A DNA stretch of 63,720 nucleotides, filler included, from Octopus bimaculoides (Eukaryota), in assembly GCF_001194135.2 (NCBI RefSeq). It is 3 parts of 3 records of this genome, joined end to end, with 100 filler letters (N's around TTAATTAATTAA, not from the genome) between each part and the next. Parts side by side here need not be neighbours in the genome. Positions count along the whole stretch, not along the records: positions 1 to 27,616 come from NC_068982.1; 2 more parts are not named here. One strand, written 5' to 3'. Positions within the stretch are counted from its first letter, which is position 1; each line of letters starts with the position of its first letter. The notes beneath the pieces were generated by a model, which saw only the letters and a program-made list of their open reading frames with translations, was not told the DNA's origin and did no database searches. A program made the position numbers and the translations under genes. Positions 1 through 63,720 of this stretch are shown piece by piece.

Positions 1-52
<52 letters not shown>

Positions 53-215
53 TGTGTGTTTGTGTATACTATATGTATACTTACCTACATACATACATAC
101 ATACATAGATACATACATACATGCATACATGCATACATACATACATACATACATGCATACACCCCCCCCCACACGTATGTATGTATGTATGTATGTATGT
201 ATGTATGTATGTAGG
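1..215. repeat. compound microsatellite (TG)n / (TACA)n / (TATG)n
   Basis: Direct reading; explains the VCVC/TYIH/MYVC ORFs. Similar tracts recur throughout the window. Confidence 0.95.
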
Positions 216-372
216 TATGTATGTGATAAGATTTGCACATGCGCAAAATGTGGCGAAAAGCCTTAAGAAAAAAAAACTAATAAACATTGATCTAAGGGAC
301 CTAACACGTGTCAAGTGTAATTCACTTGTTTCCCTTGTATTGTAAATATGGATGTGTGTGTGTGTTGTGCAA

Positions 373-420
<48 letters not shown>

Positions 421-824
421 CCGCGCGCTCATGTGTGCATGTGTGTATCGATTTATACCAAATGTAGTCTTGTTGTCAAATCTATGAAACTCTCTACTCG
501 AAGAATTACGTAGTTGATTATTTTGCAAGATAATCAACCATAAAATTCGATGAGTAGATTATCCTTAACTGTCTCGTAATTTTGTACGTGACATTGCTAA
601 CACTTGGGCCGAATGTATCCGACTATATTTTAACGAATTCTTGTTTTTAGTCAGTTTCATTCATTAATATTTGGGTTAAAATGGAATCAGATAACTGCTC
701 ATTGTACTGCGTGTGGCTGGATCGAATTCAGGACCTAATCATTGTGAAGTGAATTTCCTTCCAATTTAATCTAACCCCATCACACACATCAACTCCCACC
801 ACATCACATCATATCATGGACACT

Positions 825-1671
825 CATCTTTCACTTGTTTCAGTCATTAGGCTGCTGGAGTGAAGAATTTTTAGTCGGATAAATCCACTCCAGTACAATT
901 TTTTTAAAGCCTGATACTTATTAAATCGGTGTCTTTGCCGAACCGCTAAGTTACGGAGACGTAAACACATCAACATGTCAACCGGTAGTGACCGACACAA
1001 ACACTCTTACACATATATATTATACATACATACAAACATACATACATACATAAATGTATGTATGTATGTATGTATGCATGCATATATGTATACATAATCA
1101 AATGAATAATAACAGACGATGGATAATTGCCAGCTCATTACAACTGTTTCTTAAGTATTTTTTAATAGAAGAATGAAAACATTACTTCATTCAGAAAACC
1201 GTAGTCATCCGATGAAAGATAGTTTCACGAACAAAACAATATCCCAAGAATACGGCAGGGACGACAGACTTCAGTCACGTCCCTGTCGGTTTTTTTTGTC
1301 ATGAAGTAATGTTCTTATCTTCTATAGAAAAAAGGTGAAAGAAACAGTTGTAATGAACTGACAATTATTCATCCTCTGTTATTATTCATTTGATTATAAT
1401 TCACCCACGGGATTTACGACTTGTCACACGCCCTGGAATATACCAATAACGTACAATTCAATGTAACATGTGCTTTGGACCAGCCCCTAGGTGCCAAATA
1501 CTCATAGGGATGGTTTTCTCTGTGTACACAACCATAATATCCTATTTGATATTGATCAATCATAGGCCAGAACCACAGGTTTATCCAACGCTACCTGGTG
1601 TATATCATTTCAAGTACTCGATTCCATCTGAATCCTTATTTTACTATATATAAACATACATACATACATAT

Positions 1672-1742
<71 letters not shown>

Positions 1743-1915
1743 TATATACATACGACGGGCCTTTTTCAGTTTTTGTGTTCCAAATCCACTCACTGCGCTC
1801 TAGTCGTCCTTAGGCTGTGATAGAAAACACTTGACTAGGGTACCACGCAGTGGGAAAGAACCCGGTACCATGTGGTTGCGAAACAAGCTTTTTACCACAC
1901 TGCCACGCCAGCCCA
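825..1915 (-). mobile_element. long tRNA-derived SINE (family A), split into a 3' half (825-1010) and a 5' half (1745-1915) by later insertions
   Basis: Both halves match the better copies at 21520-21968 and 41788-42175 (gccgaaccgctaagttacgg..gacgtaaacac; ccacgcagtggga..aacccgg.accatgtggtt). Confidence 0.75.
1094..1397. mobile_element. MITE-like fold-back element with ~110-bp imperfect terminal inverted repeats
   Basis: ataatcaaatgaataataacagacgatggataattgccagctcattacaactgtttct is mirrored by agaaacagttgtaatgaactgacaattattcatcctctgttattattcatttgattat. Confidence 0.75.
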
Positions 1916-2375
1916 TACACACGCATTTTATAAAACGCTCTCAGTGATTAAATGCTCCGCTCACACCAGACTCTCAGTTTATAAATAATAGTTTAAAGCT
2001 TCCTTTCACCGAATTGTGTTGCATAAACCTCTCAGTCTTATGCTTTGCAATATAAATATATAAATAAATAAATGAATAAATAAAAAATGATGATTTTACG
2101 CAACAGCTTATAATACAGGTATTTTTATAGAACTGTATCCAGCATGTGTCTCTTTTTAGACATTAGCGTGGAAATACTTGAGATGTTATACAAAATTTAT
2201 ATTTAAATCAATATTATTAGGACTGGTAAAAAATAGAAATTAGTACAATGAACAACAGTATAATTGAAATTATATAAAGATTCTTTTGACGAATAATACA
2301 CATATATCTATAACAACATGTATATACAAAAAATAATGTATAATATATTCAAGAAACCATATTTCAGGAACAATA

Positions 2376-2570
2376 TATTCTTTTCTACGCTAGACACAAG
2401 GCCCGAAATTTTGGGGGAGGGGGCCGGACGATTAGATCGACCCCAGTACGCAACTGGTACTTAATTTATCGACCCTGAAAGGATGAAAGTCAAAATCGAC
2501 CTCGGTGGAATTTGAATTCTGAACGTAAAGACAGACGAAATACCGCTAAGCATTTCACCCGGCGTGCTAA
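2376..2570 (-). mobile_element. tRNA-derived CORE-like SINE (family B, OR-type), aaatttcgggccttgtg tail; head runs into gap
   Basis: B-box-like ttcaaattcc and the core tcatcctttc.gggtcgataaattaagtaccag on the minus strand; matches other copies in the window. Confidence 0.85.
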
Positions 2571-2580
2571 NNNNNNNNNN

Positions 2581-4130
2581 GCGAGCTTATCCCAAACGGG
2601 CAAGGCACCTCTGTAACATTGCCAGGTTAAGGACTTTTGGAAGTTGTCCAATGTTCTCAACCCGAATGTACAGTAAAACAGACTGTCCAGTTGAATAAAC
2701 CCGAGACCTAAAGTCGCCCCCAGGCCATCGTCGCATTCAGACTCTACCAACCCACTACATAATATCTGTGTGGAACCCCCACCGCTGGCGTTGCACGGGC
2801 GCCGGAATAGTAAAAGGACCTTACGGCACTCTTTATGCCATACACTCGATCTCGTTCTACGAGAACACCAAGCTTCCTGTTCGCAAAAACTTTTGAACTC
2901 GGGTCGAACATTTGTCTGGCTAGCAGAGACCACACCCGTTCACTATCCAGGAGAATCCAGAGGTGCCTCAACCTCAACGCATGCCTGCGCATCATTAACC
3001 AAGGCATCTCTAAACCTCCCTTTAAAGACTTTTGACAGCAGACAGCGTTTCACAAGTGGCGACCTGCCCTTCCACAAACAACGAAGGAGCTGTCTCTCNN
3101 NNNNNNNNNNNNNNNNNNNNNNNNNNNNNNNNNNNNNNNNNNNNNNNNNNNNNNNNNNNNNNNNNNNNNNNNNNNNNNNNNNNNNNNNNNNNNNNNNNNN
3201 NNNNNNNNNNNNNNNNNNNNNNNNNNNNNNNNNNNNNNNNNNNNNNNNNNNNNNNNNNNNNNNNNNNNNNNNNNNNNNNNNNNNNNNNNNNNNNNNNNNN
3301 NNNNNNNNNNNNNNNNNNNNNNNNNNNNNNNNNNNNNNNNNNNNNNNNNNNNNNNNNNNNNNNNNNNNNNNNNNNNNNNNNNNNNNNNNNNNNNNNNNNN
3401 NNNNNNNNNNNNNNNNNNNNNNNNNNNNNNNNNNNNNNNNNNNNNNNNNNNNNNNNNNNNNNNNNNNNNNNNNNNNNNNNNNNNNNNNNNNNNNNNNNNN
3501 NNNNNNNNNNNNNNNNNNNNNNNNNNNNNNNNNNNNNNNNNNNNNNNNNNNNNNNNNNNNNNNNNNNNNNNNNNNNNNNNNNNTGATCGATGCGATAAAC
3601 ACATTGGCAAACCTCCACCCTCTCTTTCAAGGATAGCGACCGCCAAGACCAGGCCTTGACTACTGCAGCCACCCTGCTCAATACCTCCGTCCGTCCAGTT
3701 CTCTATCTGGATGCCTGGTCCGAACCAAACTCCCAGCAACTTAACCGGTCCCTCCGTCCTGCACCAACAACGCTGTCTGAAGGCATCGACTTGCTAACTC
3801 AGGTGCCGAACTGCAAGCCGACCGACTTTTCCCGGTTAATCTTTGCTCCTGTCACCTCCTCGTAAGTCTCAATAGTCTTACCCACTTCATATAGGCGTGC
3901 TACTGAGGTTACGCTGATAGTGATATCATCCGCGTAAGCCGTAACAAACCCCTCTAGACCTGGTTCTCTCGGGATGCTACTTAACCTTCGCAGTAGGGGC
4001 TCGAGAGCCACCACATACAAAAGTGGTGAGAGCGGACATCCTTGACGAAACGACCGTTTGATGCAGACCGGCTTCGAAAGGAAACCACTCACTCGAACTA
4101 TCGAGTCAATGTTGTGGCACGACGCACTAA
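2581..4130 (-). mobile_element. decayed L1/Tx1-clade non-LTR retrotransposon (RT and C-terminal region)
   Basis: Minus-strand translation RSFRQGCPLSPLLYVVALEPL, AYADDIT, TGAKINREKS, then VAAVVKAWSWRSLSLK and WQCYRGALPV; frameshifted and split by a gap. Confidence 0.9.
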
Positions 4131-4132
4131 TG

Positions 4133-4370
4133 TTTCTTATTTCTTTATTGCGCACAAGGGGCTAAACATAGAGGGGACAAACAAGGACAGACAAAGGGGA
4201 TTAAGTCGTTTACACCGACCGCCAGTGCGTAACTGGTACTTATTTAATCAACCTCGAAAGGATGAAAGGCTAAGTCGACTTCGGCTGAATTTGAACTCAG
4301 AACGTAGCGGCAGACGAAATATCGCTAAGCATTTTGCCCGGCGTGCTAACGTTTCTGTCAGCTCACCGCC
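4133..4370 (-). mobile_element. full-length family B (OR-type) SINE, tgtctgtccttgtttgtcccc tail
   Basis: ggcggtgagctgacagaaacgttagcacgccggg head with A/B-box-like motifs, core, and aataaagaaataagaa tail. Confidence 0.9.
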
Positions 4371-6539
4371 TCTCGGGAACAATATATTGTAACTAAAAAG
4401 TAATATACTGTAATTGAAAATCAACGTTGGCCTTGCGCATGATGAAATTTTACTAATTTTAAAATATCGGGTTCAATATCTGACAGAGCCTCAATTTCCC
4501 CCCTTCTTCTCCGTCGTTTAGCTAATAGTTGTGTTAATATGCTGAATCCTTTGCTAAGCGAATATAAAGAAATACTAACAACAGAAGGAAATGCTAACAA
4601 CACCAAATTACTTCCTATCAAAGACGGATTTCATTATATCACTGATAATACTTTGTCCTTCGCCTTATCTAATCCCGACTAAAATTCTTTTGAAAATTAT
4701 TGCATTCGGATTTAAATAATTCCTAAAGAAAATGACAACCACTTAACTACAAAAGCGTCCGCTGACTTATGCCACTTAAGAATACGCTACTCCCTCAGTT
4801 GAGAGACATTGATTTAGATGAATTAAGGTATGTTATGAAAAATATATGTACACACAGATCTTAGAAGTAAACTGATCAGTTCTGAAGAAATGAGGAAAGC
4901 AAGTTTTTAAATGTATAAATATGTTTGTAAATAATCTCGCCAAGGAATTAAGGTTGTAGTGAATTATTGTCACCAATTAATTTACATTGTAATAAAACTT
5001 ATTTGTTTTCTTCTCTAGAATATACACGTAACATAAGATGGCGACATATAATTGGACCTGACAATGTTATGATGCATAAATTTAGGTTGGGGGCATCTCG
5101 ATCATGAAGTATTATGCATAAAACTCCTCGGATGAAACTATTTAAAACCCATTTCTTCTTTGGTGTACATGAGAGGATATTAAAGGGCACCACGTAGCTT
5201 ATGTTCCTCTTTAACTCTTTGAAGTTCGTCGTTTCTACTCTTCATGACAATATTGGTCTCGTCATGATTTTGTCCAGAAACAATCACGAATGCTTCATTG
5301 TCTTCTGAATAATTAAATTTTCGCAGACGCTCTCAATATGAATCATCAATTTGAATTTCAATGGCAGAGTTGTTTCAAGCATTAATTTTAAAATTCTTTT
5401 ACATAACTAAACATGAGTACCAAATTGTAATATGTATAGCAACTAAACATGGATATATTGTAAGAACGCCTTCTCAAAGACGAATGCCGCAATATTATGG
5501 CGTTCTTACAGCATATCCACGTTAAGTAGAATATATCGATGCTATTAGCCGTTTCTAGAATGCAGTTTCATATTGGGAAGACGAAGCAAACAAACAATTT
5601 GGTGTTAAGTTGTGATTGCTGAATTCCTAAGGGCACTTGGTGTTGTGGCAGTATTCTTAATTGGACTTTTTCATGTTAGGACCACTTTCTAGCTGTATCC
5701 TTTTCCACCGTTTTCCATCACACTTAACTCTGATATGGAATCAACAGGATCATTCTTACAAATTCAAGATCATTCGTTGAATAATAGTTTAAAGCTCTGT
5801 TATGCCATTGCTTTGAGGCTATTAACATTATTCATCGGTGAGTATGCCTTATCTAGTCTATTTAAAAGCACAGTTGCTATGGAAGTTCAGAATTTTGTAG
5901 CTGGAAGTTCACTTACAGCATTCGATTTTCTTCAAACCGTTGTTGTTATGTCTTGGGCTAACATTCGACTGCGTTATATTGGTGTAAGTTTTAAAAAGTT
6001 CAACTATTAATTGTCATACTAAAATAAGTTAATTTTTGAATATGTTTGATTTTGTATTGTTCCCGAATATCGCAATCCTAGTGAATGAAACAAGGAGATA
6101 ACTGATAATATATTACATAAACTTGAGCTTTCAGAAAAAAACTAACACGCACGAAACATAGAATCCGTAAACGGAACAGTAAGAATATGCATGACTTTTC
6201 TCAAGTTCAAAATGTGACATTGTTTTTGTTATCTACATTCCAATGATGGAGTTTTGTGTCTTTGTTAAAAACCATCTCCTTCTGCTGAGGAAGAATCTAA
6301 ATAATTAAAAGCAGAAAAGAACATACATACATCTACGTGCATACCTATATCGCCCGATGAAAGATATAGTTCTCAAAAGAGAACATCCTTTTGTGGTAAA
6401 ATTACTTCGCGATTGACCGTATACATTTTCTATATGCAGTGCATCAGTGGTTGCCTCTTTACTTCTGCTATTTGGTTCAATAGACTTCAGTCATACTTAT
6501 ATTACTGGTACTGGTCTTATCATTTGTGATAATTCACTG

Positions 6540-7260
6540 GTCTACCGTGGAAATCCACTTCAATCATATTAAACTACTCAAGATTTTCACATCAGTCGGA
6601 AGCAAAATATATTGACAGAATATCTGGGATGAAAAGATCAGTGAGTGGCGAAAGATCAGCCCAGCTGAAACCGCTGTTATTAGCTGTAGAGCCTAACATA
6701 TAAATAAGTTTTTTAAAAAATATATATAGAAGAGAGAATAGTGGATTTAGTACCCAAAAAAAATTAAAGCACTGTTTTCTTTGGATATTTGCTTTTTGAA
6801 ATTTACAATATCAGTTTCAAAGGTGAGTTTGGCAGGCCAGGCCCTTGTCAGCCTTACTATGGTAGCAATTAATTTTGCGAGATGCAGTGATTCCAAAAAC
6901 TATAAGCGGAAAATAGAATCAAACAATTTTTTGTAATCGGAAATATTACAGCCAGCTTTCTCTTGAGTTTTTGATGTTCAGAACAGCATAGTTTTTGTAA
7001 TGAAATGTTGCTAGATAAAACATAACACTACTTTCTATCGGCCTCTCATTAATCACTACCTTGTTGGACTGGAATACAGTTTTGGAGAAAATGACAAATG
7101 CTTAGATAAGCAGTAGCCCTATAATTTTGCACCAAGTCAGTATTGGCTATTGCATTTGTCTATATTATCGTAAGCCAATTTAGTATGTCAATTCGACCTT
7201 CTGCTGCTGTCTTAAATATGCACAAGTTGTTAACGACCTGTCGAACGTTAACATCTTGTA
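6540..7260 (-). mobile_element. highly decayed non-LTR reverse transcriptase relic (probably RLE-type LINE)
   Basis: Minus-strand remnants QNYRATAYLS (NYRPI-like), DYKKLFDSI (DYKKAFDSV-like), ADLSPL (GDSLSPL-like), LLPTDVKI (LFMDDLK-like) in the expected order, with many stops. Confidence 0.5.
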
Positions 7261-7860
7261 GCAGTATCCATCTATTAAGTCTATTCCTGGTTTCTTTTCA
7301 TTATGCATCTCTCTACAGTTTTAAAGTGTTTTGAAGTGGATGGTGTATTCTATTCTGCCATGATGCAGTGTGGTTGAAATATTTCTCTCCCTTACGGGTA
7401 TTAGAACAAAATGATTTAAGATTTCATTGAAAATGTAGTGGGTGCTTTACTGAATTGTTATTTTCCTTTAAACTCTGGTATCACAGGTTATTGGTTCGCG
7501 GGGTAAACTTGTGGTTAATGATGACTCTTTATTATCTTTGCAGCAGCGTAATTTCTCACTGAAAGACTTGAGTTTATACTTAAGTGTTGCTAATTTTCCG
7601 TCAAAAGTGTGGAGATTAGAATCTCAATATGATTAAGGTGTTGCTTAATGTTCGCTGACCTTGTTGTTTCACATTATACCTTATGAATGTATCTAAAGGT
7701 CCGATTTAAGCCGCCTAAGTTATTGTACAGATATATCGACATACTGACGTATATGCATTCACTTATGTATTAGTTTATGTATGTATGTACGTATGTATGT
7801 ATGTATGTATGTATGTATGTATGTATGTATGTATGTATGTATGTATGTATGTATTAGTTT

Positions 7861-7927
7861 AGCCCAAAGCAATATCCACAGATATTGCTTTGTGCTGAGT
7901 GGAGATGCTAAACTCCTCTGTTCGAAT
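7861..7927 (+). repeat. detached 5' fragment of the ~350-bp ribozyme repeat, starting at the cleavage site with a 16-bp fold-back
   Basis: 7877-7927 aligns to post-cleavage sequence of units at 8986 and 9343; 7861-7876 is the reverse complement of 7881-7896 (15/16). Confidence 0.8.
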
Positions 7928-8076
7928 TGTTCTAATCCCCAGTTTTGATAAGTAATATTTCCGCACAAAATGTTTTCCAGTATTTTTTTTGTTTTTTTTT
8001 GTTTTTCAGCTCTTATGCATACAACATTTACATACTATTTTTGAGAACTGAAAGAGTCAGATGTTCTTTAAGAGGA

Positions 8077-8297
8077 AGGCAGAAACGTTAGCACGTCGGG
8101 CGAAATGTATAGCGGTATTTCGTCTGGCGTTACGTTCTGAGTTCAAATTCCGCCGAGGTCGACTTTGCCTTTCCTCCTTTCGGGGTCGATAAATTAAGTA
8201 CCAGTTACGCACTGGGGTCGATGTAATAGACTTAACCCCTTTGTCTGTCCTTGTTTGTCCCCTCTGTATTTAGCCCCTTATGGGCAATAAAGAAGTA
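8077..8297 (+). mobile_element. family B (OR-type) SINE with 18-bp target-site duplication
   Basis: agatgttctttaagagga at 8059-8076 and 8298-8315; gagttcaaattcc B-box-like motif; core and tail intact. Confidence 0.92.
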
Positions 8298-8354
8298 AGA
8301 TGTTCTTTAAGAGGACACTCCTTTGTTTATGATCCTATTTACACCCCATATATA

Positions 8355-8427
8355 TATTCTCTTTTACTCTTTTATACGTTTCAGTCATTTGATTGTGGCC
8401 ATACTGGATCACTGCCTTGTATGTATG

Positions 8428-8458
<31 letters not shown>

Positions 8459-8463
8459 GTATG

Positions 8464-8511
<48 letters not shown>

Positions 8512-8700
8512 TATCTTTTTATTTGGTTCAGTCATCTGACTGCAGCCATGCTGAGGTTTTTTCAGTCGAAGGAATCGATCCCAGGTCTTATTCTTTGTAA
8601 GCCTAATACTTATTCTGTCGGATAGTTTTACCGAAACGTTAGTTTACGCACCTACACACCTACTTCGATTCTCAAGCGGTGGTGGAGGGACAAACACAGG
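8355..8700 (-). mobile_element. family A SINE 3' half with duplicated tail and internal microsatellites
   Basis: tttcagtcatttgattgtggccat and ttcagtcatctgactgcagccatgctg...cttattctttgtaagcctaatacttattc match family A. Confidence 0.75.
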
Positions 8701-8947
8701 CACAGATAGTGTGTCGTATAGCCAGCTAGAGACGATATTTCCTGGGGGTAAATAGCAGTAACATTCGTCCCAACCTGTTGGCAAATAATCTTTAGTTTAG
8801 AGTGCTGTTACTGAATATCTCTCAATGAGAGATTTAGAAATAGTGATGCGTCTATTTATTAGCTCAGTGTCTGTGTGTCACTTTGAAAATTAGATATATA
8901 TTTTAGAACAGGATTTTAGCAGCGCCATCTCTAGCCAAACAGTTATT

Positions 8948-8990
8948 CTGTGCCGAGGAATAGAAATAACCCCAAAACCGCGGTCCACAG
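8948..8990 (+). ncRNA. type I hammerhead ribozyme, mutated copy 1 (core partly deleted)
   Basis: Stem I ctgtg/cacag; core reduced to c-cga-g; aaaac (GAAAC mutated); stem III AC-CGCG-GT; GTC cleavage triplet at 8983-8985. Confidence 0.6.
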
Positions 8991-9302
8991 ACATAGCTTT
9001 GTGCTAAGTGAAGGTGCGAAACTACTCTGTTCGAAAATATAAGGACACAGATAGTGTAGCGTAAAGCCAGATGGAGACGATGTTTCCTGGGGTTAAATAG
9101 CAGTAACATTCGTCCCAACAGGACTGCCACATTATGTTGACAAATAATCTTTACTTTAGAGTACTGTTACTGAATGTCTCTTGTTGAGTGATTTAGAAAT
9201 AATAATGTTTCTATTTATTAGTTCAGTGTCTGTGTGTTATTTTAAAAATTATATATATTTTAGAGCAGAATTTTAGCAGCACCATCTGTAGCCAAGCAGT
9301 TA

Positions 9303-9347
9303 TTCTCTGATGAGGAAGGGAAATAACCCAGAAACAACGGTCCACAG
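9303..9347 (+). ncRNA. type I hammerhead ribozyme, mutated copy 2 (core intact, stem I damaged)
   Basis: CTGATGA 9307-9313, stem II ggg-aaataa-ccc, GAAAC 9331-9335, loop aacg, GTC 9340-9342, then cacag. Confidence 0.7.
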
Positions 9348-9534
9348 ATATTGCTTTATGCTGAGTGAAGATGTTAAACTCCTCTGTTTAAAAATATAAG
9401 GGCATATAATGTGCCGTATAGCCAGCTAGAGACGATGTTTCCTGGGGTTAAATAACAGCAACATTCGTCCCATCCGGGACTGCCACATTATGTTGGCAAA
9501 TAATCGTTACTACATATATATGTGTGTATGTGTT

Positions 9535-9566
<32 letters not shown>

Positions 9567-10238
9567 ACNNNNNNNNNNNNNNNNNNNNNNNNNNNNNNNN
9601 NNNNNNNNNNNNNNNNNNNNNNNNNNNNNNNNNNNNNNNNNNNNNNNNNNNNNNNNNNNNNNNNNNNNNNNNNNNNNNNNNNNNNNNNNNNNNNNNNNNN
9701 NNNNNNNNNNNNNNNNNNNNNNNNNNNNNNNNNNNNNNNNNNNNNNNNNNNNNNNNNNNNNNNNNNNNNNNNNNNNNNNNNNNNNNNNNNNNNNNNNNNN
9801 NNNNNNNNNNNNNNNNNNNNNNNNNNNNNNNNNNNNNNNNNNNNNNNNNNNNNNNNNNNNNNNNNNNNNNNNNNNNNNNNNNNNNNNNNNNNNNNNNNNN
9901 NNNNNNNNNNNNNNNNNNNNNNNNNNNNNNNNNNNNNNNNNNNNNNNNNNNNNNNNNNNNNNNNNNNNNNNNNNNNNNNNNNNNNNNNNNNNNNNNNNNN
10001 NNNNNNNNNNNNNNNNNNNNNNNNNNNNNNNNNNNNNNNNNNNNNNNNNNNNNNNNNNNNNNNNNNNNNNNNNNNNNNNNNNNNNNNNNNNNNNNNNNNN
10101 NNNNNNNNNNNNNAAGGGAGGTAAGTAGTTCTGGATCTGGTGCAATTAGGGTAGATATAGATCAGTAATGTGAATGGTGTATGGGATGTATGGGGGTTAG
10201 TGATATTAATTTAAAGGTTAGTAGTGTTCTGTATTATG

Positions 10239-10630
10239 TTATGTGTTCATATTTAGTTGTGGAAGATATTTATTGATGAAAGTTGCCTCTTTATTAATTC
10301 TTTGTTGTATTGAGGTGTTCTTTGAACATTGATAGAAGGGAAATATTAGGAAATTAGGATTAAGATTCCTCGCACACCTTTCTATGTGTCCACTGACCTG
10401 TATCTGCCTGTATTATGGGTGGCGGATTTGTTCTTTGTGGAGAGTGGTTCTTCGACGGAGTGATATTTATGGTTAAGTTTGGTAAATAACTTATGAATAG
10501 GCACTTTGCATGTACACTTGTTCTATGAGAATCAAGGGTAGTTGGAGTAACCTCTTTAAACAGAGACTTGGAGGAGAAATATCCATCTTCATAATAGAAG
10601 ATTATACGTGGGGTACATATCCTGCAAACT
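10239..10630 (-). mobile_element. Penelope-like element relic, C-terminal half of GIY-YIG endonuclease
   Basis: LRRRTTLHKEQIRHP*YRQIQVSGHIERCARNLNPNFLIFPFYQCSKNTSIQQRINKEATFINKYLPQLNMNT*: the R..H, H..C and E..FI...P.LN pattern of PLE endonucleases. Confidence 0.75.
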
Positions 10631-13600
10631 AGAGAACAGAAACAACTTTACCAGGAAGTATAGCCGAAAATATATAGATACACTACCACTCACCTAGAAC
10701 ATCAGAAAGAAGGATATTTCTAAATTTCCACCTTTTGATAGACTTCATCGATTGTGTTATACCAATGTGGACGATATTGTCCACACCATGAGTAGATGTT
10801 TAAAAATGTTCACATTTGTCCACGATAGGAGCTGCTGAGTTTTTTAAATTTTATTATGGTATAACTATTGCAATTAGATGTTGCCTTAGAATACTTCGTC
10901 GGATATTTGTGAATATTCTTTATAAATTTTCACTGAACACATTTTAGTGTAGAGCTGTGATAAACTTTAAACATTACTCTCAAGCCTTAAAGGCCGAGAG
11001 TGGAATCCTCTGGGAGCTTTTCACATAAACCTGACTGCACGTCAAAATTTGTTAAACATTCCAGAGGTTTTCCAGATTAGGTTTCTGGATATATACGTCA
11101 TATGTACACATTTATATTTGCATACGATATACATACGCTTGATAACTAAAGTGATATGCACACCCCCTACAAAGGTGTGATTTTATTCACACTCGCCCAT
11201 ACATAGATACATACATTAACTCATTTACAAATTCAAAACCCCAGGAATTGTCTTGACTTATGTATAAGAAAAGCATTGTAATTTTGTTACTAACTGGCTT
11301 TCGATTCGGCAAAATATAAAAATAAGGTTAAATAATTCTAAAGAAAAAGCAAACACACATACATAGAAACACATTCACATACACAAACATACACACTCCT
11401 ACACACATACTCACTCTTACATGCATACGTACAAATATACATATGCTTCAAGAAGTACACGCTTCTTGATAACTTCCTATACGATTCCAGAATTAGCGTA
11501 CTTCCATAAAAACCTGGAAGAGAAACGCTTTAAATATGTATGAGATTACGAATGAATGTGTTTGTCATGCATTTAAGGATAATGCTAGCATTAACATATA
11601 ATGGTCAGGAGTCTAAGAGAAGTACAACCTTTCTTAGAGTCGAGACTGATACAATCAAAACCCATTTCGAAAGTTATGTTTATGTAATCTCAGGCCAAGA
11701 GATAGCTACAAAATATCTAAAGAACAAAAGAGAGAATGAAGCCCTTAGACTCCACCAGAAATGTGTGTATGAAACATTTGTGTAGACGACATTAACAAGT
11801 ATAAACAACAACTACCCCCCCAAATCATTAAAATACTGTCTCTCGTTGTGACAGTGGGACAAACCTACATAAAACTGCTGTTATATCATAGATATAAGTA
11901 TATCAACATATAAAATATTGACGGAATATTCGCATCAAAATCGCCTGTTCCGTTCAGAAGATGTCATGTATAGTTGTAGAGATGCGAATATTTTTTCCAA
12001 ATCTGAGAAGGATAATATATATAGCTACTTCGAAATATAACTCCACTAACTCACTAACTTTAATTCAGTGTTGTATCGTGACAACGAGCTAGTAGTGTCA
12101 CCTTATAGATATCTTTAGAATGAATCTTATAGCAATGTTTTATATCCTAAGACCTAAATCCATTGTAGCTTCCAATCAAACATAGATTTATTCTAATGAA
12201 AGTCTTAGTTGATAGCATAATAATCACAAGCATTTGAAGAAACCTAAAGAAAGAATAAAATATATGAATAGACACTGCTTCCAAATCCTATTGTTTTAGA
12301 AATCGGGTTAGTAATATTAGTTCAATGATTTCTTATCTATCTTCTTCTAAATGTATCTTTTACAAGGCGGCATTTTTCTACAACTATGCTTCAGCCTTCG
12401 GCGGTTTCAAAAGGAATATTTTATAATTCTCCAGTATACAATTAAGCTATGATTGTCAGAAAAATAGACAAAGAAAATTTAGATGGTTCGCCTCTATTCC
12501 TTAAACATTATTCATAATGAAGTAAGAAATTCACAGCTCTTTTAGAGGAAATTTTGTGGCAAATCATAGCTATAGGCGGCATTGAATTCAATTAAAGCTG
12601 TTCTTTCAATTAAACACACTCATCATCAACAAGACATATATCTATGGGGTTCCAGAATTTTTGTGTGAGAAAATCAAATATTAATCATCATGCATGAAAT
12701 TAAAGCCACCTCAGCAACAAATAGTTGAGAAAAGATATTACATGAATATATTGTTGATGTTAAGTTCACGCATAAATTTTAAAGCTGCAACAAGATTTTG
12801 AAGAACATCAACAAACAGACTTTCACAACACTAGATAGGTTTGAAACCTGAGAGAAATCAAAACGGATTTTACAACCAGGCGGAAAAAGCCTGATAAATA
12901 CAAATCGTACTCCAACGGAACAATGAAATATCAGCTTATAAGAAGAAAGATTAAAGAAAATTTAGCAATTGCAAAATATCAGGAAATATTTGCTTTATAG
13001 ATGCCCATATGCACTAACAACCCATTGGAATATCACTATGACGATATTTATCTCAGAGATTATACTTGTCGTGACATACACTGGGTACTCATCAATCTAA
13101 ATAGACACTCACGCGGTACATATCTGGAATTTAAAATAATTCTGACGCTCTCAAATCAGTTAGATAGACACATATAAGATTCACTTCTTAATGACATGCA
13201 AATTTTCTTCAATCACTTGTTATTGCAAACTTCTACAGAATCCAGACATGACTTGGAATATTCTTTTCTTTCTAAGCCTTGCTCAGAGAGACCGACATGC
13301 GATCAATTACTCACGTTATATACAATTTCTTCAGCTACTTTGCATATCTCTACTCCTTCTGACATTCAAATTGTTTAAAGCCACTTTATATAGAATTGTG
13401 TTAGCCTCACTTAATTTCACCTCCACCTGATACTCTCGCTTTATTAAACCACATTGCACACAAAACGTTCCATGTATTTTGACATTTCAAACGAACTCTT
13501 TACGAAATAGACATTCCCTAAGAACTAAGCAACACTTTAAATCTGACCAAATAGACATTTCAATGTACAGATTGTCTCAAGTTTTACATAACTTAGCTAA

Positions 13601-13751
13601 CGGCAGATTATGCCCCCTTTCATACGATTTCACAGTTTTGCTACTTTAGAGGTACAAACATGCGCGTGCGTGCACCCACCCAGACACACGCACACACACA
13701 TATATACACGTATGTATGGATACGCATGTATGTATGTACGAATATATATCT

Positions 13752-14125
13752 TTTCTTTTTTGATGTGTTTTTGGAGTAAGGCTATGGTCAGGCACCACCT
13801 TGAAGGGTTTAGTCAAACAAATCGATCCCAGTACATTTTTTAAAGTCTAGTACTTATTCTATCGGTTTCTTTTGCCGAACCGTTAGGTTACGGGGGCGTA
13901 AACAGACCGACACCAGTTGTCAAACGGTGTCGGGTAAAGAACACAAATACGAAGACACACACACACACTCACACATACACACAAATATACGAGAGGCTTC
14001 ATTCAGTTTCTGTCTACCAAATTCACTAACAGGCTATAGCATATGACACTTGTTGAAGGTGACACGCAGTGGGACTGAACCCAGAACCATGCAGTTGGGA
14101 AGCAACCACACAGCCACGCCCACGC
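13752..14125 (-). mobile_element. family A tRNA-derived SINE, near full length, diverged
   Basis: Head gcgtggctgtgtggttgcttcccaactgcatggttctgggttcagtcccactgcgtg on the minus strand, CA-rich middle, 3' body. Confidence 0.85.
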
Positions 14126-14522
14126 ACACACACACACACATACACGCACACAAACACACACACAAATTTGTCTGTGTTTCTATGTATCTCTATATGTATG
14201 TATGTATGTAAGTATGTATGTATGTATGTATGTATACATTCCTAGAAAGATATTCTGAGTGCGTGCGAGTGAATATATTTGCTTGTATGTGTGTGTGGCG
14301 GAGTGACTGTGTTTGCACGTTTGTGACAATAGCCATAGCAGTGAACGAAGAAAAACGATAGAAAGGGACCCATCAGTCGAAAGAAGAAAGAAGCCAGTCG
14401 ATATCACTTAGCAACATGAGAAAGACGAAGACGCCGGCAGTAGCTTCGACGGCAAAGAGCATGGCACCAGTTGAATTAGCACCAACTACATTAGCCAAGA
14501 GTAACATTAGGAAAACTGTTAG

Positions 14523-14804
<282 letters not shown>

Positions 14805-16227
14805 CAAACAATAACAGTTTGAATATCAATCATATTTTTTTCCACATTGATGAAAATTGAGATTGTGATTTACTCACTTCGTCGTATTAAACAATAGCGA
14901 AACAAGTCAGGTCAAATGACTGCAATCGGAAATAAAATAATAAGACCAGAGCTCTGCTTTGGCTTCGTGTTGCAATGGCAATTTCACATGAAAACCAGTT
15001 GTAGAACTCTCCTATATGAAAAGGCAATAAATAAATAAATAAATAAATAAAAAATGGAGATAAAAACAGAAACAAAGGAACAAAACAAAAACAGTATGAA
15101 ACAGCAATCATTTTGGCAGTAGTAATAACAGCTTCAGTGATTTTTACCTGCGGCATAAATAACAATAACTACAACCAAAGCAACTGTCATTTCATGCTGA
15201 TGGGGCTAAAATACATTTGACTTTATTTATGATTCTTAAATGGAATTTTATGAAAGCAATTTTATTCAAAGCAGAACAAATAGATTCTATATTGCAAAAT
15301 TATTTCCAGAATATATCTCTTTATCAGTTGGATGAGTTTTATATGATTTATAGTGTTAGTTACAGCAGTAAGTTCTGTTTGAAATAGCTATGGGAATTGA
15401 TATTTTGAAGTACATATGTCCAGCACTCAGCAACTGGTACAATCAATTCGACGGATTCCCCGCCACAGTTTCTACCCACTTAATTTTAAATCCGTCTCGG
15501 GTCAACCCGAAGCCAAGTAGAAAGCATTTATTCAAGGTGTGGTGCAGTAGGATCGAATTCGAACAACACGTGGTCTTAAACGCACTTCGTAACCATCTTC
15601 TTAATGACAAATGCAAGTTAGAAGAGAACGTATTTCCTGGCTAGACATATTGGCAGTTTGCATACACGGAGATTGCTCAACTTTTCACTGAATTTGGGAG
15701 TGGTGAGAACCAGAATTTATACATTATATTCTCTACTATAACTGAGTTACCAAACGACTTCATCCATTATGCAGACAGTTCAATCAAGTTATTAGCAATT
15801 CGATTGATGGTTGCTTAGTTTCAACTGCAGGTCATTTTGCTATATAGATTCGTTATTTAGTTAATGTAAGCTTGAACGCCAGAGAGTTTTGTTATGATTA
15901 TAATTACTCATAAATATTTAAAAGACATTTACATGTTTATTTACTACAGAGGAAATGGGTACTCAATTGATTCATTAAGGATATTTGTATTTCTTTTTAG
16001 GTAGGTTATTGCCGGCTTCGACTGAATAATTGATTCAAAGCTCAGGTAAACATTTCATTATCATTGTCAGCTAGTCAAAAGTCAAAAGAAATAATTATAT
16101 CCAAATTCTTATATCCAACATTGAGTCATTTCATCAATCCATTGATTTAAAAATGTAATTTTATGCCAATTGTGTGAAATAAAAATTAATTACTAGAACA
16201 TTATTCATACAAAGTGACTATCTAAAG

Positions 16228-18324
16228 CAGTGGTTCTCAACCTCTTTCACCTACGGGCTCACTTTTTACGATCAAAGAATCCTAGGCNNNNNNNNNNACC
16301 TGCAAGCAAAAAAAAAAGAAAATCTAAAAATGGAAGAAAAGTATATTTACATTTTTATTTACAAGAAATGAAGAATCAATTTTATGGCTATATTGCAGTT
16401 GATGTTTTTCAGTTAGGTTATCAATTTCAAGTTCAAAAGATTGGTTCAAATTGAGACACAAATCTCCTCTTTCGCAATTTGAAGAACACACCGGTTTTTC
16501 TTTAATTTTTTCTTATTTTTTGTTTTTGTGAATATGTCGCTCACTGCGGAAAATCCAGCTTTAACTAACCAGGATATTGGAAAGCAGAGGAGGAACGGGA
16601 TTGCTTCATGAAAAAGTGTTGGAAATGTTGTCTTGGTAGTATTTTTTTGCCAAATAACTGTATTACCGAGAAGGTTTACGAGTAGGAAGGCAATCTATGT
16701 TTCCAATTAACCTAGGAACGAAAAATCAAATTGAAGCCTGGTTATTGTGAAGGTCGTTGCACTTAAATGATCATAGAACATATAAGTTTGCAAGCGATGC
16801 AAAGTAGAACTACTGAAGTGTTTTGGGAGATTATGGATATTGGCTGCAACATATAGTTGATTTTTAAGCATATTTTATTCACTCTTATTTTCATATATAA
16901 CATATAAACATGCACATCTTTTGGAACATTATCATTTTATAAGATTTTGCAGGCAAATTTTTTAAATTAACATTTATTTACATGAAAGAAAATTTCCGGA
17001 GACATAACACGTGTTGGAAGGAGGTACAGAATACGCACACCATCCGTTTTCGGCGTAACCCTAACTCCTAACTCTAACCCTAACCCTAACCCTGACACCT
17101 AAACTCCGGGTGTACATATTCTTTACCCTCACCCACGTATTGTGCTAAAAATAATAGCTAAATATGTTTTTTTTTTTATAAATCTTTTCAATTAACATAA
17201 ACATTTATTTACATGGAAAAATTTACCGGAAATATAACACGTGTTGTGCTAAAATTAACAGCTAAGTAAGATTTTTTGGATAAATCTTTTAAATTAACAT
17301 AATACGTATTGTGCTAAAAATAACAGCTAGATAAGATTTTTTGGATAAATCTTTTAAATTTACATAAACATTTATTTACCTGAAAGAAAATTACCGGGGA
17401 CATATCACGTGTTTGGTTACCGTTGCAGGTAGGCAGTTGAAATAAATAAATAGACAAAATCCTTTCACTTTTATAAAAAGTATGGAAGACCCTACAAACC
17501 CCAAACAACTATGCCCATTTGCNNNNNNNNNNGAAGACCCTACAAACCCCAAACAACTATGCCCATTTGCGTCCATTTACGCGAGAGCTCTGGGCAAAAT
17601 GTTATAGTGCACGACCATCCATGGGACATAAGTAATGCGTGTGTAAAGTTTGGTGAAAATAGGTTGAGAATTGTGGAAATGTATGCGTTAGTCATTATAC
17701 ACACACATACTGTGATTTATATATACTAGATTAAAGCAGAATACTTACCAAACAAATATTTGTTCGACTGATCCATTAGATAAGAGCTAAAAATATTGAC
17801 TCTGTTTTTGATATCAATAGATACATATTTATATCACTACAAACGTGCTGCATTGGCGATTGTAGCAGATAGGCTCAAACTTGTCATGGGTGCAGCTAGG
17901 AAATACATATAACAGGTGCGCTGTCATAAAGATGCTTGCATTCACGCGAGACCCGCCAATCCACTCCACAATTGATTTGGTCAAACTGCACATCATGTGC
18001 TTACTGTAGTGGTGTAATCTGAGAAAAATATTGAGCCAAGACCAGCGTTGTCAAAGTTGTTACGTTTGTAAGAACTTTGACAAAATTTATGCGTTGTTAC
18101 GTTATTTGTTACGTTTTGGAATTTTATTTGTTACGTTTTGGAATTTTATTTGTTACGTTGGTCAAGGCTACAAATTGAATACTAAAAACAGCTTGTTTCC
18201 AATCCACAAAAATTGCAAGGGCCTCTCAAAATTTTCTCAGGCACTCTTAAAATTTTCCCAGGCCCACTCAAAATTTTCCCAGGCCCACTCAAAATGTTCC
18301 CAGGCCCAAAGTTGAGAACCACGC
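16228..18324. mobile_element. non-autonomous hAT (Charlie-like) DNA transposon with nested insertions
   Basis: TIR cagtggttctcaac / gttgagaaccacgc; 8-bp flanks atctaaag / acctcaag (6/8, resembling the nTCTAGAn preference); 21-bp subterminal repeats aaaattttcccaggcccactc x4 at about 18227-18308; ttgttacgtt repeats at 18058-18160. Confidence 0.8.
17533..17731 (+). mobile_element. Helitron/HINE-like 3' end nested in the hAT element
   Basis: gtgtaaagtttggtgaaaataggttgag...acacacatac...tttatatatactagat resembles non-autonomous rolling-circle element ends. Confidence 0.45.
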
Positions 18325-18461
18325 ACCTCAAGGATTGCCCTACAAGATACATTCTGTAATGCTTAACCTCAGTAATCAGAATCAAAGAAATCCATCACTT
18401 ATATACTGCACTGGTTATTTACCTCTCTATAATATCTATCTATCTATCTATCTATCTATAT

Positions 18462-18660
18462 ACTGGTTTCAAATTTTGGCACAAGACCAGCAAGTTCGAG
18501 AGAGGGAGTAAGTCGATTACGTTGACATCAGTGCTCAACTGGTACTTATTTTATCAAGTCGAAAGGATAAAAGGCAAAGTCGATCTTGGTGGAATTTGAA
18601 CCCAGGACGTAAGGACGGACGAAATGTTGCTAAGTATTTTGCCCGGTGTGCTGGCCGCTT
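18462..18660 (-). mobile_element. family B SINE, tgtgccaaaatttgaaacca tail variant
   Basis: Core and B-box-like region shared with other family B copies. Confidence 0.8.
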
Positions 18661-19824
18661 TTATGCATTTATATAATGCTGAATATACATTTTTGAATTA
18701 TGAACTTCTTGAGCATTTTTCATTTGAAAGGAAAATCAAGCAATAAATTTACATCAGTATGTTACTGGTACAAATATTGGCATTATATAATTGAAGTAAA
18801 TACACTATGAGTTCTGAGTTGTCGTAAAGTAACTTTCTCCTGAAAGAGAGCAAGCAATTAGAAACAATTTCGACTTTCCCCTTCCCTTATATACTTAATT
18901 CACAATAGCAGTTAATTTTACATTACACTATGTCGTAAAAGACATGAGTAAAGACGTATTGATATGAAAATCTGTTTATAATAAAAGCACATTGGGTAAT
19001 ATAGACTTAGATACATTTTCTGAAAATAATGCAGGATGGTCATGAATGGAATGCTTCTAATGCTTTATGAATCAGAGAGATCTGGCGTTGACCGAAAATA
19101 CCAACTGCAATTTATTTCAAAATTAACCAGTCCATAGCGTAAATTTTTTACTGCCTGAGCAAATGTAAAATGCTGATAGATGACTAATCTTCGACTGTTT
19201 ATTCGGTATTCTATAGACTAAATCATTTATCGTTATTTGTCAAGAATGAAGTTTTTCCCAGTTTGTGTCTGAATTTATGTTCAGTTGAGCAGCAACTGGC
19301 ATTTAGCTACGTAATGTAGTCTTGCCGGAATGATTCAGATGAACTGAATTGGAACAATAATAGTGTTTATCATAACTAGAAAAAGTGTCTGCTAACAATG
19401 ATGACGACGACTACAACAATGACGGAATGTTTTTTGTCACCAGCACTTGTTCCGATGACTAATTTGCGTGTAGGGAACAAGATAAGGATTACAGAAAAAA
19501 AGGAAAACAGGCTACTTTTGAATTTAGAAGTGAATGGTGGGAATCAGTAAGAAAACAGTCTTTTTTTATTGTTTATCATTCTTGGGTGAACTTTAAGACA
19601 ACCAAACCGCTCCATAAGTCTGTCTAATTTTCAAATAATTTTTCTCACAGATGTGTTCGAAATAACAATTTTGTCTCATCACAGCATAGCAACTCATCCG
19701 AATATACTAACTGTATTGAATGGTTTTTACCGATGCAAACCACTATGTCTTTGTTCGAGCTTTACTTTATATATTTCTCAGCTTCAAATCAATTTGTATT
19801 ATGGAATAAACGAAAGACGGCGAG

Positions 19825-20030
19825 ATCATACAGTCGTTACGCGTAGAACAAAGTGCTTGGCCGCATTGCTCTCGACATTTTACATTCTGTGTTCAAATGC
19901 TACCGAGGTCGACTTTCCATTTCATCTTATCTGGGCTGATTAAATTAGGTACCTGTTAATTATTGCGCTCGGTTACATTCGACTAGCCGCCTCACATAAA
20001 ATTCAGGCCTTGTGCCTAAAGTAGACAGTT
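19825..20030 (+). mobile_element. diverged family B SINE
   Basis: gttcaaatgctaccgaggtcgactttccatttcatc...aaattcaggccttgtgcctaaagtaga. Confidence 0.7.
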
Positions 20031-20522
20031 TTATTAGATAGCAAAAAAGAAAAAAAAAAGTTTAAAGACTTTTTTCGATTAAAACCACAAATTTGTTTTA
20101 GAATTTCTGCTCCTCGATTGACAGTTAATTTAGATTGAGTGAATCTAGCAGTGATATGAACACAAATGTTTATATTAGCATTTTAAATTTTGTGAAGTTT
20201 TTCAAAGACTGGGTTGCAACTGACCAATTCGATTAATCTACGATGTGACGAACTACAGCCTCTCTTCGGCAGCCGGTTATATCCATCAGCATGTGGCTTA
20301 ACTATATGTCGTCTGTTCCCTCGAATTGGGAAAAACATCTTTCCGCAGCAAACATCATGTTTCGTTCATGTCAACTACTGGCTGGTTTTCCAGCGTTTCT
20401 TTAGAGACACTTTCTCCTAAATTCTCAAGAGTTGGTCTTCACTGTATCCGTTTTGGAACATGTATTCGATTTGGAAGCGAAACAAAAAAACTGTTTCTAT
20501 ACATCGCAAATACATGCATGAT

Positions 20523-20567
<45 letters not shown>

Positions 20568-21519
20568 NNNNNNNNNNNNNNNNNNNNNNNNNNNNNNNNN
20601 NNNNNNNNNNNNNNNNNNNNNNNNNNNNNNNNNNNNNNNNNNNNNNNNNNNNNNNNNNNNNNNNNNNNNNNNNNNNNNNNNNNNNNNNNNNNNNNNNNNN
20701 NNNNNNNNNNNNNNNNNNNNNNNNNNNNNNNNNNNNNNNNNNNNNNNNNNNNNNNNNNNNNNNNNNNNNNNNNNNNNNNNNNNNNNNNNNNNNNNNNNNN
20801 NNNNNNNNNNNNNNNNNNNNNNNNNNNNNNNNNNNNNNNNNNNNNNNNNNNNNNNNNNNNNNNNNNNNNNNNNNNNNNNNNNNNNNNNNNNNNNNNNNNN
20901 NNNNNNNNNNNNNNNNNNNNNNNNNNNNNNNNNNNNNNNNNNNNNNNNNNNNNNNNNNNNNNNNNNNNNNNNNNNNNNNNNNNNNNNNNNNNNNNNNNNN
21001 NNNNNNNNNNNNNNNNNNNNNNNNNNNNNNNNNNNNNNNNNNNNNNNNNNNNNNNNNNNNNNNNNNNNNNNNNNNNNNNNNNNNNNNNNNNNNNNNNNNN
21101 NNNNNNNNNNNNNNNNNNNNNNNNNNNNNNNNNNNNNNNNNNNNNNNNNNNNNNNNNNNNNNNNNNNNNNNNNNNNNNNNNNNNNNNNNNNNNNNNNNNN
21201 NNNNNNNNNNNNNNNNNNNNNNNNNNNNNNNNNNNNNNNNNNNNNNNNNNNNNNNNNNNNNNNNNNNNNNNNNNNNNNNNNNNNNNNNNNNNNNNNNNNN
21301 NNNNNNNNNNNNNNNNNNNNNNNNNNNNNNNNNNNNNNNNNNNNNNNNNNNNNNNNNNNNNNNNNNNNNNNNNNNNNNNNNNNNNNNNNNNNNNNNNNNN
21401 NNNNNNNNNNNNNNNNNNNNNNNNNNNNNNNNNNNNNNNNNNNNNNNNNNNNNNNNNNNNNNNNNNNNNNNNNNNNNNNNNNNNNNNNATATATATATAT
21501 ATATATATACACATATATA

Positions 21520-21968
21520 TATTCTTTTATTCCTTTACTTGTTTCAGTCATTTTGACTGTGGCCATGCTGGAGCACCGCCTTTTAGTCGAAGAAATCGGC
21601 CCCTGGACTTATTCTTTGTAAGCCTGGTATTTATTCTATCGGTTTTCTTTTGCCCAACGGCTAAGTTACGGGGACGTAAACACATCAACATCGGTTATAA
21701 ATTGATGGTGGAGGTCTAACACAGATACAGACACACAAATATATACATACAGATACACACACACACACACTCTCATACATACACACAGGCGCGCGCGCAG
21801 ACACAGACATATATACGATGGACTTCTTTCAGTTTCTGTCTACCAAATTCACTCACAAGTCTTTGGTCGGCCCGAGCCTACAGTAGAAGACACTTGCTGA
21901 AGGTGCCACGCTGTAGGACTGAACCCGGTACCATGTGGTTGTAAGCAAGCTTCTTACCTCACAACCAT
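21520..21968 (-). mobile_element. family A tRNA-derived SINE, full length
   Basis: tRNA-like head, caccttcagcaagtgtcttct motif, CA microsatellite middle, gcggtgctccagcatggccacagtc 3' end. Confidence 0.88.
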
Positions 21969-21969
21969 G

Positions 21970-22596
21970 CGACTTAGGTATTAGAAAACACCTACATTGT
22001 TAGAAATAAGAGCGAAACCACTCTAATGCTGTGCTAACGCAGACGAAGGAAAACATATATCACATAACATATAACATATAACAAGGACCATAGTGGTCCG
22101 AAAAGTGACGATCAAGAATTCTTAACATTAGACGCGTCAGTTTCGGCAATTTACGTTGCTTTATTAGTTAAGACAGCTCGACGTCGGCTCTTTCCGGACT
22201 CACTTCGCCTTTAGTATCTATGTTTTTGTCATCCAAATAACTGGGTGATTTAGTGATTCGCTAACGTGTATATATTCAATTAATACAAACAGAAGTTTGC
22301 AATGTTTCACCAAAAAGAAAACTTACAAGTGTCACTAAATGCGACTAGGGTGTTAGGAAACAACTACATTGCTAGAAATAAGAGCTAAACCGATCGGCAC
22401 TTTTCGTACGAATATGGTCCCTGTTAGTGTATATATTTTCATTCATGTGCGTTAACTACAGCATTAGATAGGTTTAACTCTTATTTCTAGCATTTTAGGT
22501 ATTTCCTAATAGGCTAGTTGCATTTAGTGACACTTGTAATTCTCCTTTTTGGAGAAACATTGCAAACTGATGCTTATATTAATTTTATATATACAC
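21970..22596. mobile_element. complex inverted-repeat element containing a decayed hammerhead (possible Penelope pseudo-LTR inversion)
   Basis: 22268-22391 is inverted against 22470-22595; 21975-22115 is inverted against 22390-22520; decayed core ctaataa-agcaacgtaaattgcc-gaaac-tgacgc-gtc on the minus strand at 22131-22167. Confidence 0.55.
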
Positions 22597-22624
22597 ATTA
22601 GCAAACACATATATACATGTATAT

Positions 22625-22994
22625 ACTCTTTTACACTTTTACATGTTTCAGTCATTTGACTGCAGCCATGCTAGAGCACCGCCTTTAGTCGAGCAAATCG
22701 ACCCCAGGACTTATTCTTTGTAAGCCCAGTACTTATTCTATCGGTCCCTTTTGCTGAACCGCTAAGTAACTGGGACGTAAACACACCAGCATCGGTTGTC
22801 AAGCGATGTTGGGGCGAGACAAACATAGACACGCAAACACATACACACACATACATACATATATATACATATATACGACGGGCTTTTTTCAGTTTCCGTC
22901 TACCGAATCCAGTCACAAGGCTTTGGTCGGCCCGAGGCTATAGCAGAAAATACTTGCCCAAGGTGCCACGCAGTGGGACCTAACCTGGAACCAT
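22625..22994 (-). mobile_element. family A SINE, head runs into gap
   Basis: High similarity to 41788-42175. Confidence 0.88.
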
Positions 22995-24404
22995 NNNNNN
23001 NNNNNNNNNNNNNNNNNNNNNNNNNNNNNNNNNNNNNNNNNNNNNNNNNNNNNNNNNNNNNNNNNNNNNNNNNNNNNNNNNNNNNNNNNNNNNNNNNNNN
23101 NNNNNNNNNNNNNNNNNNNNNNNNNNNNNNNNNNNNNNNNNNNNNNNNNNNNNNNNNNNNNNNNNNNNNNNNNNNNNNNNNNNNNNNNNNNNNNNNNNNN
23201 NNNNNNNNNNNNNNNNNNNNNNNNNNNNNNNNNNNNNNNNNNNNNNNNNNNNNNNNNNNNNNNNNNNNNNNNNNNNNNNNNNNNNNNNNNNNNNNNNNNN
23301 NNNNNNNNNNNNNNNNNNNNNNNNNNNNNNNNNNNNNNNNNNNNNNNNNNNNNNNNNNNNNNNNNNNNNNNNNNNNNNNNNNNNNNNNNNNNNNNNNNNN
23401 NNNNNNNNNNNNNNNNNNNNNNNNNNNNNNNNNNNNNNNNNNNNNNNNNNNNNNNNNNNNNNNNNNNNNNNNNNNNNNNNNNNNNNNNNNNNNNNNNNNN
23501 NNNNNNNNNNNNNNNNNNNNNNNNNNNNNNNNNNNNNNNNNNNNNNNNNNNNNNNNNNNNNNNNNNNNNNNNNNNNNNNNNNNNNNNNNNNNNNNNNNNN
23601 NNNNNNNNNNNNNNNNNNNNNNNNNNNNNNNNNNNNNNNNNNNNNNNNNNNNNNNNNNNNNNNNNNNNNNNNNNNNNNNNNNNNNNNNNNNNNNNNNNNN
23701 NNNNNNNNATATATATATATATATATATATAGCTGTGTATTTAAATATCTACGAAATATTTTGGTAAAATAAGTATTGTAACTGTTACCAAAGTAACAAA
23801 ATTCTCACTTGAAATGTTGTTTATACTTTGTTTAAATATAATGACTTTCCTATAGGTGATGCAATTTTGGGTGCATATCAGTTGAAATAAGAGCCATGAC
23901 GCAATCCTATATATTAAAACCCTATTTTATGTTTACTAATTGTAGTTATAATTTGTACTTATAAAGTGTGTATTATTTAGTACATTACGCATATTCCTTC
24001 CAAACACTGCTATAAAGAGCGAGTATAGGCTAGAACGTTAAAGCTTTACACCAATGGCAGTGGAAAGTGCGGTATTTGTGATATGGAAGGATGGCTCATC
24101 TGGAAAAGCAGCTTAGACCCCGCTACATGTCTAAATTCATGAACTGAACTTTTTGGATCATGTCCACATATGGCAAACATTTGGGAAATTTATGTGGGTG
24201 TACATGCATGTGTTTCACGTGAGTGTGAGTGAGCATATGTATATATATATCTAACATGTGCGTTTTTAGACGTGTATTTGAATATAATTATGCGTGTATG
24301 GGTATGTGCTCGTGTGTGTGTGTGTGGGGGATATGTATATGCATACATCGTGTGTGTGTGTGTGTGTGTGTGCGGGTATGTACATGTGTATGGTTGTATG
24401 TATG

Positions 24405-24435
<31 letters not shown>

Positions 24436-27265
24436 CTGTGTGCTTGTGTTTGTCTGGACCCAGCTTCAGAACCGGTGTTTCTGTACGTCCCCGTTATAAA
24501 ATTTATTCTTATGAATTTATTATAAGGTCTAATTCGAGTGAGATGAAGTTGCTATTTCTAGTAGATCAAGCTACCAGGCAGAGGCTCCAGAGTTAAGAAC
24601 TGAAGGATTTGTGAATATAATCCTTCAGATTTTAGATCAACGCTTTTATTGCTTATGGCTAAAACGGGAAATTATTCAATGACAGCCCACCAATCTTTTT
24701 CATAGACGCCAATATAAACTTGTATGAAAGGAGCCCCATTTGCCATCGTTTATGAGATATTTGACATAACCAAGTCATATCAAATATTTGAAGTGATATT
24801 TACAATAAGGATGGAAAAGAGTCTGGATATATTGATCTTTCACTTACATACAAAGCATAGAATATTCCTATATCACCATGGTCAAAGGAATTTAAGCCTC
24901 GACTATCCCATCTCATTTTAAGATATAGTGCGTATAAGACATTTTACATTGTCCTCTTTAATGAAACAATAGAGCGGGATTTCATTTAGATTTGGCTATA
25001 ATTTCAAGCAAGTCAAGCAACCACCTATCATAGAAGTTAATGAGATTTGATGTCTTCTCTGAATTTGCTGTCAGTGTTTCTTTTTGTAACCCCACTTCAG
25101 CAATGAATAAGCGAATCTGTAATCAAAGGCGGTACAGCCGTAAACGACCTGTTTTGTATAACATCATTGTGTATTTAAGACTAAGAGTATGGGGTGTCGT
25201 TTGAGGGAAATTTGGCTGTTATTTACAGTAAGAGAAACGACTACGAAGAGTTACTTTTACAGTGCTAATAAAATAAACTGCTTTCATAAGGAACAGAAAC
25301 CATTCATGGGATTCAGCTTTCAGAGGGCATATCTTTTGTTTCCATAGTACTTACTATATTGCTCGGTACTGATTTAGCCGAGAAAATCAATAAAACGAAA
25401 TACCTGGGATTCGGAGGAGTGCTGTCATGACACGTCGCGTTTCTACAGCGAAGTTTATCTTGCACTAGATGTGAACAAAAACGATTTGATCCAGAGAAAG
25501 AGAAAGAGAGATATAAAGAGAGGGAGAGAAAGAGAGAGGGAGGAGAATCTGTGATGGTATTGGATTTGTACTTTATTTATCGTCCTGGAAAGGATAAAAG
25601 GTATAGTCTGATGACGGTAGGTTTTGAAATCAGTGTGCAAAGGCACAGAAAGAATATCACCTGCTAGTTCGCCGTATTATGGCACCAGTAATAGAAATCT
25701 ATTATCCACACAGGTTTTAATCCTTTGAAGAATCTTAAATGAGAAAACTGTGCTGTGGTGTTTATTATTACTTTGAATCAAGGTCCTACGCCTGAGATTA
25801 TTCCTGCTATTTGTAATTTACAACTTTGACAATTTACCATACCACTCACCATACTATCCAATATAAAATATTAGCAACACATAAAAGAAAAAAAAACACA
25901 ATTCAAAAACATTCAAAAGCTTTATTTATTTTATTTATTAATGTTCAATAAATGGAATATTTAAAATAACGTCATGTTCCTTCAAACTCTGCTATTTAGC
26001 ATGAGTGTTAAGAAACTACATTACGTCACATTTAATCCAGAATAGATATATCCATCTTCTTCACTATTATACTTATATATTCTTCGTCGTATTCACAGTT
26101 ATTCTTCCAGAAAATGCCATAAATCAGAGTAGTATGCGTCCCCTACTCAACTTTTGGAGATAGCAGATACATGTAATTTATTTTGTTTTGGAATGTTGTT
26201 CAATTGTATGCGTTACACAGCCTACATAAATAATATTTACATTCTCATTCTCGAGTGCAATCACATATTCACTAATATCGTTGCAATCACATATTTACTA
26301 ATATCATTACCAAGTATCAGAAAACATACAATTCAGAAAGCGTAGGAGTAGTGAGTAGGTGAACAGATGTCAATTTTAATTTTCGTGTTATTTGATTATA
26401 TATATNNNNNNNNNNNNNNNNNNNNNNNNNNNNNNNNNNNNNNNNNNNNNNNNNNNNNNNNNNNNNNNNNNATATATATATATATATATATATATAAACA
26501 CGAAAAAACTTTCCAAAAATATCTTTAAGCATACATTTGCACATTATCCTATAATAAAAGCAAGTAGTCAATGATAATAATAATAATAACAACAAATAAT
26601 AATAATAATAACAACAACAACAACAACAACAGCAGCAATGATAAAATAATGGTTTTTAAAATACCTTCTCTCCCATATTTAAGCTATTCTAGATGCATTG
26701 CTTAAAGGATATATGCATGTAATCCAACCTCTTCAACCAGCTCTGCTGCCTCCGGCGTCAGAAGTTGCAATGAGGAAGGTAGACAAATGCAAGTCGGCTC
26801 AATGCAAATATTGACATGGAGTACAAAATATCGAGTAGGAGAAAAAGACATAAAGCAAACAAAATGTGTTATGTAATAGCGTTATCTTGAGAGCTGTTTC
26901 GGGAGAATTATCCTTATAGCATAGCCACGTTCATATGTAATAAAACATATGATGTCATAGGTGTCGATAATAACAAAATACGTTAGACAGACCAGCAAAC
27001 CAGATGCCATGTTTTCCCAATGAGTGTGACCAGGTTTGAGTAATGGATCCATAAGAACTTTTGTTATTATATAAACCTACGACATCATGGGTCTTTATGA
27101 CGTATGAACGTGGTTACAGTATGAGACTTGGTGCTCCCGAAGCAGGTGCGAAGATAAGACTATCGCATAACTTGTTTCGCCTAATATATTTCTTTCATCT
27201 GTACTCAGTATTTTGTAGTCCACGTAAACATATCCATTAAGCTTACTTGTGTTTATCTGCCTTTC

Positions 27266-27302
<37 letters not shown>

Positions 27303-29649
27303 ATAGACTTAGTTAAATTATTATTTCATTATTTTTTCATGAATATAGGCTTCAAGGCTGCAGCAAAATAAGTTTTTGCTCTTAGAAATCATCAGACGTT
27401 TAAAACATGTATTACAAAGCTTCTTTTTCTTGTTAAACACTTCTTATACCCATCTGATGATTGCTATAATGATAGCTATTTTTTTCTAGTCATGAAATTG
27501 AAACTTCGTACGAGATTGCTTACTACAATTTCTATAACTCAAAGATATGTATCTCTACTATAAGTGTTGAGTACTCTTATTTTGGTTTGGATATTTCTTT
27601 TCATGTATTTATATCANNNNNNNNNNNNNNNNNNNNNNNNNNNNNNNNNNNNNNNNNNNNTTAATTAATTAANNNNNNNNNNNNNNNNNNNNNNNNNNNN
27701 NNNNNNNNNNNNNNNNTATATATATATATATATATATATATCAATGGCGTATGGCGGTTTTTATATTGGGTGTGGCAGCACACACATTGCCAACAAATTT
27801 TAAGTTTTTCATTAATATTTGCGATTAAATTAATGAGTGACATTAATGTTTACATTGAACTTGGCATTTCCGAATTGTAACATTTCACTGACTTAACTAT
27901 AATCCCCTTGAACAAAAGAGTAAATATATATGAGTACAGAATCAACCCAAAGCACAGAGTAATCAGTTATATGAGTAGAGTAATGAGTATCGGCTCCTTT
28001 CCCCCACTGTTTTAGCATCAGCCATAATGCCAAATTCCCAACATGCATAAAAAAACCGTCAAGTATACTTGCCATGACTTAATCATTCTATGTACATATT
28101 ATTGTGCGTCATCTGTGCAAGATTATTCAGTAGAAATGTGATAAATAGTTTTCTTTGCGAAAACTACAGAAGTATGATTGCTTTAAATTATTGTTTCCAT
28201 ATCATTTACTTCAATGTCTCGGCTAGTGTGCAATTACTTAAATTACAATTACTTAAACTGCTTACTATTCTGCACGTTTTTTGATAAACAGGTTATTTAA
28301 TCTTCTGATAAAAATATAAGAGTAGAGAAGAATCTAGGTAATTTCAGTCACAAATTGCCTCCTGGCAAAGACATAATAGAGAAATATATTTATTTCGTTT
28401 TGTGTTGAAAGTGACCAAGAATTATAATTGAATTCAAAATTATAAGTGAATTAAAAATTAAGATTACAACTTTTATTTCAAATTTTACGTAAGTGTATAG
28501 TAGGTAATATAAAGAATTAAATTTTTCTTTCCCATCTTCACATGTGAGAAGGAATTATGAATATATTAATTTATCCCAATCCTTATTGAATACAGAATGA
28601 AATACTACAATATCTGCGGCAAATATGTACTTTCTCTGATGAAGTCTATAAAATATCTTTATGAGATACATCGCACGATTTATGTCTACCAAAAGAACAA
28701 AAAATGACTATAGTGTAAACACTAATTTGATATTTCACAGTTTGGGTAAAACTTTAGATTTACAGAAACATTTTTGTTCTATCAACAACCACCAAAACAT
28801 TGTTGGATATAGTATGAAATGCATTTTACTGAGACATTTGAATCATAATTTTATCGTTCAACATTTAAACAATTTACAACATTATGATGCATATCTCAAT
28901 TTTTGGCGGTGTTTTTAAACATGTTTTTGTTGCTAAAGAGTTTACCGTATTTTTGTTTTACTCAAGATGTACAGTATTCCCTTTGACGATTTAAAGTGAC
29001 TCCCAGAATTGTGGGAGAGATGAATGAAATTCTTCCGAAACATTGAGATCATTGCCCTTTAATTGCCACAGGCTAGACAACGCACAATTTAAAATATGCT
29101 GCTGTTAAATTACTTGACGGAGAAAGTTGTCTGACGGCTCCTTTCAATCATCTGTATTCTTGGGACCCTTTGGATATGTGCGCAGATGAAACAATCGTCG
29201 TCTTATGTTCTATTGCTGACACTACGTCTACTGAATTGGTATTATAAATATGGGCATTACCAACAGGGAAGAAGGTGCTCAAATGTGGTGTCCCTTTACT
29301 CCAATGGTGTATAAAACTTTCATATTATATTTGCTTTCACTTTTTTCAGCATTTTAGATATATAACTTCAAATTTCTCCCTTATTCTGCTAAACTTATTT
29401 GCCGATTTTCGAACTAGATATTATTTTTGTAAAACTCTGATTTCGTTCCAGCGGATGCCGAATTGTTGACCCATATTTTCTTCTATATTCTTCGGCTTGA
29501 AGTATGATACTAAATATCCGAAATCAATATGGAATCCACTGTACAACTCGCTCACAAATAACTGTAAACGATCAGTAAAAACGAAAGTTTACACACATCC
29601 TGCAGAGTTGTTCACAGACATGGAATCAGAGTTGGTATTAAAATCACAG

Positions 29650-29846
29650 AAGCATTAGCACGCAGGGGGAAATGCTTAGCGGTATTTCGTCTGCCGTTAC
29701 GTTCTGAGTTCAAAATTCTGCCGAGGGTTGACTTTACTTTTCATACTTCGAGATCAATAAGTTAAGTACCAGCTGCATACTAGGGTCGATCTAATTGACC
29801 CCTTCCCCTAAAATTTCGGGTCTTGTTCCTAGAGTAAAAAAGAATA
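29650..29846 (+). mobile_element. family B SINE
   Basis: gaaatgcttagcggtatttcgtctgccgttacgttctgagttcaaa...aaaatttcgggtcttgttcctagagtaaaaaagaata. Confidence 0.85.
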
Positions 29847-30583
29847 ATACGTAAATGAGAACGAAGTCTCTGGGTGGGATGTGTGTGTGTCAGTCATAAT
29901 ATATATTTTGTGTAACTATTACAACTATTTCAATTAATAACGACAAGAATATCCAAAATTATTAGAAGCAAAATAACAACAACTTTCCCAACGTAATTAA
30001 ACTTACAATAGCAGCAATTTTGACAAACGTGAATATTCGATTTAATATGAGAGATGTACTGGATCAGGAAAGCGTCTTACAGAAGAAGAAATAGAACGAA
30101 AGATAGTATAATATAACATAATATACGATAACATAATATAATATAAAACTAGTGTTTTCTTTCATTCGAAATAGTGTTTTAAATACAGTTGCTTGGAAGT
30201 GCTCAGCTCGAACCCGAGACGTTGGACATTATACAACTTGGTAATACAAGAGATAAAAATGTACATAATTATTTTATATTTATGATTTACATCAATATGA
30301 GAAATACATATAACATAAAATTACATCAAGACAAGCAACGACTCTATATATTATTTAGAAAGTGACAAGTTATATGACGTAAAAATATACCTGAAAATAT
30401 AAACAAATAAAGATTGATATATCAATTACAAATCATATTCAATTTATGAATAAAAAACGTTGAATTAAGGATTAAAATTTGTAAGATACATCGGCAGTAG
30501 TGAGAAATCCTAATTATGGATTTGAAAGTTTCGAAGAGTCTCGAATAAATGTTTATAGTAGGTTGTAACTTCAATATGAAGCA

Positions 30584-30621
30584 ATTCGACGGCCGTTTCT
30601 GGAGTCAGCTTCATCAGGAAT
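30584..30621 (-). ncRNA. minimal type I hammerhead ribozyme (Penelope-type), stem II slightly deleted
   Basis: Minus strand reads attc-CTGATGA-agctgactcca-GAAAC-ggcc-GTC-gaat: stem I attc/gaat, palindromic stem III ACGGCCGT. Confidence 0.6.
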
Positions 30622-31293
30622 AAGTAAATAGATAATTAAGTTTGAAGACATGCACGAGAAAAGAAAAGAAAATTTTAGGTTACATTAGGTTAGTCGTGGG
30701 CTACTCTATCAGATGCTACATATATACATACACACACACACACACCCATACACACACACAAACAAAGAAACAGACACACGCACACACACACACACACACA
30801 ATCAGCATACACACACATATACACACACACACACATACAATCAGCATACACACACATATACACACACACATATATATATATATATAGATATAGAGCAGTG
30901 GATGGTAAATCTCTACTCATTCAATTCCTAATATCATTTATATTCTGTATGTCGGACTAATTCTAATTCATACCCATGTACATTTTTTCTACCTTAACTT
31001 ACCTCTCATTTCATTTACTCATATATATATATATATATACGTAATTACACACAGATATATATGACAATAATATACACACCCAAAACAATGACTATTTTGA
31101 ATCATACACTAGTTACAGTCATGCACATGCTATTATTTTGCACAGGAAGAATTCATCAGATATTGCAATATATTTCATATCTTCTCAGCGTTCATACCGA
31201 ACTAAAAATATATTTGGTGTGTGCGTGTGTGCGTTTGAGTCCAGTGCGTGTGGTTGTGCGTGTGTGTGTATGTACGTGTGTATGTGTGTGTGT

Positions 31294-31387
<94 letters not shown>

Positions 31388-31503
31388 TTGTAGATATGTG
31401 TTTAACACTTCCGAGATAATAACAGGATTTTCTCTATTAATTTAGAAGAAATTGTAGGGTGCTTTTCAGGCATTTAAATAAAGTATTGTCTGATAGAGAC
31501 AAC

Positions 31504-31559
31504 ACATATAGTATAATTAAAGCATTTCCTCCAGGAAATGCTTTAAATATACTATATGT
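31504..31559. other. 56-bp near-perfect palindrome/hairpin
   Basis: acatatagtataattaaagcatttcct-cc-aggaaatgctttaaatatactatatgt: 27-bp arms, one mismatch. Confidence 0.85.
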
Positions 31560-32203
31560 TATAATGCTTTAACTATCCTCTATGTTATAATATACTAAAC
31601 GACTGGTGCAAATAAACCATTAAGATGTAGTTGCATTCTTTTTCCGTATTGACCGTATATTTTTAAGCACTTAGTAGAAGAAATTCACAGGAAATCTTCA
31701 TAATTATTTAGATTCAAGAATAGGAAAGTTACTTTTGCCTCTCGAATTAAAACAAAAACTGAACAACAACGTAAATATTACAAATAAATCAAGCTTATGA
31801 ATCCTTGATTCTGTAATCTTCCTCATTCGAAAATGTGGATTATTTCATTGCATATTGTTTGAAGTTATATATCTTTTTGTTATATTTCTTCTTTCTATTC
31901 TAATTCATGTTTTCGTTTTAGTATTTGATTTTGATCGTCAGTGTTTGGTGTTTGTTTTACCTTCCTACTTTTCATTCAAAGTTATATGATTGGCAGTTTT
32001 CCAGAAAGTTTCTACGAAGATTAGAATTATTTTGGAAAGTCTTTAGTTATATTGATTTTTTAACTTGTTCTGCTTAATGTAATTTCAATATCTGTCAGCT
32101 TCTATTCTCTCTTCAAATATACTATATACGTCATTTTATTTCACTCTTTCGCCTTCTCTTACAACTTGTCTCTGTCCCTATATTTAACTGTATCAATATT
32201 TTC

Positions 32204-32253
<50 letters not shown>

Positions 32254-32668
32254 GTTTCTACTTTTGTCTCTTCTTCCACTCTCTACTTCTTTATCCATTT
32301 TCTAAACAAGGATGGAGTTGGGTGTAATTTAACTCTTACAATACTAACATGTACCTTTCTATTGTTACAATTTATGTATGTTTTTTTCTGATATGCTTTT
32401 CATAGAGCAACAACTTGAAGACGCAATTGTATGTTCTTTTATATGGAACTATTCGAATGTATATATATGGTTGAATTGGACATTGGCTTCAAACATATAG
32501 TAGCTATTGCTTAAAACATTATAAAGTAAGCATTTGATATAAATTTACTCACATAGTTTGCAATCCATGGAGTTGTATATCCATACATATATACATACAT
32601 ACATACATAAAGAAATATATACTTATATGCAAACATGCATGTAGGCATACCTGCATACACACACACAC

Positions 32669-32709
<41 letters not shown>

Positions 32710-33106
32710 GATGCATATATATATATATNNNNNNNNNNNNNNNNNNNNNNNNNNNNNNNNNNNNNNNNNNNNNNNNNNNNNNNNNNNNNNNNNNNNNNNN
32801 NNNNNNNNNNNNNNNNNNNNNNNNNNNNNNNNNNNNNNNNNNNNNNNNNNNNNNNNNNNNNNNNNNNNNNNNNNNNNNNNNNNNNNNNNNNNNNNNNNNN
32901 NNNNNNNNNNNNNNNNNNNNNNNNNNNNNNNNNNNNNNNNNNNNNNNNNNNNNNNNNNNNNNNNNNNNNNNNNNNNNNNNNNNNNNNNNNNNNNNNNNNN
33001 NNNNNNNNNNNNNNNNNNNNNNNNNNNNNNNNNNNNNNNNNNNNNNNNNNNNNNNNNNNNNNNNNNNNNNNNNNNNNNNNNNNNNNNNNNNNNNNNNNNN
33101 NNNNNN

Positions 33107-33161
<55 letters not shown>

Positions 33162-33221
33162 GTCAATATATATATCTATCTATATATAAATATATATACA
33201 TATATATATATAAAGTAAAAA

Positions 33222-33599
33222 GTGAAAAGTAAAAAGTAAAACAGTCAAAAGGAAGAGTAAGTACGGTTAGGCAGCTTTTTAATTTCAACAAATGTTTCGA
33301 TACATACAGGTCCTCGTATATACAGGACTTAAGTTGAAATTAAATTATTTAACGATTTACCTGTATGAGAAGATCTATATATATCTCCTCAGGCGATACT
33401 CAGTAGCTGTCTCCGCAAAGCAAAATTTAGATTTCCATGCAGCATCATTCATGTCTTCTTCTTTGAAACTCTTCTTTACACTTTAAATCCTATATATGCG
33501 TGAATCTGTACGTATCGAAATATTTGTAGCGATTAAAAAGCTGCCTAACCGTACTTACTCTTCCTTTGACTCTTCGACTTTTTACTTTTTTACTTTCAC
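33222..33599. mobile_element. MITE-like element with ~90-bp terminal inverted repeats
   Basis: gtcaaaaggaagagtaagtacggttaggcagctttttaat...tttcgatac.tacag is mirrored at 33507-33570, extended by aaaagt/actttt tracts. Confidence 0.75.
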
Positions 33600-33740
33600 A
33601 CGCGAGGAATACCTAAGATTAGAACTGGTAGCATACCGGGTATTTGGGAATTATAAGTGTGAACGAGCTCTATTTGTACTCTTATACGTTCTTAACAGAA
33701 CACACCTCCACTGACTATATACATATACATACATACATAC

Positions 33741-33786
<46 letters not shown>

Positions 33787-34469
33787 NNNNNNNNNNGGAC
33801 TGGGACGTGGGTGGGTCACGTGAAGGTTTTCCCATTTCTTGCGAAATGAGTGGCCTGGCGCAAAATAAAGTGAACTTTTTTTTTTTTTTTCAAAAACACA
33901 AGTCATCGCTCAATTCAGGAAGGGAAACCACAATTCTACGATCAGAAAGGCGACAATCTAACCAATGAATCATGGGGACCATTTTGATGTATTTAGTGGG
34001 ACACTGTGACACAATTTGTTCTTTACTATGGCTATTTATTTACGGAGTCGAAAGCAAAACATCGGTTGTCAAGCTTTGGGATGTAAATACTGAGACATAA
34101 AGTCAATGTTCTCCTCTAGATGTTTCTTAATTCAGACTTGGAATTCCTCATTCCTTGAATAAACTTGCCACAGCTCCTTTGAATATCATCATGATTGGTG
34201 CCGATATAAGGGGGATAACTCTGAGCACGGACAGTTAATTTTTGTATACATCTCAAAGTGACTGTTACATATTTCTTCATTCAGTTGTAGCGGCGTTATG
34301 CGCCTTCAGTCATTTCAGTCTGATAAGTCATCTATACTGCTGAGAACATTGTCAGTGGGAAAACATTGGTCACCCTATGAACTTTAACCTCTTAAAAATT
34401 ATATTCCTACTCTAATGCTTTAGAGTGACTTCTCTTTCGGTAATATGAACTACTGATGAATAGCAAGCT

Positions 34470-35950
34470 TGAGGATTTTTTCAACACCGCAGATTGACAC
34501 GAGAAAAAAGGCAGCCGTCGATTAAATCGAATCGTCGTAAAAGAGGAAGTTATAATATCAGCTGTTCAAGAGATAAGGTCGAACATAGATCCAAATGGAT
34601 CGCCGGCTGTTCTTTTGAAGACATGCAATATAGGTCTCGCAAAACTACAGCATATAATATTTCAGGGCTTCTTGCAGGTGGTGTATGTCCCAAAATGTTG
34701 AAATGTAGTATAATATACCTTGCCTATACAGTGGAAAGCAGAGCAGATACTAAACATATTACATGGTTATCTCTCTGACTTATGTTAGCATGATCATGGA
34801 ACAAGTTGTTCGAAGGAGGCTAATCACGTACCTGAAAGAAAATAATTTGCTCACGAAAATACCGCGTGGCTTCCATCCAAGGGAAGAGTTACTTCACACA
34901 GCTACTCCAGCATCATGTCTAGGTACTGAAAAATTAATTCAACCACTGAAATGTGGATGTGATATATCTTGTCTTTGCTAAAGCTTTTGACAAACATTAT
35001 TATGGAATGATTTATCAAAAATCGTGAGACACTCGTATCGCTGGAAACTAGAAAATTGGTTTCATGAGATTTAAAAGTTAGACAATTGCAGTAAATCGTG
35101 CTCGCGCAGGGGAAATATCAGTTCGAATCGGAGTAACTAAAAAAACTGTAATGGGGCCACTAATTTTTTGGTGAGTTTCTCTGACATGACCTCAGTCATG
35201 CAGTCAGCCACTCTAACCAGCTATGCCGATAATACAAAAGTATCACAGGTGGTCAAATACCACGGTGAGTTATGGAAACATTAAAAGAACCCGAATCCGA
35301 TATTGAAATGGTTAGCTGAAACTAACAGGCAATTCAATGATGAGAATATTCAAGCTCTCCACCATGAGATCACAAACAGTATACACTTGAATTACGCACG
35401 ACAAGAGGGTAATGTAGTCCCAGAGTTAGAGTCATTACGTTACCTGGGAATCCACTGATTAATGATGCAACATTACATGCGCATATTATCAAGATGGTAA
35501 CACTGTACAGCGTAGTAGCTTGTTCGATTCTGAGAGCATTAATAACCAGGAAAATGAATAACATGTCCCTACTGTGAAGAACTGTCGGCATCAGTCGTTT
35601 GAACAATCGCTCCGAAAGGAGGTCACCGCAGAGCCACTGTTGGAGGATTGACTCGGCGAAACAGGTGAGCTAAATGAAGTGGAGAAAGCGTGAAAGGTAT
35701 GCAGTGATATGCATATGTAAGGTCCTGGAAAGTCTAGCTCCCAACTATATAATTAAAAGATAAACAAACCATTGGACGGTACTGCATTGTATCAATTATC
35801 TCGTCTTCTTCATCGAAAATAACGGCCCAATACTGTAACACCTTGGGATTCAAGGGCCCACAACTATTCAACATTCTGCCAAATAACCTCGGAGATTTAG
35901 GATGTGAAGATGTGGAGGTCTTCAAAAAGGGAATGGACAAAGTTTACTGA
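34470..35950 (+). mobile_element. decayed CR1/L2-group LINE reverse transcriptase region
   Basis: Remnants PAVLLKTC, ISLT..MEQVVRRRLITYLKENNLL..GF, VDVIYLVFAKAFDK, YADNTK, GPQLFNILP..VFKKGMDK; many stops and frameshifts. Confidence 0.85.
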
Positions 35951-36266
35951 ATCTGAAAAGCACTTCTCACACCCTGTGCTCACAGCTGTACAATATATGA
36001 TATAAAAAGAACTACATTTTATTTCAATAATGCTTTGCGAACTGGTGGAAGAAGGCTGCGCTAGACGGTGTTCAACAATGATGGCACTTAAGACAATTAT
36101 TGACGTTGTAAATGTCCGTTGGGATTTCATCAACTGTTATTAATTATCGTGTTAGAAAATTTCTACAAATTAGCATACTGAAAGGAAAATGATGTTCCTA
36201 ACCAACAAAGATCTGAAAAAAGATTGTTTTGGTATGAACATTTCTTACTGCAACACACATACTCGC

Positions 36267-36313
<47 letters not shown>

Positions 36314-39300
36314 ACACACACGCGCACACGCGCACACACATACATACACACACACACGTATGTAAACAGTCGTTTTCTATCGTGTATCAAGACCATATTG
36401 TGACATCCTTTTGCATATGTCAGTTTTCGAGATTGAAGTGTGGAAAAACGTGATAGTTTATAACCTCATACACTCAGAATATTTTCGTTAGCAGTGGAAT
36501 AAACTCTATCACGTTAACAAGTGGATGTGCTATTTTAGATATAGTTATTCATTAAAGTTATGTGTTTATATTTAGCTATATAATTAAAATTATTCGAGAT
36601 TAGTGATGTTATGTTATTCTCTTCATCTTGTGCCTAGAATTTTATTTTAGTAAATTCACTAATACACTTTTAAAGTAGTATGACATTTTGAATGTAGGTC
36701 GACATTTTTCTCAGTTTAGTTTTCTTATTTTGCTTTTAAGAAATATAGTGCGATAAAAGTTAACGATTTAAGTTTTATTTGCATGTTAATCTTGATTTTC
36801 GTTATATAATTCTTCATTTTTCAAATTCTAACATTCTAACATTCACATTCTAACATTCAATTAATAAGAATTATCTTTATGGTTAGGAAATAATATACAT
36901 AGGTTGTTTATGAGAGCATTTTGTTTTAAGATAACCTTGAAGCTTTACTAAGATTTTTATTGTTTTAAAATCTAAGGCGGTCAGGATGTGATTCAAAGAG
37001 TAGCAGCTATCAGTAGAAATCAGATTGTATCACGACAAAACTATCATCTGTATTACAAATGTAAGGAAAACAGTCTAAAATAACGAATAAGAAAAGTGGT
37101 GGTTGTCATCCCACTAAATCCGTAAAAAGAATAATACATTTTGAATCGTAAAATTGAACAGACTAATTAATAAGCATTTAAACCCTAACAGACCGAGACA
37201 GCAACGATATTTCTATGGATTTACACAATTTTTTAATTAAACCTCCCTCGCATGAGAGGCTACTTTATTTGGAGACCTCGAAATAAAAATAGAAGCAAAA
37301 AATGATATTACAGGCTGGAAAGCCGTCCATCCTAGGAATACTGGAGGGTGGTTGCGTTAGAGTTTTTCAACTATAGAATAGACAATTTTTGTGTTATTTA
37401 TTGTGGAACAAAAAAATGTAATTCGCAATGAAGGAGGGTGTGTGCACCATCAATTTTCTGATATGTCTCATTGGGATAAATAATTTCTAAATTGGTTCCT
37501 GTACCTCTATATTCATAGCTTTCCAAATGTTATAATGTTTAATGAATTACAAATTCGTGGATGTGCCCATTATTTCTTATCTTCATATAAACTATATATA
37601 TATAAATATTGTTTACATCATCTTGGGTAGTGTCACTTTAATAGAAGACAATCTTTAACCTTAGTACGTCAAGTATAGGATGGGCCACTTTTAGTGTCAA
37701 ATCTATACAAGAGCTGATTCTTGGTAATTTTCACCATTATCTCATCTCAGGTATGTTACCATACTCTGATCATTTACATAAATCATATTCTTCCAGTATT
37801 CTAAGATTTAGGATTTAAAGTTTGCATGAACTCCAGTGCTGAAGTCTACTAAATGTATTGTTTGACAAAATAGTTGAAGATGAATATTCAATTCCCGATG
37901 AACATTTAACTTGGAATAGAGAAACGTTCACGAAAACTACCCAGAAACATAAATTTAAATATACTAAGCCTATTGATGTAAACATCTTACTTAGGTTTGG
38001 ATGCTCCTGCGTTGGGCGTTACTGCATGAGATTGTCAAAGTACTTCAGTAGTATCGAACAGTTACGATGCTCAGTACACAGGTTCACGATAGGTTTACCA
38101 GCGGAAAGTCCCTGTCAATCGTTTGGTGATGGTTCACCTTTATATGTCCCTTTCAAATTAAGGACTCCCTTTGTTGAGATTCTTATAACATGTACTAACC
38201 AACTCAGTCGGCACTAAAAGATGGTTATAGACAATCGGGTATCGTCTGCTCTTCTTTTGTGGTCATCGTTGCTGATAATGTTGTTTTAGTTAATATGTAA
38301 ACATTTCAAGGAGTCATTTGCTGTTAATATATTTTTTGGCTACTTTTTCAGGTACCATGTTTTACAGCCATATAGAATGGTGTGACAAGAGAGCTTCTCC
38401 ACTGAGAAGGGTAAATATTTGATTAGCGTCTAGATGCCAGGTTCTAACAGTTCGGATTGATACTTGGTTACACTGAGCTACACAAAATCAACCTAGAGTC
38501 TGCAGATATACACATACGTTTTAACTCAATCTGATATTAATATAATCATATAAATGTGCACATGCGTGTATACAGGCGCATAGTCGTACATTCACATGTA
38601 TATGAGTGTTCATATCACTATGTAATACACTTAGAATATTCCATTGAGATGCAGTGTCATTGCCAAGCTATTGCCGTTTTCTTTTGGTTGGCGCCATATT
38701 TATCGGGAAGCTAAAATATACGAAAGAAATATACGTTATAAATATACGAAATTCATACTTTTTTAAATGTAATAATTTTTTTCCAAACCATAAATACTTG
38801 ACTTTTGCTTTCTCAGTCATTATTAAATATCTTCCTTTTTTCTATACTTGGAAATGACCTATATATGGATCATGGCAGTTTCTCAATTGAAGCCCACTTT
38901 TACTAATATTCTGGTTTGATGTATGCTAAAAGCGAATCATGATATCGCTGACTTGCGATGCAGCACAAATTTGTACTGAAATCAACGCTTTCAGAAATCC
39001 TCATGGTTTTGTTGTGAATGGTTTTCATGAATTAAATGTACTTTTATCTTTTCACTTCTTTCATACTGTCATGAAACCGAATTTCGAATGCTCTTCAATG
39101 AACCTTTTGAACATGTTTTACTTTCAGTCATAAACTAAACTACTTCTACTTGAAAATAATCTGAGCGTTTCTTACGGATGTTGTGAGAAATGAGTGTCAC
39201 TCCCAGCGAAAGCTTCAAACGCAAGTATATTAAATTACCGATGTGAAAATATAAAGTCTTCTCATAAAAGGAAAGCATGTCACTCTTTCAACATTTACAA

Positions 39301-41233
39301 TGAATAGATTTCATGAGACTTTCCACAGACTATTGTGTTAAACTGCCAGATATCAACACCGTTGAATAAAAATTATATATACAAGTTCTGAGTTTTGAAT
39401 TCGTTTATACATATAGTCATTAATAACAGACATTTTGCAACAGCCCAAGTCATTAAAATTCCGTAATACTTCCTGCGTGTCAAATATTCATATCAACGTA
39501 CTGATACTTCGATATATCAAACACTCTGGGTCTTAAGATACATTTTGCTACAATTTTCTTTTAAAATGTTTTACTGTATAGTTGAAGGAGAATATCAAAT
39601 GAAAACTTATTCTTCTGCAAAAGCTTGCTTTTCTTTCGATGTCTATAAAAAATAAGAACTGCTTCAAGTAAAGAGAAGTAAATACATCTTGAAAGATCCT
39701 TTGACATTTAAATTTGGAAAGGAACAAAAGGGCGGCAAGATGACTGAAAGGAAAGAAAATTAACCGGATCTGAATATGTATAAAGCGTAAAATATGTAGG
39801 ATCAAAACAGCAGACGTCAGTGTCGTTTCCAGCTTTTGATCAATAAATGGAAAATACTAAAATATTGTCTATTTCTTGGAGCGATTTTGTAATTACACAC
39901 AGAGTAAAACACAGTGCTTAGCATGCAGTCACACTCACGTATTCACATAAACACAGATGAACTCGTGTGTATATATATATANNNNNNNNNNNNNNNNNNN
40001 NNNNNNNNNNNNNNNNNNNNNNNNNNNNNNNNNNNNNNNNNNNNNNNNATATATATAAAGCTAGGATAAAGATGCAAAAAGACGTAAACATAAGTGCAAA
40101 TCGTATGTGCAAGTGAGTTATTTGACAAAGTGAACAACAAATATTAAGAAAGCATAAATGAATATGCAAACAGATGTCAATAATCTATAATGCACATGAA
40201 TGCGCATAAATGTGTTTATTATTAAGGCAACAAGTTCAGGAAAACTACCTTCCTTTGCACTATATGAATGTGTGTGTATGTGTGTTTATTTCTATGTTTG
40301 CGCAAGTGACTACGCGTGTGTGTAGGTGTATTTTAACGTTGTATGCAATATGGTTGGATGTTTTTCTTTTTTTCTCCATGTGAAAGGTCAAAGAACTGAT
40401 AACTGATGTGTATATATGTGTGTGCGTGTGCGTACATCTTTGTATTGATTTTTGTGCATTAAGCATACATAACTATATATGTATTAAGATTGTGTGCGCG
40501 CACCAGCACGCATGCAAATTCATGTACGTCTGAAGAAATGCTTTTAACAGCTTATATCCATAAAAATATGACTGTCGTCAACTTATATACAACACAGGAA
40601 TGGTACCTGGAATTATCGGCAGTTTTCTCATTTCACACGAACGTATCGCTCAGCATATGACATGCAACATATTCTGTGATAGGGAGAACAAGCAATATTA
40701 ATCAGTGATCAATTACCACGCTAAGGATTCTTGTAATTATGAAATTTTGACACTGACCCGCTCAGCATTTTGGTTTTTTTCATTTTAGTTAATTAGTAGC
40801 CATTGAATACGTTGTCAGGCAACTGTCGCTGCGGAAACCATTGCCAAATCAAGCACAATATATAGTAGGTTTTAACAAAGAGAGAAGAGGAATGGAATAA
40901 GCCGGAGACGATATACGTACAAATTAGCGACTGATCCAGACAAATAAATAGATAGAGGTGTATTCGAGATCGGATTTAAGAGGACATCGGAATTTATACC
41001 GGTTAAAATAACATATTTGCAAACATACAATTCAACGGGAAAAGGTTAAGCGCAGTAAAATATTTCTAAGCTTAAGTCTGGAATAAGCAGAAAAATAAAA
41101 ATGAAACACAGGATAGGGATTTGAGTATAGAGCGAAATAATTAAAGGAAAAGATGGACATGTAAGACGGAAGAGCAGATAGAATTCATATGAATAACTCG
41201 GCAGAGCGTTACAGAGACAGAGATAGAGAATGC

Positions 41234-41270
<37 letters not shown>

Positions 41271-41787
41271 AGAAAGAGAGAGAGAGAGAGAGAGAGAGTG
41301 GGAACAAAAGCAAGAAAGGCAAGAAAGACAAGAAGGAAGGATTGAAATTAAGATAGAGTGGTGAAGAAAGGGAAAGAGAGATAGGAATGAAAGGATACTA
41401 CTTATTTTGTAAGAAAGAAAACAAAACTCGCGAGGCGTGTCGCCTCCATGTAAGTGTCGAGATTAAGTTAAGACACTGACAACTACAGTTTTGATCCTCA
41501 AATTTGACCACAAAGATACGACTGTTAAGCAGCGGATATGGAGCTCAATTCCCATATATATCATTGTAGAGTATTAGCTACTGGGACGAAAAAAATGCAA
41601 GGAAAATGTGACGCACGTTAAATGTTTTTAAAATATTTTAAAAAGCCAAGGCAAGGACGGATGATAAAGATCAATGAATTTTAATACAACTAAGATTTAA
41701 AAAGCGTGTGAGAGTGTATGCATTCCTATATATAAGAGGATAGGTAGTAAATATATACATATATGTATATATATACGTATATATATA

Positions 41788-42175
41788 GTCTTTTATTCTC
41801 TTTTACTTTTTTCAGTCATTTGACTGCGGCCATGCTGGAGCACCGCCTTTAGTCGAGCAAATCGACAGCAGGACTTATTCTTTGTAAGCCTAGTACTTAT
41901 TCTATCGATATATTTTGCCGATCCGCTAAGTTACGGGGACGTAAACACACCAGCATTGATTGTCAAGCGATGTTGGGTTGACAAACACAGACACGCAAGC
42001 ACACACATATATATACATATACATATATATGACAGGCTTCTTTCACTTTCCCTCTACGAAATCCACTCACAAGGCTTTGGTCGGCCCGAGGCTATAGTAG
42101 AAGACACTTGAACCAAGGTGCCACGCAGTAGGACTGAACCATTGACCATGTGGATGGTAAGCAAGTTACTTACCA
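41788..42175 (-). mobile_element. family A tRNA-derived SINE, best-preserved copy
   Basis: Complete head-to-tail match to the other copies; ends in an aaaagagaataaaaga tail on the minus strand. Confidence 0.9.
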
Positions 42176-42314
42176 ATATATATATATATATATATATATA
42201 NNNNNNNNNNNNNNNNNNNNNNNNNNNNNNNNNNNNNNNNNNNNNNNNNNNNNNNNNNNNNNNNNNNNNNNNNNNNNNNNNNNNNNNNNNNNNNNNNNNN
42301 CGTACGTATATATA

Positions 42315-42951
42315 TACGTGGTCTAATTAATAAGTACGCGGTGTGCAGCTATAGTAATGGCGATAAAGCACACAAAGTGACTCCACTCGGCACAAACTGA
42401 CCGCGAACGAGGCTGTGCATGCGTATTAAGTTATACCATTCTAGCTCACATCCGTTGAGTAGTAGTTGGAAGGAAGTTGTGTTGCGTGTGATCGTCGTAT
42501 TGACCATGAGAATGAAATTTGAGCAGAGAATCTGCATCAAGCTTTGCTACAAGTAAGGCGATACCTGGTTAGAGGCATACGCAAACTTTTCAAAGTGCCT
42601 TCATCGATCTCGACACAATCAAGGAGATCTTGTACAGCTAAATGAAACCCGAGTGTCGTTTTGGTCAGCTGAAACCAGTTTTATCACAAAATAAGAAGGC
42701 ACGTGTCTCATACTCGAATCTTCAATGATAATGGACTGAACTGAACTACCAATCTGTACATCCCCTGATAAATCACGGACGGTCATTCGACAATATTTTC
42801 TCACAGCTTCACGCACATCTGTGAGATATTTTCAGTTCTGCTGTTTGCGGGTCTCTCAGAACGTTCGTTAATATCAACACATTTCGGCCATTTTGGAAAC
42901 GTCTGACCCACTCGTACACTTTTGTGCGGCTCATACACTCCACATACTGTG
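42315..42951. mobile_element. mariner transposon relic with internal inversion
   Basis: TA + cgtggtctaattaataagtacgcgg TIR-like end; plus-strand MRMKFEQRICIKLCYK; minus strand 42951-42610 continues ECMSRTKVYEWVRRFQNG...VREAVRKYCRMTVRDL...MRHV...KLVSADQ..RV. Confidence 0.8.
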
Positions 42952-42952
42952 A

Positions 42953-43141
42953 TTCCCACAATTTTGAGGGAGGAGCAAGTCGATTAGATCGACCCAGTAC
43001 GCAACTGGTACTTAATTCATTGACCCTGAAAGGTTGAAAGGCAAAGTCAACCTCGGGGTAATTTGTACTCAGAACGTAAAGATATACGAAATAACGCTAA
43101 GCATTTCGCCCGGCGTGCTAACCTGTCTGCTAGATCACCGC
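42953..43141 (-). mobile_element. family B SINE, tail truncated
   Basis: Core gcctttcaacctttcagggtcaatgaattaagtaccagttgcgtactgg and head on the minus strand. Confidence 0.8.
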
Positions 43142-46100
43142 ATTTACATTCCGAATCATATTAGTAAGCATTTACAACACTACGTTCATATATAGTAAGC
43201 ATTTTGATCTTTATCTCCCTTCTCTGGGACATATTTTCTGCTAGAAATCTTAATTCCTCTCAGTTGGCTATTATTCTTCATGTTTCTTTATATTTAGTTC
43301 ATTCACGAAGAACCGTTGTGTGAATCGGCGAAGGAACACCATTCAGATCCTTTGCAACATCCGGCAAATGTCCGGCAATCTTCTTTTGCGCTATGTATCT
43401 TGGAGAAGAGCCACAGTCTTAAAGGATGACTAATCAAATCTTCTTTGTTATATCGCAAAAATTATCAATATGTCATCTAGTCTAAATTTGTTGTGTTTTC
43501 AGCCCATAAGTTTTGAGTCAGTTGATATGCACAGCTAAACGAAGAGACTTTTGAAAACGACGTCAATCTACATGTTCTGTTCTAAAACATGTCAAACAGA
43601 AATCCATGTACATGCAATGCCATCGTTAGTGTAAATGGCTATATGGTGAAATGACTCTTCGTAGTTACTGTCGTATGGAAATCTGTGATAAACGTAACAT
43701 ATGAAATATCAGGAACATAATTACGCTCGATTTGTTTTATAAAATACGTAATAAATTTGCTCCAATGAACATAACGTTAAAAATGGATATCAAATTCAAA
43801 TGAGAGAAGAAAAAAGATCTACTGCAATGTTTTTGGTTTAACTGTTTAACAATTATAAAGCAAAAATATTTTTGTGCAAAGAGATAAATAATATTGCAAA
43901 ACATCAAGTTCTGAGGAAACTGAGATAATATATAAGTACAGTTAAAAGGAAAATATTCTTGAAAATAAAGTTAATTCATACAGTAATAAATATGAATCAT
44001 ATATTGTACAACGTTGTCATGGAAAAATAACCATTTGTCATAGTGTTGTCGCAGTTTCAGCATTTTCTGTGCACATTTTCTCTCAATCGCGTTAGTAAAT
44101 CGCAAAAATACAGTTCAGCTGAATAGAGAAAAATATCAATGATTAATGATTTTTACTGTCGCAACAGACTATAACCATTTTGTCACTACATTTCATTCAT
44201 AACGAGATTTCTTTTTTCACTGTTCATTTGGTTGATGACGGACTTTACGAGTCAAACGAAAGATTTTGATTTGTTAAGGCATTTTAATCGTAAGCGGTAC
44301 TTTCATCCGCCGTGTTCATACAGACGACGAAATTGGATCGCATTTTGCTTTTTCATGAAGCTCAAGACATTCATTAATAGACCGCTACTTTTCCTATACG
44401 GTGATTCAAAATAGCAAAAAAGGTATCTATTTACAAATTGTTAAATTCACTATGAAATTCATAACGGATTAACAAAAATCGAGCCTAAACAAATCGATAG
44501 TATGAAAAAAAACGTTGCGCGGAAGAACGTAGAGTGAGGGTAAATGTGGGCACGGATGAGATACTAAAATTAGAATAAGGAAAAGGGAAAAAGTGTAAAG
44601 TGGAGAACATGAGAATGTGAATTACGATGAAATACGTTACGATACAATGTCTCATGGACAGTAAGGATTCCATAAAATTTACGGGGGNNNNNNNNNNNNN
44701 NNNNNNNNNNNNNNNNNNNNNNNNNNNNNNNNNNNNNNNNNNNNNNNNNNNNNNNNNNNNNNNNNNNNNNNNNNNNNNNNNNNNNNNNNNNNNNNNNNNN
44801 NNNNNNNNNNNNNNNNNNNNNNNNNNNNNNNNNNNNNNNNNNNNNNNNNNNNNNNNNNNNNNNNNNNNNNNNNNNNNNNNNNNNNNNNNNNNNNNNNNNN
44901 NNNNNNNNNNNNNNNNNNNNNNNNNNNNNNNNNNNNNNNNNNNNNNNNNNNNNNNNNNNNNNNNNNNNNNNNNNNNNNNNNNNNNNNNNNNNNNNNNNNN
45001 NNNNNNNNNNNNNNNNNNNNNNNNNNNNNNNNNNNNNNNNNNNNNNNNNNNNNNNNNNNNNNNNNNNNNNNNNNNNNNNNNNNNNNNNNNNNNNNNNNNN
45101 NNNNNNNNNNNNNNNNNNNNNNNNNNNNNNNNNNNNNNNNNNNNNNNNNNNNNNNNNNNNNNNNNNNNNNNNNNNNNNNNNNNNNNNNNNNNNNNNNNNN
45201 NNNNNNNNNNNNNNNNNNNNNNNNNNNNNNNNNNNNNNNNNNNNNNNNNNNNNNNNNNNNNNNNNNNNNNNNNNNNNNNNNNNNNNNNNNNNNNNNNNNN
45301 NNNNNNNNNNNNNNNNNNNNNNNNNNNNNNNNNNNNNNNNNNNNNNNNNNNNNNNNNNNNNNNNNNNATATATATATATATATATATACACATGTATGTA
45401 TGTTTATGTGTAAGCTCACATCTATCTGAACAAGCAAATGCATGGGTACTAATTTATGTGTGTTTATGTTAAGGAATTCATGAGCTGAATTCGTTTTATC
45501 AAATCAAAATTTTCAAGTATGCCTATATGCAGAGTAAAAAAGAAGATAAATACAATATTGAACACGTTTTAGAAAACTATATAAAAAACATACAAACGCA
45601 TTAAGCGTAAATCTAGATATTCTGCATAGACATCAGGATTATATATGAAAGTAATGTACATTAAAAGCCTAATAACCCGCGGCTTAAAGAGTTTATAATG
45701 AAACATAAAACGAGGTAAAAAATGGTGCACTTTCACAGACACATCTTTATATATATATACAATTACACACAAATAGATATATGATATTTATATGTACATA
45801 AACACACAGGTACAGAAACTTACACACACGCACACCAATGCATATATATAGGTATACATAGATGCATATGTATATATTTAACTATGAATATAACAGATTA
45901 ATACTATGAAAAAGAGATGTATATGATTCATGTATACATATATATTCATTGGTATACAAATATGTATATATACACACGCACACAGTCACACACATACATA
46001 CATACACATACACATTAATATACATACAACTGATATATTCCTCTCCATATAAGCATTTCTGATTGTGATTGCTTGAAATTAATTGTATATTGCCCTACAT

Positions 46101-46380
46101 AAAAATAGTGATTTATATAAATTATATTGCAATTCTAAATTTTGAAATGCCGGAAAATTCTGCTTTGCACAGAATAAAATATAACTTACCAAACGTTTAA
46201 TGGAGAAATATGTTAATTAAACCTGCCATATTTTGCGCGGCATATTATAGCGTTTCTCTGTATCGCATCTCCCTTTCTCTCTCTTTTTCTCTTATGTATA
46301 TAAGTATATATTTATATATATTATCTGGTCATCTAATACAAAATGGTTCTTCTTCTCATCCGACCCTCTAACTCTCCGTG

Positions 46381-46446
<66 letters not shown>

Positions 46447-46901
46447 AAATATTATTTAGCACACATTGATATACATACAAATGTTTAACTATTTTTCACG
46501 TAAAATCAATGTGAATGTTTTATATAAGTCATCTAAAATTTTGTCGCATTTCATAGTGCAGGATAAAAGTATATTGAACATTTTAGACGAGATGACGGCT
46601 GAAAATAAATCAAGCGTGTTTACTAAAAGAATATATAGATATATGTGTAATGTGAGCATTGAATATGTTTTGAACAAACACATTCGATTAAATATATGCA
46701 CCCATGTTACGCTGCAATTGCCATGCAAGGGAGATAATATCTCTTTGAACACTAAATGTTATAGAGGAGAAATTTGGTGTGTTTATTTTAATGGCCTACC
46801 AATGTATACAGTGCGTTTCTCTGCCCCAGGTGTCAGGAAGACACTCGACGAGAAACGGAAACAGAATTGAAAGATGATAATGAAAATAATAATGATAATA
46901 A

Positions 46902-46962
<61 letters not shown>

Positions 46963-46964
<2 letters not shown>

Positions 46965-47067
46965 GAAACTTAGCAAATATAAGGATCTTGAAATAGAAAT
47001 GAGCAAAATATGGAATCTGAAGACGAAAACAATACCTATTGTCATAGGTGCCCTGGGAATGACATAA
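46963..47067 (+). mobile_element. R4/Dong-like restriction-like endonuclease fragment embedded in (TAA)n
   Basis: KKLSKYKDLEIEMSKIWNLKTKTIPIVIGALGM: K..KY..L and P.VIGALG motifs of RLE non-LTR elements. Confidence 0.8.
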
Positions 47068-47141
<74 letters not shown>

Positions 47142-47149
47142 TAATATTC

Positions 47150-47207
<58 letters not shown>

Positions 47208-47222
47208 TAATAATAATGATAA

Positions 47223-47504
47223 TTTAAATTGGGAAATATGACGCTTGGGGTGAATGATGATAGTAGACGTGATACCAATAGTAATTGGTGCACTTTGAAA
47301 TATCAGCTCTCAACAACGAACATGGCTGAAAAATATCGGAGAAAGTGTGAAGGTAGAACAGTTACAAAAATCAGTATTGCTTGAATCTGCAAAAATTCTT
47401 CGCAGAATTATTTAAGCATGACCAGTAAAGAAGTGTCAACTTAGTCTGCTAGCTGTGGACAGCTGACACTTTCCATCATACTCAGCAAAATGAGCTGTGA
47501 GTCT
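47223..47504 (+). mobile_element. 5'-truncated R4/Dong-like element: C-terminus plus structured 3' UTR, in (TAA)n
   Basis: IVDVIPIVIGAL*NISSQQRTWLKNIGESVKVEQLQKSVLLESAKILRRII* (stop 47413-47415); UTR hairpin 47431-47471; (CAA)/(TAA)n tail. Confidence 0.8.
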
Positions 47505-47534
47505 TAATACAACAGCAACAACAACAACAGCAAC

Positions 47535-47590
<56 letters not shown>

Positions 47591-47859
47591 CGAGTTCTGA
47601 GTTTCAATTTTTCTCTCTCTCAAAGGATTCTAAGACCTTACCGCAGATTTACTTTGATGTGGAGAAGAGTTAGAATATTTCATGGGTATTTAAGAGATTA
47701 AATCAAACCCTGTATTTTCTCCGTCGTTTATCGACCCGGGAGGGACGGAAGGAAATTGTTCATCGGTGGTACTTGCACTTAGAATGCACACGGTAGGAAG
47801 AAACGATGCTTAACAGGTTCTGCCAACAATAACAGCAACAAAACAACAACTACAGCAGC

Positions 47860-48106
47860 AAGAAGAAGAAGAAGAAGAAGAAGAAGAAGAAGAAGAAGAA
47901 GAAGAAGAAGAAGAAGAAGAAGAAGAACAAGAAGAAGAAGAAGAAGAAGAAGAAGAAAAAGAAGAAGAAGAAGAAGAAGAAGAAGAAGAAGAAGAAGAAG
48001 AAGAAGAAGGAGAAGAACAAGAACAAGAAGAACAAAAACAAGAAGAACAAGAAGAAGAAGAACAAGAACAAGAAGAAGAAGAAGAAGAAGAACAAGAACA
48101 AGAAGA
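47860..48106. repeat. long (GAA)n polypurine microsatellite with CAA/AAA/GGA variants
   Basis: Direct reading. Confidence 0.95.
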
Positions 48107-48830
48107 ATAGACATGTTCTTTCTCCATTTCTTTTCGTAATTCGCTAATCCTTGTTTCAAATGTACCGAGAAAATTGAATCGAAGCTTCATAATTAACTTA
48201 CGAAAATGAGTGGGAAAATAAATCGCCTGCTACGTAATGATGACGCCAAGCTATACAAAATAGGAAAAAAAAAACGATTTCCATTTTAGGATCCAACGAG
48301 TAAGAGTATTTAGCAACAATACTTGGGGTAAATAAGTTTACACTTTCAATTTTGAAGATAGGATGTTTAAATTGTGATAAAATTAATACAAGATATCATT
48401 GAATCGGTGCGAAATTACAAGTGGTACAATTACCAGAGTGTGTTACAGGTGCTTAAGTTAACCGGAACAAAAATGAAAGGTGGATTTTTCTAAGGAGTAC
48501 TACAGAATTGTGTAAAGGTGCTCGAAACAAAAGTAAGGACCATGGGGCATATCAGTTCTAAGATACTCTGTACTTTTTTTTTAAATTGAATGAGTCAGAG
48601 TTACAACTATTAGAAGATCGCTAAGCTGCTCGCAGTATATTAACTCACAACAACATAGAAATCTTAATGACAGACTCTCATTACAACGCAGTATGGGATG
48701 CGGACGATTGTGGAACGCAGAAGATCACAATGGGTTTGAAAAACTAGTTTGTGCAGTTGTACGGAATGTACTGTTTGCGGCCTGAAACACAAAAAATATC
48801 ACTGGTGCAGTAGGAAAATTAAAGAGTAGG

Positions 48831-48893
<63 letters not shown>

Positions 48894-48939
48894 TTTAATT
48901 TCAATGGCGTAGTCGATCTGATCGGAAAGGTAAATTCAC

Positions 48940-49512
48940 GGATCTATTTTAAAACGGGGGCCANNNNNNNNNNNNNNNNNNNNNNNNNNNNNNNNNNNNN
49001 NNNNNNNNNNNNNNNNNNNNNNNNNNNNNNNNNNATTTTGTGTTATAGAACAGAAAATTATTTTTGTATTCGAATTTATTTCATGTAAAAAATTGTCTTA
49101 TTTCGATAATTTCAACCAATCACTGACAAGTATTCAGTTGTTTACATTTACTCCTTTGGATGATTAAGCGATGTAAAGCGTATTTAATCTCCATACCTTC
49201 GTTTTATTTGCTTTTTTCATTTTAAATTTGCTTTAACCCTAACCCTAACCCTGGGATTAGGGTTAGGCTTAATTGTTTCAGAATCGTTTGTTTATGTAGT
49301 CGGCACTTAATGTATATCGGCTGAATGGACGTCAGTGATTGGTTGAAATTACAGAAATACGACAACTTTCACATGGAATAACTTACGGATTTCTGTTTTT
49401 TTTAAAGAAGACTAAGAGAAAAAAGACGTTTTATATGACATATTCTACCAGTGTTCCAAGTTTCAAAGTGTTTCGTTAATGAAAAATGTGGCCCCCGTTT
49501 TAAAAAGGATCC
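48940..49512. mobile_element. MITE with GG...CC termini and 8-bp TSD (Merlin-like)
   Basis: TIR ggatctattttaaaacgggggcca / tggcccccgttttaaaaaggatcc; exact TSD aaattcac at 48932-48939 and 49513-49520. Confidence 0.8.
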
Positions 49513-49710
49513 AAATTCACAGTTTTGTGTTTGCGTCCAGAATTTTTGAACCTATATTCCTAATTTTTTTCTTTCAACATAATCTCTTCTCGCGTTTTTC
49601 TTCTTAGATTTCGACTTCAGATCAGAAGTGATGAACAAGTGTTGGTACCGGTTTTATGTCACTATTAATTTCCCCCTTTCTAGCTTCGATTGAGCTAGAT
49701 TTGTGTTTAG

Positions 49711-49871
49711 TTTAATGCTGGAGCACTTGAAATTTCTTGCAAGGGCTCAACATGTATTTTAACCAGAAAACGGTGCATTATATCCAGGTCCGCAAACGTT
49801 ATGTCACGGCGGCAGCGGCACATCTGCATTCTTGTGAATAATAAATCTAAAGCAGACTTCACTTTACGCTG
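49711..49871 (+). CDS. putative exon 1 of a small spliced Cys/His-rich protein gene (possible start ATG 49801)
   Basis: tgtttag acceptor, open frame FNAGALEISCKGSTC...MSRRQRHICILVNNKSKADFTLR, tg|gtatgt donor in phase 2. The antisense frame is also open. Confidence 0.25.
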
Positions 49872-50635
49872 GTATGTGAATTCGTTTTCAGGAATATGCG
49901 GACTAAACTAAGCCTGTGGCAATTTGTACATCGAATGAATTTTCAGCTCAGAGATTAATGTGCAAGTGATACCATGAGAACAATAAATGATATCTCTATC
50001 GAATCTTTCCGTAGTGTGTGCTTTCAATAATTTTAATAAACTGTTATCTTCGATAACGTGTGGAATTTCCTTGGACTTTTCCTATCGTGTTACTTCTATT
50101 TATTTCTTCTGTTTCGTTCTTGTGTAGACATTGTTCTCCTGTTAAGTAGAATTCCTCGTACAAATGCATTATTTACTGATAGCTTCAATATTTATGTTAA
50201 GCAATTTGCATTTTCCTATTCCAAGAGGAACATCATTTTTAGCAGTCAAGCAAGGCCTGCGTAGGTAATGTCCTCTTCATATAGCTGTAGAAAACAAGTG
50301 AAAGACAAAATGAATTACGATTCTCTTTATTGTTGTGTTCTATTATTTCCGCACCTCCCCAAGAGCTGAATTATATGACATCACCTTGTACGAGGGATAG
50401 AATACATTTGATATGTATGGGCTATTGCTTTCAACAGTTGAGAGCAATTTCCTTTTGTGTTCACGCTAATCCCCGGAATTCACTTATATAGCACTTTTTC
50501 TTGAACTTGTTGTTTGGTAAATGTGCTCTCGAGTACTTGTCTAGTGTTAGTCGGCTGCGAAGGGTACTGCTTCTCTGATTATTCAACGTTTACCTCCAAT
50601 ATCTTGGAAATAGTTAATCTTACTTTAGTTTCTAG

Positions 50636-50739
50636 CAGCAGTCCTGAGGAACCAGGTCACAATCAAAAGATACCGGTCTCCGCAGCCGGTCACAATCAAA
50701 AGATACCGCCACAAGTGTGTCAGAAGGCCAGAGATTGTG
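50636..50739 (+). CDS. putative exon 2
   Basis: ttaatcttactttagtttctag acceptor, gtaaga donor, locally raised GC, 21-bp direct repeat with a 33-bp (in-frame) period giving GHNQKIP twice. Confidence 0.35.
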
Positions 50740-51670
50740 GTAAGAGTAAAGAAATTAAAAACAACCATTTTCTTAGAGAAGTAAAATATGGTGTTGAAAT
50801 TTTCGACGGCCCACGCTGCCTCCCTTATCATTAGCCAAAGCACTACCAGCTCCATTATTGGGATTCCGCATCTAGCTGATATAGAAACAAACATAATTAT
50901 AGGAAAGAAGACAACAATAACATTGTCAACGATAAATAAAAGAAAGCATGAAACAGTAACAGCACCATTACATCTACTTAATCACATGCAATATCCCTAC
51001 AATAAGTAGATGTTGCGGGGGAACACAAGATGACTATGGTCACGAACAAAGACACAGCAACAACAAGGATACCAATAGCAAAATCTATAATAAAAAAAAA
51101 CGAGAGAAAAGATGAGGTTTTCACGAAATTTATTAATATATTTTAATAAACATTGCACACTCATTCAAACTGGTTGTCACACATATTTATGCGACATGAC
51201 TAAATTTTAAAATGACTAAATGGAAAACACAAAATCAAAATGCACAACAGAATGTACATTGAGAAAAAAGGAAATCGATAGTATACTGAAGAATTAATAG
51301 AAAAAAAAAATGTGTTGCAAATTCTCTAATAAGAAAATAGAAATACGAGAACAGTAACAACAATGATGACAAGACCGAGAACAACAAAAACAAAAGTAGC
51401 AAATCTTACACTATTCCAAATATGACAGCACGAATATCGAGCAGTAGTCTGTCCGAAAAGTTAAAACCTCGAAAGAAAAAAAAAATGGATTTGCGTTATT
51501 GTTTCTGCGTCTACGTTCTGTTATTAAACCCCACTGAGTCCAACTTTGACCTTTTCATCCTTCCATTGTTGATAATTGTGCTTTTACTGACCTACTAATG
51601 TAAAAGGTACAGAGAATATATTCGACAGCTCCACTAACCTAAGATGTCTGGCCTTCTGCCAAGGTTATAG

Positions 51671-51784
51671 GTCACCTTCACCACAACCACGACCGCCATC
51701 ATCCTCATAACGACGACGGCAAGCACCACTACCATGACCACCACCGTTACCATCATAAGTACTGTGAAAATCATAGAACAAGAG
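51671..51784 (+). CDS. putative exon 3, His-rich
   Basis: 114 nt, phase 1-1; HLHHNHDRHHPHNDDGKHHYHDHHRYHHKYCENHRTR (15 His in 37 aa); could instead be a degenerate trinucleotide tract. Confidence 0.3.
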
Positions 51785-52057
51785 GTGTGTCGTTTTCAAA
51801 ATCTGTGTTCGGATTGCACGTGACATTGATTTAGTAATTTCAACTATATTCAAATAACATTCTTACATCTCATAACAATAGGCGAAATTCATAACGGCAC
51901 ATGTCATGTTTACAACAACAGCAACTAAGTAACGTAGACGTAAGGGAGTTATTATAAATAGTACATTGAGTATAGATCCTGGAACGATGGCTTTGATGGT
52001 ATGGTGGACTCTGGATAATAACTTTCATTTCCTCTAACAACATCAATTGATATACAG

Positions 52058-52092
52058 GTTGTTGTTTCTATTATTCTGGTAATTCAAACTAA
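52058..52092 (+). CDS. putative terminal exon (GCCFYYSGNSN*)
   Basis: ctaac branch point at 52034-52038, tacag acceptor, phase-1 entry, stop 52090-52092, AATAAA at 52139-52144. Confidence 0.3.
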
Positions 52093-52267
52093 AATCTATT
52101 CCGGTGTTCTTTGAAGTACTAGACAAAAGAATGCCTTCAATAAATAAGAGTAGACAACAGAAATGGACGCTTATTCGCAATCATCTCGTGTTTCGTTAAT
52201 AAACATTGCATTTACAATTACGTAGTCTCTACCTAAATTATGAAAGCCAGAAGGCAAAACAGTTGGG

Positions 52268-52895
52268 CACAGGTGTGACTGCATGGTACGATGCTTGCTT
52301 CCCGTCCTCATGTTTCTGGGTTCAGTCTTACCGCACGCCACCTGGGAAAAATGTCTTCTCCTACCTTCTCGGGCCGACTAAACGTTTGATATTGGTAATT
52401 GGAAACTCAAAGAAGCTCGTCGCATGCATATATATATNNNNNNNNNNNNNNNNNNNNNNNNNNNNNNNNNNNNNNNNNNNNNNNNNNNNNNNNNNNNNNN
52501 NNNNNNNNNNNNNNNNNNNNNNNNNNNNNNNNNNNNNNNNNNNNNNNNNNNNNNNNNNNNNNNNNNNNNNNNNNNNNNNNNNNNNNNNNNNNNNNNNNNN
52601 NNNNNNNNNNNNNNNNNNNNNNNNNNNATATATATGCGTGTGTGTGCATGTGTGTATGTGCGTGTGTGTGTGTGTGTACACATACTCTTGAGTCGATGTT
52701 TGTTTCCCACCACCGCTTGACAACTGGTGTATTGTGTTTACGTCCCTATAACTTGGCGGCTCACCAAAATGACCGATTAAATAACCACGAGGCTTAAAAT
52801 GTACGTATTGGTGTCATTTCTTTTGACTAAAACTTCTTAAAGGCGGTGTCTCAACTTGGCCGCAATATAATAGCTGAGACAATTAAAAGAAAAGA
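52268..52895 (+). mobile_element. diverged family A SINE spanning a gap
   Basis: gtgtgactgcatggtacgatgcttgcttccc...gggttcagtc head; ccgcttgacaactggtg...tttacgtccctataact body; aaagaaaag tail. Confidence 0.75.
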
Positions 52896-53304
52896 AAGTA
52901 AAAGTAAAAGAATATAATCATATGCATTCTAAGCAAGACAGTATTCTATTTGTTTTAGGTACAATCTATCAAAGGCTGCGTTACGTAGTGTGACTTTTAT
53001 GATTAAGACTGCATGGGGAGTTGTTTGACAATTGTACTTCATGCCTTAGGTTGACCGACACCATTTTTCATAAATCGATTACAAAAACGAAAATAGTTAC
53101 TATTTAGCTACAATGAACATCAGTAGTCTTTTATTAAATGCCGTCAGTTATATTACTTCAATTTTCAGTGGCGTGCAACAGTCTGGAATGGACAATGTCT
53201 CTTTTACGATTTTCAATTAGGCTAATGGAAATAGCAGCAATACACAAATATTCGTATATGTTTGTTGTATGCCACTATAAGCATTATTTACACATACACA
53301 CACA

Positions 53305-53370
<66 letters not shown>

Positions 53371-53804
53371 TACAAACACAGTCACACACATACATATATG
53401 CACACACACACGCGCACACAAAATGAACACACATATATGTAAACATAAACAGATGACTGAATAATTCATAGTGAATTAGGTGAATGCGAAGACGTAGGTA
53501 TACATAAATATTGTACGTTCAGCAGCGAAATTGAAATTTCCATCAGTAATGATTAATAGATTTCCAAATTTTTGGTAAAATCGTTTAAGTTACGAGCGTT
53601 GATGATTGATTTGAATTTTCGATGCTGATTCGACACCCTCACAAATAAATTTACATCAGGCCAAAATGTTACAATAAACTACGTAAATTTTACATCTAAG
53701 TCTATATTAATTATTAGGGAAATACTTAGCATCGCACTCTTAATATATATTGGGCACTTATTTGCTTGATTGATTTTATCGTGCTCTCATCATATTAGGC
53801 TCAA

Positions 53805-53982
53805 ATTTTGGCACAAGTCTACAAGTTCGGGGAATGGGACAAGAAGATTACAACGACCCAACTCCCTCCTCTGGATATATGGCGAAGCTAACTTTCGCAG
53901 CATTAGAATTTAGAATTTAAAGACGGACGAAATGCCGCTAATCACTTTTCTCGGCATGCTAACGTTTCTGCCAGCTTGCCGT
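53805..53982 (-). mobile_element. diverged family B SINE with internal deletion
   Basis: caaattttggcacaag tail and gacggacgaaatgccgcta...gctaacgtttctgccagc head. Confidence 0.7.
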
Positions 53983-54273
53983 ATTCATGCTTTATATTAC
54001 ATTTATTAATTTATTATACTTCTTTATGCACGTTATAGCCTGTATATTGTAAATCTTTTGGTCATACATTTCCTGCAACACCAATGTTTGTGGCAAGTGA
54101 GGACCACATATGGTTAACGTAACCTCAATGCTCAATTAGTAGATACTTTATGCAACTTGAGAGTGTTTATGTTAAATTCAATCCCGCTGTGATCTAAACG
54201 GCGGATGTAGTGAACCCCAACTAAACGTATTTTATTCGACGGTTTTCCACTCTGCCATACAATCCTTGTATTT

Positions 54274-54735
54274 ATTTCTTTATTGCCCACAAGGGGCTAA
54301 ACATAGCGGGTACAAACAAGGACGAAGAGATTAAGTCGATTGCATCGACGCCAGTGCGTAAATGGTCATTGTTTAATCGAAAGGATGAAAGGCGAAGTCG
54401 ACCTCGGCGGAATTTGAACTCAGAAAGTAACGGCGGAAGAAATACTGCTAAACATTTCAACCGGCGTGCTAACGATTCTGCCAGCTCACCGCCCTATACA
54501 ATCCTTGTATTTATTACCCACAAGGATCTAAACATAGAGGGGACAAACAAGGAGAGACAAAGGGATTAAGTCGATGACATCGACGCCAGTGCGTAACTGG
54601 TACTTATTTAATCGACCCCGAAAAGAGGAAAGGCAAATCCCACCTCGGCGGAATTTGAACTGAGAACGTAACGGCAGAAGAGATGTCGCTAAACATTTCG
54701 CCCGACGTGCAAACGATTCTGCCACCTCAGCGTCC
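54274..54735 (-). mobile_element. head-to-tail pair of family B SINEs separated and flanked by the same ~17-bp target sequence
   Basis: atacaatcc(t/tg)gtatt at 54257, 54496 and 54737; SINEs at 54274-54493 and 54513-54735. Confidence 0.88.
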
Positions 54736-55905
54736 AATACAATCCTGGTATTATCAACGCGATATAGAGTAATAATGAATTGGGTTAATTCCAATTTTTA
54801 TCTGTATGTTACAAATTTCGGTAATGGGATCATTATTCAACAAGAAATAAACATGTTTTGATCTAAAAGGAGTGAATAAGTGGCTCCAATTCTACTGCAA
54901 TAACAGAATTTCATCCTCCTCACCTTAACCCAAACATGATTGACAACTTTTAAATGAATGCTTATTGCCAGGTTTAGAATTAGTAATATTTTTAGCTTCT
55001 GGAGAGTTAACAAGAAATTAATTTGCTCGTATTTAAATGACAACAAGAATATTACACCACACTTCATCACTCATTGTTTCAAAACTTTTAACCCATTAAA
55101 CATCAGGTATGCATTTCGCGCCCTTGCTTCATCTTTTGTAATTAATGGTCTCTATCTATCTCTATAAAGTTGACACCAGTTGACACCCTGCTATGTAAAA
55201 CCCTCAAACAATGCATCAAATACTTTTCAACATTTATTTCTCAGACCTTCCAATATCAGAAGATATTCTCCACTGACTTTTATTTTTGGTCAAACAAATA
55301 ATTAAAAAATAAAAAAAGAAATGCATATCACATTCGTGGACATTGTTAGTACTGTAGAAGCTGAAATAGTCTTGGCCCCACTACATGAAAAGCTAATTAC
55401 AGAATAACAATTCTACCAGGGTCGATAATAACTTTTATCATTTCAGAATAGATGAAATAATTATCCAGTATTTACTAGGGGGAATTATATATATTAGGGT
55501 CGATTAATTTGTGGCGATATGCCAATGTAAGAAATCAATAACATAGAGACTAATGATATATTTTGGAATCTTTACATAATTTGTTGCATTCATAATATTC
55601 TTAATTATCGATGCTCACAGTGCAGACATTAGTGAAAGACTATTAAGTGCGCTCCGTACTAATTAAAACTTATACACTTAAACGTCTGGTATATTGATTG
55701 TTTCAGAATACATATTTGTGTCAAGAGACATTAAGTTACATGCATACATATGAGTGTGAGTGTATGCATATATATAAATGTGTGTGTGTGTGTGGACGTG
55801 TCAATATATGTGTAGATGCGTATGTGTACTCACGCATAATTACACACACGCACGCACACACAGACACACACAGACACATACACACACAGACAGATACACA
55901 CACAC

Positions 55906-55946
<41 letters not shown>

Positions 55947-56115
55947 NNNNNNNNNNNNNNNNNNNNNNNNNNNNNNNNNNNNNNNNNNNNNNNNNNNNNN
56001 NNNNNNNNNNNNNNNNNNNNNNNNNNNNNNNNNNNNNNNNNNNNNNNNNNNNNNNNNNNNNNNNNNNNNNNNNNNNNNNNNNNNNNNNNNNNNNNNNNNN
56101 NNNNATATATACATC

Positions 56116-56146
<31 letters not shown>

Positions 56147-57370
56147 GGTGTAAGTTGCATAAGATTTTCTTTTCTCTGAATCACCCACTTCACCATAAAC
56201 TCCAGATTAAAATTTCTTATCAGTTTTCTTTATAGATCTGCTTTAGGAAACAATTACCGTATAAGAAATTTTAACATCGAATACCACCTATTTTTTATTT
56301 TTTATTTTTACAGTATGCGAATATTGTGCGGTTTCTTTCTTTGCGGCATGTTTTCAATATCAGTTTTGCACGCAAACACATACACTCATGCATGCCATAA
56401 CTTACTCTCTTATTTCACTTTGTCAAGCACTCACATTTATATAGAAAGACACATTAACTCAAACAATAAATCAGAATTTAAACTAATACATTTTATGCTG
56501 AAATATATACAATTTCTGAAGAACTATTTCTGTTAGTTATTGCAAAGCAATGTTTGAAAACGCCAACAATAGCACTTAATAAACGTCGCAGGTTTCTTTA
56601 TACACGATTAAAAAACAAAAAAAAAAACATCAAAACTGTGCGAGTGGCCGTATAAGGAGGAATTTCAATGCAAAAGTGGATTCACAAAACAAAAGCAATT
56701 GCTGGTGTTCTCAAACTGGGATGGATAATTCAGAAATTCCGGAAAGTAAATGATTATGACCCTCATTCTAAGGATTGCTCTATACTATAGAAACTATGAT
56801 ACACCTTCTAAAATCTAGAACCTTCTAATAATTTTACCTCTCTACACGTTTTTTAACAGTTGCATTCCATATTTTTAGTTTCAACCGCTCAACTATTTAC
56901 TGTATTTGCTTTATATATGCAGCAACTAGTGTTTCTCATAAGAAGACGATAATTGTCTGGTGAGTAATAGAGTAAGGTAGTTCGTCGTGTTGTAGAGTTT
57001 GCTCCTATATATCTCATGTGTTTTCTTTATTCATCTTTTTCACACGATTTTATTTTTCACATTTGTTGAGCATGAGCGAAAGCCTTTTTGCTTGAGTTGA
57101 TTATTTGTTGTACGTGAACATAAGGACGGAATCAGAGGAAAAGCAGGAATAAATGAATAAAGGAAGTAATCGCTTTAAATGTTGGAAAAAAGGTTCGCAA
57201 TTTTAGGGTAGATAAGTTATATATGGTATCGATCTCGACGCTAAACAAGGTAGATTATTTCATCGAGCTTGAAAATATTCAGACAGAATTGATTTTGGCG
57301 TGATTTGAAATCGAACCTAAAAGTGCCAAAAGAAAAGCTGCTTTGACTTTTGAACTATGCGTTAAATATT

Positions 57371-57581
57371 CTTTTCTACTCTAGGCACACGACCCGAAAT
57401 TTTGTGGGAGGGGTCAGTCGATTAGATCGACCCATTACGCAACTGGTACTTAATTTATCGACCCCGAAATGATGAAAGGCAAAGCCATCTTCGGCGAAAT
57501 TTGTACTCAGAACACTTAGACATGAAATACAGCTAAGCATTTCGCCAGGCGCACTAAAATTTCTGCCAGCTCAGCGCCTTC
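57371..57581 (-). mobile_element. family B SINE with 17-bp TSD
   Basis: actatgcgttaaatatt (57354-57370) and actacgcgttaaatatt (57582-57598). Confidence 0.88.
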
Positions 57582-57940
57582 ACTACGCGTTAAATATTAT
57601 GCTAGTATCCCTGTAAAAAGTATGGAACAAAGTGCAAATGCAGATGACAATAAATGTGAAAATATAATGGCCGTTACATATAAAAAGAAATAAATGATAA
57701 AAAGAATACCGGTAGGAAAAAACTGAGCTAAAACGAAGTTGAGGCAGTTGTTGACTTCGGATAAGGGGAACCAGGTGTAAATGAGAAGTGGAGACGCTCT
57801 ATGTGCCACGAAGTAGGGATAAATAATCACAATAAAATTGGTATTTGTTATATACGGGACTAATATAACAATCTGTGAATTTAAAATGTTAGGGCATCAT
57901 TTTGACTGAAAAGTATTTTCAGAATTATGCGTTTTGCTAC

Positions 57941-58052
57941 GAGTAGAAGGTACCACCACACATATATAGAGTAGAAGGTACCACCACACATATATAGAGT
58001 AGAAGGTACCACCACACATATATAGAGTAGAAGGTACCACCACACATATATA
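57941..58052. repeat. minisatellite: 4 perfect copies of 28-bp gagtagaaggtaccaccacacatatata
   Basis: Units at 57941, 57969, 57997 and 58025. Confidence 0.95.
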
Positions 58053-58591
58053 GTGTAGAACATAACACAACATATAAGATATATAAGCAGATGACGTTAA
58101 CATGTGCACTTGCATACATTTATATGAATTCGAAGCAATGCATCCTAAGTTATCACGCTTTTTATCTATCCTTCTCTGCCCACAAGTGTGATCATGTCTG
58201 TGTTTGTATGTGTGTGTATTGAGAAGTCTCAGAAGCTTCCGATGAGTAATTTTCTATTAAAAACAGAAAGAAAGTACTTTCACAACGTCATCATGTATAT
58301 AAGGATAAAACCATTTTATCTTTTAATCAAAGTAAGCCACCGGTTTCAGTAGATTTCATTAACGCCATGATGTAAGAGAAGGGAATATAAATTGAAATGA
58401 ATTAAATATTTCGTGATATCAGTTTGGGATCTTCACATGCATTTCATATGAAATTCACTGATGGTTGATATTTTCCATTTGATGGCACCCTGGTGATAAC
58501 AGAAATCGAAAGGTTTTAGTAGTGTTAGACGTCTTTCCTTCGTTACTGATTTTTGTGTGGATATTTGCGTTTCATACCAAAATATCAAACA

Positions 58592-58645
<54 letters not shown>

Positions 58646-58720
58646 CTATCTATTTATTAATCTATCTATCTGTTTGTCCCTTTGTATGTCTGTTTTTCTG
58701 TCTCTCTATCTCTCTCTCCA

Positions 58721-58751
<31 letters not shown>

Positions 58752-59562
58752 GCANNNNNNNNNNNNNNNNNNNNNNNNNNNNNNNNNNNNNNNNNNNNTT
58801 AATTAATTAANNNNNNNNNNNNNNNNNNNNNNNNNNNNNNNNNNNNNNNNNNNNGTTGTTCACACATATGATGCGGAATATGAACGTAAATAAATTAATT
58901 AAAAAGTCTCTATCTGATCTGATATAAACGAAATTGTTACAAACACACATATGGACGCACATACTTACATATAAGCACGAACACATAAGTGCGTGCACAC
59001 ATATGAGTGTGCACACATACGAGCTTGCACACACTCACATGCTCATACCGAACAGTTTCGAAACAACGCCAGATCATACATTCAAAATAAATGGAAGTGG
59101 AGAGACAAGTTACTGAAGAGATTGCAAGAGTGCAATGAAATAATTTAACAAAAAACTATATAAATTAATAAAGGACTGAACCAGTGCGTGTGTTTATTAC
59201 CGGCATAATGCCTCTCCCAAGGTTTAATTGTATATATATATATATTTATATTTCTCTATTCATAATTTTATACACTCCTTATGTTTTTCTTTTGTATCAT
59301 ACAATAGATTTTAAGTGTTTTGTAGAATGTAGTTGAATCTATGTATTGTGACTTAAATTGATATATATATATACCAAATTGAATATACAACTGAAAGAGC
59401 TACCAATAATTTCATGCTATTATGATACGTGAAAACACACACACACACACACATATGTATGTATGTATGTATGTAACATATTTTTCTGCAATGTATGGAT
59501 AATTTATCCTGATCACACTATTTATTAGGATTATCACGCGTTTGAGAATTAAAAAAATTATT

Positions 59563-59615
<53 letters not shown>

Positions 59616-59956
59616 GGTTTATACATACACACATATGTATGTTACGTTTTAATATATGTCTATATGAGTTAGAGGTTAAACAACCATCATCGTTCATCGT
59701 TCNNNNNNNNNNNNNNNNNNNNNNNNNNNNNNNNNNNNNNNNNNNNNNNNNNNNNNNNNNNNNNNNNNNNNNNNNNNNNNNNNNNNNNNNNNNNNNNNNN
59801 NNNNNNNNNNNNNNNNNNNNNNNNNNNNNNNNNNNNNNNNNNNNNNNNNNNNNNNNNNNNNNNNNNNNNNNNNNNNNNNNNNNNNNNNNNNNNNNNNNNN
59901 NNNNNNNNNNNNNNNNNNNNNNNNNNNNNNNNNNNNNNNNNCCGAGAGTGTAGTAG

Positions 59957-60255
59957 GTGCTTTTACATGCCACCGGCACGAGGGCCAGTCTGGCGGTACT
60001 GGCAACGGCCACGCTCAAAATGGTGTTTTTTACGTGCCACCTGCACAGGAGCCAGTCCAGCAGCACTGGCAACGACCTCGCTCGAATGTTTTGTTCACAT
60101 GCCACCGGCACAAGTGCCAGTAAGGCAAAGCTGGTAACAATCACACTCAAATGGTGCTTTTTATGTGCCACCGGCACGGAAGCCAGACAGCTGCTCTGGC
60201 AGTGATCCCGCTCTGACGGTGCTGTTAGCGCTCCACAGGCACGGGTGCCAGTCAT
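59957..60255. repeat. about 4.5 diverged ~66-bp GC-rich tandem units, probably inside an RTE-related element
   Basis: Recurring ggtgctttta..tgccaccggcac...gccagt...ctggca units. Confidence 0.7.
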
Positions 60256-61286
60256 CATAAATATCCAATATACTACTGGATGTATACCTATGTATTTATA
60301 TCCAAGTGCTTACTATTGCAGGGTAATATCGCAATTGAATAATAGGCATGAGTGGGGGTAAGGCACAAATTTACCCAGAATTTATAAGGCAAAAAAGAAA
60401 ATGGAGAAGAATGGTTGTACATTTACAGATTTTTATTAATATGTCACATGTTGTATAAATATTAGCGCTTGCACCTATTCTTGTAGGTTCTTCAAAATAT
60501 GATTTCACTTCAGAGGATCTGTCTCTAAAAGAGACCGATATGTGACATATTAATAAAAATCTGTAAATGTTCAACCATCCAGATATCTGAGTACCTTGTT
60601 ATTTTTTCCAATATATAATTCCTGTACATCACTGCCAAACCTTCCAATATATATATATTACAGTTATGTTGAAACAGGTGATATGGGAAAGTGCAGCATT
60701 GACAAAAAAACATTTGTGGAGTAAACGATGGTCTAATTCAACTAAGCGATGTAATACGTCTGTTTGGAAGATTACAGGCGCTAACTTATCATGGATAATT
60801 GGGAGTGGGGGTGGTATGTAATTTTTAACCCACTGAAAAGCTGTCAGTGGATATACTTGCCTCTGAGGTGGTCAGTGCTGCATCTAATACGACCCTAAGT
60901 GTAGCTGACAGTCAAATGAATGGAGGTGTAATGGAGATATTGTGCGTAAATAGGTACATTCTGGAAAGGGGCTGCAATGGGAGACAGCAACAGGGAAGTG
61001 GACTGTTGAAATGATGCAGAAAGCGAAGGGTTGACATTGGATTGGTGGTTTGGCTGTAGAGTAAGAAACATAAACTGAACCTATGCAGTCACATGAGAAT
61101 ATGTAGTAATGAATTACTTGAAAAAATAAGGCCTAATTGTTTCTGCGTGGTATGTATATAGCATGTCTGTATTTTTGTATGCAGTGCAAGTTAACAGAAT
61201 ATAAGCAAATGAATGAAATAGTAGCACATGTATGGAACTGCTAATTTAACAGTAAATGTCACAATAATTATTACAGAGAGACAAAG

Positions 61287-61329
<43 letters not shown>

Positions 61330-61509
61330 ACAAATTTCTTAATGCAAGGGTAAATATGTGATTGTAAATACCTCACAACCTTGCAATTGCTGCAATAATT
61401 ATTAACTGGTAATGTAACAGTAAATGTGTATTTTTATATATATCTTGGACCTTGCCATCCCATTGGTTTTTTTTTCAAGAGTTTCACCTCTAGAATTCAC
61501 AAACATACA

Positions 61510-62150
61510 TTCAGGCATGTCAGTTATAACATATGTATATGTAGATGTGTGTGTGTGTGTATTTAATAATGTATGTAATGCGGAAATACACACACTCGCA
61601 GACACATACACACTCATAGACTCACAGACAGATATACACTCATATGCAAAATGTGATGTCATCGTGGTATAAAATGTTCTTGACATACACTCACATACAT
61701 ATACTAAGATAGCTACACAGAGACATACATTCAATGCATGTCAGTCATTACGTATGTATATGTATGTGTAGATGTGTGTGTGTGTACATTTAATAACATA
61801 CCTAACATGGAAAGACACAGACACTATGGGACACTTACACGCTCACACACTTACACACACATATAAAATGTGATGTCGTTATTGTAGTATAAAATGTCCT
61901 GTTGACAATAAAAAGATTATCTCTATGAAATGTTATATTGTTTTAATCGAAACGAAACAAAATGAAAATAATTGAAATGAAAATAAAATTCTGTATTGAC
62001 ACTGCTCAGCCCTCACTATAGTACATTTAATAACGCACCTAATGCGGAAAGACACACACTGTAAAATATACAAACTCACACATGTACATTCATAAACAGA
62101 TACACAGTCATATACAAAATGTGATGCCATCGTCGTCGTGGTTAGAATTA
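61510..62150. repeat. about 3 diverged ~220-240-bp tandem units with CA-rich cores
   Basis: atttaataa..aatgcggaaa.acaca at about 61561, 61788 and 62026; aaaatgtgatg.c at about 61649, 61866 and 62117. Confidence 0.6.
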
Positions 62151-62204
62151 AAAGTAAAACAAAATATCACTTTACAATATAGATCTTATTCTTTCACTTT
62201 TATT

Positions 62205-63076
62205 CTTCACTGTACTCGTTGCCAACCCTCACCTTACTGACAGTGTCCCTGTACATGGCTCGCACAGCTCTCACTAACCATTCATCTACCTCTAGTTTCC
62301 TCATTGACCACCAGATAAGGGATCAGTGGGCCCTGTCAAAGGCTTTCTCCATGTCAATGAAAGCCAGGTACAGAGGTTTATCCTTGGCTAGGTATTTCTC
62401 CTGCAGCTGTCTTACCAGAAATATAGCATCAGTGGTGCTTTTCCCTGGCACAAACCCAAACTGCATCTCATCTAAACTGATTCACTCCCTAATTAGTTGG
62501 GCTATGACCCTTTCCATGACCTTCATTACCTGATCCAACAACTTGATACCTCTGTAATTATTTGTATCTAAATCGTCACCTTTACTTTTGTAGCAGTTGA
62601 CTAAGGTGCTGCTACACCAGTCATTGGGTATGACTCCTTCATGTATCACCTGGTTAACAATACGGGTGACTAGGCTATAGCTGATACCGTCAGATATTTT
62701 GAGCATCTCTGCGGTGATTCCTGATGGGCTGGGGGCTTTCCCTGTCTTCATGCTCTTAATTGCTTTATCTACCATGGTACTGTCAACTAGGATAGCTGGC
62801 CCCTCTGTTGGGTCGACATTCGGCAGACTCTCTTTCTCACATTCATTTTCTTTATTGAGCAACCTTTCACAGTGGCATCTCCAAACCTCTCTCTTTGCAG
62901 CCTCGTTTAGTGCAAGCGGACCTTCATCTATACGGACACATTTCTCTCCCACGACATCATGATTCCTTCTCATACACTGTCTTGCAACATGAAATACTTC
63001 AAGTCTTTGGTCCTCATGGCACAGAACATTGGCAAAATTTTCTTATCTGCTTCCTCTCTGGCTAAATAAACCTGTC
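62205..63076 (-). mobile_element. RTE-clade LINE reverse transcriptase fragment
   Basis: KAIKSMKTGKAPSPSGITAEMLK...IPNDW...NNYRGIKLLDQVMKVMERVI...MQFGFVPGKSTTDAIFLVRQLQEKYLAK.KPLYLAFIDMEKAFDR; few stops. Confidence 0.92.
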
Positions 63077-63285
63077 TTAATCTGACAGTCCCCTGAAGGG
63101 AATAATACTACTGTTGGTTAGACCTAGGAAGCTGCACTGCTTCCTGTCGGCCTTGATACATTTCCTGTGTCTTCACATTTACAAGGGGGAGACACAGGAA
63201 ATGTGTCAAGGCCGACAGGAAGCGGTGCTGCTTCCTAGGGCTAAATAGCAGTAGTATTATTCCCTTCAGGGGACTGTCACATTAA
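63077..63285. mobile_element. 209-bp fold-back element (96-bp arms, 17-nt loop) bounded by TTAA
   Basis: 63077-63172 vs reverse complement of 63190-63285: 8 mismatches. Confidence 0.85.
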
Positions 63286-63720
63286 GTTGACAGCATACAA
63301 CTACTTCATTGTATCACTACTGCATAAATCTCTCTGAGAGATTGAGCAATGTATTATTTCTAAATTAGATTTAGTAGTTGATAAAGAGACAAATAAATTA
63401 GAAATGAACCACAATCCTTTACAGGCTATGACCCCAGTAAGCTTTGTGCTTTTCTTGGAAGTGTAGGATATTCTTAGCTACAATAGCGACAACATGGATT
63501 TCTTCTATCTTTTTGCTCTGTTAAAATATTTGAGTAAAATTATATTAATGTGTCCCACTGATTAGAATTCCATTTATTTGTGCAGCTGATGATAGCCCTG
63601 CATTTAAATTGATGTAATGATTGCATTGTTCAATTAAATGGGGCAGCTTGAAACGGCCGTACTGCATCACTTCTTGATATATCGATTATTTTGATATATA
63701 TACCTATATATATATATATA

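What the first reader, a model, noticed from the sequence alone, without database searches (positions are those of the whole stretch)
8701..9510. Candidate non-LTR retrozyme: ~350-bp tandem units each carrying a type I hammerhead ribozyme
Seen: units start at 8701, 9046 and 9403. At the same position in both complete units sits a hammerhead-like motif. Copy 1 has an intact stem I (ctgtg/cacag) and palindromic stem III (ACCGCGGT) but a 3-nt core deletion and a GAAA mutation. Copy 2 has intact CTGATGA and GAAAC but has lost gtg from stem I. The lesions are largely complementary, so the consensus ctgtg-CTGAyGA-g gaaggg aaataa ccc c-GAAAC-cgcg-GTC-cacag is a complete type I hammerhead. The predicted cleavage sites (after 8985 and 9342) define a 357-nt monomer, and the unit has internal complementarity (cagtaaca/tgttactg; aaatag/ctattt). 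Established: tandem repeats with type I hammerheads and a short palindromic stem III occur in newt satellite 2, schistosome and cricket satellites, and metazoan non-LTR retrozymes, which yield monomeric and circular RNAs. Inference: this is a cephalopod retrozyme family whose active copies lie elsewhere in the genome.
Basis: partly seen in the sequence, partly recalled or inferred. Interest (0 to 1): 0.9.

Follow-up and report, generated by a model that had tools for sequence, protein, structure and literature searches.

The report
Decayed hammerhead-ribozyme tandem repeat in octopus
A 357-base sequence repeated head-to-tail about 2.25 times carries, in each full copy, the mutated remains of a self-cutting hammerhead RNA, so it is most likely a dead copy of a known kind of small mobile element (a non-LTR retrozyme) not yet described in octopuses.

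Summary
The tandem repeat is real: units at 8701, 9046 and 9403, period 357, about 85% identity, 2.25 units, ending in a microsatellite before an assembly gap. A hammerhead-like motif sits at the same place in both full units. The two motifs align without gaps, so the two "complementary 3-nt deletions" are not observed. A covariance model built from four validated retrozyme hammerheads picked a different register. In it, helix I (UCUGUG/CACAGA) abuts the core, and the core box is CCGAGGA in copy 1 and AUGAGGA in copy 2, each one substitution from CUGAGGA. With substitutions only, the pair reconstructs a full type I hammerhead. Copy 2 is the only near-hammerhead in the window (shuffled windows: 5 of 400). 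Both copies are dead: C3A in copy 2, U4C and G12A in copy 1. No Rfam hit, no covariation (n=2), no flanking Penelope ORF, no target-site duplication. Other genomic copies could not be reached with these tools. Verdict: a fossil retrozyme-type array, a new member of a known kind, of moderate interest.

The parts
8701..9045 (+). Tandem unit 1 (345 nt; lacks about 12 nt present in units 2 and 3)
9046..9402 (+). Tandem unit 2 (357 nt, full length)
9403..9511 (+). Tandem unit 3, partial (first ~105 nt of the unit); the array ends here in a microsatellite (9512-9568) before the N gap at 9569-10113
8947..8991 (+). Hammerhead relic, copy 1 (register B): helix I 5' strand 8947-8952 UCUGUG; core box 8953-8959 CCGAGGA (U4C); helix II 5' strand 8960-8963 AUAG (broken); loop 2 8964-8969 AAAUAA; helix II 3' strand 8970-8973 CCCC; 8974-8976 AAA (G12A); helix III 8977-8984 AC-CGCG-GU (palindromic); C17 at 8985; helix I 3' strand 8986-8991 CACAGA (6/6 pairs)
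9304..9348 (+). Hammerhead relic, copy 2 (register B): helix I 5' strand 9304-9309 UCUCUG (5/6 pairs, C.C at 9307/9345); core box 9310-9316 AUGAGGA (C3A); helix II 5' strand 9317-9320 AGGG; loop 2 9321-9326 AAAUAA; helix II 3' strand 9327-9330 CCCA (GGG/CCC paired, A.A at its base); G12-A14 9331-9333 GAA; helix III 9334-9341 AC-AACG-GU; C17 at 9342; helix I 3' strand 9343-9348 CACAGA
9307..9313 (+). In register B it overlaps helix I and the core, and arises from two substitutions (G to C at 9307, C to A at 9310)
8986..9342 (+). Putative 357-nt monomer between the two predicted cleavage sites (after C8985 and after C9342); GC 36%
8933..9005 (+). Long imperfect hairpin (~21 bp in copy 1) whose arms flank the hammerhead core, in effect an extended helix I
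7875..7926 (+). Stray 52-nt partial copy of the unit (94% identical to unit 2, 87% to unit 1), beginning 2 nt 5' of the predicted cleavage site
8510..8699 (+). Left flank: body of a SINE-like repeat. In its other copies the body is followed by an AC/AT microsatellite, so the array sits at or in that microsatellite

Best explanation
This is a fossil, 2.25-unit array of a 357-nt non-coding tandem repeat whose ancestor carried a type I hammerhead ribozyme. That makes it a decayed copy of a metazoan non-LTR retrozyme-type element in an octopus-like genome. Shown here: the tandem structure; a hammerhead-shaped motif at the same position in both full units; different inactivating substitutions in each unit; and the fact that taking the hammerhead-compatible base at the sites where the units differ restores a complete ribozyme without any insertion or deletion. 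The restored motif reads UCUGUG / CUGAGGA / A-GGG-AAAUAA-CCC-C / GAAAC / CGCG or AACG / GUC / CACAGA. [quoted passage not shown] A tRNA ligase of the RtcB type would close these into circles. The circles would be reverse-transcribed, probably by a Penelope-like element's enzyme, and the multimeric cDNA would be inserted as new tandem arrays. The palindromic helix III of copy 1 (ACCGCGGU) would let two ribozymes pair as a dimer. At this locus none of this can happen any more. Copy 2 has C3A plus a helix I mismatch. Copy 1 has U4C, G12A and a broken helix II. All three core changes hit bases of the conserved catalytic centre.
For: Period-357 tandem repeat, within the 150-450 bp range, and GC of 36%, below the <45-50% limit of the published definition. 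A covariance model built from four validated retrozyme hammerheads ranks 9304-9348 first in the whole window, on both strands and with filters off (12.3 bits). The substitution-only reconstruction of a full hammerhead is matched by 1 of 20000 column shuffles, and by 0 of 20000 when a 6-bp helix I is required. Copy 2 alone is the only near-hammerhead in 25 kb of real sequence, and 5 of 400 shuffled windows contain one. Both lesions of copy 2 (C3 and the helix I G) are intact in copy 1, and all lesions of copy 1 are intact in copy 2, as expected for independent decay from an intact ancestor. In register B 79% of pair cells are standard pairs, against 17-50% when the 3' partners are slid by 1-3 columns. 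The core matches the published consensus CUGANGA / GAAAY / RUH once the lesions are reverted. The helix III type equals that of mussel Mg353 (GAAAC-GCGC-GUC), and the box CUGAGGA equals that of axolotl Ax330. The monomer folds better than shuffles in both polarities. Hammerhead_1 matches and Penelope elements are already annotated in a cephalopod genome.
Against: No extant copy is a complete hammerhead. No Rfam hammerhead family matches at the gathering score, or at E<=10 even on an 81-nt slice. The custom-model score is not significant on its own (E about 0.16). There is no compensatory change in any helix, because every difference breaks a pair. Position 10.1 is A in both units, so even the reconstruction has an A.C or A.A mismatch at the base of helix II. 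The hammerhead fold of the reconstruction (-7.4 kcal/mol) competes with a more stable alternative (-21.3 kcal/mol). No target-site duplication was found. There are only 2.25 units, and only one other fragment of the family in 27.6 kb. The descriptors used for the nulls were fixed after seeing the data. Family copy number, expression and cleavage are untested.
Confidence: 0.68

Rival explanations
1. This is an ordinary local tandem duplication of non-coding, hairpin-rich repeat DNA, and the hammerhead resemblance is coincidental. The reader, and then I, found the best-fitting register among many possibilities.
For: Bare core matches are common, with 4 loci on one strand of this window. Rfam finds nothing. 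The custom model gives E of about 0.16. There is no covariation. Helix II is imperfect even after reconstruction. The descriptors were set post hoc. The scan that produced this finding looked at many windows.
Against: Null frequencies are low even for the whole window: 5/400 for copy 2 alone and 1/20000 for the pair. Each copy supplies exactly the bases the other lacks. The motif lies in the one long-period tandem repeat of the window, which has the size and GC content typical of retrozymes.
Confidence: 0.15
2. The relic is real, but the reader's register is the true one. In that view the ancestral core was CUGAUGA preceded by cugug, helix II was G-(GAA bulge)-GGG/CCC-C, copy 1 lost UGA, and copy 2 lost GUG.
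For: Copy 2 has a perfect CUGAUGA (9307-9313) at a workable distance from GAAAC. A reconstruction with a +3 or +2 shift passes a full descriptor, and only 7 of 2400 shuffles do so. Position 10.1-11.1 would be the usual G-C pair.
Against: It needs two independent 3-nt deletions a few bases apart plus a substitution, while the copies align without gaps. It leaves a 3-nt bulge inside helix II. It is about 60 times more frequent under the null than register B. The covariance model chose register B.
Confidence: 0.1
3. The repeat is not an independent retrozyme. It is a piece of a Penelope-like element, either its pseudo-LTR (which carries hammerheads and forms partial tandems) or another hammerhead-bearing retroposon, whose coding part has been lost or lies in the assembly gap.
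For: PLE pseudo-LTRs carry type I hammerheads in tandem and insert into microsatellites. Animal retrozymes are reported to be related to pLTRs. Penelope elements exist in cephalopods. The array abuts microsatellites and an N gap of unknown true size.
Against: There is no ORF of 90 aa or more next to the array. No RT, GIY-YIG or other Pfam domain is found in stop-free segments within 4 kb on either side. The only RT fragment in the window is of the LINE type with an Exo_endo_phos partner, 4.5 kb away. The motif has a 2-bp helix III with a tetraloop and a 6-nt loop 2, unlike the minimal PLE variants that lack helix III.
Confidence: 0.07

Closest known systems
Metazoan non-LTR retrozymes (Cervera & de la Pena 2020, PMC7229834), in particular mussel Mytilus galloprovincialis Mg353
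   Same: Non-coding head-to-tail repeats with almost the same monomer size (357 vs 353 nt) and low GC. There is one type I hammerhead per unit. Helix III consists of A-U and C-G pairs capped by a palindromic CG-rich tetraloop (octopus copy 1 AC-CGCG-GU, mussel AC-GCGC-GU). The predicted monomer RNA is self-paired. Both hosts are molluscs.
   Different: Both hammerheads here are mutated in the catalytic core. Helix II is GGG/CCC with a mismatch at its base instead of four clean pairs. There is no sequence similarity outside the ribozyme. Only 2.25 units are present. No evidence of expression or of a multi-copy family could be obtained.
Axolotl retrozymes Ax330 / Ax353 and newt satellite 2
   Same: Monomers of about 330-350 nt. 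Ax330 has the CUGAGGA core box. Helix III is weak and palindromic, which favours cleavage as a dimer. Ax353 tolerates a mismatch (U.U) at the base of helix II.
   Different: Those are vertebrate families with about 10^5 copies and demonstrated cleavage and circular RNAs. Their helix I and loop sequences are unrelated to this one.
Minimal hammerheads of Penelope-like elements and Terminons
   Same: Type I topology, occurrence in tandem or partial-tandem repeats, and association with microsatellite targets.
   Different: PLE variants lack helix III or its loop and sit in pseudo-LTRs next to an RT/GIY-YIG ORF. Here helix III and loop 2 are present and no such ORF is nearby.
Rfam Hammerhead_1 (RF00163) matches annotated in the giant squid genome (PMC6962438)
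   Same: Type I hammerheads in a cephalopod genome.
   Different: Those 235 loci pass the Rfam gathering score, and their genomic organisation was not described. This locus does not pass, and it is in an octopus-like genome.

Membership tests
Metazoan non-LTR retrozyme | Head-to-tail tandem repeats with a monomer of about 150-450 bp | tested here: met
   Period 357, 2.1-2.25 copies; definition
Metazoan non-LTR retrozyme | Low GC content (<45-50%) | tested here: met
   Monomer GC 36%; 33-40% in sliding windows
Metazoan non-LTR retrozyme | [quoted passage not shown] | tested here: not met
   Neither unit passes a full descriptor. Copy 2 has C3A and a helix I mismatch. Copy 1 has U4C, G12A and a broken helix II. 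Only a reconstruction from both copies passes.
Metazoan non-LTR retrozyme | Non-coding; no LTR, PBS or PPT and no protein genes | tested here: met
   The longest ORF is 75 aa, and no homologue was found in any of six frames. The protein collection hardly covers cephalopod ORFs, so the homology part of this test is weak.
Metazoan non-LTR retrozyme | Monomer RNA predicted to be stable and highly self-paired | tested here: inconclusive
   z = -2.8 and -2.45 (linear), -2.3 and -3.0 (circular), about 60% paired. This is better than shuffles but not extreme.
Metazoan non-LTR retrozyme | Multi-copy, dispersed family in the genome | not testable with these tools
   Only one extra 52-nt fragment in the window. 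No collection with cephalopod genomic DNA was reachable.
Metazoan non-LTR retrozyme | Expressed as linear and circular monomer RNAs | not testable with these tools
   Needs RNA-seq junction reads, or northern blots with RNase R treatment
Metazoan non-LTR retrozyme | Target-site duplications flanking the array (when present) | tested here: inconclusive
   No direct repeat of 6 nt or more between the flanks. The right flank is a microsatellite followed by an N gap.
Hammerhead ribozyme, type I | Conserved catalytic core CUGANGA / GAAA(Y) / (R)UH | tested here: not met
Register B: copy 1 CCGAGGA / AAAAC / GUC; copy 2 AUGAGGA / GAAAC / GUC.
Hammerhead ribozyme, type I | Three helices around the core, with helix I open and helices II and III closed by loops | tested here: met
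   Helix I 6/6 and 5/6 pairs, helix III 2/2 in both copies, helix II 3/4 in copy 2 and 1/4 in copy 1. Overall 79% of cells are paired, against 17-50% in slid controls.
Hammerhead ribozyme, type I | Match to Rfam hammerhead covariance models at the gathering score | tested here: not met
   No match at gathering, nor at E<=10 on 1 kb or 81 nt. The custom model from 4 validated members gives 12.3 bits, E about 0.16.
Hammerhead ribozyme, type I | Covariation supporting the helices | tested here: inconclusive
   Zero compensatory changes, but only two sequences were available
Hammerhead ribozyme, type I | Mg2+-dependent self-cleavage 3' of H17 | not testable with these tools
   Experiment needed. 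The extant copies are predicted to be inactive.
Penelope-like element pseudo-LTR | Adjacent ORF with RT and GIY-YIG endonuclease | tested here: not met
   No ORF of 90 aa or more next to the array, and no Pfam domain in stop-free segments within 4 kb on either side. Caveat: the N gap at 9569-10113.
Penelope-like element pseudo-LTR | Minimal hammerhead lacking helix III and loop-loop contacts | tested here: not met
   Helix III of 2 bp with a tetraloop, and a 6-nt loop 2, are present

The most novel reading that the evidence does not exclude
The octopus genome harbours a live family of 357-nt type I hammerhead retrozymes, of which this locus is one dead member. These would produce abundant small circular RNAs, would be the first retrozymes described in cephalopods, and might be mobilised by cephalopod Penelope-like elements.
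Probability: 0.35. Interest if true: 0.5.

Novelty: new member of a known kind. Interest (0 to 1): 0.38.

Why it matters
If the family is confirmed genome-wide, it would extend non-LTR retrozymes, with their ribozyme-made circular RNAs, to cephalopods. That lineage has unusual RNA biology and very repeat-rich genomes. It would also give a second molluscan family to compare with the mussel one. The locus itself is a fossil and does nothing today. Methodologically, it shows that a ribozyme relic missed by Rfam thresholds can be recovered by reading paralogous tandem units against each other. It also shows that an 'intact' core box can be a by-product of decay in a different register.

Tried and rejected
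(1) Rfam at the gathering score on the whole piece, and at E<=10 on 1 kb and on 81 nt, gave no hammerhead or other ribozyme family. (2) I tried to fish for other family copies through the protein index. The 75-aa ORF over the ribozyme region gave nothing, and neither did a six-frame concatenate of the array. A positive control with flanking SINE and LINE sequence returned only annotated proteins, one of them from Octopus bimaculoides. These negatives therefore say nothing about copy number. (3) A metagenome scan with a conserved 19-base pattern returned 16 contigs of one unrelated multi-copy repeat that share only the seed. A scan of bacterial and archaeal genomes returned nothing. (4) Two long ENA contigs carrying related LINE RTs are not cephalopod DNA and lack the repeat. 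The window's own RT ORF is not on record in the assembly index. (5) I considered that the stray fragment at 7875-7926 is a copy from which the ~38-nt ribozyme core is deleted, and dropped the idea because the upstream homology is not significant (534/5000). (7) A Penelope pLTR origin was tested and found no support, with no RT or GIY-YIG nearby. (8) No similarity to the bodies of the mussel or coral retrozymes was found. (9) No tRNA-like content was found in the unit. (10) No target-site duplication was found.

Full report
OBSERVATION. The piece contains one long-period tandem repeat. TRF reports 8776-9511, period 357, 2.1 copies, 84% matches. Alignment and BLAST place unit 1 at 8701-9045 (345 nt, with a ~12-nt deletion), unit 2 at 9046-9402 (357 nt), and a partial unit 3 from 9403 to about 9505-9511. 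Gap-free identity between units 1 and 2 is 343/401 = 85.5%. The array ends in a microsatellite (9512-9568) before the N gap at 9569-10113, so the gap does not cut it.

WHAT DID NOT HOLD. The two hammerhead-like segments (8943-8998 and 9300-9355) align base for base without a gap. The "3-nt core deletion" in copy 1 and the "lost gtg" in copy 2 are therefore an interpretation, not an observation. Bare core matches of this kind occur at four places on the + strand of this window alone. No Rfam hammerhead family, nor any other ribozyme family, matches at the gathering score. None matches at E<=10 on 1 kb or on the 81-nt slice around copy 2.

THE TURN. I took four experimentally validated retrozyme hammerheads from the supplement of PMC7229834 (coral Amil224, mussel Mg353, axolotl Ax353 and Ax330). 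I aligned them, built a covariance model with the canonical type I topology, and searched the whole piece on both strands with filters off. The best hit in the window is 9304-9348 (+), at 12.3 bits and E about 0.16. That is first in rank but not significant on its own, and copy 1 is not listed at E<=10.

In this register B, helix I is UCUCUG (9304-9309) with CACAGA (9343-9348), directly against the core. The core box is AUGAGGA (9310-9316). Helix II is A-GGG / CCC-A around loop AAAUAA. Then come GAA, helix III AC-AACG-GU, and C17 at 9342. Read the same way, copy 1 is UCUGUG (8947-8952), CCGAGGA (8953-8959), AUAG / CCCC, AAA, AC-CGCG-GU, C8985, CACAGA (8986-8991).

Each copy's core box is therefore one substitution from CUGAGGA, a box that also occurs in the validated Ax330 ribozyme. 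The lesions are C3A in copy 2 and U4C in copy 1. The remaining lesions are G12A and two helix II changes in copy 1, and one helix I mismatch in copy 2. Every lesion in one copy is intact in the other. No insertion or deletion is needed. The "intact CUGAUGA" of copy 2 results from two substitutions, G to C at 9307 and C to A at 9310. The predicted cleavage sites (after 8985 and 9342) and the 357-nt monomer are the same in both registers.

IS IT CHANCE? I ran three nulls. A full hammerhead is reconstructable from the two aligned units only with free choice of base plus a +3 or +2 register shift. Column shuffles of the alignment reach this in 7 of 2400 cases. (b) Register B. With free choice of base only and no shift, shuffles reach it in 1 of 20000 cases, and in 0 of 20000 if helix I must have 6 pairs. 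(c) Copy 2 on its own. The descriptor allowed at most one core mismatch, at least 5 of 6 helix I pairs, at least 3 helix II pairs, and a 2-bp helix III with U16.1 and H17. Copy 2 is the only such site in the real window on either strand, and 5 of 400 dinucleotide shuffles of the whole window contain one. By proportion that is about 4 in 10,000 for the 0.8-kb array.

I fixed the descriptors after seeing the data, so these figures are optimistic, probably by several-fold. Even so, three things together are hard to get by chance: a near-hammerhead, a paralogue that supplies exactly the missing bases, and a location in the only retrozyme-sized tandem repeat of the window. In register B 79% of pair cells are standard pairs, against 17-50% when the 3' partners are slid by 1-3 columns. 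There is no covariation, because every difference between the copies breaks a pair. This is what neutral decay predicts, and with two sequences it says nothing either way.

ANATOMY AND SURROUNDINGS. The monomer has 36% GC. It folds better than shuffles in both polarities: linear z = -2.8 and -2.45, circular z = -2.3 and -3.0, with about 60% of bases paired. In copy 1 the sequences on either side of the core form a long imperfect hairpin of about 21 bp, in effect an extended helix I. The hammerhead fold of the reconstructed motif is worth -7.4 kcal/mol, against a competing minimum-energy fold of -21.3 kcal/mol. Helix III of copy 1 is an 8-nt palindrome (ACCGCGGU). It is the same type as in mussel Mg353 (ACGCGCGU) and is compatible with the dimeric mode described for weak-helix-III hammerheads. 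Position 10.1 is A in both units, which gives an A.C or A.A mismatch at the base of helix II. A G there would give a clean GGGG/CCCC helix. The validated Ax353 ribozyme also has a mismatch at this place.

The left flank (8510-8699) is the body of a SINE-like repeat that occurs four more times in the window. In the other copies the body is followed by an AC/AT microsatellite. The array therefore sits at or in that microsatellite, and microsatellite follows it on the right. No target-site duplication is detectable. No ORF of 90 aa or more lies next to the array. Stop-free segments within 4 kb on either side hit no Pfam family. The only RT in the window is a LINE-type fragment at 3799-4155. A 52-nt stray copy of the unit lies at 7875-7926 and begins 2 nt 5' of the predicted cleavage site. 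I could not establish what it is.

RELATED SEQUENCES ELSEWHERE. I could not reach any. Two protein-index searches with the array found nothing. A positive control showed that the index holds annotated proteins, including one from Octopus bimaculoides that matches a SINE piece at 75% identity, but not raw ORF calls from cephalopod contigs. That match supports an octopus-like source, and it also means the negative searches are uninformative. DNA pattern scans of metagenomes and of bacterial and archaeal genomes gave only an unrelated repeat or nothing. Two ENA contigs with related LINEs are not cephalopod DNA. There is no similarity to the mussel or coral retrozyme bodies.

LITERATURE. The defining features of metazoan non-LTR retrozymes are in PMC7229834 and PMC7761336. 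[quoted passage not shown] No paper in the library describes retrozymes in cephalopods. The giant squid genome paper does list 235 Rfam Hammerhead_1 matches and Penelope elements. Type I hammerheads in cephalopods are therefore not new in themselves.

MECHANISM. The structure, the lesions and the statistics are shown here. The rest is inferred from the family. Active relatives would be transcribed as multimers. They would self-cleave after GUC into 357-nt monomers, be circularised by a tRNA ligase, and be copied back into DNA as tandem arrays. This locus cannot cleave, because C3, U4 and G12 belong to the conserved catalytic centre (CUGANGA / GAAAY / RUH; the essential role of these bases is established knowledge of the hammerhead). 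From the ~15% divergence between units I infer that the array is old.

VERDICT. The locus is most likely a fossil of a hammerhead-bearing retrozyme-type repeat (confidence about 0.68). It fails the membership test for an active retrozyme and for a complete hammerhead, so I file it as a decayed relative. Novelty: new member of a known kind. Interest is moderate (0.38), because the kind is well known in molluscs and hammerheads are already annotated in a cephalopod. A live octopus family would still be worth describing, and it can be tested with a single genome-wide search.

Noticed in passing
window 7875-7926: A stray 52-nt partial copy of the tandem unit (94% identical to unit 2, 87% to unit 1). 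It begins 2 nt 5' of the predicted hammerhead cleavage site and has its own hairpin AAAGCAATAT-CCACAG-ATATTGCTTT. At sites where units 1 and 2 differ it agrees sometimes with one and sometimes with the other, as a third family member would. Its origin is unresolved.
   Followed up: partly
window 8059-8315: A SINE-like insertion (8077-8297) flanked by an 18-bp target-site duplication AGATGTTCTTTAAGAGGA (8059-8076 and 8298-8315). ARAGORN finds no intact tRNA in it.
   Followed up: partly
window 8510-8699, 22637-22828, 21534-21724, 13808-13892, 829-955: Five copies of a second SINE-like repeat (67-77% identical). Where examined (three copies), the body ends in ...GACAAACAxAG and is followed by an AC/AT microsatellite. 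The hammerhead array sits exactly at that junction in the 8510-8699 copy. A six-frame query made from this repeat and the SINE-like insertion at 8077-8297 matched an annotated Octopus bimaculoides protein (75% identity); which of the two repeats gave the match was not determined.
   Followed up: partly
window 3799-4155 (-): A reverse-transcriptase fragment (Pfam RVT_1, E = 2.5e-13). Its relatives carry Exo_endo_phos + RVT_1, so it is a LINE-type element, not a Penelope-like one.
   Followed up: partly
window 17056-17107: A short interstitial telomere-type repeat, (TAACCC)n, about 7.5 copies.
   Followed up: no
window 17234-17367 and 18102-18308: A 65-bp tandem repeat (2.1 copies, 91%) and 21-22-bp minisatellites. 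These other tandem repeats were not examined.
   Followed up: no
window 8735-8758; loci L001-L016: A 24-nt stretch of unit 1 (ATATTTCCTGGGGGTAAATAGCAG) matches a multi-copy repeat on 16 JGI metagenome contigs (21-24 nt identical, the full 24 nt on two of them). The flanks are unrelated, so this is probably chance amplified by that repeat's copy number.
   Followed up: partly
window 2571-27660 (nine N runs): The piece has many assembly gaps, including 9569-10113 just after the array. It comes from a draft assembly, and the right-hand context of the array is missing.
   Followed up: no
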